The translations under genes were made by a program, and so were the position numbers. From contig JBLMWN010000067.1 in NCBI GenBank assembly GCA_050257255.1, positions 1 to 43,701 of the forward strand: a stretch of DNA of 43,701 nt, in the 5' to 3' direction. Shown here piece by piece: positions 1 to 43,701 of this stretch (position 1 is the first letter of the stretch; the number at the start of each line of letters is the position of its first letter). The notes beneath the pieces are model-generated. The model did no database searches. It was not told the DNA's origin and was given only the letters and a program-made list of their open reading frames with translations. The stretch is from Betaproteobacteria bacterium (GTDB taxonomy: Bacteria; Nitrospirota; UBA9217).

Positions 1-2
1 AA

Positions 3-1532
3 TACGGAAGCATCAACGAGTTCAACATTATTCATACAGTCGCGAGTGCCGGAACGCCGATGCCTGCGTTGACGGGAGGAGACATCGACCTTCGCACGCG
101 AACGTTCCACATCGAGAAACCGCAAGAGAGCGGGCTCGTTGGAATGGGGCTTTCTGCGGGAGGACGGCGCCACCTGCTTGACGAACTGGCAATCGACAGC
201 ATCCTGACCGCGTTCGTAAACATCGTCAGCTCCGTAAAAGCGCTGTCGTCCTACACGCGGGACGTCGAGCGATTCGCCACGCGGGACCCCCTCACCCACC
301 TCTACAACCAGATCTCGTTCTGGGACCTGCTGGAGTACGAAACCAACCGCTCAAGACGACAGGAATACAAGTTTTCACTCCTCGTGATCGACCTCGACAA
401 TTTCAAGTCGATCAACGACACCTACGGCCACGAGACCGGCGATTCCCTGCTTAAGGATTTTTCCGCCGTCCTCAAGCGCGCCGTCCGGGGCGGAGACATC
501 GTTGCGCGGTATGCGGGAGATCAGTTTGCCGCAATTCTTCCGGTCTGCGACGAAAGTCAGGCGCCTATCGTCGCCAAGCGAATCATAGACGGTTTCCATA
601 ACAACACGTATCTGCTTGCGAACGGTACCTCCATCAAAGGGAGTGTCTCCGTCGGCGTCGCAGTATTCCCCGACCATGCCAAGGAAGCAAAGGACCTCTT
701 CCTTCTCGCCGACAACATGCTCACCCACGCCAAATCGCTCGGCAAGGACCGGCTCAGTATGCCAAGCGAGCAGGATAACGTGGAAGTGCTGAAAAGCATG
801 GGGGAGAAAAATATCCTGATCCTGGAAGCGCTCGCTCAGAAGAAGGTCGTCCCCTATTTTCAACCCATTATGAATGTGAGGGACCAGCGGATCGAGGCAT
901 TCGAAGTCCTCACTCGGATCGTATTGCCCGACCGGGTCATTACCGCCGCTGAATTCATTGAAACGGCTGAGGGGATGGGCGCCATCGCAAAACTTGACTA
1001 TCAGCTCTTCGAGCACGCGCTCGCCAAAGTGCGGGAGACCAAATATGCGGGAAATCTCTTCATCAATATGTCGCCCAAGGCGCTGGTGCTGAATGAATTC
1101 ATGCCCACCATCCGGAAAATGATGGGGGATTACGGGCTCGATCCTGCCAAGCTCATCTTCGAGATTACCGAACGCGATACGGTAAAAAATCTGAACCTCA
1201 TCGAGAAATTCATCCGAGAGCTCAAACTGGAAGGCTTCCGGTTTGCCATCGACGACTTCGGATCAGGCTATTCTTCGTTCCAGTATATCAAAATGTTCCC
1301 TGTTGACTTCCTGAAAGTAGACGGCGAATTCATACGGCATCTGACAGGCGACGGGAATGGTAATGTAGAAAAACACATCGTGACCAGCATAGCCGCCCTT
1401 GCCGGACATCTCGGCATCAAGACGATCGCGGAATATGTGGAGTCCGCGGAAATCCTGGGCGAGGTCCAATCGGCCGGCATCAACTACGCCCAGGGCTACT
1501 ATATTCAGAAACCGTCCCCGGACCTGTTCTAA
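3..1532 (+). CDS. GGDEF-EAL signalling protein, 5'-partial (degenerate GGDEF plus EAL phosphodiesterase domain)
   Basis: The frame is open from nt 3, so the gene runs off the left edge. Motifs: RGGD-x5-AGDQF (an RxxD I-site plus a degenerate GGDEF); EAL-domain signatures EAFEVLTR, FEITE, DDFGSGYSS, KVDG, QGYY. Confidence 0.9.
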   Translation, partial: YGSINEFNIIHTVASAGTPMPALTGGDIDLRTRTFHIEKPQESGLVGMGLSAGGRRHLLDELAIDSILTAFVNIVSSVKALSSYTRDVERFATRDPLTHLYNQISFWDLLEYETNRSRRQEYKFSLLVIDLDNFKSINDTYGHETGDSLLKDFSAVLKRAVRGGDIVARYAGDQFAAILPVCDESQAPIVAKRIIDGFHNNTYLLANGTSIKGSVSVGVAVFPDHAKEAKDLFLLADNMLTHAKSLGKDRLSMPSEQDNVEVLKSMGEKNILILEALAQKKVVPYFQPIMNVRDQRIEAFEVLTRIVLPDRVITAAEFIETAEGMGAIAKLDYQLFEHALAKVRETKYAGNLFINMSPKALVLNEFMPTIRKMMGDYGLDPAKLIFEITERDTVKNLNLIEKFIRELKLEGFRFAIDDFGSGYSSFQYIKMFPVDFLKVDGEFIRHLTGDGNGNVEKHIVTSIAALAGHLGIKTIAEYVESAEILGEVQSAGINYAQGYYIQKPSPDLF

Positions 1533-1566
1533 ACCGCTCTTACAGCCCTTCGAAACATTTTCTCCC

Positions 1567-1595
1567 TTCACTCTTTTCCTCCCCCGTGGTATACT
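1567..1595 (+). promoter_or_regulatory. Candidate sigma70 promoter with extended -10 (TGgTATACT)
   Basis: TGGTATACT lies at 1587-1595, with a weak -35-like TTCACT at 1567-1572 (17-nt spacer to TATACT). It sits about 50 nt upstream of the acyltransferase ATG at 1647. Confidence 0.35.
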
Positions 1596-1622
1596 GATGC
1601 GCCTTCAGAGTACATTTTTTGA

Positions 1623-2438
1623 GTGCGGAGCATTGTCGTGGAACGTATGAGGTTTGGACAGGATGCCTACCGGTCAGGGCCCCGAAAGCTTTCCCTTCCC
1701 GCCAGGCTCATGCCGTCATTCACATTTTACTTCTCGATGCTGCGGATCGTCATGCAGGCAAGCGGGAAAGCAAAACGGGGTAAGTATGATACGAAGGAAT
1801 GGTGCGAAAGCAGCCTGGCCATATTTCGCGCTCTTGAGCGGGTCGGCGTCAGGATTGAAATCAGCGGCATCGACAATTTTCGCTCCGTCGACGGACCCTG
1901 CGTCTTCATCGGCAACCACATGAGCACGCTCGAGACCTTCGTCTTGCCGGTCATCATTGCGCCGATCAAGGAAACGACCTTCGTAGTCAAACAGAGCCTC
2001 GTGGAATACCCGGTGTTCAAATACGTGATGCGGTCGCGCAATCCGGTCACGGTAGGCAGGTCAAACCCGCGTGACGATCTCAGGGCCGTCCTGGAGGGCG
2101 GTGTCGAACGGCTGAGCGCCGGCATATCGATCATTATCTTTCCGCAGACCACACGGACGCCGGAGTTTGACCAGCAACAGTTCAACACGATCGGGATCAA
2201 ACTCGCAAAAAGGGCGGGCGTGCCGGCGGTCCCCATCGCGCTCAAGACCGACGCCTGGGGCAATGGCGCGTATCTCAAGGATTTCGGCAGGATCGACCCC
2301 GTGAAAGCCGTTCACTTCGCGTTCGGGAAACCGCTCATGGTCAAGGACCGTGGGAATGAGGAACACCGGCAGATTATCGATTTTATCACGGAAAAACTGA
2401 AGGGATGGGCTCAGGAGCCGCAGAATCGCGACGCTTGA
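1623..2438 (+). CDS. Lysophospholipid/1-acylglycerol-3-phosphate acyltransferase family protein (variant motifs)
   Basis: PlsC-like layout: GNHMSTLE (HX4E in place of HX4D), IIFPQTTRT (in place of FPEGTR), VPAVPIAL. The track ORF starts at GTG 1623; ATG 1647 is an alternative start. Confidence 0.8.
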   Translation: MRSIVVERMRFGQDAYRSGPRKLSLPARLMPSFTFYFSMLRIVMQASGKAKRGKYDTKEWCESSLAIFRALERVGVRIEISGIDNFRSVDGPCVFIGNHMSTLETFVLPVIIAPIKETTFVVKQSLVEYPVFKYVMRSRNPVTVGRSNPRDDLRAVLEGGVERLSAGISIIIFPQTTRTPEFDQQQFNTIGIKLAKRAGVPAVPIALKTDAWGNGAYLKDFGRIDPVKAVHFAFGKPLMVKDRGNEEHRQIIDFITEKLKGWAQEPQNRDA

Positions 2439-2447
2439 TCTATTAAC

Positions 2448-2480
2448 CGGGAGGGGCGTATAGCGTTATACGCCCTCCCG
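2448..2480. terminator. GC-rich hairpin between convergent genes (possible bidirectional terminator)
   Basis: cgggaggggcgtata / tatacgccctcccg gives a 14-bp stem with one bulged G and a GCGT loop. It starts 10 nt after the acyltransferase stop. There is no clear U-tract. Confidence 0.4.
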
Positions 2481-2579
2481 TCAATTAAGAGAATCTCTTC
2501 CGGTTATTCTGGTTACTTGCGTCACCGGGAGGCGCTTTCTTGTCGAAATCCGCGACCAGGCGCCTTTTGAGCATCGGCC

Positions 2580-3287
2580 TTACTTGCTTTCCTTTGCCCC
2601 GATTTTGATCAACTCGACTTCAAAGATAAGCGTTGCGTTCGGACCGATCACGCCGCCGGCCCCACGCTCGCCGTATGCAAGATTAGCAGGGATGAACAGC
2701 TGCCACTTCGCGCCTTCTTTCATCAACTGCAGCGCCTCGGTCCAGCCTTTGATCACTCCGTTCACCTGGAAGGTCGCGGGCTCGTTGCGCTTGTACGAGC
2801 TGTCGAACTCTGTTCCGTCGATAAGAGTGCCGCGGTAGTGGACCGTGACCGTATCCGTTTCCTTAGGAGACGCGCCCTTTCCTTCCTTGATGACCTTGTA
2901 CTGCAGGCCGCTCGGCAGGGTCTTTACGCCTCCCTTCTTTTTATTCTCGGCGAGGAATGCATCGCCTTCTTTCTTGTTCTTTTCCGCCAGCGCTTTCATC
3001 TTTTCCTGCTGTTTGGCCTGGAATTCTTTCTGAAAAGCAACGAGCGTTTCACGGACTTCCTGCTCGGTCATGAGCGTCTTCGCGCCTGACAGCGCATCCC
3101 TCATGCCCTTCACAAGCAGTTCGGGATCAACATCGATTGAATTCTTTTTCAGGCTGTTGCCCATATCTACACCGATTGCATAGCTTACCTTGTCTTTTTG
3201 CGTTTTTAATTCGGCCTTCTCTCCTCCAAAAGCGGGGCTTACCGCGAGTGCCATGCACAACGAAATGATCAATACCCGTACGTTCAT
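2580..3287 (-). CDS. fkpA: Periplasmic FKBP-type peptidyl-prolyl cis-trans isomerase (FkpA/Mip-like)
   Basis: Signal peptide MNVRVLIISLCMALAVSPAFG, a Mip/FKBP_N-like helix region, and a C-terminal FKBP domain (VHYRGTLIDGTEFDSS...IKGW...LFIPANLAYG). ATG 3287 is preceded by AAGGAGAAGG. Confidence 0.9.
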   Translation of the reverse strand: MNVRVLIISLCMALAVSPAFGGEKAELKTQKDKVSYAIGVDMGNSLKKNSIDVDPELLVKGMRDALSGAKTLMTEQEVRETLVAFQKEFQAKQQEKMKALAEKNKKEGDAFLAENKKKGGVKTLPSGLQYKVIKEGKGASPKETDTVTVHYRGTLIDGTEFDSSYKRNEPATFQVNGVIKGWTEALQLMKEGAKWQLFIPANLAYGERGAGGVIGPNATLIFEVELIKIGAKESK

Positions 3288-3613
3288 ACCTTCTCCTTTT
3301 CTCATCAGAATAACGTCATCCTAAATCGGCAGTTTGAACTACAGATGACGCGGCAAAATCTCAGACCAATAACTTGTGTCAGGCAAGAATTCTTCCAAGG
3401 TTAAATCATGTTCTTGCCTTGCGGCGCTGAAACACCCGTGCCGCTGAGAAGCGCCTGCTTTTGGTTACCCATGGTTGAATGTTATTGGAATATTCTCGAG
3501 GTGAGCCTCTCCTGTTGTCTCAAGCCTTTTTAGGAAACAGTAACCTAACAGTACCAGCTTTCATACCGTTTGTCAATGTTCCGGCCGTACCCCCCGGACA
3601 CTGACGCCGGGCA

Positions 3614-4465
3614 TCAGAGCGCCATATCGAGGAACGTGAAGAGGAAAATGACCGTGCTGATGTAGCCGTTCATATTGAAGAATGCAAAATTAAGTTTCGA
3701 GAGATCGTTCTCCTTGACGAGGGTATGTTCATAAACCATCAGGCAGAGAGAGACAAAGACCCCTGCGATATAGAGCCAGCCGAGTGACAGCAGCCGGGCA
3801 AGCCAGAAAAGCGCCGCCATCGTGACCGCGTGAGACGCCCGTGATATCCAGAGCGAGCGCCTGATCCCGAAGCGCTGCGGAATGGAATGGAGACCCGTCT
3901 TCCGGTCGAAATCGATGTCCTGGAGCGCATAGAGAACGTCGAACCCGAGGAGCCAGAACAACACCGCGGCACCGAGCACGAGGGCCGGGGGCTCGATCCT
4001 CCCCGAGACGGCGATCCATGATCCGATCGGGGCAAGGGAGATGGCAAGCCCGAGGAAAGCGTGCGAAAGGAACGTAAACCGTTTGGTATAGGAATAGAAA
4101 AACACCACCGCAAGCGCAACAGGCGCGAGGTACAAGCTGAGCATGTTCAGCCGATAGGCGGCGTACAAGAGCAGGAACGACGAGGCCGCGGTGAAGAGGA
4201 TGACCTGCCGCGGTGTAACGAGACCTTTCGGCAGCGCCCGTTCTCTGGTCCGGGGGTTCCGCGCATCGAACGTCCGGTCCGCCCAGCGGTTGAAACCCAT
4301 GGCGGCGGAACGCGCGCCGAACATGGCCACGGCGATCCAGAGGATCTTATCCCACGACGGGATGCCCCGTGCCGCGAGCAGGGCGCCGGTGAATGCAAAA
4401 GGCAGGGCAAAGATCGTATGTTCGAACTTGATCATCTCGAGGATGATCTTGATTTTTTTCAGCAT
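3614..4465 (-). CDS. UbiA-family aromatic polyprenyltransferase (4-hydroxybenzoate polyprenyltransferase-like / MqnP-like)
   Basis: N-terminus IKFEHTIFALPFA, Asp-rich motif NRWADRTFDARNPRT, a second motif YALQDIDFD, and multiple TM helices. Confidence 0.9.
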   Translation of the reverse strand: MLKKIKIILEMIKFEHTIFALPFAFTGALLAARGIPSWDKILWIAVAMFGARSAAMGFNRWADRTFDARNPRTRERALPKGLVTPRQVILFTAASSFLLLYAAYRLNMLSLYLAPVALAVVFFYSYTKRFTFLSHAFLGLAISLAPIGSWIAVSGRIEPPALVLGAAVLFWLLGFDVLYALQDIDFDRKTGLHSIPQRFGIRRSLWISRASHAVTMAALFWLARLLSLGWLYIAGVFVSLCLMVYEHTLVKENDLSKLNFAFFNMNGYISTVIFLFTFLDMAL

Positions 4466-4501
4466 GCCAAGGGCCTCAGAGTGTACACGGGCGGTCTACT
4501 T

Positions 4502-5398
4502 TCATTTTGTTGTCAGTTGCTTCTTCTCCCACTCCTCGATCTTTTGCCTGATCTCCGGCACGGCCCTCCGTGCAGCCTCGATCCCCGCCTGCATGCACCG
4601 TTTCTTCTGGGTGAAGTCGAGCATTGCCACGTCGCCCACGGCCGGCGTGATGAGCACATCGGCGGCCTTCTTCTTCTGGTTCGCATTTTCGTTCATGATG
4701 ATCGTGACCGCCTGCAGCATCACATCCACGAGGTTCGTGATATTGAAGTTCGTCACGTTCTCACCGATATCCACGGCAATGACGACATCAGCGCCTCTTT
4801 CCCGTGCGACGGAGATGGGAATGTTGTCCACGACGCCGCCGTCAACGAGGAGCCTGCCCTGATATTCCACGGGATTGAACACGCCCGGGATGGCGCTGCT
4901 CGCCCGCACGGCCCTTGCCACCGGGCCGTGATCGAGCACCACGCGCGTGCCGCGGTTCAGATCGGTCGCGACCGCGGCAAAAGGCAGCTTCAGCTGTTCA
5001 ATGTTCGCGACGGGAACCTTGTGCTTGACGAATGCTTCGAGTTTGTCGCCCTTGACCGGCCCCATACTGGTAATTGCCGACAGGAGCGCATAATCGAAGA
5101 CATCGTCCTTTTCAAGCGCGAAGGCCGTCCATTCCAGATCGAAACTGTTCATGTCGCAGGCATAGATCGCGCCGATGAGGCTGCCCACGCTCGTCCCGAC
5201 GACCATGTCGATCGGGATCTTCTCCTGCTCAAGCACGCGGATCACACCGACGTGCGCGAAGCCCCGGGCCGCGCCGCCGCCGAGCACGAGCGCGATCTTC
5301 GGCCTCGGCATCTCGGCGACCGGGGGCGCCTGCGTGGAAGCGCAGGAAGCAAACAGCAGAATCAGAACACTGGTCATCAGCAGCCTGGCGTATTTCAT
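4502..5398 (-). CDS. Patatin-like phospholipase, probable lipoprotein
   Basis: GGGAARG oxyanion motif, GTSVG (GxSxG) nucleophile, DGG near the C-terminal Asp. Lipoprotein-type signal MKYARLLMTSVLILLFASC. The upstream part of track ORF 4502..5734 overlaps the preceding gene. In-frame starts exist at 5422, 5407 and 5398. Confidence 0.88.
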   Translation of the reverse strand: MKYARLLMTSVLILLFASCASTQAPPVAEMPRPKIALVLGGGAARGFAHVGVIRVLEQEKIPIDMVVGTSVGSLIGAIYACDMNSFDLEWTAFALEKDDVFDYALLSAITSMGPVKGDKLEAFVKHKVPVANIEQLKLPFAAVATDLNRGTRVVLDHGPVARAVRASSAIPGVFNPVEYQGRLLVDGGVVDNIPISVARERGADVVIAVDIGENVTNFNITNLVDVMLQAVTIIMNENANQKKKAADVLITPAVGDVAMLDFTQKKRCMQAGIEAARRAVPEIRQKIEEWEKKQLTTK

Positions 5399-5454
5399 AC
5401 GTTCCATCGCCTCGATTCTCATGCGAAACTGTATTCTGTCCGTTGGACGTTGAA

Positions 5455-8070
5455 CTAGGTTCTGTATCCCCGTTCCAGCAGCTTTACGACTTCGTAATAC
5501 AGCGTCTTCACGATCTCGTCGTACTCCTTGCCGTCGGGATAGATCGGTTTGCCGATGGAGACGACGATCTTGGCAGGCCGAGGAAAACTCCTGCCCGGCG
5601 GCAGCATTTCGTAGGTTCCCCGGATAGCTACCGGGACGAGCGGAATATTCAGTTCCTTCGCGATGATCCCCACACCCTTCTTGAACTCCTTGATGCTCCC
5701 GTCGCGTGACCGGCTTCCCTCGGGGAATACGCAAAGGACCTTGCCCCGGCGAAGGACATGGGCCGAAAGCTGCATCGCGCTCGAGAGCCGCGTCTCCATG
5801 TTCACGGGGATCACATGGATACGTCTGGCTATCCTGGAAGTAACAGGACCGCCGAAATAATCCGTTGTCCCGAGGAAGAAGGTCTGCGATGCGATCTTCC
5901 AGGGTATTTTGCTCATGACCGCCGCCGCATCGACGAGGCTCAAGTGGTTCGGCGCGATGATGAAAGGTCCTGTCGCGGGCAGGTTCTCCGCGCCGCGCAC
6001 CGACAACTGTCCGTAAATCGTGAAGATGCCTTTGAGCACGAGCTTCAGAAGGCGCAGGGCGACAGCGCAGAAAGCGCCCGATTCGAGTTTGATCGACGCT
6101 TTCAGTTCCTCCGTAGGCTCCTGAGCGAGGATATCGGCCCAGGACATCTTTACGCTCTTGCCGGACGCCGACGGTCCCGAAGCCAGCAGTTCCTTGATCT
6201 TAAGGACAGCGTCCTTCACGGTAAAGACCTCTGAACCGAAGGAGTCGGGCAGGCTGACGCCGAACGATTTTTCGATGCTCACAACCAGTTCCACGCGGGC
6301 AAGCGAGTCCAGCCCGAGGTCAAGCTCCAGATTGTCGTCCGGCACGATGTTCTTCTTTGCCGAGAACGGCTCGAGGCAGGTCACGAGCTTTTTCATCACC
6401 GGGTCAGCAAGCAACCCTGCGTCGAATTCCTGGACCGCCTTTTCCGCGCGCTCTCCTGCCTGATCGTAGAGCTCCCTCACTTTGCTCCGCCGAAGCTTGC
6501 CCAGGCGCGTGACCGGCAAGGGGTCCTTGAAGATTTTGAGTCCCGTGATCCGCTTATAGGACGGCAGGTCCTTCGCGAGGTCTTCGATCTCAAAGGCAAT
6601 GGTCTCGCGCGAGTTCGACAGGTTCACCTTCCTGAGGTAATCGAAGTCCGGGACTACTGCGGCCTCAAGCCCGCGTTCGCCCTGGATAAGGCAAATTTCC
6701 TTGATGGACGGGATCTGCTTGTAGAACTTCTCGAGTTCGTCGGGAAATATCTTCTTTCCCGTCGAAAGCACAATCATTTCCTTCGATCGCCCGGTGATGA
6801 AGAAGTATCCGTCCTTGTCCCGGTACCCTAGGTCGCCCGTGTAGAGCCAGCCGTCCCTCAACACTTCGGCAGTCTCCTGAGGTTTCTGGTAGTATCCCAG
6901 CATGACATTCGGCCCGCGTACTGCGATTTCTCCCTGTCCGCTTTCGTCCGGGTTAGCGATCCTTACCTCGACCCCGGGGACGGAGATCCCGATGGATCCC
7001 GCTTTCTGTTTCGCAATGGGATTGAAGGTGCAGACGGGCGATGTCTCGGTAAGACCGTAGCCCTCGATGAGGGTGAACCCAAGGTTTGTCATGTCGGTAT
7101 ACACGTCCGGTTCGAGCCGGGCCCCGCCGCTTGCGGCAAGCTTGAACCGCTTCCCGAACCTGGCATGCACCGAGCCGAAGAGCGCTTTGCCGATGTTGAC
7201 GCCCGTCACGTTCCGGACAAGGCCGCTGATGCCGAGCAGGAACTTCACGAGCATCCTCACCAACGCCGGTTTTTTTTGAATCCCGTCGAAGATGGCCCGG
7301 CGCAATCCCGCGAACAGTTGGGGAACGCCAACGAGCACGCTGATGCCTGTCTCCTGAATGCAGGCAAGGATATCCGGGCCTTTCAGACTGTTCAGGATCG
7401 TTACTGTCGAGCCCACGGAAAGCGACAGCAGAATGCAGGCGATTGCCGGATAGGTATGATGGAGCGGAAGGAGGCAGAGGAGGTTGTCCCTGTCATCGAT
7501 GAGGTTTAGCTTGACCACGCTCTCGCAGTTCGACGCGAGGTTTCTGTGGGAGAGCATGACGCCTTTGGGGTCGCCGGTCGTGCCGGAGGTATAGAGCAGC
7601 GCGGCGAGGTCGTCTGCGGCCGGCGCCGGCGGAAGAGCGGCGTCGGGAAAAGCCGTGACCATGCCGGAGAACTGCGTTTCCCCGTTCCGGTCGAATGATA
7701 TGATCATGAACGAGCCGGTGCGACGAAGCTTCTGTCTCGTTTGGGCCGACACAAAGACTGCCTTTGTACCGGAGCTGAGGAGGAGCAGCGCAACCTCCTT
7801 GTCCGTCAGCTGCGCGTCGAGAGGTACGATGACCGCGCCCAGGGCGACGACCGAGAGATAAGCGATCATCCACTCGGGCCGGTTTTCGGAAATAAGGGCC
7901 AGCCGATCGCCTTTCACGATTCCCTGCCCTGCAAGCGACCGGGACACCGAAGCCACGGCCTTGATGAGTTCCCGGTACGTATACCGCTGATACCCCTCGC
8001 CGGTCTTTATCTGGACGGCAATATGATCGGGATAGCGTAAAGCGGTCTCCTGGATGCTGGTCAGGATCAT
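5455..8070 (-). CDS. Tri-domain fusion: acyl-AMP ligase (fatty acyl-CoA/ACP synthetase-like), carrier protein and PlsC-type acyltransferase
   Basis: AMP-binding motifs YTSGTTGDPKGV, GYGLTE, YTGDLG, GRSKEMI. Phosphopantetheine site LGLDSLARVEL. Acyltransferase motifs APNHLSLVDA (HX4D), FPEGSRSRDG, PLVPVAIRG. A single 871-aa ORF. Confidence 0.92.
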   Translation of the reverse strand: MILTSIQETALRYPDHIAVQIKTGEGYQRYTYRELIKAVASVSRSLAGQGIVKGDRLALISENRPEWMIAYLSVVALGAVIVPLDAQLTDKEVALLLLSSGTKAVFVSAQTRQKLRRTGSFMIISFDRNGETQFSGMVTAFPDAALPPAPAADDLAALLYTSGTTGDPKGVMLSHRNLASNCESVVKLNLIDDRDNLLCLLPLHHTYPAIACILLSLSVGSTVTILNSLKGPDILACIQETGISVLVGVPQLFAGLRRAIFDGIQKKPALVRMLVKFLLGISGLVRNVTGVNIGKALFGSVHARFGKRFKLAASGGARLEPDVYTDMTNLGFTLIEGYGLTETSPVCTFNPIAKQKAGSIGISVPGVEVRIANPDESGQGEIAVRGPNVMLGYYQKPQETAEVLRDGWLYTGDLGYRDKDGYFFITGRSKEMIVLSTGKKIFPDELEKFYKQIPSIKEICLIQGERGLEAAVVPDFDYLRKVNLSNSRETIAFEIEDLAKDLPSYKRITGLKIFKDPLPVTRLGKLRRSKVRELYDQAGERAEKAVQEFDAGLLADPVMKKLVTCLEPFSAKKNIVPDDNLELDLGLDSLARVELVVSIEKSFGVSLPDSFGSEVFTVKDAVLKIKELLASGPSASGKSVKMSWADILAQEPTEELKASIKLESGAFCAVALRLLKLVLKGIFTIYGQLSVRGAENLPATGPFIIAPNHLSLVDAAAVMSKIPWKIASQTFFLGTTDYFGGPVTSRIARRIHVIPVNMETRLSSAMQLSAHVLRRGKVLCVFPEGSRSRDGSIKEFKKGVGIIAKELNIPLVPVAIRGTYEMLPPGRSFPRPAKIVVSIGKPIYPDGKEYDEIVKTLYYEVVKLLERGYRT

Positions 8071-8174
8071 TTCATGCCTCTGCCGCGCTGTGATAGCGCA
8101 CGTACAATATCATCAACCGATAAAAACAGAATATAATGGAGCAGTGGGAATGTCAATGGAGAATTCAGGGGGGA

Positions 8175-8198
8175 AATAAAAAGCGCAACGGAAGCGCT
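8175..8198 (-). terminator. Candidate intrinsic terminator of the small repeat-protein gene
   Basis: On the minus strand: AGCGC-uuccguu-GCGCU followed by UUUUUAUUU. It starts 35 nt past the stop at 8233. Confidence 0.45.
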
Positions 8199-8232
8199 CA
8201 TCGGGTCATATGCCTTGCGTTCGTCGGCGTCA

Positions 8233-8550
8233 TCAGTCCTTGGACGCCTTTTGTACGTCCTGTCCTGCCTTTTTCCATGTCTTCTTCGCGTTTTTGTCCA
8301 CGGTTTTCCAGTCCTGCTTCGCCTTCTTGTCAACGGCCTTCCAGGTTTTTTTGGCGTTCTTATCAACGGTCTTGGCCACCTTTTTCATGCCCTCGTGGAC
8401 TTCATTAATGCCTTCCTTTGCCGAGTTCTCGTCATCGGCAAAGCTCATCGCCGGAGCAAGCAGGAAAAACAGGGCCAGAAACATAGCAAGGACACGCAGG
8501 AGGTCCTCCTCTTTATTGAAAAACTTGCAATGATCGCTGATACCATACAC
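8233..8550 (-). CDS. Small secreted Lys/Trp-rich protein with three 11-residue repeats
   Basis: Hydrophobic signal-like segment FLALFFLLAPAMSFA, then VDKNAKKTWKA / VDKKAKQDWKT / VDKNAKKTWKK. A terminator lies downstream. The start is uncertain: GTG 8550, ATG 8484, or a non-canonical start just after GAGGAGG. Confidence 0.65.
   Translation of the reverse strand: MYGISDHCKFFNKEEDLLRVLAMFLALFFLLAPAMSFADDENSAKEGINEVHEGMKKVAKTVDKNAKKTWKAVDKKAKQDWKTVDKNAKKTWKKAGQDVQKASKD
8269..8367 (-). repeat. Three degenerate tandem 33-bp repeats (coding, 11-aa period)
   Basis: These are the DNA counterpart of the VDKxAKxxWKx units inside CDS 8233..8550. Confidence 0.7.
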
Positions 8551-8764
8551 CGAGGGGGGAAAATTGTCAAGACAGGCGCTGCCGCTTGTTAAACATCTAT
8601 TTGCTTGACTCTTCCGTTTTCTTTGCTTAAACTTGATTATAATAAGAGTAATACGTGTCGCAAAATCGAGAGATCAGGGCTGAGAAGCAGCCGGTTGCGG
8701 GTACTTCTTTGCCCAATCCGTATTTTCCTAATTCTATTTTCCGGATACTATGAAGGAGGATCCT

Positions 8765-9079
8765 ATGCCTAAATATCCCCAGCAATATACCAGCATCATG
8801 AAAAAGTACAAGGGAGTGATAAAGGCCCTCGACGGCCTCGGCAGGGCGGCCAAGTCAGCGGGGCCGCTCAATAAGAAAATGTCGGAGCTGATTCAGCTCG
8901 CCGCAGCAGCAGCCATACACTCCGAAGGATCGGTTCATTCCCACACCCGGCGCGCCCTGGCTGCCGGGGCAAAGCCGGACGAAATCCGCCACGCGATCGT
9001 TCTGCTCACCAGCACCATCGGCTTCCCCACGGTTTCGGCCGCGCTTTCCTGGATCGATGACTTACTGGAAAAAAAGTAA
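8765..9079 (+). CDS. Carboxymuconolactone decarboxylase (AhpD-like) family protein, lacking the CxxC
   Basis: CMD-like core LIQLAAAAAIHSEGSVHSHTRRALAAGAKPDEIRHAI. ATG 8765 lies 4 nt after a perfect AAGGAGGA; the track ORF starts at 8750. Confidence 0.85.
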   Translation: MPKYPQQYTSIMKKYKGVIKALDGLGRAAKSAGPLNKKMSELIQLAAAAAIHSEGSVHSHTRRALAAGAKPDEIRHAIVLLTSTIGFPTVSAALSWIDDLLEKK

Positions 9080-9089
9080 CTGATATAAC

Positions 9090-9258
9090 AATGGTCTCAT
9101 AATAGTCTGTACCCTCTTGTCCGTCATTCCTGCGAAAGCAGGAATCCAGGATATAGTATATAACAAAAAACCACTGGATTCCGGGTCAAGCCCGGAATGA
9201 ACGCTTTGAGGATAGTTTAAAATCGATAGGGCGATGTCCGTTCTATTATGAGACCATT
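9090..9258. mobile_element. MITE-like 169-bp element with perfect 16-bp terminal inverted repeats
   Basis: aatggtctcataatag (9090-9105) and ctattatgagaccatt (9243-9258) are exact reverse complements. The interior carries nested hairpins: attcctgc-gaaa-gcaggaat at 9126-9145, attccggg-tcaag-cccggaat at 9178-9198, and ggaatccag/ctggattcc. There is no ORF. Confidence 0.6.
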
Positions 9259-9460
9259 AATAATTCAGACGAATTATTGCATCGTGCCGAACATAATGCA
9301 CTCGTAAAAACCGGGTTCAACCGCAGAGTCACAAAGGACATGAAAAAAAATTCAGCGTTCAAGACGCATTGCTCCGTGTCTTAGTTACTCCGTGGCAGAT
9401 TTTGACTTTTTACGATTGGATCAACCATGGCGACGAAAATTCAACGAGGAAAGGTATGGT

Positions 9461-9691
9461 ATGGCAATGACGAAAGTAACAATTACCCGAGAAGAGTGCA
9501 TCAGCTGCGAATCTTGCTGGACCGTCTGCCCCGAGTTTTTCCAGCAGAACTCCACGGACAGCTGGAGCGAAGTCGTTCCGAGGTACCGGACCGGCGGGGA
9601 TCCCGCCGAGGGGGAAGCGCCCGCGGAACTCCTGGACAAGGTGCAGGAAGCGTCGGACTCATGCCCGGTCCAGATCATCCATGTGGGATGA
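9461..9691 (+). CDS. Small 4Fe-4S ferredoxin
   Basis: CISCESCWTVCP plus a distal DSCP. ATG 9461 lies 6 nt after GAGGAAAGG. The track ORF begins at GTG 9392. Confidence 0.85.
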   Translation: MAMTKVTITREECISCESCWTVCPEFFQQNSTDSWSEVVPRYRTGGDPAEGEAPAELLDKVQEASDSCPVQIIHVG

Positions 9692-9843
9692 CATTTACAC
9701 ATCGGCACATTCTTTGAACAAGTGAAGGTCATTTTTCACACGAAGCTACAAAACCGAAGAGAACGATGGCTTACAATCAATTTGATTTTTCTTCGGGCCA
9801 TCGTGGCTTCGGGAGAGACAGGCATTTTTTGATTTAATCAATC

Positions 9844-10164
9844 ATGCCTCTGAAGATCGACGTCTATATGTCCGAGATCTGCGGGTCCTACCATCAGCTC
9901 CGCGAGAACCTCGACCGGGCCCTCGCGGAGCTCGAGATCGACGCCGACGTGCGTTATCAGACGCTCTATTATGACGACGCCGTCAGCCGCGACATCAAAG
10001 GCTCGCCATCCATCTGGATCAACGGAAAGGACGCCTTCAAAGGCGGGAACCCGCCCGGCATCACCTGAAGGATGTACAGGGACGAGTCCGGGAGACTCGG
10101 GAACGTTCCGTCCGTGGAGATGCTGAAACGGGCCATCCGAAACAACCTGTCGGACGCCTCATGA
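9844..10164 (+). CDS. Thioredoxin-fold protein; candidate selenoprotein (in-frame UGA at 10066-10068)
   Basis: The 74-aa ORF (KIDVYMSEICGS...GSPSIWINGKD) ends at TGA 10066-10068. The same frame stays open for 31 more codons (RMYRDESGRLGNVPSVEMLKRAIRNNLSDAS) to TGA 10162-10164. A hairpin lies 14 nt past the UGA. The 9844..10068 part is confident; the read-through is a hypothesis. Confidence 0.5.
10083..10099 (+). promoter_or_regulatory. SECIS-like hairpin downstream of the in-frame UGA
   Basis: CGAGUC-CGGGA-GACUCG: a 6-bp stem and a G-rich 5-nt loop. The stem starts 14 nt after UGA 10066-10068. Confidence 0.35.
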
Positions 10165-10352
10165 TGGGTGAACCTGAAAAGAGCATTTGGGCACGAAAGA
10201 GGCGAATTAACACAAGATAAATGCAGATAAAGTGTAGAGCAAGACATTCACCTGTTCGGTGATCCTCATCACGAGAAAATCCGCTGTTATCCGACTCTTA
10301 TCCGATTTGATCTGTTTCAAATGCCGTTTTTAAGGTGAAAGGAGCCCCAGGA

Positions 10353-10991
10353 ATGAAATCGCAGGAGCCACTCATCCTCCTTGTCATCGTCGGCATCAGC
10401 CTTTTCGTATCCGCCATCCGCCCCTATAACGGTCTGACCTGGCTGCTCGAGGTGTCGCCTGTACTCATCGCTGCGCCGATTCTGGTTGCTACGTACCGCG
10501 GATTCCCGCTCACCCCGCTCCTTTACCGGCTCATTTTTATTCATTCGCTGATTCTCATCGCCGGCGGCCACTACACGTATGCTCGCGTTCCGCTCGGCAC
10601 CTGGGCGCAGAATTTTTTCCATCTTGCAAGGAATCATTATGACCGGCTGGGCCACTTTGCGCAGGGGTTCATTCCCGCGATGGTCGCACGGGAGATTCTG
10701 TTAAGGAAGTCACTGTTGCGTCCGGGCAAGTGGCTTTTCTTTCTCGTGGTGTGCGTCTGCCTGGCTTTCAGCGCCTTCTATGAGTTCATTGAGTGGTGGA
10801 CGGCTGTCATCATAGGACAAGCCGCTACGGACTTTCTCGGAACCCAGGGCGATGGCTGGGACACGCAGTGGGACATGTTCATGGCCTTTGTCGGCGCTAT
10901 AACCGCACAGCTCACTTTATCCAGACTGCATGATCAGGAACTGGAGAGCCTCAGCACAACCGAAACGGAAGCAAAGACGTCGAAAATATAA
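10353..10991 (+). CDS. DUF2238 (YjdF-like) inner-membrane protein
   Basis: Polytopic membrane protein with GGHYTYARVPLG...RNHYDRLGHFAQGF. ATG 10353 lies 8 nt after AAGGAG. Confidence 0.85.
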   Translation: MKSQEPLILLVIVGISLFVSAIRPYNGLTWLLEVSPVLIAAPILVATYRGFPLTPLLYRLIFIHSLILIAGGHYTYARVPLGTWAQNFFHLARNHYDRLGHFAQGFIPAMVAREILLRKSLLRPGKWLFFLVVCVCLAFSAFYEFIEWWTAVIIGQAATDFLGTQGDGWDTQWDMFMAFVGAITAQLTLSRLHDQELESLSTTETEAKTSKI

Positions 10992-10997
10992 ACATCT

Positions 10998-11519
10998 ATG
11001 ACAAAACATCTCGTCTTCATAGGCGACTCCCTGACTCAGTGGTTCGACTGGCAGCTACGGTTCCCTGATTATACGGTAACCAACCTCGGTATATCCGGGG
11101 AACCGGTCGAGGGCTTGCTGGAACGACGAGACCGTATCCGCGCGCAAATCGTCAACCCGGACTACATCTTCCTCATGACCGGCATCAACAACATTGCGAA
11201 CGAGCAGTACGACATCGCTCTCCCCTATCGCGAGATCGTGCGGAATTTAACCACGTGGTACAAAAAATCGAAGGTCGTAGTCCAAAGCATCCTGCCCGTG
11301 ACGCTGGAATGGATCAGCAACAACGTCATCAAAGACACCAACCGCCATCTCGAACAGATCGCGCGGGAATACGGTGCAGAGTATCTCGACGTCTACAGTC
11401 TCTTTGTCGATTTAAGAGGGAATCCGAGGCGCGGCTATCTTTCCGACGACGGCGTGCACCTGAGCAGCAAAGGGTATGAGGTGTGGGCGGACGAGGTGGA
11501 ATGGTTTTTGAAGAGGTAG
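10998..11519 (+). CDS. SGNH/GDSL-family hydrolase
   Basis: Block I FIGDSLT, block III GINN, block V DDGVHLS (DxxH). Confidence 0.9.
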   Translation: MTKHLVFIGDSLTQWFDWQLRFPDYTVTNLGISGEPVEGLLERRDRIRAQIVNPDYIFLMTGINNIANEQYDIALPYREIVRNLTTWYKKSKVVVQSILPVTLEWISNNVIKDTNRHLEQIAREYGAEYLDVYSLFVDLRGNPRRGYLSDDGVHLSSKGYEVWADEVEWFLKR

Positions 11520-11655
11520 TTCAGAAATCTGCAGACCCAATAGCCACATTTCATCGGGACGGTCCCTTGCGCGGTTCAACTGGCTGAGAAACTTGTCGGT
11601 CGAGCCTGACGTGCAAAAGGCCGCATCTCACTTCCGCCTTATCCGGAGGGGAACA

Positions 11656-12003
11656 ATGAGAACCGCATTACTGATCTTCACAATGACAATTATGGTATTC
11701 GCTTGCACTAGCGAGCCGCGATCAGCATATGATCGCGCTGGCTTGGATCAAAGATATCAGGCGGTGTATGATCTCACCAAAGATCTCGCTTGCACTGATT
11801 CCGCCGAATGCTTAAGCATAGGTATCGGCTCGAAGCCTTGCGGCGGACCATGGCGATATCTCGTGTATTCAACGGCGACAGTGGATTCAGAGAAATTAAA
11901 ATCAGCAGTCGCCGATCTTAATGGTTATGAGGCTGGGTACAACCAGCAAGAGGGACTCTCATCGGATTGTAGTCTTGCCCCTCCTGCAATCCGAGTTGCG
12001 TGA
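11656..12003 (+). CDS. Hypothetical Cys-containing lipoprotein
   Basis: MRTALLIFTMTIMVFAC signal/lipobox. ATG 11656 lies 5 nt after GGAGGG. The track ORF starts at TTG 11593. Confidence 0.7.
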   Translation: MRTALLIFTMTIMVFACTSEPRSAYDRAGLDQRYQAVYDLTKDLACTDSAECLSIGIGSKPCGGPWRYLVYSTATVDSEKLKSAVADLNGYEAGYNQQEGLSSDCSLAPPAIRVA

Positions 12004-12144
12004 ATTATAATTGCGTCGATCTAAATGCAACACAATAGTCGTTTTGCGGTACAGATGATAGGCACAATACAAACTATTAACGTGCCGTTCCACGCCGACC
12101 GCTTCGCAGGGTCTGAACTCATCGTTATACGTGAGGGGTTTCTC

Positions 12145-12648
12145 GTGCAGATTAGACACGAAAGAGAGTTAGATACGGCAGGCGTACGGGCGGTGAACGA
12201 GGCTGCTTTTGAAACAGCAACGGAAGCCAAACTCGTTGTAGCGCTGCGTGAACAAGCGCGCCCGGTGATCTCCTTGGTTGCAGATGATGAAGGCGTAATC
12301 GTTGGCCATATCATGTTTTCGCCCGTCGTGCTCGAAGGACATCCCGAACTGAAAATCATGGGTCTCGCGCCAATGGCGGTCCTACCAGAGCGTCAGCGAA
12401 AAGGCATAGGGTCCGCGCTGGTGCGTGCCGGTCTAGAAGAGTGCAAAAAACTCGGCTTCGGCGCTGTCGTTGTACTGGGTCACCCGGAGTACTACCCACG
12501 GTTCGGCTTCCTACCATCTGCGCGCTTTTGTATTGGCTGCGAATACGAAGTGCCGGAGGATGCGTTCATGGTCAAGGAACTGTACCCGGGTTATCTCCTC
12601 GGCGCAACAGGTACCATCAAGTATCATGCAGCGTTTTATACCGTATAA
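12145..12648 (+). CDS. GNAT-family N-acetyltransferase (YhbS-like)
   Basis: Acetyl-CoA motif RQRKGIGSALVRAGLEECKKLG. GTG 12145 lies 6 nt after GTGAGGGG. The upstream part of the track ORF shows no similarity. Confidence 0.85.
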   Translation: MQIRHERELDTAGVRAVNEAAFETATEAKLVVALREQARPVISLVADDEGVIVGHIMFSPVVLEGHPELKIMGLAPMAVLPERQRKGIGSALVRAGLEECKKLGFGAVVVLGHPEYYPRFGFLPSARFCIGCEYEVPEDAFMVKELYPGYLLGATGTIKYHAAFYTV

Positions 12649-12726
12649 CACGGCACACCAGCCGACGCTAGGCCACGTTGCGGCCTTCCTCGGCTGAACT
12701 CATTATTATAAGAAAGGAAACGAAAC

Positions 12727-13230
12727 ATGTCTACCTTCACATCCAGGAAAATCAAAATTCGATTTGTGCAACGGTTTCAAGCTCCACCCAGCAGGGTATT
12801 CCCACTTCTTTGTCCGGTTCGTGAATATGAATGGATTGAACCTTGGCAATGTGAAATGCTCCACTCCGATTCAGGCATTGCCGAAAAAAACTGCGTCTTC
12901 AGAACACATTCCCCCGGAGAGTCGTCAGACGACGTATGGGTAATCAGCCATTACGAGCCAAATACTAGAATTGAGTTTGTCCGTGTGAACGCGCTCAGGA
13001 CAACGTGTCTCTCCATAGCGCTCACAGACAATGGTGATGGTACAACAAGCGCAGTAAACGAACAGCTCCTCGTTGGCCTCACTGAACAAGGAAACCAGTT
13101 ACTCGACAAAATGTCAGAAGGCTTTTCCTTTGAGATGCGTATGGGAGAAGCCATGCTTAATCACTACCTAACTACCGGAAAAAGATTACCCTTCCAGGAT
13201 GCAATTGCAATAGCCTCGAAACAGAACTGA
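12727..13230 (+). CDS. SRPBCC (START/polyketide-cyclase-like) family protein
   Basis: The size and pattern (FQAPPSRVFPLL.P..EYEW...W) are typical of SRPBCC ligand-binding proteins. This assignment is by eye only. Confidence 0.65.
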   Translation: MSTFTSRKIKIRFVQRFQAPPSRVFPLLCPVREYEWIEPWQCEMLHSDSGIAEKNCVFRTHSPGESSDDVWVISHYEPNTRIEFVRVNALRTTCLSIALTDNGDGTTSAVNEQLLVGLTEQGNQLLDKMSEGFSFEMRMGEAMLNHYLTTGKRLPFQDAIAIASKQN

Positions 13231-13254
13231 ATAGCCGCCAAACAAGTCGCGCTT

Positions 13255-13283
13255 ACGTCATCCCGTCCCGCTAAAGCGGGATT
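13255..13283. repeat. REP-like hairpin repeat (CGTCAT...GGGAT family)
   Basis: acgtcatcccg-tcccgc-taaa-gcggga-tt has the same architecture as the CGTCATTCCTGC-GAAA-GCAGGAAT unit at 9122-9145. Confidence 0.5.
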
Positions 13284-13465
13284 GCGTCCGCGGGGTCGAG
13301 GTCCGGGACCACGGATCACCCTCCTGCCATCACTCTCCCAATCCTCTCTTTTTCTGCTAAAATTAAATTGATAACATAAAGGACTTATTTAGTCCTCTTA
13401 GATTGTACGTGTTTTAAGGGACAAATGTACTTTGGTAATACTATTGGATTCGGCTTTTACTTTTA

Positions 13466-13676
13466 GTGCTTTTGGGCGGCGCGGGCCTCGCCTCAACGTT
13501 TATAACTCTTGGCTTGATCGATGAATATCACCTCATCGTAAATCCGCTTGTTACGGGGGGGAGGTAAACCATTGTCCAAAGATGTGAAGGAGCGGCACAA
13601 ACTGAGTCTGATCAGCACAAAAACATTTACATCGGGCAAAGTGGTGCTGCATTATTATAGCAAAGCGCCGGCGTGA
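13466..13676 (+). pseudogene. 5'-truncated, frameshifted fragment of a RibD_C/dihydrofolate-reductase-family gene
   Basis: The fragment translates as VLLGGAGLASTFITLGLIDEYHLIVNPLVTGG. After a frame change inside the G7 run (13555-13561) it continues GGKPLSKDVKERHKLSLISTKTFTSGKVVLHYYSKAPA*. This parallels the C-termini of the genes at 14978 and 16872. Confidence 0.7.
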
Positions 13677-13708
13677 AACCGGCAATTGAAACAAGGAGGT
13701 AAATCAAC

Positions 13709-14677
13709 ATGGCAACGACAAAAAATAAAGATGAACTGATCATCACGCGCATATTCGACGCATCGCGTGAAAAAGTGTGGAAAGCCTGGACCGACCCTGA
13801 ACTCCTTAAACGCTGGTGGGGCCCGAAATACTTCACGGCTCCCGTCAGCAAGATCGATTTCCGCGTGGGCGGCAAGTATCTCAGCTGCATGCGCGGTCCC
13901 GACGGCAAGGATTACTGGTCAACGGGCGTTTATCGCGAGATTATTCCCAACGAGAAGCTTGTCGTGACCGACAGCTTTGCCGATGAGAAGGGCAATGTCG
14001 TCCCGGCCTCACATTACGGCATGGCAGGCGACTGGCCGCTTGAGCTGCTGGTGACGGTCACATTCGAGGAGCTGGGCAACAAGACGAAAATGATCCTGCG
14101 GCATGAGGGCATTCCGTCGGGCATGATGCGAGAACTGACCGAAACCGGCTGGAGCGAGTCCTTCGACAAGCTCGCGGAAAGCATTATTACGGGCGGGACT
14201 AGGATTATTGCTGAACGGGGGAAACAAGAGGTCATTATCACAAGGGTCTTTGATGCGTCCCGAGATCTCCTGTTTAAGGCGCACACGGATAAGAACCTGA
14301 TACCGCAGTGGTGGGGACCGGCGCGCTTCAAAACCACGACCGACAAGCTGGACGTAAAACCGGGCGGTCTCTGGCGTTTTGTCCAGCGCGACGCCGCGGG
14401 TTCTACGTATGCGTTCCATGGCGTATATCACGAGCTCTCTCCTGAACGGATCGTCGGCACCTTTGAATTCGAGGGCATGCCGGGCCGGGTATCGCTTGAC
14501 TCAGTGACGTTCGAAGAGATGGGAGGCAAAACGAAGCTGATCGAAAAAACCGTCTTCCAATCGGTCGAAGACCGCGACGGCATGCTCAAGGAAGGGATGG
14601 AGGAAGGGGTGTACGAAAGCATGGACCGTCTTGCAGAACTTCTGGCAAAATTAGCGATCGGAAGAAAAGCAGCCTGA
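13709..14677 (+). CDS. Tandem double AHSA1/SRPBCC-domain protein
   Basis: There are two copies of the Aha1-like signature: ELIITRIFDASREKVWKAWTDPELLKRWWGP and EVIITRVFDASRDLLFKAHTDKNLIPQWWGP. An AAGGAGG RBS is present. Confidence 0.9.
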   Translation: MATTKNKDELIITRIFDASREKVWKAWTDPELLKRWWGPKYFTAPVSKIDFRVGGKYLSCMRGPDGKDYWSTGVYREIIPNEKLVVTDSFADEKGNVVPASHYGMAGDWPLELLVTVTFEELGNKTKMILRHEGIPSGMMRELTETGWSESFDKLAESIITGGTRIIAERGKQEVIITRVFDASRDLLFKAHTDKNLIPQWWGPARFKTTTDKLDVKPGGLWRFVQRDAAGSTYAFHGVYHELSPERIVGTFEFEGMPGRVSLDSVTFEEMGGKTKLIEKTVFQSVEDRDGMLKEGMEEGVYESMDRLAELLAKLAIGRKAA

Positions 14678-14977
14678 CGCTCCGGATGTCGGTTTGTAGT
14701 GCGTCACAAAGTCCTTTACGGCAATTTTCATTCTGGGAAACGGAGCATCACGCCTTTCCAAACAAGGTAGAGTCTTCACTTCATTGAAGGTGAAAATTGC
14801 AAAGAACGGCGGGACGCACTACACGCGCTTGCGGTAAGCCTCATGAAGCGATTTCCTCCATCAGGCTTGCACACGGCAAGATCTCGATCTTTTACTTCTA
14901 TTGTGCCGGTATTCGTCTGCGTGTTCTGCCGGAGCAGAACCTGTGATTTCAAAGACGAAAGCGGGTAAGAGAGAGTT

Positions 14978-15547
14978 ATGAGAAAAATATTTGTGTTCAA
15001 CCTGGTATCGCTTGACGGCTACTTTGAAGGACCGAACAAAGATTTAAGCTGGCATAACGTGGATGGGGAATTCAATGAATACGCCATCGACATGCTCGAT
15101 TCCGTGGACTTGCTTTTGTTCGGGCGCGTGACCTATGAGCTCATGGCAGGCTATTGGCCGACCTCCGATGCGATCAACAATGACCCGATCGTCGCCGGAA
15201 AGATGAATGCGTTACCCAAAATCGTCTTTTCAAAAACCCTGGAAAAAACCGAATGGAACAATACACGCTTCCTGAAAGGTGTTAATCCAAAAGAAATCGA
15301 GAAAATGAAACAGGGGTCAGGGAAGGACATGGTGATACTTGGCAGCGGCAGCATTATGGATGAGTTTGCGAAGCGCGGCTTGATCGATGAATACCGGATC
15401 ATGGTGAATCCGATTATCCTGGGTGAGGGAACCCCTCTGTTCAACGGGGTTAAAGGCAGAATGAATTTGAAGCTGACAAGAAATCGGGCGTTTCGGAATG
15501 GGAATGTTTTGCTGTATTATCAGCCTGACTGGGGAGGATCAAAATGA
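14978..15547 (+). CDS. Dihydrofolate reductase family protein (RibD C-terminal domain), paralogue 1
   Basis: SLDGYFEGP...DLLLFGRVTYELMAGYWP...ILGSGSI...GLIDEYRIMVNPIILGEG. Confidence 0.9.
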   Translation: MRKIFVFNLVSLDGYFEGPNKDLSWHNVDGEFNEYAIDMLDSVDLLLFGRVTYELMAGYWPTSDAINNDPIVAGKMNALPKIVFSKTLEKTEWNNTRFLKGVNPKEIEKMKQGSGKDMVILGSGSIMDEFAKRGLIDEYRIMVNPIILGEGTPLFNGVKGRMNLKLTRNRAFRNGNVLLYYQPDWGGSK

Positions 15548-16002
15548 CACGAAAGCTCAAGCGCTTCCTGCAGCCCGTATCTCAACAGGCCATTGGATCG
15601 GCGGCTCTTCTTCTGCTCCGTCTCGTCGTTGGTGCTGCATTCGTAATCCATGGATCGCAAAAGATGCAAAACCCCTTGGGTTGGATGGGTCCCCAATCTC
15701 CTGTTCCCGGCTTTTTCCAGCTTCTCGCCTCGATCTCGGAGTTCGGCGGGGGAATTGCCTGGATACTCGGGTTATTGACCCCGCTCGCAGGGCTGGGGAT
15801 CGGCTGTACCATGGCAGCTGCCGTCTACATGCACTCGATAGTGATGAAAAACCCCTTTGTGAATCTGACAGGAGGACTTTCATACGAGTTGGCGTCAGCC
15901 TATTTGTGCATCGCGATTGTGCTCATTGTGCTGGGACCGGGAAGGTTCTCGTTGGACAATAAAATATTCGGAGGGCGAACCGGAACAAGCAATGACGAAT
16001 AA
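15544..16002 (+). CDS. DoxX-family membrane protein
   Basis: LLLLRLVVGAAFVIHGSQK and about 4 TM helices. An ATGA start/stop overlap with the upstream gene, and a GGGGAGGA RBS. Confidence 0.85.
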   Translation: MTRKLKRFLQPVSQQAIGSAALLLLRLVVGAAFVIHGSQKMQNPLGWMGPQSPVPGFFQLLASISEFGGGIAWILGLLTPLAGLGIGCTMAAAVYMHSIVMKNPFVNLTGGLSYELASAYLCIAIVLIVLGPGRFSLDNKIFGGRTGTSNDE

Positions 16003-16113
16003 GGACCATTTTTTTCTGCGCCGCCGATCACAGCGCCGCAGACATGCGAGGGGGCCTTCTGTTTTACCTGTCAACAAGGCCGCCCGTGAACGGCCCGAAG
16101 GAAGTAACAAGAC

Positions 16114-16731
16114 GTGAAAAAAGTCACCTTTGACATATCAATGTCGCTGGATGGTTATATCACCGGCCCGAACAGCAGCATTGAGCGGCCCCTGGGCGAA
16201 GGGGGTGAACTACTTCATCAGTGGCTGTACCGTCTGGCGTCCTGGCGCAAGCGCCACGGCATCAATGGCGGCAAAATAAACAAGGACGCCAGTGTTCTCG
16301 ATGAGTCCTTCAAGAGAACCGGTGCGGTCATCATGGGAAGACGAATGTTCGACTACGGCGTAAAATATTGGGGGGACAATCCTCCCTTTCACGTGCCGGT
16401 CTTTGTTCTTACTCATGAGCCCCGCGAAAAACTGGTCAAGGAAGGAGCAACCACGTTTACCTTCGTGACCGACGGCATCAAAAGCGCTTTGAACAAGGCA
16501 AAAGCATCTGCAGGTAACAAGAATGTTGCAGTAGCCGGCGGAGCGGAAACGGCCCAGCAGTTCATTAAGGCCAGGCTCCTGGACGAGATCCAGATCCACC
16601 TGGTGCCCATCCTTCTGGGCGGAGGCATCCGCTTGTTCGATCATATCGGCAGCGAGCTGGTAACATTGAAAAGGACAAAGGTAATCGAGTCCCGCCGGGT
16701 CACCCATATCAGGTTCCGCGTCGCAAAGTGA
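16114..16731 (+). CDS. Dihydrofolate reductase family protein (RibD C-terminal domain), paralogue 2 (divergent)
   Basis: SLDGYITGPN...VIMGRRMF...VAVAGGAETAQQFIKARLLDEIQIHLVPILLGGG. GTG start. Confidence 0.9.
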   Translation: MKKVTFDISMSLDGYITGPNSSIERPLGEGGELLHQWLYRLASWRKRHGINGGKINKDASVLDESFKRTGAVIMGRRMFDYGVKYWGDNPPFHVPVFVLTHEPREKLVKEGATTFTFVTDGIKSALNKAKASAGNKNVAVAGGAETAQQFIKARLLDEIQIHLVPILLGGGIRLFDHIGSELVTLKRTKVIESRRVTHIRFRVAK

Positions 16732-16871
16732 CTTCACAAGGAACATTATCATGAGAACAGTGCTCGTAACCAAGTACGAGACACGGGACGGCGTTATGAT
16801 CTCGTGCTGAGCTGCTCTCTTCTGCTGGGACGAAAGACTTGTGGGGACAAATTAGATTACACGGGGTCGAC

Positions 16872-17447
16872 ATGAGAAAGTTAACCGTATTCAACTTCGT
16901 AACATTGAATGGCTACTATAAAGGACCGAAAGAAGATATCAGCTGGCATAGGCATGGCGCAGAAGAAAATGAATATGCTGCCGAGGGACTCAAATCCGGG
17001 GGCGCGCTTCTCTTTGGACGAGTGACCTATGAGCTCATGGCAAGCTACTGGCCGACGCCGATTGCGATCAAAAATGACCCGATCATCGCTGAAGGAATGA
17101 ATCGTGCAGACAAAATTGTCTTTTCAAGGACACTGGAAAAAGTCGAGTGGTACAATACCAGGCTGGTGAAGGACAACATTGTGGAAGAAATAAAAAAAAT
17201 GAAGCAGATGCCCGGGAAGAATATGACGCTGCTGGGCAGCGGCAGCATTGCAACCCACTTTGAAGAACGGGGTTTGATCGATGAATATCAGATCATGGTG
17301 GATCCCGTTGTCCTGGGCGACGGCACGCCAATATTCAAAGGCATCAAGCACAAGCTGGACCTGAAACTTACAACGACAAGAACATTTAAGAGTGGCGTTG
17401 TTCTTCTTTGCTACCAGCCTGCTCATAAATTCGCGGATGAACTTTAA
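16872..17447 (+). CDS. Dihydrofolate reductase family protein (RibD C-terminal domain), paralogue 3
   Basis: MRKLTVFNFVTLNGYYKGP...LLFGRVTYELMASYWP. Long nucleotide identities with 14978..15547, for example gtgacctatgagctcatggca. Confidence 0.9.
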   Translation: MRKLTVFNFVTLNGYYKGPKEDISWHRHGAEENEYAAEGLKSGGALLFGRVTYELMASYWPTPIAIKNDPIIAEGMNRADKIVFSRTLEKVEWYNTRLVKDNIVEEIKKMKQMPGKNMTLLGSGSIATHFEERGLIDEYQIMVDPVVLGDGTPIFKGIKHKLDLKLTTTRTFKSGVVLLCYQPAHKFADEL

Positions 17448-17480
17448 AGCGGCCACCCTCTATGGATTTCGTTGTAGACT

Positions 17481-17945
17481 TCACGTAACCATCTCCGGCA
17501 CGATCATCCATTCCACTGCCCAGCGGCCGTCTTCGAACCGCTTCAGGCAGACAATGCCCCCCATCTTGAAATCGATGAACGTCTTCTCCTTCTCCCCGCA
17601 AAGGAGAATGCCGGAAAGCTTCGCCATGTACGGAAGGTGCCCCACAAGCATGATATCTTCATTCATCCCTGCAAGACGCCTGGCCCAGACTTCGGGATCA
17701 TCCATCGGCGCGAGATCATCGGTCTGGGATATGTCCTTTTCCGGCTTGAGATGGTCGGCGAGTATCTTCGCAGTCTGCATGGCCCGGGTCTTGCCGCTGT
17801 GGAATATCCGGCTGACGCGCATAATTGTGTTCCCCGCATCGGCTGCGACCTTCGTCACATCGTCGATTCCCTTTTCCGTGAGTCCCCTCGCCGGATCCTC
17901 CTCTTCTTTCCTTGCCTCGCCGTGTTGTACGAGATAAAGAAACAT
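17481..17945 (-). CDS. sixA: Phosphohistidine phosphatase SixA-like (histidine phosphatase superfamily)
   Basis: MFLYLVQHGEA...GLTEKG...LVGHLP. ATG 17945 lies 5 nt after GAGGTGA. Confidence 0.8.
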   Translation of the reverse strand: MFLYLVQHGEARKEEEDPARGLTEKGIDDVTKVAADAGNTIMRVSRIFHSGKTRAMQTAKILADHLKPEKDISQTDDLAPMDDPEVWARRLAGMNEDIMLVGHLPYMAKLSGILLCGEKEKTFIDFKMGGIVCLKRFEDGRWAVEWMIVPEMVT

Positions 17946-18098
17946 GCCGTCACCTCGTTGATAAAATATTGACGCAGAATGAGGCCTGCGGCTATATACA
18001 AAAAAATAAACAACCATGACGCGCCCTTTGGGTGCGTAGTACCATGGATATTCACAGCTATAGTATAATTATACCGTAAAGACATCGGAGATTGCCTC

Positions 18099-18758
18099 AT
18101 GAAATGGCCAAAAACGTTCACAATCAAAGAGGCTCGAGAGCTTCAGAACCGGCTTCGTGAGAAGGTGCGCATATCGCCTCTCAAAACAGAGCCGCGGTAC
18201 GTCGCAGGCCTTGACGCAGCGTTCTCGGGAGGCCGCGTCTTCGCCGCCGCATGTCTCTATCTTTTTCCGGAGCTTTGCCTCGTCGAGCAGCAATCCTCTG
18301 TTCAGGAACTCTCATTCCCCTATGTCCCGGGTTTCCTCTCGTTCCGCGAAGGGCCGGCGATCATTGCGGCTCTCAGAAAATTATCACACAGGCCCGACCT
18401 CATCCTCGTCGACGGACAGGGCATTGCTCATCCGAGAGGCATCGGGATTGCTTCCTCCGCAGGCGTGCTAACGGGCATACCCGCGATCGGCTGCGCCAAA
18501 TCGAGGCTTCTCGGTGAATATGAAAACCCGGGGAAAAAGAAAGGCGATTGGTCTCCGCTCATGCTTGAGAACAACATCATCGGGGCGGTTTTGAGGACCC
18601 GGGACAATACGCGACCGCTCTTTATATCTCCCGGCCATAAGACCGACCTCAACTCAGCAATCCGCCTCACCCTTGCCTGCACCGGAAGGTACAGAATTCC
18701 CGAGCCACTCAGATGCGCGGACATGCTATCGAAGAAGATTAAGAAAACGCATTCCTGA
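18099..18758 (+). CDS. nfi: Endonuclease V (deoxyinosine 3' endonuclease)
   Basis: VAGLDAAF...YVPGFLSFREGP...LILVDGQGIAHPRGIGIASSAG...IGCAKS. Confidence 0.92.
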   Translation: MKWPKTFTIKEARELQNRLREKVRISPLKTEPRYVAGLDAAFSGGRVFAAACLYLFPELCLVEQQSSVQELSFPYVPGFLSFREGPAIIAALRKLSHRPDLILVDGQGIAHPRGIGIASSAGVLTGIPAIGCAKSRLLGEYENPGKKKGDWSPLMLENNIIGAVLRTRDNTRPLFISPGHKTDLNSAIRLTLACTGRYRIPEPLRCADMLSKKIKKTHS

Positions 18759-18906
18759 TATCCCTCAACCTAAGAACAGCACTGGGTGAATTCTCTTCTT
18801 GCCGTGCGGCTTTGAAACAATCGGTGCTCATCCGCGTTGATTCGTGGTTACATACACTTTTCAGGTTCGACGACTCTGAAATTTTGCGCCATTTAAAGCC
18901 GAATTG

Positions 18907-18915
18907 TGGTATCAT
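18907..18915 (+). promoter_or_regulatory. Candidate extended -10 element (TGgTATCAT)
   Basis: It lies 43 nt upstream of the PAP2 ATG and has the same TGGTAT core as the element at 1587. No convincing -35. Confidence 0.3.
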
Positions 18916-18958
18916 GTGGATTCGCAATGACGGTTAACCAATAGCGGGGATTTTAGTC

Positions 18959-19846
18959 ATGAACAAGCTCAGGTTTAACAACTGTATCATTCTCTGCGTT
19001 GTGTTTCTCTACTGTACATTCTCTGCCCTTGCTCAAGCAGAGCAGGCGAGTACCCCTGCGGATGTTCCAGCTCAGGAAGTGCAGCCCGAGAAGGACGCGT
19101 CGTCGGAAGCGCCCGTCGAGTTCAACAAAGACTATTTCAAAGCGTATGTCACGGACTTCAAGAGCATCATTACATCACCGGGACGATGGGACTCATCGGA
19201 CTGGATCACGGCATCGATTGTCACGGGCATATCGGTGGGATTGTTCACGCAGGATGATAAGATACAGACCTGGGTCCAGAAACACAAGAACAGGACAACG
19301 TCACATCTCTCAGACGATGCAAAGCAAATAGGTGCTTATTCCGTCCCAGCCGTGATAGGACTTGGCCTTTACGGCTATGCGGCTTCGGATGCAAAAGCCA
19401 AGAAAACCTTCCTGCTGAGCGCGGAGAGTTTCATCGTCACGGGCGCCTTCGTACAGGTTCTCAAGCGCTCCACCGGTCGGCACCGACCCTTTACTGGAGA
19501 CTCGCACGACACGTGGTCCGTCCCAAGCATTTCAGGCAATAATGACCACCACTCGTTCCCCTCTGGCGATGCCTCGTCCGCGTTTGCAATCGCGTCGGTC
19601 GTGGCTTCGGAATATAACAATGTGATAGTTCCTCCTCTGGTCTACACCGCATCGACCCTCATCGCCCTTGTGCGCGTGCATAACAATGGCCATTGGTCGT
19701 CCGATGTATTCGTCGGATCGGCCATAGGATACTTTACCGGGAAGGCGATCGTCGCTTCGCACCGGGGAAGCGGGGAAAGCAGGCTGAGCCTGGCGCCGAT
19801 GATGACCGGGGACAGCATGGGAATGTGTTTGGCATACAAGTTTTAG
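18959..19846 (+). CDS. PAP2-superfamily phosphatase with signal peptide (C2 motif PSGD instead of PSGH)
   Basis: C1 KRSTGRHRP, C2 FPSGDASS, C3 RVHNNGHWSSD. N-terminal signal/TM CIILCVVFLYCTFSALA. Confidence 0.85.
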   Translation: MNKLRFNNCIILCVVFLYCTFSALAQAEQASTPADVPAQEVQPEKDASSEAPVEFNKDYFKAYVTDFKSIITSPGRWDSSDWITASIVTGISVGLFTQDDKIQTWVQKHKNRTTSHLSDDAKQIGAYSVPAVIGLGLYGYAASDAKAKKTFLLSAESFIVTGAFVQVLKRSTGRHRPFTGDSHDTWSVPSISGNNDHHSFPSGDASSAFAIASVVASEYNNVIVPPLVYTASTLIALVRVHNNGHWSSDVFVGSAIGYFTGKAIVASHRGSGESRLSLAPMMTGDSMGMCLAYKF

Positions 19847-19859
19847 ATAATTTGCGCCG

Positions 19860-19940
19860 ATGATAGCGGGAATTATCATTTCTGCGAAGGCAGGAATCCC
19901 GTCTGTTGCCTATCGGGCCAATTCCCGTTTGCACGGGAAT
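19860..19940. repeat. Cluster of three REP-like hairpins (GGGAAT/ATTCCC family) between convergent genes
   Basis: Three hairpins: atgata-gcgggaat-tatcat (19860-79), atttctgc-gaag-gcaggaat (19878-97), and attcccg-tttgca-cgggaat (19921-40). Confidence 0.6.
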
Positions 19941-19960
19941 GTCGGACAGCGGTGAGTCGA

Positions 19961-20506
19961 TTAAGCACGCTCAAGCACAATCGGCAGGTTCGCCTTCGTT
20001 TCGAGCGCTTTGAGTACGGCCTCTTTCATCTGTTCTTTCCCCAGGTCTTCCTTGCCTGTCATCGCTTCGATATCGATCCTGACGACCCCGGTGATCTTCA
20101 GCTTATCTTCGGGAAACTCTCCATACCCGCCCTCAGGCTGGTATTTCCCCAGCAGCAGCCTAAGACCGTGCAGTCGTTCCGACGGGTCTTCGACCAGATG
20201 TGCCCTGCCCTTCATGATCACGCTCTGATAAAGATATTCGGCGCGGCAGGGACTCCCCGTGCTCTTTACGAGCGCGATCGGCAGGTCCGCTTCAAAGCAG
20301 ACGCGATTGTCCCGCCTGATATCGTCGATCTTCTCGCCTTGCATTGCCGTATGAAAATATATCTTTCCGTCCTCATAGGCAAAGTTCAGAGGTTTGACCA
20401 TGGGATAGCCGTCCCTCGTGACAGTCCCGAGCCTGCCGACGTGGCAGGTATTCAAAAGTTCTGTCACGACCTTTCTGTCTTTGATCTCTTTCTTTGACTG
20501 CCGCAT
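19961..20506 (-). CDS. Pyridoxamine 5'-phosphate oxidase family (FMN-binding split-barrel) protein
   Basis: LLNTCHVGRLGTVTRDGYPMVKPLNFAY.DGKIYFHTA..GEKI. ATG 20506 lies 5 nt after GAGGAG. Confidence 0.85.
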   Translation of the reverse strand: MRQSKKEIKDRKVVTELLNTCHVGRLGTVTRDGYPMVKPLNFAYEDGKIYFHTAMQGEKIDDIRRDNRVCFEADLPIALVKSTGSPCRAEYLYQSVIMKGRAHLVEDPSERLHGLRLLLGKYQPEGGYGEFPEDKLKITGVVRIDIEAMTGKEDLGKEQMKEAVLKALETKANLPIVLERA

Positions 20507-20596
20507 GGCTCGCTCCTCACAACAATGCCACAGCAAAACTGTTGCACGAAACATTTAAACTACACTGGAGTGCTGCACGGTTGTCAAGAAACGGCC

Positions 20597-21130
20597 TTAT
20601 TCGACGAGGTCGGCCTCCACGTCGAGAAAGATCTGCACTTCTTTTCCCGCCACCAGGCCGCCTCCTTCCATCGGTTCACTCCCCCACATGATGCCGAAAT
20701 CCTCGCGGTTAATAGCTGTGGTCCCGGAAAACCCCACAGTCGTCTCGTCTCCGTAAGGGTTTTTACGCGGCCCGGCATATTCCCCCTCGAACGTGACCGG
20801 CAGTGTCCTCCCATGGATCGTCAAATTGCCGCGCACCCGGCACCGGTTGTTATCGAGAAAATCGACCGCCTTGCTCGTGAATGTGATCGTGGGATATTTC
20901 CCCTGGTCGAAAAAATCCCCGGTCAGGAGGTGTTCGTCTCTTTTCCGAATCCCTGTAGTGACGCTGGCGACATCTATTTCCACATCAACCGATGTACGGG
21001 ACGTATCAGCGGGATCAAAATAGATCATGCCTTTCATCTTCGTGAATTGGCCGCGCACATGTGCGAGCGCCATGTGTCTGATCGCGAAGGCTGCGCAGGA
21101 ATGATCCGGATCGATCATCCATTTGGCCAT
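20597..21130 (-). CDS. YceI-family polyisoprenoid-binding protein
   Basis: WMIDPDHSCAAFAIRHMALAHVRGQF...GNLTIHGRT. ATG 21130 follows GAGGAGGG. Confidence 0.9.
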   Translation of the reverse strand: MAKWMIDPDHSCAAFAIRHMALAHVRGQFTKMKGMIYFDPADTSRTSVDVEIDVASVTTGIRKRDEHLLTGDFFDQGKYPTITFTSKAVDFLDNNRCRVRGNLTIHGRTLPVTFEGEYAGPRKNPYGDETTVGFSGTTAINREDFGIMWGSEPMEGGGLVAGKEVQIFLDVEADLVE

Positions 21131-21294
21131 ATTGCATCCCTCCTCAAACCTATTTGTAACAATTATACACGCCCACAGCACAGACTTTTTAAAAAAATCC
21201 TGTCTTTTAAAAATTATTTCCAGCGCTCTTCTCTATTGCCAAACCCATAGTCGGAGATTTATAATAATGCGTCAATGTTGACACAAAGGGGGGG

Positions 21295-22299
21295 TTGGTC
21301 TTGAGCATAAAGGTGGTCGCTCTCATCTCGGGCGGGCTGGACAGCGTCCTGGCGGCAAAGGTGATCATGGAGCAGCGCTTCGATGTCATCGGCCTCTACT
21401 TCACGTCTGCATTTTCCAAGAGCTACGGGAATGAGCAGGATACCTGTGCAGCGCGGGTAGCCAAGGTCATCGGGATCGACCTCCGCATCACGGATATGGG
21501 ACAGGACTACATTGATCTGGTCCGGAACCCTGTGCATGGATACGGAAAAAACGTGAACCCCTGCATCGACTGCAAAATCTTCATGCTCAAAAAAGCAAAG
21601 GCAATCATGCAGGAAGTGAATGCGCCCTTCGTGGTTACCGGCGAGGTTCTCGGGCAGCGGCCCATGTCACAGCGCCGCGACACCCTACATGTGATCGAGC
21701 GTGACGCGGACATGCGCGGCATGATCGTTCGTCCCCTCTCGGCGACATTGCTGCCGCCGACCAACGCCGAGCAGGACGGCCTGATCCAGCGGGAAAAGCT
21801 CCTGGGCATCAGCGGGCGTTCGCGCGCGGTTCAGCTGCAACTTGCGGAAAGGTACGGGATCCGCGGCTACTCTACTCCCGCCGGTGGCTGCCTCCTGACG
21901 GACAAGAACTTCTCCGACAAGCTGCGCGACCTCTTTCATGAGAAAAAAGCGGTCTCGCCCAACGACATCCGGCTGCTCACCGTCGGCCGTCACTACCGAA
22001 TCGACGCAGGCAATAAAATCGTGCTGGGTCGCAACAACAAGGAAAATAAGATGCTCATGGCCCTTGCTCCCCATGGGTATCACCTGTTCGTGCCGCATGG
22101 CTTTCCGGGACCCGTCGCCCTATTGAGCGGGACCCCCGCGATGGACATCAAACAGACCATTGGACGTCTCATTATCACGTATAGCAAGCACGTCCCCGGC
22201 CGCACCTTTCTGATCCGCTATGGCAATGACATCTTCAACCCGGGAGAACCGCTTCCGATCAACGGTTTCCCGTTGCGGCGCGTCGGAGCAGATAATTAA
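21295..22299 (+). CDS. PP-loop ATP pyrophosphatase, ThiI C-terminal-like (putative tRNA/small-molecule sulfurtransferase)
   Basis: SGGLDS PP-loop, NPCIDCK, TGEVLGQRPMSQ, RPL, PAGGC. No THUMP domain. Start is TTG 21295 or TTG 21301, after AAAGGGGGGG. Confidence 0.8.
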   Translation: MVLSIKVVALISGGLDSVLAAKVIMEQRFDVIGLYFTSAFSKSYGNEQDTCAARVAKVIGIDLRITDMGQDYIDLVRNPVHGYGKNVNPCIDCKIFMLKKAKAIMQEVNAPFVVTGEVLGQRPMSQRRDTLHVIERDADMRGMIVRPLSATLLPPTNAEQDGLIQREKLLGISGRSRAVQLQLAERYGIRGYSTPAGGCLLTDKNFSDKLRDLFHEKKAVSPNDIRLLTVGRHYRIDAGNKIVLGRNNKENKMLMALAPHGYHLFVPHGFPGPVALLSGTPAMDIKQTIGRLIITYSKHVPGRTFLIRYGNDIFNPGEPLPINGFPLRRVGADN

Positions 22300-22476
22300 G
22301 TTTTCCTAAGTTATCCCGATGAATCGACACTCCTCCGGCTGTTTCATTGACGCCCTCCGAACAACGGCAATGACCCCACCTCACGGCAAATCATGATAGA
22401 ATAAGAGTGAGCGGTGCATCTTGTTTCGCACGCGGGAATTATCGTACCTGATGATCGATCACCCGGTGAGGTCTTC

Positions 22477-23562
22477 ATGCCTGCGATAATCGTTCAAGCG
22501 GTCACAGCCTATCTTGAGTCCCTCTATGGCGTACCGGTTCGCATTCTTTCCATGACCAAAGAAGGAAGGCAGGAAACCAGCGAGGACCTGAAGGCCTTCG
22601 GGTACGGTTCGCCGCTCTTCATCGAATTCGAGGTAAACGGAGAACGAAGGAAGGCTGTACTCGAGACCATGGCGCCTTCAAGCTATGGCCATGACCATTT
22701 CTCGGACCGCGCCCAGTCGATCCTCTGGGAGCATGCTTCTTTCAACAACCTTCCCCGTCACGTGCGTTCCCTCGACAGCGGCGCCTTTCTTGAATCGGGC
22801 GGCATCATTTCCACGGGGAAAGCCCGGGAGTTTTTCCTGCTGACTGAATTTGTGGAAGGGAACGGGTATTTCAAGGACCTGGAACGCATCGGGAGCACGG
22901 GCGCAGCCACTGACGGGGACTTCAACCGGGTCCGGGCTCTTTCCGACTACCTTGTCGGGATCCACTCCCGAAAGTTCGACTCGCCGGGTTTGTACGTCCG
23001 GAGAGTCCGCGATCTCCTTGGTCATGGTGAATGCGTCATGGGGCTCATAGACAACTACCCCCAATCCTACGAATTTATCAACGGCCCGCTTCTCCACAAA
23101 ATCGAAGAAGCATGCCTTCAATGGCGCTGGCGGATCAAGAACCGCACGCACCGGCTCTGCCAGGTGCACGGCGACTTCCATCCCTGGAACATCCTGTTCC
23201 GGGAAGGAACCGACTTTACCCTGCTGGACCGCTCGCGCGGGGAGTGGGGTGAGCCAGCGGACGATACGACCTGCCTCAGCATCAACTATGTGTTCTCCTC
23301 CCTTGTGCGCGCAGGCAGACTCGAAGGTCCCTTTGAAAAAATGTTCTTCCTATTCTGGGACAATTATCTGGAGAAAACGAACGACCGCGAGATGCTCGAC
23401 GTTGCCGCCCCATTCTTTGCCTGGCGCGGCCTGGTGATCGGAAGCCCGGTCTGGTACCCGCGCCTCCCTGCAGGAGTGCGGCGGATGATTTTTAATTTCA
23501 TACAGAATGTCCTCAACGCCGAGCGATTTGATCCCGCAGACGTGAACAGGTATCTCAGATGA
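22477..23562 (+). CDS. Aminoglycoside/choline-kinase-type phosphotransferase (APH family)
   Basis: Brenner motif HGDFHPWNILF, followed by LLDRSRGEWGEPADD. ATG 22477 lies after GGTGAGG. Confidence 0.85.
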   Translation: MPAIIVQAVTAYLESLYGVPVRILSMTKEGRQETSEDLKAFGYGSPLFIEFEVNGERRKAVLETMAPSSYGHDHFSDRAQSILWEHASFNNLPRHVRSLDSGAFLESGGIISTGKAREFFLLTEFVEGNGYFKDLERIGSTGAATDGDFNRVRALSDYLVGIHSRKFDSPGLYVRRVRDLLGHGECVMGLIDNYPQSYEFINGPLLHKIEEACLQWRWRIKNRTHRLCQVHGDFHPWNILFREGTDFTLLDRSRGEWGEPADDTTCLSINYVFSSLVRAGRLEGPFEKMFFLFWDNYLEKTNDREMLDVAAPFFAWRGLVIGSPVWYPRLPAGVRRMIFNFIQNVLNAERFDPADVNRYLR

Positions 23563-24086
23563 ACGAGCAGAAAGGGTTTGCGGTCTGGTTTACCGGAATA
23601 CCGGCTTCGGGCAAGAGTTCCATCGCCCGTGAGCTCGTAAGAAAAATGAGCGATCTGGGTGTGCCCGTTGTGGTGCTGGAATCGGACGAGATGCGCAGGA
23701 TTCTGACCCCCAACGCAACCTACAGTTCCGATGAACGCGACCGGTTCTATCGAGCCCTGGTGCTCATCGGCGGAATGATAACCCGAAACGGCATCAACGT
23801 GATATTCGATGCAACGGCAAACAGGCGGGCCTACCGCGATCACGCGCGATCGCTCATCCCGAAATTCATTGAAGCCTATGTCCGGTGTCCCCTCGACGTC
23901 TGCATGAAACGGGACCCGAAGGGGATTTACGGTCGCGCCGCAGCTGGACAAACGACCACGGTCCCTGGAATTCAAAGCCCCTACGAACCGCCCTTGAACC
24001 CGGAACTCGCGCTGGACGGACAAGATTCCCCGGATGGGAGTGCTGACGTAGTTTTAGAAAAATTAAAGCAGCTGTTATACATATAA
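23559..24086 (+). CDS. Adenylyl-sulfate (APS) kinase-like P-loop kinase, divergent
   Basis: P-loop GIPASGKSS and CysC-like C-terminus RDPKGIYGRAAAGQTTTVPGIQSPYEPPLNPE. The substrate loops are diverged: LESDEMR versus the canonical LDGDNxR. ATGA overlap with the upstream kinase. Confidence 0.8.
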   Translation: MNEQKGFAVWFTGIPASGKSSIARELVRKMSDLGVPVVVLESDEMRRILTPNATYSSDERDRFYRALVLIGGMITRNGINVIFDATANRRAYRDHARSLIPKFIEAYVRCPLDVCMKRDPKGIYGRAAAGQTTTVPGIQSPYEPPLNPELALDGQDSPDGSADVVLEKLKQLLYI

Positions 24087-24145
24087 ACGGTTTTTTCCCC
24101 CCTATTTGCGAAACTCATTTGACTGCCCTGTACCCCTCCTATAAA

Positions 24146-24601
24146 ATGGCCCCCATGGGGAAAAAAGTTACCTATGAACGATGGATCAACCTTTTTCTGC
24201 CCGATGGTTGGAACGAACGGGAAGAAATGGGATTTGTTCTGCTCGAAAAAAACGGCTGGCCGGGCATGGTCCAGCTCTCGTTCATCGAACGGGATGAGAC
24301 AAAGCGGTCGCCAGCTGACGCGGCCACGATCCTCCTTGAAGATACGCTGGAAGAACGCGATATCCCGTTCCCTCGTGAGGCGGTCAAGGTCGAGGACCGG
24401 GGGAACATGGGTATCGCTAGCCTCGATTATACGTTTCAGGACAAGGAAGAGCCGACCCATTGGCGGATATGGTTCCTTGTTGACAAGACCCGCGCCCTCA
24501 TGGCTGCCTACGTCAGCAGCCCTGACAACGACGTTCCTTTCCTCGATGAAGCCACGCGCATAATCGCCGACATCGAGTTCATCCCGTCTACGAACGTCTG
24601 A
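24146..24601 (+). CDS. Hypothetical protein
   Basis: Co-directional with the kinase pair and has more protein-like composition than the overlapping antisense ORF. No family recognised. The start is uncertain (TTG 24119, ATG 24146 or ATG 24155). Confidence 0.55.
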   Translation: MAPMGKKVTYERWINLFLPDGWNEREEMGFVLLEKNGWPGMVQLSFIERDETKRSPADAATILLEDTLEERDIPFPREAVKVEDRGNMGIASLDYTFQDKEEPTHWRIWFLVDKTRALMAAYVSSPDNDVPFLDEATRIIADIEFIPSTNV

Positions 24602-24647
24602 CCGCATCCCGGAGAAAACCGCAAACCAAGCATCATAATGGCAAAGA

Positions 24648-24695
24648 CACTGCAGCCCTCGTGGTTAGCGTACTGTGTCCCCCACGGCTGCAGTG
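24648..24695. terminator. Perfect 10-bp inverted repeat between convergent genes (possible bidirectional terminator)
   Basis: cactgcagcc (24648-57) pairs with ggctgcagtg (24686-95). TTTTTT lies 15 nt downstream on the plus strand and UCUUUG follows directly on the minus strand. Confidence 0.45.
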
Positions 24696-24753
24696 CCTCG
24701 GTGTGGTGCGTCTTTTTTCCTGCTGCAGAGAAAAATCCGAGAGTGAAGAGGGA

Positions 24754-26112
24754 TTACACGTATTCGCGCAGCTGTTTACTGCGGGCCGGATGGCGCAGCT
24801 TCTTGAGCGCCTTGATCTCGATCTGACGGATACGTTCCCGGGTGAGGTTGAAGTACTTCCCGACCTCTTCAAGGGTATGTTCGCTGCCGACGCCGATGCC
24901 GAAACGCATGCGGATGATCTTTTCTTCCCGCTCCGTCAGCGATGAGAGCACCTGCTCAATGCGGTCGGCGGCCTCGCTGTTCTCCAGCGTTTTGAAGGGA
25001 GATACCGATTTTTCATCGATGATGACGTCCTTCAGTTCTTTCTCTTCCGAGAGGATCGGCGTTTCCAGCGATACTGGTTCCTGAATCGCGCGGAGGATCT
25101 CGTTCACCCGTACCACGGACAGACCCATGATCTTCGCCACTTCTTCGGGCGCGGGCTCCCTTCCCCGTTCGCGCATGAACTTCGTATAAATACGGCTGAT
25201 GCGCGTACTTTCTTCGATCAGGTGTACCGGCAGCCGGATCGTGCGCGCCTGGTCGAGAATGGCGCGGGTAATCCGCTGTCTGATCCACCATGTCGAATAG
25301 GTGCTGAACTTGGTGCCTTTGCCGGATTCATACCGATCCGCTGCCTTCATGAGTCCGATGTTGCCTTCCTGGATCAGGTCGAGGAGCGTGAGGCCCCGGT
25401 TTACATATTTCTTTGCGATCGAGACGACGAGCCTCAGGTTGGCCTTGCTCAACTCGTCCTTCGCCTGTTTGACCCTGACCTCCTCCTGCTCAATGCGGCT
25501 CACCATATCCCGCAGAGTCGGTTCATCAAGGCCGAGCTTTTCCAGCTCTGCCGTACTGCCTCGCTCAGCCTGCTTTCCCAGGGTCACGAGTTTTTTGAGC
25601 ATCTTCTCGATCTCCCGGAAGGAAAGGCTCATTTCGTTCAGCGTCGCAGTCGCCCGCTCCATGTCGCGCCGCGCCACCTGACGTTTGAGCCGGTTGTACA
25701 GGCGCATGAATTCAACTTCGAATGAGTCCTTCCACTCGCCGGGAAACCGGAGCACGTCCTGCGCCTTCACGAGTCCCTGCTTGATGTTAGCGCCCAGGGC
25801 CAGAACGCGGGGAATAGCGAGGGGCGAGCTCAAGGCGATTTTTTTGAGCGCCGTCTTGCCCTCCTCGAGCATGCGGACATATTCCTGCTCTTCTTCAATC
25901 TTGAGCATGGGGAATCTGCCGACGGACTTCAAATAGGTGTCAACGAGGTCTGCGCCGACGGCAAGCTCCTCAGCCGCGGTCTCGGCGATCTCGGCAGCAG
26001 AAGGTTCCTCTTCCTCCTCCTCGGCGAGTTCTTCGGCGAGTTCCTCTAACACATCTTCAGGCACCCCTTCAGGGTATCCATTTTTTTCTTCTGATAATGC
26101 CATCTTGCTCAT
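24754..26112 (-). CDS. rpoD: RNA polymerase sigma-70 family factor (RpoD-like, acidic N-terminus)
   Basis: Region 2 LRLVVSIAKKYVNRGLTLLDLIQEGNIGLMKAADRYE, STYSTWWIRQRITRAI, and region 4 TLEEVGKYFNLTRERIRQIEIKALKKLRHP. Confidence 0.92.
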   Translation of the reverse strand: MSKMALSEEKNGYPEGVPEDVLEELAEELAEEEEEEPSAAEIAETAAEELAVGADLVDTYLKSVGRFPMLKIEEEQEYVRMLEEGKTALKKIALSSPLAIPRVLALGANIKQGLVKAQDVLRFPGEWKDSFEVEFMRLYNRLKRQVARRDMERATATLNEMSLSFREIEKMLKKLVTLGKQAERGSTAELEKLGLDEPTLRDMVSRIEQEEVRVKQAKDELSKANLRLVVSIAKKYVNRGLTLLDLIQEGNIGLMKAADRYESGKGTKFSTYSTWWIRQRITRAILDQARTIRLPVHLIEESTRISRIYTKFMRERGREPAPEEVAKIMGLSVVRVNEILRAIQEPVSLETPILSEEKELKDVIIDEKSVSPFKTLENSEAADRIEQVLSSLTEREEKIIRMRFGIGVGSEHTLEEVGKYFNLTRERIRQIEIKALKKLRHPARSKQLREYV

Positions 26113-26192
26113 GCAGCCTCTTCCTGCCTTTCATCTCTTCCTAATTTCAATTATATCAAAAACAGTTTAGAGGTTCAAACGCTAATTCTAAT

Positions 26193-26220
26193 TTGACGCT
26201 GCCTCGACTACGATTATGCT
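26193..26220 (+). promoter_or_regulatory. Candidate sigma70 promoter TTGACG-N16-TATGCT
   Basis: Positions 26193-98 and 26215-20, upstream of the TauE gene. A 10-bp imperfect hairpin follows at about 26249-26275. Confidence 0.3.
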
Positions 26221-26286
26221 GATTTTGTCCGTCTCTTTAGCGCTGGATGCTGCTGATAACATAGGTGTTGTCAGCATATTCCATTT

Positions 26287-27279
26287 ATGCTATTCTTCTC
26301 AGGTATGGAGATCCTGTACATGCTGTTCCCCATTTCGGGGGTAAAAACATGGGTCATCCTCCCACCTTTCGTGGCGCTCATAGTATCATCGTTCACTTCC
26401 ATGGCAGGCGTATCCGGAGCATTCATCCTCCTGCCCTTCCAGATGAGCGTCCTCGGCTTCACCAGCCCTGCTGTCAGTTCCACGAATTTTGTATACAACA
26501 TCGTTGCCATTCCGAGCGGTGTGTACCGCTATTTCAAGGAAGGCCGCATGGCCTGGCCCCTCACGTGGATTGTCATTCTCGGGACCCTGCCCGGTGTTTT
26601 TATCGGTTACTACCTGCGGATTTTGTACCTGCCCGATCCCCGCGCCTTCAAGTTATTTGTCGGCCTCGTTCTCCTGTACATCGGCGGCAGGCTTCTCTAT
26701 GAGATAACGGGAAGGGCGCAGGCGAGCAAGACGAAACTGAGCGAGCTTGACAAGAAATTCGCGGAAAGAACAAAGCGTATCAAGGAACAGCGACACTTGC
26801 AGGCCGCTGCCGGAATCCCTCCGGAGGCGGTCGTTAAGACCATCACCTTCAACATGAAAACGATCGAGTACGAGTTCTGGGGAGAGCGTTTCCGGTTCAG
26901 CGTGCCGGCCATGTCCCTGCTGGCTTTTGCCGTCGGTGTTATCGGCGGGACGTACGGCATCGGCGGCGGCGCCATCATCGCGCCTTTCTGCGTCGCGGTG
27001 TTCCATCTGCCCGTTTACACCGTCGCAGGAGCGGCCCTCCTGGGAACGTTCCTCACCTCGATCGTCGGAGTCTTCTTCTACAGCGTGCTGCCCGCATCGG
27101 GCGGAGTATCGACCTCCCCGGATTGGTGTCTGGGGTTCCTCTTCGGCGCCGGAGGGTTTGCAGGCATGTACATCGGCGCGCGGCTCCAGAAATTTGTCCC
27201 CCAGAAACTTATCAAGCTCATGCTCGGCATCATGATCGTTTCGCTCGCGTTTAAATACATCGAACAATATTTCTTGTAG
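26287..27279 (+). CDS. TauE/SafE-family (DUF81) anion exporter with a central hydrophilic insert
   Basis: Two 4-TM halves (SFTSMAGVSGAFILLPF / IGGTYGIGGGAIIAPF) are separated by a charged segment of about 75 aa. ATG 26305 is an alternative start. Confidence 0.85.
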   Translation: MLFFSGMEILYMLFPISGVKTWVILPPFVALIVSSFTSMAGVSGAFILLPFQMSVLGFTSPAVSSTNFVYNIVAIPSGVYRYFKEGRMAWPLTWIVILGTLPGVFIGYYLRILYLPDPRAFKLFVGLVLLYIGGRLLYEITGRAQASKTKLSELDKKFAERTKRIKEQRHLQAAAGIPPEAVVKTITFNMKTIEYEFWGERFRFSVPAMSLLAFAVGVIGGTYGIGGGAIIAPFCVAVFHLPVYTVAGAALLGTFLTSIVGVFFYSVLPASGGVSTSPDWCLGFLFGAGGFAGMYIGARLQKFVPQKLIKLMLGIMIVSLAFKYIEQYFL

Positions 27280-27415
27280 GCCCCGCGTTCGTAGGCCACT
27301 GCTGACTCGAGATATCGTTTAATAATCTCATCCTTCTTTCACTTTGCTCTCAACACAAACCCGGATACCTCGACAGATGGGTCGAAGAGATATCGAAAAC
27401 AATCAGGATTTGAGC

Positions 27416-27447
27416 AGTCAGACATGTGTTGCTCTGACTTTGATTTT
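27416..27447 (+). terminator. Candidate intrinsic terminator downstream of the TauE gene
   Basis: AGUCAGA-(10 nt)-UCUGACU followed by UUGAUUUUC. Confidence 0.5.
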
Positions 27448-27457
27448 CATACATCCG

Positions 27458-28033
27458 CTATTTCAATCCTCTGCTCCCCGGCTTTATGGGCCTGCTCCCC
27501 GCCTTGCACAGAGGACAGGCTTCAGGTGCATAGGTCGGCACATCAAGGGTCACGAGTGATTTGTATGGCACGCCAAGATCCGCCTTCCCGCCCGAGCGGT
27601 CGACCAGAGAACCGGCGGCGATAACCACCCCGCCCGCCTCTGCGACCACCTTCATCGTTTCTTTCGTGGATTTTCCGGTCGTGATGACGTCCTCGACCAC
27701 AAGCACGCGCTCGCCCGGTTTGATCGTGAATCCGCGCCGAAGGGCCAGTTCGCCATGCACGCGCTCGGCAAAGAGCGCACGCACACCGAGAGAGCGCGCG
27801 GTCTCGTGCGATACAAACACGCCACCGAGCGCCGGCGCGATCACGACTTCGACGCGGGCGTCTTTGAAATGGGCCGCAAGGGCCGCACAGAGTTTGGTCG
27901 CGATTTCCGGTTGCTGAAGCACGAGTGCGGACTGGAGATACTGTTCACTGTGCAGGCCCGACGAAAGCAGAAAATGGCCCGTGAGCAGCGCCCCGGTTTT
28001 TTTATAGATATCCAATACCTGTTCTGATGTCAT
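27458..28033 (-). CDS. pyrE: Orotate phosphoribosyltransferase
   Basis: GHFLLSSGLHSEQYLQ and PRPP motif VLVVEDVITTGKST. ATG 28033 lies 7 nt after AAGGGG. Confidence 0.92.
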   Translation of the reverse strand: MTSEQVLDIYKKTGALLTGHFLLSSGLHSEQYLQSALVLQQPEIATKLCAALAAHFKDARVEVVIAPALGGVFVSHETARSLGVRALFAERVHGELALRRGFTIKPGERVLVVEDVITTGKSTKETMKVVAEAGGVVIAAGSLVDRSGGKADLGVPYKSLVTLDVPTYAPEACPLCKAGSRPIKPGSRGLK

Positions 28034-28232
28034 AATGATACCCCTTGAATTCATGTGCTACAGAGTTCACAAAGAAAAGCGTACGTTCAAGATCCAACGT
28101 CACTCCCGGCGATTCGTCAAGAGCCTTGCAAATCTTTAAACGCGCTGCTCACCCTTGTCGTGACGCGGGGACCATCAAGTGGGTTCTTCTGTTCTTACGC
28201 CTGAGAACTCAGTATGCTCTGTGGCTGAATTT

Positions 28233-28991
28233 CTATTTCATTTCTTCGATTATTCTCTCCACCGCCGTCTTTCGGTCCGGAGCCATAAGCACCGGCCTCC
28301 CTACCACGATATAGTCGGCGCCGCTTGCGACCGCTTCTCCAGGGGTCATGATTCTCTTCTGGTCGTCCTTCCCCGCCCACTCCGGCCGCACGCCCGGTGT
28401 GAGAATGATGAAAGCTCCGCGGACCGCCTTGCGCAGCATCTTGATCTCCTGCGGCGAAGCAACGACACCGTGCATGCCGGCACGCCGGGCCAGCCTCGCA
28501 AGGTGAGAGACCTCCCGCGGAAGGGATCGTGAAATTTTTAATTCCCGGCGCAGGCTCTGGCCGTCCATGCTCGTGAGAATGGTAACAGCCAAGAGGATCG
28601 GCAACGGCAGCTTGTGCCGTGCCGCGGTTTCCTTCGCCGCTTCTGCAGCGGCCTTCATCATGTCCAGGCCTCCAAGGGCATGGACATTGAACATGCTGAC
28701 TCCCAGCTTTACGGCTTCGGTCGATGCCTTTGCAACCGTGTTCGGAATATCATGATACTTGAGATCGAGGAATACGCGACCACCCATGCCGATGATGCGG
28801 CGCACAATGTCCGGTCCGTAGGCTGTAAAGAGCTGGAGACCGACTTTGAACATACCCACCTCACCCTTGAGCTCGGCAACGAGACCAAGCGCTTCCGTGT
28901 CGTCATCGACGTCGAGGGCGAGAACGACGCGGTCTCGCCCCGATACGTTCGAATTTCGGACTGCTGCATTATGTGATTTGATCGTTGGCAT
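28233..28991 (-). CDS. pyrF: Orotidine 5'-phosphate decarboxylase
   Basis: VVLALDV...FKVG...VFLDLKYHDIPNTV...ILTPGVRP...IVVGRP. Confidence 0.92.
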   Translation of the reverse strand: MPTIKSHNAAVRNSNVSGRDRVVLALDVDDDTEALGLVAELKGEVGMFKVGLQLFTAYGPDIVRRIIGMGGRVFLDLKYHDIPNTVAKASTEAVKLGVSMFNVHALGGLDMMKAAAEAAKETAARHKLPLPILLAVTILTSMDGQSLRRELKISRSLPREVSHLARLARRAGMHGVVASPQEIKMLRKAVRGAFIILTPGVRPEWAGKDDQKRIMTPGEAVASGADYIVVGRPVLMAPDRKTAVERIIEEMK

Positions 28992-28995
28992 CCCG

Positions 28996-29565
28996 TTAAT
29001 AGATTCTCAGCAGGCTCACGACCCGGTCCTTGAACAGCTCGGCGAGCGAGTGGAGGCTCGGCAAGCTCAAAAACTCATCGGCATTGTTCGAGAACAGTAT
29101 CCACGCCTCGGCAGGAAAATCCTGGGTCTCTTGGGAGAGTTCAACATGCAGGTACACTCTCGGCAACGCACGCACCGTAAGTGCAATATCGCTTCCAATG
29201 ATGCTCGGCACCGTACTTGCATCCACCATGGGTAGAAGAGTGTTGGCCCGGGCGATGATTTCCGTCACATACTGAGTCATCGGCAGTTCCACTTTTTTTC
29301 TGAATGTCGATGATGCCTTGCTGGAGAAATCACCGATCGATCGCCATGGCATGATGACTGTCTCCGATTCCCGTGCGGACAGATAGTCCATCACCACGGC
29401 CGCATGCGCGTCAGGGGCTTTCTGGCCCCGGAGAAAGACGCCGTCGCGCCGGATAAGGTATTCCTGGCCGAGCATGCCGAGAAGCAGCGCGTCCTCTTCT
29501 ATGTTATAGCGGGCGCCGATTCGCGGTGCTAGTGAGGTGAATGAAATATTGTCGAGGATTTTCAC
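28996..29565 (-). CDS. Hypothetical protein (possibly DUF3786-like), immediately upstream of pyrF
   Basis: A clean 189-aa ORF whose stop lies 4 nt before the pyrF start. The family assignment is only a weak recollection. Confidence 0.65.
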   Translation of the reverse strand: MKILDNISFTSLAPRIGARYNIEEDALLLGMLGQEYLIRRDGVFLRGQKAPDAHAAVVMDYLSARESETVIMPWRSIGDFSSKASSTFRKKVELPMTQYVTEIIARANTLLPMVDASTVPSIIGSDIALTVRALPRVYLHVELSQETQDFPAEAWILFSNNADEFLSLPSLHSLAELFKDRVVSLLRIY

Positions 29566-29686
29566 TCATGGACTCCGGCCGGCGCAAAAGGCTGGAAGAA
29601 ATTATACCTGTAACCGCAGGAAAGGACAACAGAAAAATCAGGATATCGGCACGGCTGCCCACCATGGAAGAGCTAGGGTAACGAAG

Positions 29687-30172
29687 TCAGGTTTCCTTCT
29701 TGATCTTGGCGATTATTTCGGCGATCAATTCCTGGAAGTTGATCTGGAGCTGGATGACGTCGGACGGCAAGCGCTCCTCAAATTGGTAATCGCCGTCGGA
29801 CCAGAGGAACAGGCTGAAAATGATATCCTTCACCTGGATCTTCAGGCCGCTGAAGAGTTCTTTGGGGGGCACGAAGCCGCTTTCAACCAGAATCGCACCC
29901 ATTTTTTTTAATCCTGCGTGCTTCTTGTACAACTGGAGGGCATGCTCCAGATTTTCCCGCGAGATTTTGCCCGCCCTGACGAGGCTCTCACCGAGTCGGT
30001 CTCGGGCATCCGTAGAAGTTGCAAAGATTATCTGGCCGTCTTTTGTATGGATGCTTTTTGCGACATCGTCCCTGCGCACGGTCAGCGTGCCGGTCGCCTT
30101 TCTCTGGCGCAAAGCTTCGAGGACATCCGAGAGCGGCGTGGCTCTGAGTTTTCCTGAAAACGGAATAGGCAT
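29687..30172 (-). CDS. DUF4388 (PatA-N-like) domain protein
   Basis: GKLRATPLSDVLEALRQRKATGTLTV....KSIHTKDGQIIFATS...DRLGESLVRAGKIS. ATG 30172 is chosen over the longer track ORF. Confidence 0.72.
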   Translation of the reverse strand: MPIPFSGKLRATPLSDVLEALRQRKATGTLTVRRDDVAKSIHTKDGQIIFATSTDARDRLGESLVRAGKISRENLEHALQLYKKHAGLKKMGAILVESGFVPPKELFSGLKIQVKDIIFSLFLWSDGDYQFEERLPSDVIQLQINFQELIAEIIAKIKKET

Positions 30173-30271
30173 AGTTCTGATACCTAATGCAGGGAACGCG
30201 ACTCCGTCAGTGCGCAAGCGCGACTGCCTGCACATGTATCGCTGCCAATAGAAAGAGAGAACAGACCGCCG

Positions 30272-30901
30272 TCAATACTCAAACCTGATACCCGCCCCCC
30301 CTGTTGTAGCTTCGCCTCCCTTGATTTCCAGGAGGATCATGAATTTCTGGCTCACTTTCCATTCAAGGCCTGCAAAAACGTTCACGAAGGTATCGCGGTC
30401 CTCAGGGAGAGAGCCATAGAGAGCCGACATGGCCAGCCCTCCGTAGGGGGTGAGCTTGTACCCCCGGTCCGTCAGGGGAAAGCTTTTGCTGACGATGGTC
30501 GCGAACGTCAGTTCGCTGGCATTCTTTCTGTTGATGATCAGGTTGTCGAGACCGAGGTCCACCGAAAGATCAAGAGGAATGTTCTCGGTCTCTTTCACCA
30601 GCTGATACTTGAAATCGGCCCCGATCAGAGCACCCACTTTGTCTTCCGAACCTATGGTAGCAGACGTGACGCCAAGCTTAACGCCGACTTCCATCATCGC
30701 TCCTAAACCGTACCGGAAGTCAGGATAGTAGTTCTTAAAGTGATCCCCGAGGGTAAAAAGGACGCCGGTCTGGGTCATGCCGGGATCAAGACTCTCGGCT
30801 GTCATAAATTCGTTCAGCGTAAAGTGAGTAAGAGCCATTGCCTTGCCGCCTGACAACAGCACGACACCGATCATGACAACTACTAAAATAATCTTTCTCA
30901 T
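30272..30901 (-). CDS. Small outer-membrane beta-barrel protein
   Basis: Signal peptide MRKIILVVVMIGVVLLSGGKAMA, alternating amphipathic strands, and a C-terminal GIRFEY. Confidence 0.8.
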   Translation of the reverse strand: MRKIILVVVMIGVVLLSGGKAMALTHFTLNEFMTAESLDPGMTQTGVLFTLGDHFKNYYPDFRYGLGAMMEVGVKLGVTSATIGSEDKVGALIGADFKYQLVKETENIPLDLSVDLGLDNLIINRKNASELTFATIVSKSFPLTDRGYKLTPYGGLAMSALYGSLPEDRDTFVNVFAGLEWKVSQKFMILLEIKGGEATTGGAGIRFEY

Positions 30902-31097
30902 TTTCTAACCTCCACGCCTTTTGATTGTTCATGCAGCGATTCGGAATATAGCATCAAACATCGTGATTGACAAGAAAAAAATCGGAGCGCAGAAAATGTC
31001 GATAAAGCGGGGGCTGGATCGGCTGCAGGTACAGGCAGGGTACGGGAATAGAAGCACAGAGCGGGACTTTGGAGGAGGTTTCTTCCCTCTGCTCCGA

Positions 31098-31634
31098 TCA
31101 GCCGTCCTTGTTCAGCTCGATGTTCCAGTAGAGATAATCCCGCCAGCTAAGAGGGGCGTTCTTGATGCCGATCGTCATTGTGACGACGGGCATCCATTTG
31201 GGTTTTGCAGGGGGGCGGATCAGCCGCATCTTTGCTTCCTGGGGCGTCCTGCCGCCTTTTCTGTTGTTGCATGCGAGGCAGGCGGTCACAATGTTTTCCC
31301 ACGTGGCCTGTCCACCCTGCACTTGCGGTATGACATGGTCAAAGGTCAGTTCTTCTGCCGGATACTTAGCGCCGCAGTACTGGCAGGTATATTTGTCCCG
31401 CTGGTAAATATTAGCCCGTGAAAACCGTGCCTCTCTGCTTGTGCGCCGGATTTTGACCAGTTTGAGCAGCCTGAGGATGGAAGGAAGTTTGAAGGTGATG
31501 GACACTCCACGGACGTCTCGATCATAGAAATCGATTACCTCCACCTTGCCCTGGGTCAGCAGGGTAATCGCTCTCTGCCACGAGATGACCTTGAGCGGTT
31601 CAAATGTTGCATTGAGGAGCAGCGTCCGTTCCAT
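31098..31634 (-). CDS. HNH endonuclease (stand-alone, McrA-like nuclease motif)
   Basis: CQYCG...LTFDHVIPQVQGG..TWENIVTACLACNNRKG. Confidence 0.9.
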   Translation of the reverse strand: MERTLLLNATFEPLKVISWQRAITLLTQGKVEVIDFYDRDVRGVSITFKLPSILRLLKLVKIRRTSREARFSRANIYQRDKYTCQYCGAKYPAEELTFDHVIPQVQGGQATWENIVTACLACNNRKGGRTPQEAKMRLIRPPAKPKWMPVVTMTIGIKNAPLSWRDYLYWNIELNKDG

Positions 31635-31770
31635 TGCAATCCTCGAAAAGCCGCGACGGATCAGAACCGAAAAAACTGCAAATTCGTGTTGTTTGAGGTA
31701 TAAAAATACAGAAAACTTCAGTGTTTGTCAATAGGTTTGAAAAAGGTTTGAAAACCCGTATAATGGAACC

Positions 31771-32664
31771 ATGGCCGATGCCGAACAATCCAAACTCGAG
31801 CAAGCCGCCGCCGCAAACGGGGAGCAGATCCTGGCGCTGCTCCACGATCCGTCGCCGCAGGTCATCAGGATGCTGCTCGGAAACAGGAACCTGAGCGAAG
31901 ACGATGTCCTGGTCATTGCGGCCAGAAAAAACCTGCCTCCTGATGTACTCAACATGATCGCCAAGGACAAGCGCTGGGCAGAAAGTTACCCCGTCCGCCT
32001 TGCGCTGGCCAAAAATCCCAAAACGCCGATCTCGGTCTCGCTCTCCATTGTGCGCTACCTTCGCCTTCTTGATATCGCAGAGATATCCCGAAGCCACCTC
32101 CTTCCCCTCGCCTTCCGTCATAAGGTCGAGATAATCATCGTGGAGCGTATTCCCACCATGCCGCTCGGGCTCAAAAAATCCCTTGCAAAAATGGCCGGGG
32201 GAAACGTCCTGCTCAAGCTGTTGCAGGACCCGGATCACGAAGTGATTGCATTGTGTCTGAATAATCCCCGGCTCGTGGAAAGCCACCTCTACAAAATCAT
32301 CAGCCGCAAGGAAACGATCTCGGAAACAATACGTATTATCGCCGCACACCCGAACTGGTCCAGCCGCTCGCTTATCAGGCTCGCGCTGGTCAGGAACGAT
32401 CACACGCCTCTTATGCACTCGGGACGTTTTCTCCAGGCAATGAAATTAATGGAACTGCGGGAGCTCTGCGCGGACCCGTCTCTCTCGGCCACAATCAGGC
32501 CTCTCGTCCACCGGGAGCTCGGGGAACGAGGAGAAGACCCGGAGAAGCGAGTTGAGGAAACCATCTACGAAATAGATGAAAATGATGAAGCAGTGGTGGA
32601 CGAGTTTACTGTCACGGAAGGGTCTCAAGATGCGGATGACCGGGAAAAAGAGGATACCGGATAG
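31771..32664 (+). CDS. HEAT/LRV-like helical-repeat protein with acidic C-terminal tail
   Basis: Recurring LL.DP...V......NP.L.E units (LALAKNPKTP, LALVRNDHTP) and an Asp/Glu-rich tail. Preferred over antisense ORF 31600..32418. Confidence 0.7.
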   Translation: MADAEQSKLEQAAAANGEQILALLHDPSPQVIRMLLGNRNLSEDDVLVIAARKNLPPDVLNMIAKDKRWAESYPVRLALAKNPKTPISVSLSIVRYLRLLDIAEISRSHLLPLAFRHKVEIIIVERIPTMPLGLKKSLAKMAGGNVLLKLLQDPDHEVIALCLNNPRLVESHLYKIISRKETISETIRIIAAHPNWSSRSLIRLALVRNDHTPLMHSGRFLQAMKLMELRELCADPSLSATIRPLVHRELGERGEDPEKRVEETIYEIDENDEAVVDEFTVTEGSQDADDREKEDTG

Positions 32665-32790
32665 GTGCATCGGGCTAGCATAACCGTGCTTCAAAAAAAA
32701 TATTTATCAAAAACACGCGGGTTGCAGACTAATCGGGAAACAGGGTTGCTACTCTGTCCATTCACAAATCCTCTTTTGCTCATGCTGGCT

Positions 32791-33951
32791 TCATGGCAGC
32801 AGCCTGAGCGCCCACCCCTGTCCCACGGTTATGGCGCCGTGAGGGCAGAACTCCTGGCAGCAGAAACAGCGGATGCAGTCACGGTAGCGGATTTCCAGTT
32901 TTTTGCCCTGGCTTTCGATCGCGCCTTGCGGGCAGTGGCCCTGGCAGATGCCGCACCGGCTGCAGAGAGCATGGTCGATCGTCGGCCTGGTAGTGACGGC
33001 GTTTTTAAGCGAGCTGCGCGCCCACTCCGGCAGTCTCCACTCGATATGTTCCTGCGGCGGCAGACGGAAGTGTTTGACCACTGCGTGTTCCAAGGGATCA
33101 CCTAGGACCCTGATACGGTCCAACATCGTTTCGCCGATACCTGCCGCCGCTGCAGCCCGGATGATGGGGAGTTTCTCCGGTGCCACTCCCACCAGTTTCC
33201 CCGACACAACATCAACGGACACCGCATCCCAGCCGGCAATGAGGACACCGATCTGACGGGGATCGCCGCTGCCGGGGCCGTTCCCCTCCATGCCGACGAT
33301 GGCATCCACAACAGTGAGTCGCGGCTTGAGGAGCGCATGCAGCTCCACCAGCATCCTCATAAAAAGATCACGATTCACCCCGGCATTGAAGTGCCATTGC
33401 ACCTTGCGTTTACCCGGAATGCATCCAAAAAGGTTCTTGACCGCGCCGGTAAGCGTCGTCATCCCATGGGTTTTGAGCTTCGGAAGATTGATGATCGCAT
33501 CCGCCTCGTATGCAGCGCGGGCGATTGCGAAGCGCTGGAATCTCCCCGCGTTTTTTACCTCCACTGCCTCTTCAAGGCTCGTAAGCTCGGCGCCTTCTTC
33601 ATTCACGACATCAATGATACCGGATTTTTCTGCAACCTTCCTGAGATCTCCCATACCCGGGCTGTCGCCCACCATGGCTGTGCCACCCTCTTCATGGACA
33701 AGCCTGATGACGGCCCGGACGACCTCGGGATGGGTCGTGACCGCGGCTTCCGGAGGCTTGGCCTTCAACAAGTTCGGCTTTATCAGGACCCGATCGCCGG
33801 TCTTTATGAACGCGCTCATGCCGCCCAGCAGACCAACGGCCCTGCGTGCTGCAGAAAACGTCCTTTCCCGGTCGTAGTCAGCACATCGCACTATGGAAAC
33901 GTCCGACGAAGTTCTTTCTGTGGCTGTTTCAGAAGGCTGATTATTCCGCAT
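32791..33951 (-). CDS. DUF362-domain protein with a C-terminal 2x[4Fe-4S] ferredoxin domain
   Basis: VLIKPNLL...THPEVV...DSPG core, plus CSRCGICQGHCP and CIRCFCCQEFCP. Start is ATG 33951, or 33972 in the same frame. Confidence 0.85.
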   Translation of the reverse strand: MRNNQPSETATERTSSDVSIVRCADYDRERTFSAARRAVGLLGGMSAFIKTGDRVLIKPNLLKAKPPEAAVTTHPEVVRAVIRLVHEEGGTAMVGDSPGMGDLRKVAEKSGIIDVVNEEGAELTSLEEAVEVKNAGRFQRFAIARAAYEADAIINLPKLKTHGMTTLTGAVKNLFGCIPGKRKVQWHFNAGVNRDLFMRMLVELHALLKPRLTVVDAIVGMEGNGPGSGDPRQIGVLIAGWDAVSVDVVSGKLVGVAPEKLPIIRAAAAAGIGETMLDRIRVLGDPLEHAVVKHFRLPPQEHIEWRLPEWARSSLKNAVTTRPTIDHALCSRCGICQGHCPQGAIESQGKKLEIRYRDCIRCFCCQEFCPHGAITVGQGWALRLLP

Positions 33952-34756
33952 GCCGCAATCCGCATTCCGCATTTCTTTGGGTCTTTTGCAGCGTTTCCAC
34001 CATCTGCCGGTGGATCCTGCCGTTGCTCGCAAGGATTTCTTCGGCATGAACATCGAACTTGTTTCCCGAGAGGTCCGAGACCAGTCCTTCCGCTTCGGTC
34101 ACAATGAGACTTCCGGCTGCAACGTCCCAGGGTTTCAGCTTAAGCTCCCAGAACCCGTCAAACCGTCCGGAAGCGACATAACACAAGTCGAGTGCCGCTG
34201 ATCCGTCGCGGCGGACCTCTTGCGATGCCATGAGGAGGTTATGGAAATAGTCCAGATTATTTTTATCGCTGACCGTGCGGTCGTAAGGAAACCCCGTGGC
34301 AAGCAGACTTTTTATGAGCGCGTCTGCGTCCGAGACCCTGATCTTCTTCCCATTCAAAGCAGACCCCTGACCTTTCCGCGCCGAGAACAACTCATCTCTC
34401 ATGGGATCATAAACAACGCCGACGATGATCTCGCCGTCATGCTCGAGCGCAATAGACACCGAGAAGCAGGGATATCCATGGGCGTAGTTCGTGGTGCCGT
34501 CGAGGGGATCTATGATCCACATGAAGCCGGATTCATTCCGTATGGTTGTTTCTTCCTCGGCAATGATGCCGTGGCCGGGGAAAGAAGCAAGCAGTGTCTC
34601 GACCACGACGTGCTCCGATTGCATATCCATCTCGGTGACCAGATTGATGTCACCCTTATAGGTAATCTTCCGTCTGCCGTTTACGTTATCGCGCAGTATC
34701 CTGCCCGCCTTGCGTGCTGCTTCGCTCGCGACGATCAAAAAGTCCTTCATGGACAT
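33941..34756 (-). CDS. suhB: Inositol monophosphatase family protein (SuhB-like)
   Basis: EE..., WIIDPLDGTTNYAHG, WDVAAG motifs. Confidence 0.92.
   Translation of the reverse strand: MSMKDFLIVASEAARKAGRILRDNVNGRRKITYKGDINLVTEMDMQSEHVVVETLLASFPGHGIIAEEETTIRNESGFMWIIDPLDGTTNYAHGYPCFSVSIALEHDGEIIVGVVYDPMRDELFSARKGQGSALNGKKIRVSDADALIKSLLATGFPYDRTVSDKNNLDYFHNLLMASQEVRRDGSAALDLCYVASGRFDGFWELKLKPWDVAAGSLIVTEAEGLVSDLSGNKFDVHAEEILASNGRIHRQMVETLQKTQRNAECGLRHAE
33945..33972 (-). repeat. Four tandem heptamers (ATGCGGA-like) at the suhB / DUF362 gene junction
   Basis: The minus strand reads atgcgga atgcgga ttgcggc atgcgga. The repeat contains both candidate start codons of the DUF362 gene and encodes the suhB C-terminal tail. 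Confidence 0.6.
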
Positions 34757-34818
34757 CCCCCATCGAATAAGATATTAAAACCTGGGTCTTTGATAGTACC
34801 ATATCTCATGATGATCTC

Positions 34819-34856
34819 AAAAAACAAAAAGGGCAAGGCTCTGCCGCCTTACCCTT
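34819..34856 (-). terminator. Rho-independent terminator of the 62-aa XRE gene
   Basis: The minus-strand RNA reads AAGGGUAAGGC-ggcaga-GCCUUGCCCUU (11 bp including one G-U) followed by UUUGUUUUUUG. Confidence 0.75.
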
Positions 34857-34909
34857 CGCTTGGAATACCGCTGAACAGCTGAAAAATGTGCTTAAAAAAT
34901 AATCAGGTA

Positions 34910-35098
34910 TTACTGGACGATTCTTTCCATCTCAACGCCCAGGTAATCTGCCAGAACTTTTACAGTCCGTGGCTTCATGGTCACTCCCTTGAGCGTCCTT
35001 GAGACAGTCACTTTATGCATTCCCAGCCTGTCCGCAATCTCAGTATAGCTCAAACCCTTTTCCAGACGCTTTCTTTCGAGAATTTCAATCTTATACAT
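34910..35098 (-). CDS. XRE-family helix-turn-helix transcriptional regulator (62 aa)
   Basis: LSYTEIADRLGMHKVTVSRTLKG. GGAGG RBS. Confidence 0.8.
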   Translation of the reverse strand: MYKIEILERKRLEKGLSYTEIADRLGMHKVTVSRTLKGVTMKPRTVKVLADYLGVEMERIVQ

Positions 35099-35170
35099 GG
35101 TGTTCCTCCACTCATAAGATTTTGCACATATGCTGTCTCAGACCGTAGATGGACATTTTCTAAAATTATG

Positions 35171-35198
35171 GTTATAACTATAGCACAGATATTTGCAA
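35171..35198 (-). promoter_or_regulatory. Candidate promoter of the 62-aa XRE gene (TTGCAA-N16-TATAAC)
   Basis: The -35 is at 35193-98 (a palindromic TTGCAA). The -10 is the reverse complement of 35171-76. Confidence 0.4.
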
Positions 35199-35236
35199 TC
35201 TGCAACATAGAAAAAAATATTTTTTGCAACTTGTTG

Positions 35237-35265
35237 TTGACATTATGGTAAAAGCAGGTTATATA
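35237..35265 (+). promoter_or_regulatory. Near-consensus sigma70 promoter TTGACA-N17-TATATA driving an apparently leaderless XRE mRNA
   Basis: TTGACA at 35237-42 and TATATA at 35260-65. ATG 35273 begins 8 nt after the -10, and no SD is present. Confidence 0.6.
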
Positions 35266-35272
35266 GTCCGAC

Positions 35273-35521
35273 ATGACTTTAGCGGAAAAACTCAGAAAAT
35301 TGCGGATCAGGAATAAACTTTCGATGAGTCAGGTTGCGCGCATCTCTGAATTGGCCCCTGACAGTCGTGGACGGATCACACAAGGTTATATTTCCCGCCT
35401 CGAATCAGGCAAAGAGACCAACCCAAGCCTCATGAAGATCATTACGCTCTGCAGCATTTATGAAATCGAACCCAATGAGCTCTTCACAAAAAGCATGAGG
35501 AAAAAATCGAATAAAAGATGA
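35273..35521 (+). CDS. XRE-family helix-turn-helix transcriptional regulator (82 aa)
   Basis: LSMSQVARISEL....GYISRLESGKETNPSL..I..LC..YEIEPNELF. Confidence 0.8.
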   Translation: MTLAEKLRKLRIRNKLSMSQVARISELAPDSRGRITQGYISRLESGKETNPSLMKIITLCSIYEIEPNELFTKSMRKKSNKR

Positions 35522-35522
35522 G

Positions 35523-35543
35523 GTCCCTGAAAAAGCGAGGGAC
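35523..35543. terminator. Hairpin exactly between two convergent stop codons
   Basis: gtccct-(9 nt)-agggac fills the 23-nt gap between the stops at 35519-21 (plus strand) and 35545-47 (minus strand). Confidence 0.35.
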
Positions 35544-35544
35544 G

Positions 35545-36384
35545 TCAGCGGGCCGGGGTCCAACGATGCGGGACGTGGCATGTCTTGCAGTGCTTGGATG
35601 AGTTGTGAACCGGTTTGATCGCCAACACCTCACGAGTATGGCAACGGAGACAATCCTCGTCGGTCGGCTTGATCCGTGCATGGGGCATGTGGCATTCATA
35701 GCAGTTCAGGCGCGCCATTGGCACCTTGTCCGGAAATGATGTCTTTGATGACTTCCGATGGCATGAGAGACACCGCTCCCGGTCCGGGATAAAAGGTTCT
35801 GGTTTTTTTGGTGAGAAGGTATGGCATCGGAGACAGGATATATCCTCCATGCCGACTCCATGGATTTTCCAGTCCTTGTGGCAGCGCAGGCAGGCATCCT
35901 TGTCGGGCTTGAAGGAGTGCACGGTCCTGCTGTGGCAGTCTTTGCAGGAGAGCTTTTCCATGAACACATGTCGAGCATGGCCCGTTGATTTGTTCACTGT
36001 GAGAGAGCCCTGTGCTGCATCGTCCCAATGGCATTTCGTGCATGTCTTCCACGGCGTTTCATTCCCATGCGGTTCAGGCGTCTTGCGGTTGGTCGTGAAT
36101 ACAAATTTCACGAGCAGCCGGTTCTGCTCGATCAGGCCGAGCTGATGGCAATCCTGGCACACCATGTTCCGGTGGCCGGAAAGTTTCCACGCCTTATAGG
36201 CGTCCTCCATCAAGTGGCAGCTGTTGCAGAACTCGGGGTTTTTCTGGATATAGCTGTAATAACGGACTGCGAGGACGATTCCCAGGACGGAGATTACGAG
36301 CATGAGAGACACGATGATGGTCTTGTCTCTTGGGCTTAAGCCCCGCTCAAGCTTGTCAAATATTTTGGAAATGAATTTGTACAT
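35545..36384 (-). CDS. Membrane-anchored decahaem c-type cytochrome (NapC/NirT-like N-terminal module)
   Basis: One N-terminal TM helix and ten CxxCH motifs: CNSCH, CQDCH, CTKCH, CKDCH, CLRCH x3, CLSCH, CYECH, CKTCH. All in 279 aa. Confidence 0.9.
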   Translation of the reverse strand: MYKFISKIFDKLERGLSPRDKTIIVSLMLVISVLGIVLAVRYYSYIQKNPEFCNSCHLMEDAYKAWKLSGHRNMVCQDCHQLGLIEQNRLLVKFVFTTNRKTPEPHGNETPWKTCTKCHWDDAAQGSLTVNKSTGHARHVFMEKLSCKDCHSRTVHSFKPDKDACLRCHKDWKIHGVGMEDISCLRCHTFSPKKPEPFIPDRERCLSCHRKSSKTSFPDKVPMARLNCYECHMPHARIKPTDEDCLRCHTREVLAIKPVHNSSKHCKTCHVPHRWTPAR

Positions 36385-36467
36385 AGCGAAAATCAGGAGC
36401 CAGAAACCAGAAGTCAGTACCCAGAAAAAAATCGCCGATAGAAAGGATATCGCCTCCGGACTCCTGA

Positions 36468-37481
36468 CTATCTTATCAGCAGCTCCGCGATCTGTACCGC
36501 ATTCAATGCAGCGCCTTTCCGCAGGTTATCTGATACGATCCACATATTAATTCCATTCGGAATGGATTCGTCCTCGCGAATCCTGCCTACATAGGTCTCG
36601 TCCTTTCCGGCAACGTCGATTGCCAGAGGATAGAGGTTCTTCTTGGGGTCGTCGTAGACGATGACCCCGGGCGCTGTCGAAAGGATCGCCCGCACCTCGT
36701 TGGCTGAAATTTTTTTCTCGGTCTCGATGTTCACGGACTCCGAGTGACACCGGAACACGGGAACGCGCACCGTCGTGGCCGTAACGCGGATTGAATCGTC
36801 TTCCATGATCTTCTTCGTCTCGTTCACCATCTTCATCTCTTCCTTGGTGTAGCCGTTATCGAGGAAAGAATCGATATGCGGCAGACAGTTGAACGCGATC
36901 TGGTGCGGATAGACGCTCGTCTCGACGTCCCTGAAATTCAGAAGCGCAACAGTCTGCTGCGCCAGCTCATCCATCGCCTTCTTGCCCGTACCGGACACGG
37001 ACTGGAACGTCGTGACTACAATGCGCTTGATCCTTGCCGTATCATGAATCGGCTTCAAGGCCACGACCATGCCGATGGTAGAGCAATTGGGGTTGGCAAT
37101 GATGCCGTTGTGTTTGGCAATGGCATGAGCGTTCACTTCGGGTACGACGAGCGGTATCTTCGGGTCCATGCGGAAGGCGCTGGAATTATCGACAACCACG
37201 GCCCCGGACGCAACCGCCGCGGGAGCGAATTCGAGACTGCGCTCCGCACCGGCTGAAAAGAGCGCAATGTCCACTTTTTTGAACGAATCCTTGGTCAACC
37301 TTCGGACGGTTACGTTCTTGCCGCGAAACTCTACCCGTTCTCCCTCGGAGCGCTCGGATGCGAGCGGGACCAGCTCTGCCACAGGAAAGTTTCGCTCTTC
37401 GAGGATCTCGACCATTTCCCTGCCTACGGCGCCAGTGGCCCCTGCTACAGCAACAACATAGTTATTCTTTTTCTTCAGCAT
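36468..37481 (-). CDS. asd: Aspartate-semialdehyde dehydrogenase, short (Bacillus-type) class
   Basis: VAGATGAVGREM, IIANPNCSTIGMV, NGYTKEEMKMVNETKKI, RVPVFRCHSESV, SDNLRKGAALNAVQIAE. Confidence 0.92.
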   Translation of the reverse strand: MLKKKNNYVVAVAGATGAVGREMVEILEERNFPVAELVPLASERSEGERVEFRGKNVTVRRLTKDSFKKVDIALFSAGAERSLEFAPAAVASGAVVVDNSSAFRMDPKIPLVVPEVNAHAIAKHNGIIANPNCSTIGMVVALKPIHDTARIKRIVVTTFQSVSGTGKKAMDELAQQTVALLNFRDVETSVYPHQIAFNCLPHIDSFLDNGYTKEEMKMVNETKKIMEDDSIRVTATTVRVPVFRCHSESVNIETEKKISANEVRAILSTAPGVIVYDDPKKNLYPLAIDVAGKDETYVGRIREDESIPNGINMWIVSDNLRKGAALNAVQIAELLIR

Positions 37482-37502
37482 GAGAACCTAATGAAACAAA
37501 TT

Positions 37503-37568
37503 ACCGCAAAGGCACTAAGGACGCAAGGAAAACAATATCCTTGTTTAAATCTTACAAGCCTTCGCGGT
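37503..37568 (-). terminator. Branched hairpin plus U-rich tract between the two asd genes (terminator or attenuator candidate)
   Basis: The minus-strand RNA forms an 11-bp outer stem (accgcgaaggc / gccuuugcggu with one G-U) and an inner hairpin caagga/uccuug, followed by AAUUUGUUUC. Confidence 0.4.
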
Positions 37569-37589
37569 TCAAATATTTTGATGTAAGCT

Positions 37590-38705
37590 TTATTTCTCCG
37601 CCAATATCCTGAGCATTCTACGAAGCGGCTCAGCCGCGCCCCACAGAAGCTGGTCTCCGCAGGTGAATGCGTTCAGGAACGTGGGCCCCATGTTCATTTT
37701 CCGGAGACGTCCAACAGGCACGGTCAGCGTTCCGGTAATTGCCGCGGGAGTGAGTTCCTTCATCGTAATTTCACGCTGGTTGGGAACTACCTTCACCCAT
37801 TTATTGTGCTTAGCGATCATATCGCTAATCTCGTTGAGCGGCACGTCCTTCGTCATCTTTATCGTGAGCGCCTGGCTGTGGCAGCGCATGGCTCCGATGC
37901 GCACGCAGGTGCCGTCGATCGGGATCGGCCTGTCCCCGCGGCCCAAGATCTTGTTCGTCTCGGCCTGTCCCTTCCACTCTTCGCGGCTCTGGCCGTTGTC
38001 GAGCTGTTTATCGATCCAGGGGATGAGCGAGCAGGCAAGCGGCGCGCCGAAGAACTCCTTGGGATAGGCATCGGAGCGAACATGATCGGCGACTTTCTTA
38101 TCGATATCGAGAATCGCACCAGCCGGATCGTCCAGGAGGTTCTTGACCGAACCATGTGCAGAACCCATTTGTTTGAGCAGCTCGCGCATGTTGTTCGCCC
38201 CCGCGCCCGAAGCAGCCTGGTAAGTCATCGCGCTCATCCATTCCACGAGATCGCGCTCGTAAAGGCCGCCAAGCGCCATGAGCATCAAGGAGACGGTGCA
38301 GTTGCCGCCGATGTAGTTCTTGACTCCTTTTGCAAGGCCGTCCTTGATCACCTTCATGTTCACGGGATCGAGGATGATGATGGAATCGTCTGTCATACGG
38401 AGCGTCGAGGCCGCATCGATCCAATAACCTTTCCAACCGGCTTGGCGCAGCTTGGGGTACACCTCGGTCGTATACTCCCCGCCCTGGCAGGATATGATGG
38501 TGTCCAGCTTTTTAAGCTCGTCGATGCTCCTCGCGTCCTTAAGCGCAGGCACGTCCTTGCCAATATTCGGCCCCTTGCCGCCCACGTTCGACGTGGTGAA
38601 GAACGCCGGCTCAAGGGGAAGACTAAAATCTTTTTCTTCTTTCATACGACCCATGAGCACCGAGCCCACCATGCCGCGCCAACCTATGAAACCGACTTTC
38701 ATCAT
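37590..38705 (-). CDS. asd: Aspartate-semialdehyde dehydrogenase, long (E. coli-type) class
   Basis: [51 protein letters not shown]. Confidence 0.95.
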
Positions 38706-38761
38706 TATCGTGCTCCTGCTTTTTGATTGAATTCAACGCGAACTACAAACGTTGAATTGCT

Positions 38762-39838
38762 TTAAACCATCCCCGCCACCATGTCCCCCACTTCAGTCGT
38801 GGACATGCCCATCTTTCCGGCGGCCTGGCTCTTCATCTTCTTCATGGTGGCGATCATGGCATTCTCGATCGCCTGCGCCGGCTTTGATTCCCCGAGGAAA
38901 TCGAGCATCATCATGGCCGCGCCGATGGCTGCCATGGGGTTGATCGCATTCTGACCGGCATACTTGGGCGCGCTGCCGCCCATGGGCTCGAACATGGAAA
39001 CGCCTTCGGGATTGATGTTCCCGCCCGAAGCCACACCGAGCCCGCCCTGGATCATGGCGCCCAGATCCGTGATGATGTCGCCAAACAGGTTTTCCGTGAC
39101 CGCCACGTCGAACCATTCGGGATTCTTCACGAACCACATGTTCGCTGCATCAATGTGGTTATAGTCGCGCTTGAGCTCGGGATACTGCTTCGCGCCCATT
39201 TCCTCGAAAGCCCGATACCAAAGGTCCCCGCAGTGAGTCAGTACGTTTCGCTTGTGAATGAGCGTGATGGGCTTCTCTGCGTACTTTTTGTCCTTTGCAT
39301 TCCGCTTTTTCTTAAGCTCGAAGGCATACTTGATGCACCGGTCCACGGTGCGGCGGTCATAAATCATCAATTGCGTAGCGATCTCTTCTGTCGTTCCCAC
39401 GCGCGTGGCCCCACCGTGGCCCGTGTAGATGCCGCCCGTGTTCTCGCGGACGACGATAAAATCGATATGCTCCGGCCCCTTGTCCTTAAGCGGCGTTTCC
39501 ACGTTGGGATAAAGCTTCACCGGCCGAAGATTAATATACTGGTCGAGGGCAAAGCGTATCTTGAGCAGGATTCCCGCCTCGAGAATCCCCGGTTTCACGT
39601 CAGGATGCCCGATTGCGCCGAGAAACAGGGAGTCGAACTTTTTGAGCTCTCCGATCGCGCTGTCGGGGAGCGTCTCGCCGGTCTTTAAATAGCGTGCGGC
39701 CCCGAAGTCGAACTCAGCGAGATTAAGCTTGAACCCGCCTTTTACAGCGGCCGCTTTGAGAACCTTCATGGCCTCCCGCACCACTTCCGGTCCCGTTCCG
39801 TCACCGGGAATCGTTGCGATCTTGTAGGTCTTTGCCAT
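38762..39838 (-). CDS. leuB: 3-isopropylmalate dehydrogenase (isocitrate/isopropylmalate dehydrogenase family)
   Basis: [34 protein letters not shown]...GG.G.A. The leu-gene context supports the call. ATG 39838 lies after GGAGGAG. Confidence 0.88.
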
Positions 39839-39881
39839 GGATGAAGACTCCTCCACTCTCAAATCAAGCGTTCATACATCG

Positions 39882-40088
39882 TCAAGATATTGTCAAACCG
39901 AGTTTTTTTATGAGCCCGATGACTTGCTTCTCGTCGATCTCGTCTGGATGATAATCTACATTGACGGTCCCCTTCGCGTAACTGGCTTCCGCGCCGATGA
40001 TCCCATCCATGTTTTTCAAGGCCGACTCTACATCAACAGCACATCCGGAGCACGTAATCCCGTCTACTTTAAGATTCATCCGTTTCAA
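39882..40088 (-). CDS. Heavy-metal-associated (HMA) domain metallochaperone (CopZ-like)
   Basis: LKVDGITCSGCAVDVESAL. TTG 40088 lies 6 nt after GAGGAG; ATG 40079 is an alternative start. Confidence 0.85.
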   Translation of the reverse strand: MKRMNLKVDGITCSGCAVDVESALKNMDGIIGAEASYAKGTVNVDYHPDEIDEKQVIGLIKKLGLTIS

Positions 40089-40309
40089 AGCGATCTCCTC
40101 GCGCTGCAGTTGCTCGTCCGCATCTCAATGCATTTGTCGTCGCCAGGGAGAAAATCTAAGCCGCAAGAGTGATGCGCAGGTCCGTCAGATGAGGAAAAGG
40201 ATGAGTCAAGGTTCCGGCTGTAATACACGCACAGCGCGCAATATGAAGCGGGTTGATGCTGCTGTTTGTTCGGTTGGAGCGCTTTCATCAGCTTGAAGCA
40301 CGCTGTCAA

Positions 40310-40807
40310 TTACAGGCCCGCCTTCTTCTTCGTGTACGCCATCAGTCCGCCGGCTGTGATGAGTTCCTGCATGAAGGCCGGCACCGGCGCGACTTTGAAC
40401 GTCTTATTCGTGGTGAGATTACGGATCGCTCCAGCGTCGGCGTCAACTTCGATCTGGTCGCCCTCTTGGGTCCCGTCGACCGCCTCAGGGCACTCGAAGA
40501 TCGGAAGCCCCGTGTTGAAGCAGTTCCGGTAGAAAATCCGCGCGAAGCTCTTGGCAACGACGCAGGAGACTCCCGCGGTTTTGATCGCGATGGGCGCGTG
40601 TTCGCGCGACGAGCCGCACCCGAAGTTCTTCCCGGCAACGATGATGTCGCCGGGCTTCATCTTCTTTATGAACTCGGGATTCGTCGAGTCCTCCATGCAG
40701 TGTTTCGCCAGCTCGTTCGGGTCGGACGTGTTCAGGTACCGTGCCGGGATGATCGCATCCGTGTCGACATCTGCCCCGAATTTCCATGCCTTGCCGCTGA
40801 ATTTCAT
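40310..40807 (-). CDS. leuD: 3-isopropylmalate dehydratase small subunit
   Basis: GADVDTDAIIPARYL...GKNFGCGSSREHAP. Confidence 0.95.
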   Translation of the reverse strand: MKFSGKAWKFGADVDTDAIIPARYLNTSDPNELAKHCMEDSTNPEFIKKMKPGDIIVAGKNFGCGSSREHAPIAIKTAGVSCVVAKSFARIFYRNCFNTGLPIFECPEAVDGTQEGDQIEVDADAGAIRNLTTNKTFKVAPVPAFMQELITAGGLMAYTKKKAGL

Positions 40808-40942
40808 TTTAAAACTCCAAATCTGGGACGGGATAACGGGATCTACAGGATTGACGGGATTGGAAGATTTACAATCAGAATTGATCCTGTAATCCTGCCC
40901 AAAAAATATTTTGTCTTTCTCCGAGTCTTTTGGTGAACGGTA

Positions 40943-42202
40943 CTACTTCAGTTCTTCCGGCCTTCCGATCCTGCCGAGTACCGCCGATGCAGCCGCAATC
41001 GCGGGGCTGGCAAGATACACTTCGCTCTTGGGGTGACCCATCCGGCCGACGAAGTTCCGGTTCGTCGTACTGATGGCGCGCTCGCCGGATGCCAGGACGC
41101 CCATATGGCCGCCAAGACAGGGTCCGCAGGTCGGCGTGCTGACGGCGGCGCCCGCATCAATGAATACGTCCACGAGGCCTTCTTTAATGGATTGCTTGTA
41201 CACGGCTTGCGTGGCCGGGATAACGATCATGCGGACATAGGGATGGACCTTGTGCCCTTTGATCACCCTGGCCGCCTCGCGGATGTCCTCGATCCTTCCG
41301 TTCGTGCATGAACCAACCACGGACTGGTCTATGTTGACCGCTGCAAGATGACTCACCGGCTTTACGTTCTCCGGGAGATTCGGGCAGGCAACCTGCGGCT
41401 CCATGCCGGTGAGATCATACTCGCGGATATCTGCATAATTCGCCTTCTTGTCGCTCTTAAAGAACCGGTACTTGCGGCGCGCGCGCTTTGCCGCATATTT
41501 CTCAGTGATCTCATCGGGCTCGATGATGCCGTTTTTTCCCCCCGCCTCGATCGCCATATTGCAGATGGTCAGTCTTCCGGACATGGGGAGTTTGCGGATT
41601 ACCTCTCCGGTAAATTCCATGGCCCGGTAAAGCGCTCCATCCACGCCGATATCGCCGATGGTGCGGAGGATGATGTCCTTGCCCCCGATCCATTTGCCAA
41701 GTTTGCCCTTGTAGATGAATTTCATGCTCTCGGGCACCTTGAACCAAGCCTCGCCCGTGATCATGGCCGCTGCCACGTCGGTGCTTCCCACTCCGGTCGA
41801 GAAGGCGCCCAGTCCACCGTAGGTACAGGTGTGGCTGTCAGCGCCGATTATCGCATCGCCGGGGACAACGAGGCCCTGCTCGGGCAGGAGTGCGTGCTCC
41901 ACGCCCATTTTTCCGACTTCGAAATAGAGCGAAAGCCGATGTTCACGCGAAAACTGGCGGAGCAGGTTGCATTGCTCGGCGGAAGCGATATCTTTGTTTG
42001 GTGCGAAGTGATCGGGGATGAGCGCGATCCGTTCGGCATTAAACACCTTTTTCGCGCCTGCGGCACGGAACTCCTTAATTGCGATAGGCGCCGTGATGTC
42101 GTTCGCGAGCACGAGATCAAGCTTGGCGTTGATCAATTCGCCGGGCTTGACTTCCTTTTTGCCGCAGTGAGCGGCCAGTATCTTTTCCGTAATCGTCATC
42201 AT
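40943..42202 (-). CDS. leuC: 3-isopropylmalate dehydratase large subunit
   Basis: [26 protein letters not shown], and Fe-S ligand regions GSCTNGR and TCGPCLG. Confidence 0.95.
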
Positions 42203-42364
42203 AGTCCGAAAAATATACAATATCCCTGTATTAGTTTCAACTGTTTTTTCCGAAGCAAAACCGGATCATATCACCACGGAAGCACGAGACAGAGGGAAAA
42301 TGCCGTGATCGTAACAGCCGTCTTAATCGGTTCAACACGGATTTCAGCGCGCAATCCGCATTCG

Positions 42365-43701
42365 CTAGCTGCTCTTCCCCCCTCCCTTCTTCCAGTACTC
42401 CAGCTTGTTCAGGGCATTCACATACGCTTTGGCGCTCGCTATGATGATGTCCGTGTCAGCGCCATGGCCGGTCACTTTCTTGCCTTTCTCTTCGACCTTC
42501 ACGGTCACTTCGCCAAGGGCATCGGTGCCGCCGGTAATGCCTTTCACGAGATAAGCGTCGAGCCTGCTCTTTGTCCCGGTGATGGCCGCAATCGTCCGGT
42601 ATACGGCATCCACCGGGCCGTCGCCGTGGCCGGTTTGCCGTACCGTCTTGCCGTCAACCGCCATCTCGACCGTTGCCGCGGGTGTTATGCCCGTCCCGCT
42701 TTCAGCGCGGAGGTGCTTGAGTACGTACACTTCCTGGATTTGCTGCATTTCGTCGGACACGATCGCTTCGAGATCTTCGTCGAAGACTTCCTTCTTCTGG
42801 TCTGCCAGTCGCTTGAAGCGCTCGAAGGCTTTATTGAGATCGTCATCCGACAGTGTGTATCCCATATCCTTCAGCCGATCGCGGAACGCGTGCCTGCCGG
42901 AGTGTTTGCCAAGCACCAAATTCGTCTTTACCAGACCAATCGATTCAGGCGTCATGATCTCGTAGGTAGTACGTTCCTTGAGCAGCCCGTCCTGATGGAT
43001 GCCCGACTCGTGCGCGAATGCATTTGCACCCACGATGGCCTTGTTCGGCTGCACCGGGATGCCGGTGATCATGGTCACGAGCCTGCTCGTGCGGATTATC
43101 TCTTCCGTATGGATCTGCGTATCGGCCCCGAAAAAATCCTTCCTGGTCCTGAGCGCCATCACCACTTCTTCCATGGAGCAATTTCCCGCGCGTTCGCCGA
43201 TGCCGTTGATGGTGCACTCAACCTGCTCCGCGCCGTTACGAATCGCCGAGAGAGCGTTGGCCACGGCCAAGCCGAGGTCATTATGGCAGTGGACCGAGAT
43301 CACGGCTTTATTGATATTCCTGACCTTGTCTTTGATCCCTTTGATCAGGGCACCGAACTCCTCGGGCATGGCATAACCGACAGTGTCCGGGATATTGACC
43401 GTCTGCGCACCCGCCGCAATCACCGCCTCGACCACTTCGATGAGAAAGGGGATATCGCTCCTCGTTGCATCCATGGGAGAAAATTCGACATCCTCAACGT
43501 AGGAGCGCGCGTGCGAAACCATCGCGACTGCGCGCTTGAGCGCCTCTTCCCGCGTCAGCCTGAACTGGTGCTTCAAGTGAATATCGGACGTCGAAATAAA
43601 GGTATGGATGCGCCGTTTTGGTGCGTCCTTAAGCGCTTCCCAGGCCCGGTCGATATCTTCCTTGCGCGCCCGCGCAAGGCTGCAGATCACCGGCCCTTCG
43701 A
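42365..43701 (-). CDS. leuA: 2-isopropylmalate synthase, 5'-partial (N-terminus beyond the right edge)
   Basis: HCHNDLGLAVANALSAI, AHESGIHQDG, and a C-terminal LeuA regulatory domain. The frame is open to nt 43701. Confidence 0.95.
   Translation of the reverse strand, partial: EGPVICSLARARKEDIDRAWEALKDAPKRRIHTFISTSDIHLKHQFRLTREEALKRAVAMVSHARSYVEDVEFSPMDATRSDIPFLIEVVEAVIAAGAQTVNIPDTVGYAMPEEFGALIKGIKDKVRNINKAVISVHCHNDLGLAVANALSAIRNGAEQVECTINGIGERAGNCSMEEVVMALRTRKDFFGADTQIHTEEIIRTSRLVTMITGIPVQPNKAIVGANAFAHESGIHQDGLLKERTTYEIMTPESIGLVKTNLVLGKHSGRHAFRDRLKDMGYTLSDDDLNKAFERFKRLADQKKEVFDEDLEAIVSDEMQQIQEVYVLKHLRAESGTGITPAATVEMAVDGKTVRQTGHGDGPVDAVYRTIAAITGTKSRLDAYLVKGITGGTDALGEVTVKVEEKGKKVTGHGADTDIIIASAKAYVNALNKLEYWKKGGGKSS

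Follow-up and report, generated by a model that had tools for sequence, protein, structure and literature searches.

An in-frame UGA as a probable selenocysteine codon in a thioredoxin-fold gene of Nitrospirota

The UGA at positions 10066-68 of the DNA analysed here (a 43.7-kb contig, referred to throughout as the window) is very probably a selenocysteine codon, which would make 9844-10164 a single gene for a 106-residue selenoprotein of thioredoxin fold. An ATG at 9844 starts a 74-codon ORF that is closed by this TGA, after which the same frame stays open for 31 more codons (RMYRDESGRLGNVPSVEMLKRAIRNNLSDAS) until a TGA at 10162-64; this interrupted arrangement, first described in a sequence-only reading of the same DNA, was recovered at identical positions. 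In translation, the full product is MPLKIDVYMSEICGSYHQL...PPGIT-U-RMYRDESGRLGNVPSVEMLKRAIRNNLSDAS. The features of the predicted gene are as follows:

9844..10164, + strand: complete coding sequence of the putative selenoprotein, 106 codons plus stop; all 32 intact genome loci keep both the UGA and the open frame beyond it
9880..9882, + strand: Cys13 codon (TGC), matching the first position of the thioredoxin CxxC; Tyr16 stands where the second Cys would be
10000..10008, + strand: Gly53-Ser54-Pro55, cis-proline loop of the thioredoxin fold; the residues never vary while their third codon positions are free (entropy 1.5-1.9 bits)
10066..10068, + strand: in-frame UGA, predicted selenocysteine 75; TGA in 33 of 33 sequences, occupying the Cys position of the family CRxY motif
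10069..10161, + strand: 31 codons that would be reached only via Sec insertion, supplying the RxY motif, a beta-hairpin and the last helix, NVPSVEMLKRAI
10083..10099, + strand: candidate SECIS hairpin with core 10084-10098, stem GAGUC/GACUC, apical loop CGGGA (10089-10093) and an optional sixth pair, C10083-G10099
10162..10164, + strand: true stop TGA, not followed by a SECIS; orthologues terminate at TAA, TAG or TGA, and at varying positions

TGA is an ordinary stop in the window, where it ends 14 of 40 long ORFs. An open stretch of 31 codons is common at 54% GC, and the window by itself is not statistically remarkable; the significance of the interrupted ORF and its hairpin comes entirely from comparison with related sequences.

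The window was compared with 32 intact related genome loci, all from Nitrospirota (together, the 33 sequences). The site corresponding to 10066-68 is TGA in all 32 of these loci and TAA or TAG in none, although one short contig (L044) carries CGA, encoding Arg, with the hairpin intact. An exact DNA-pattern scan of metagenomes recovered at least 120 contigs bearing the TGA-plus-hairpin signature; wherever enough upstream sequence was present the upstream ORF belonged to the same family, and no off-family match occurred among the contigs that could be judged. Annotated homologues all end at about residue 74, because gene callers stop at the conserved TGA, yet the downstream codons, which form an extension of 26-49 codons among the 33 sequences, are conserved as protein in every locus. 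The coding function that the sequence-only reading had claimed for these codons is also borne out at synonymous sites: pN/pS is 0.39 for extension codons 87-100 (0.26-0.39 across the extension) versus 0.36 for the N-terminal part, and by this measure the extension is under the same purifying selection as the region upstream. Codons V89, P90, S91 and V92 illustrate the pattern, with the residue kept (P90 is invariant) and a third-position entropy of 1.7-2.0 bits. Only 9 of the 33 sequences have Met at residue 77, so the extension is not generally able to initiate by itself; a separate small ORF starting from the ATG at 10072 was rejected for the same reason.

Homologues that run continuously across the site carry Cys there. 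Two full-length homologues, P0121 and P0122, align a Cys with residue 75 and read GSAGI[TF]-C-RAYPD, and when the family was reduced to 50%-identity clusters (149 representatives), position 75 was Cys in 107 of the 108 that are full-length, as would be anticipated if the UGA encoded selenocysteine. The alignment thus shows the predicted Sec75 replacing a nearly invariant Cys of the CRxY motif, which sits in a family-specific insertion of about 22 residues. None of the 33 sequences departs from Cys13, and of the 141 representatives with a residue aligned there, 140 have Cys; in a profile match, Cys13 falls on the first Cys of CPHC in MJ0307 (PDB 1fo5). Both C13 and C75 are present in 101 representatives; a further 38 have C13 and nothing aligned at 75, most of them ending a few residues before it. 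The motif beginning at Cys13 in the window is C-G-S-Y rather than CxxC, and the second Cys of CxxC, at position 16, is Cys in none of the 149 representatives. The suggestion that C13 and U75 could form a redox pair gains weight from these counts, C13 and C75 being the only two Cys conserved across the family.

A hairpin, CGAGUC-CGGGA-GACUCG, does begin 14 nt past the UGA, with its G-rich apical loop starting 20 nt past it, as had been noted from the sequence. The core hairpin is the RNAalifold consensus, and 5 of 5 pairs are kept in the 33 sequences with the exception of a single G-G cell. Synonymous change is suppressed in the codons that encode it: in codons 82-86, pS is 0.27 versus 0.67-0.84 elsewhere, and four of the codons have a third-position entropy of 0-0.4 bits. 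No clear covariation was seen in the stem across the 33 sequences; the stem is almost invariant, and the support for the hairpin therefore comes from synonymous-site suppression, not compensatory change. L036, the only Cys-form gene examined for the hairpin, has lost it, and the ESGRL peptide that the hairpin encodes becomes ASGKI or ISGKV in two Cys forms.

The bSECIS model describes an apical loop of 3-9 nt with a G in its first two positions, a stem of 4-16 bp and a UGA-to-loop spacing of 16-37 nt (PMC13188914, Fig. 2), with a minimum free energy no higher than -7.5 kcal/mol. Of the SECIS geometry that had been proposed, loop size (5 nt), loop sequence (G at position 2, then another G), stem length (5-6 bp) and spacing (20 nt) all fall within this model, while the energy is borderline: the 17-nt hairpin alone gives -6.8 kcal/mol against the -7.5 threshold, and -15.2 is reached only by including an unconserved lower stem. 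Taken from the window sequence alone, a 71-nt region was no more stable than its shuffles (z = -0.25), and a permissive Rfam scan of 9700-10400 returned nothing relevant. The minimum-energy fold of 10060-10130, a different and longer hairpin, was rejected since it is not conserved (68% of cells paired).

The search for selenocysteine machinery covered the 43.7-kb contig, in which no selA, selB, selC or selD was seen. No tRNA-Sec was present in the window or in 166 related loci, the only tRNA anywhere being one tRNA-Cys, and no Sec-pathway domain turned up when the ten largest ORFs of the window were scanned against Pfam. The sole basis for Sec use in the phylum is the literature, in which selC is described as embedded in selB in Nitrospirae.

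The truncated product would be an incomplete domain, in keeping with the original argument that it is missing the end of the fold. Pfam Thioredoxin_3 (PF13192) matches residues 4-70 at 26.3-26.6 bits against a gathering threshold of 24.8, but only over profile positions 2-66 of 76, so that a 74-residue product lacks the domain end. An AlphaFold2 model of the Cys homologue P0122 (pLDDT 94.7) places a helix at residues 89-99, and in the PDB the closest structures are thioredoxins. Among solved structures, the best sequence matches are the archaeal proteins MJ0307 (1fo5), MTH807 (1nho) and MTH895 (1ilo), with E values of 1e-7 to 7e-3; these have the minimal thioredoxin fold in common with the window protein and also belong to Pfam Thioredoxin_3. 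The first Cys of their CPxC aligns with Cys13, and the cis-Pro loop and last helix, GAPTKEALVEAI, align too, Gly53-Ser54-Pro55 pairing with the AVPT motif of 1fo5. The archaeal proteins differ in having a canonical CxxC and no Sec, whereas the window protein is without the second Cys and has, inserted between its NG turn and last helix, ~22 residues that bear the Sec/Cys of CRxY. In structure the resemblance is only moderate (TM about 0.5).

A second profile aligns over its whole length. NCBIfam NF049942, 'DF family (seleno)protein', matches at 47.5 bits (E = 1.4e-12), below its curated 70-bit cutoff, with residues 5-97 aligned to profile positions 1-96 of 96; the Cys form P0122 scores 42.7 bits. 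The conserved residues of NF049942 that occur in the window protein are C13, G53-S54-P55, U75-R76-M77-Y78 and the Pro before the last helix (P89); the two have in common a domain of ~100 residues, Cys13, G-S/G-P, Cys75-Arg76-x-Tyr78 and Pro89. This alignment shows the predicted product to be a divergent relative of the NF049942 DF family. Pfam DUF2703 (PF10865) matches at 11.9-12.7 bits, below its gathering threshold of 23.6, and matches 16 of 27 clade members weakly, at a best E of 3.9e-4.

One selenoprotein and many Cys forms are already known in the DF family (PMC12013277). In the 'hypothetical protein DF' of Desulfosediminicola flagellatus, the published Sec lies at the N-terminal Cys site and the published sequence ends before the second site; the deep-Sep paper lists no TGA-containing DF homologues in other organisms (PMC12013277). 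We found a second, unreported TGA in this prototype gene, at exactly the Sec site of the window, and TGA at both conserved Cys sites in Desulfosediminicola flagellatus and in a Desulforhopalus MAG. Together with the published N-terminal Sec, this marks both Cys sites as probable active-site positions. The window gene, unlike the prototype, has Cys (TGC) at the N-terminal site and a predicted Sec at the CRxY site only. The SECIS is different as well, the Desulfobulbales DF genes being without the ESGRL-encoded hairpin. Sec at the CRxY site is not reported for the DF family in PMC12013277, and an earlier description of the Nitrospirota form may exist elsewhere. Canonical thioredoxin-fold selenoproteins of bacteria include Sec-containing Trx and Grx, Prx-like and DsbA-like proteins, and PF13192 'Sec.1/Sec.2' (PMC13188914). 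As in the window, these combine a thioredoxin fold with a SECIS in the coding region right after the UGA and with Cys homologues; their Sec, however, lies in or beside an N-terminal U/CxxC/U, or in CxU/UxC, and that of the window lies ~60 residues away. Sec75 seems to occupy the partner position in a split active site.

Two genes encoding proteins of redox-associated families lie upstream on the same strand, which upholds the redox context proposed for the gene:

8750..9079, + strand: Cys-less CMD/AhpD-like candidate partner gene (Pfam CMD, E = 1e-15), with SEGSVHSH in place of the AhpD-type CxxCxxxH
9461..9691, + strand: single-cluster 4Fe-4S ferredoxin of 76 aa (Pfam Fer4_13, E = 9e-14), between the CMD gene and the putative selenoprotein gene

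The CMD gene precedes the putative selenoprotein gene, in the same orientation, in 31 of 33 sequences and at 69 of the 78 loci of the window's subclade, and it is also found ahead of the Cys form L036; as a partner it is confined to this subclade. Its motif is SEGSVHSH in 28 of 32 sequences and AEGSVHSH in the other 4, with Cys in none of the 32. The ferredoxin is an optional member of the cluster (16 of 33 sequences; 32 of 78 subclade loci) and is absent at the L036 locus, where a thioredoxin gene follows the Cys-form gene. Across the 78 loci the neighbours are CMD, ferredoxin and an SGNH hydrolase, with no ars or mer genes. A weak promoter-like site lies at 8605-8633, upstream of the CMD gene, and a promoter/terminator scan found no terminator between the cluster genes. 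For the distant Cys forms P0161, P0172 and P0187, the genomic context was uninformative or had no record.

If the standard bacterial mechanism applies, a ribosome arriving at UGA 10066-68 would meet the hairpin at 10084-10098 acting as a bacterial SECIS. The hairpin would recruit SelB-GTP with Sec-tRNA(Sec), selenocysteine would be inserted, and translation would then run 31 codons to the stop at 10162-64. Cys13 and Sec75 would form a two-residue thiol/selenol centre, since Cys13 is the first Cys of a CxxC whose second Cys is absent; the closeness of C13 and U75 is itself a prediction. In the Nitrospirota subclade the product would most likely act as a selenylsulfide-forming redox protein. Its predicted partner is the Cys-less CMD/AhpD-like protein encoded directly upstream, and re-reduction might proceed via the neighbouring ferredoxin or via the thioredoxin seen after the Cys-form gene.

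It is possible, rather than probable, that the same selenoprotein instead holds Hg(II), As(III) or an organometal by chelation through its Cys13/Sec75 pair and passes it to a partner, in the manner of the thioredoxin-fold As(III) chaperone ArsD or of MerP and NmerA, which bind metal. Selenolate binds Hg more tightly than thiolate. The sister subclade, which shares this SECIS and Sec site, occurs in ars/mer loci: L042 lies between MerR and MerT-MerP-MerA, further neighbours are ArsR (8 loci), ArsP permease (7), an ACR3-type transporter (6) and an ArsM-like methyltransferase (4), counts which are small because most contigs are short, and L091 encodes an in-frame fusion of the domain to MerB (Pfam MerB, E = 1.3e-29). 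MerR-family regulators are also found near the more distant family members L040 and L046, and the weak matches to the related DUF2703 point the same way. ArsD itself is a thioredoxin-like scaffold without a functional CxxC, whose Cys residues bind metalloid, and the neighbourhoods of the sister clade suggest an analogous job. Weighing against this use of the site in the window's own subclade are the small sister-clade counts, the lack of any ars or mer neighbour in 78 loci, and the thioredoxin beside the subclade's Cys form, which suggests a disulfide being turned over. The product matched no ArsD family in the Pfam or NCBIfam scans.

We regard it as very improbable that the UGA is read through by a near-cognate or suppressor tRNA (for Trp, Cys or Arg), with the hairpin serving as a general stimulator of read-through. 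The CGA of L044, with its hairpin intact, and the failure to find Sec machinery in the sequence searched would both suit such an explanation. The nearly invariant Cys at the site (107 of 108), on the other hand, is the signature of Sec/Cys exchange, the loop sequence and spacing of the hairpin fit a SECIS of the SelB type, and the other Cys of the family is an accepted Sec site; exclusive use of TGA would also be unexpected, as leaky termination would tolerate TAG too. Least credible of all is that the TGA is a true stop ending a 74-residue thioredoxin family protein, with the downstream conservation arising from an antisense ORF (9969-10247) or a regulatory RNA: this is how public annotation treats the window gene and all of the more than 200 homologues retrieved, and third-position variation alone cannot separate the strands because the wobble positions of the antisense ORF and of the + frame coincide, but the peptide encoded downstream matches the continuous Cys forms along their C-terminal third, position for position, as well as the full NF049942 profile, a matching antisense ORF exists in only 19 of 33 sequences, the 74-residue product would be without the last helix of the fold, and the internal site is TGA only where the terminal stops are mixed.

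Selenocysteine insertion at 10066-68, as the preferred reading, has consequences for annotation. In a collection of 5.8 billion proteins, more than 200 clusters of this gene are listed; every one is cut at the Sec codon (72-74 residues in the annotations), and those that bear a name are called "thioredoxin family protein" or "hypothetical". About one in four of the family's nearest 50%-identity clusters is likewise cut there. Selenoproteome counts for Nitrospirota would consequently be too low. The ESGRL peptide, which the hairpin in its own codons keeps constant and which is relaxed in two Cys forms, offers a precise DNA signature for the gene. The DF family, described in 2025 from one genome, would gain a second Sec site, one at which its published prototype was itself cut; a prototype with two Sec residues predicts a diselenide or bis-selenolate centre.

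The ars/mer neighbourhoods and the MerB fusion of the sister clade lead to a mercury/arsenic hypothesis for a domain of unknown function. Speculatively, and with the balance of our judgement against it, the DF domain may be an unrecognised thioredoxin-fold carrier of soft metals and metalloids, whose positions 13 and 75 are tuned by selenium as C/C, C/U or U/U; in the sister clade the domain would then be the Hg/As hand-off partner of MerB, MerA and ArsP, and in the Nitrospirota clade it would have been recruited, with the Cys-less AhpD-like protein and the ferredoxin, into a new selenium-dependent detoxification/redox module. If this were true, such a carrier module would be very common in the Nitrospirota of soil, sediment and groundwater, and invisible to current annotation.

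The gene at 9844-10164 almost certainly encodes a selenoprotein that annotation systematically misses, with selenocysteine (Sec) predicted at residue 75. The features of the region are as follows.

8750-9079, + strand: gene of the AhpD-like CMD family (Pfam)
9461-9691, + strand: single-cluster ferredoxin gene (Pfam)
9844 (ATG) to 10066-68 (TGA), + strand: annotated ORF, 74 codons (translation)
To TGA 10162-64, + strand: read-through extension, 31 codons in the same frame (translation)
10083-10099, + strand: SECIS candidate CGAGUC-CGGGA-GACUCG; consensus core 10084-10098 (RNAalifold consensus)
9969-10247, - strand: antisense ORF, 92 codons, overlapping the extension (ORF scan)

The sequence-only reading had proposed a candidate selenoprotein with a SECIS-like hairpin, and the conserved TGA, the constrained extension, the Cys homologues and the hairpin all support it. 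Its interrupted frame was recovered, TGA 10066-68 being followed by 31 open codons, and so was the lack of a final fold element in the annotated product; the Thioredoxin_3 (Pfam) match covers residues 4-70 and reaches only profile positions 2-66 of 76, so the end of the domain is missing. Taken singly, the features of the window are within chance; at 54% GC, open stretches of 31 codons occur often, and the 71-nt region showed no extra folding stability relative to shuffled sequence (z = -0.25). TGA terminates 14 of 40 long ORFs in the window, and the codon is therefore not reassigned genome-wide.

A search of 5.8 billion proteins returned 218 homologues, the best 120 of which share one end point, at 72-74 residues with any extra length N-terminal. 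When genomes were scanned at one per species, 33 loci were obtained, every one from a Nitrospirota MAG. TGA directly follows ...PG[IVL][TASML] in 32/32 intact loci, past which the frame stays open for 26-49 codons (R-x-[YF]-x-D-E-S-G-R-L-x-N-V-P-S-V-x-M-L-K-x-A-I) to terminal stops that vary in type and position. Homologues ending near residue 74 with unconserved codons downstream had been named as evidence against read-through: the best 120 of 218 do stop at the same place, but the downstream codons are conserved as protein in all 32 intact loci. Across the window and these loci (33 sequences), codons V89, P90, S91 and V92 retain their residues (P90 invariant) with third-position entropies of 1.7-2.0 bits, and pN/pS is 0.39 in codons 87-100 versus 0.36 in the N-terminal 73 codons, indicating the anticipated coding constraint past the TGA.

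Third-position variation alone cannot tell the strands apart, because the antisense ORF shares wobble positions with the + frame; the + strand peptide of the extension aligns with real proteins (continuous Cys-form homologues). A counterpart of the antisense ORF, which has the look of a mere shadow of the true gene, was found in only 19/33 sequences. The extension as an independent small ORF was rejected because codon 77 is ATG in only 9/33 sequences. Two loci are exceptions: in L033 the Sec codon is TGC (Cys; 3220-3222), the upstream ORF is frameshifted and the hairpin degraded, while in L044, a 910-bp read assembly, the Sec codon is CGA (Arg; within 199-516) and the hairpin is intact. Gene decay or sequencing error may account for these two.

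Searching with a profile built from the read-through products retrieved P0121 and P0122, continuous homologues of 102 residues that each have Cys opposite the UGA (GSAGI[TF]-C-RAYPD), which answers the question put by the sequence-only reading about residue 75. These two seeded an exhaustive HMMER search across 1.84 billion cluster representatives, which gave 304 matches. Among the best 149 of the 304, Cys13 and Cys75 occur together in 101, and Arg76 (108/108), Tyr78 (104/108) and Pro89 (108/108) are conserved in the full-length sequences; position 16, the second Cys of CxxC, is never Cys, in agreement with the earlier remark that Cys13 stands alone at the usual CxxC place. A further 38 representatives have Cys13 and nothing aligned at position 75; most stop just short of it, by a few residues at most, a hint of additional Sec forms. 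In HMMER searching, 14 stretches of P0158 (1656 aa) and 10 of P0242 (815 aa) matched the short region of the CRxY motif (Cys/Sec75-Arg-x-Tyr); these are either repeat proteins built from the CRxY segment or low-complexity artefacts.

RNAalifold on the 33 sequences yielded a single helix, GAGUC/GACUC enclosing the loop CGGG[A/C], at the hairpin proposed earlier. All five stem pairs are kept, variation being confined to U-A to U-G and one G-G cell; at a sixth pair, 10083/10099, 14 sequences have U-A and 5 have C-G, while the other 14 are unpaired there. Since the stem is nearly invariant, its support lies in suppressed synonymous change, not covariation. Third-position entropy in codons 82-86 (GAG UCC GGG NGN CUC) is 0-0.4 bits, the Arg codon excepted, versus 1.4-1.9 bits for Ser, Gly and Leu codons equally conserved elsewhere, and pS is 0.27 versus 0.67-0.84 elsewhere. 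The hairpin-encoded peptide is relaxed to ASGKI or ISGKV in two Cys forms, and the hairpin is absent from the Cys-form gene at L036. Loop size, stem length, loop G and spacing (20 nt) all fit the bacterial SECIS model (loop 3-9 nt, stem 4-16 bp, G in the first two loop positions, spacing 16-37 nt; PMC13188914); the energy is borderline, at -6.8 kcal/mol for the hairpin alone and -15.2 once an unconserved lower stem is added, against a threshold of -7.5 or lower. At least 120 metagenome contigs matched a 33-nt degenerate DNA pattern spanning TGA and hairpin, and the upstream ORF is of the DF-related family on every matched contig with enough upstream sequence to judge.

NCBIfam NF049942, 'DF family (seleno)protein', aligned end to end at 47.5 bits, under its cutoff of 70, and matched 32/32 diverse family members tested. 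In sequence, the solved structures that come closest are those of MJ0307, MTH807 and MTH895, all small archaeal redoxins; the first Cys of their CPxC aligns with Cys13, and the CRxY Cys/Sec sits in an insertion of ~22 residues before the last helix. AlphaFold2 modelled P0122 as a thioredoxin fold (pLDDT 94.7, pTM 0.85) with an extra strand that ends at Cys73, and the best Foldseek matches of the model were thioredoxins (TM about 0.5).

A 2025 paper described the prototype, 'hypothetical protein DF', from one genome, Desulfosediminicola flagellatus, with no TGA-containing homologue reported beyond it; in the published sequence, which stops at ...EQFGIS, Sec occupies the position of the N-terminal Cys (PMC12013277). 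The Sec predicted in the window, in contrast, is at the CRxY site, where the prototype gene also has a TGA, previously unnoticed: directly after GIS, a second in-frame TGA is followed by RRYGVSSIPSEELITAALEEAAQTGQ and then TAA. Paired in-frame TGAs were read from two gene sequences.

3974-3976 and 4172-4174: D. flagellatus CP050698.1 (L039)
2974-2976 and 3172-3174: Desulforhopalus MAG (L167)

Because the second TGA precedes a conserved RRYGVSSIP...helix, the published protein is probably truncated and the full protein probably contains two Sec residues. In metagenome relatives the first site is Cys and only the second is TGA. Both conserved Cys positions, 13 and 75, can apparently be Sec, and no other indirect argument speaks as strongly for the two jointly making up the putative active centre.

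The source of the window's own protein (P0001) is labelled a 'Betaproteobacteria bacterium' MAG at NCBI, and all 33 genome loci with the gene are Nitrospirota. The window shares identity of up to 80% and gene order (CMD, ferredoxin, SGNH hydrolase, acyl-CoA ligase fusion 5455-8070) with Nitrospirota loci; a binning or labelling error may lie behind this. No selenocysteine machinery was seen in the 43.7-kb window by tRNA scan or by Pfam on the ten largest ORFs, and the only basis for Sec use by the phylum is the selC embedded in selB reported in the literature for Nitrospirae.

The window belongs to a subclade of 78 loci (C-G-S-Y ... W-I-N-G ... PGIT-U), with CMD directly upstream in 69, ferredoxin in 32 and SGNH hydrolase downstream in 46. 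The redox neighbours noted earlier, CMD and ferredoxin, both lie upstream in the window. Upstream of the CMD gene, an 871-residue ORF (5455-8070, - strand), read earlier as a putative fusion of AMP-dependent ligase, carrier and acyltransferase domains, is kept at that place in 16 loci. The CMD partner is Cys-less, with SEGSVHSH (AEGSVHSH in 4/32 sequences) in place of the AhpD-type CxxCxxxH, raising the question of whether the reactive residue comes from the selenoprotein. The order at a Cys-form locus is CMD, DF, thioredoxin with zinc ribbon.

A sister subclade (C-x-S-E ... GFS-U-RMF) has the SECIS hairpin in common with that of the window, but its neighbours differ. One of its genes lies within a mercury-resistance operon (L042), between MerR and MerT-MerP-MerA.

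477-902: MerR
950-1258: sister DF gene
1371-1718: MerT
1752-2033: HMA
2046-3449: MerA-like gene

Locus L133 goes with L042 as an example of the sister subclade. Other sister genes adjoin ArsR, ArsP permease, an ACR3-type transporter, an ArsE-like Thioredoxin_3 protein and an ArsM-like methyltransferase. L091 encodes an in-frame fusion between a DF domain with a Sec codon (TGA 1049-1051, frame open ~260 codons further) and an alkylmercury lyase domain (Pfam MerB, E = 1.3e-29). These contexts support binding of soft metals or metalloids by the DF domain, which we consider rather unlikely in the window's own clade. There, a redox role is favoured because of the CMD partner and the Cys-form order CMD-DF-thioredoxin: a Cys13-Sec75 selenylsulfide would cycle together with the CMD partner, its re-reduction running via ferredoxin or thioredoxin.

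Neither the decoding mechanism nor the fold is of a new kind, and the family already has a name. New to it are the Sec position, the correction of the published DF prototype, a large Nitrospirota subclade with a CMD partner (possibly mentioned before in recent selenoprotein surveys), and the link of the sister clade to ars, mer and MerB.
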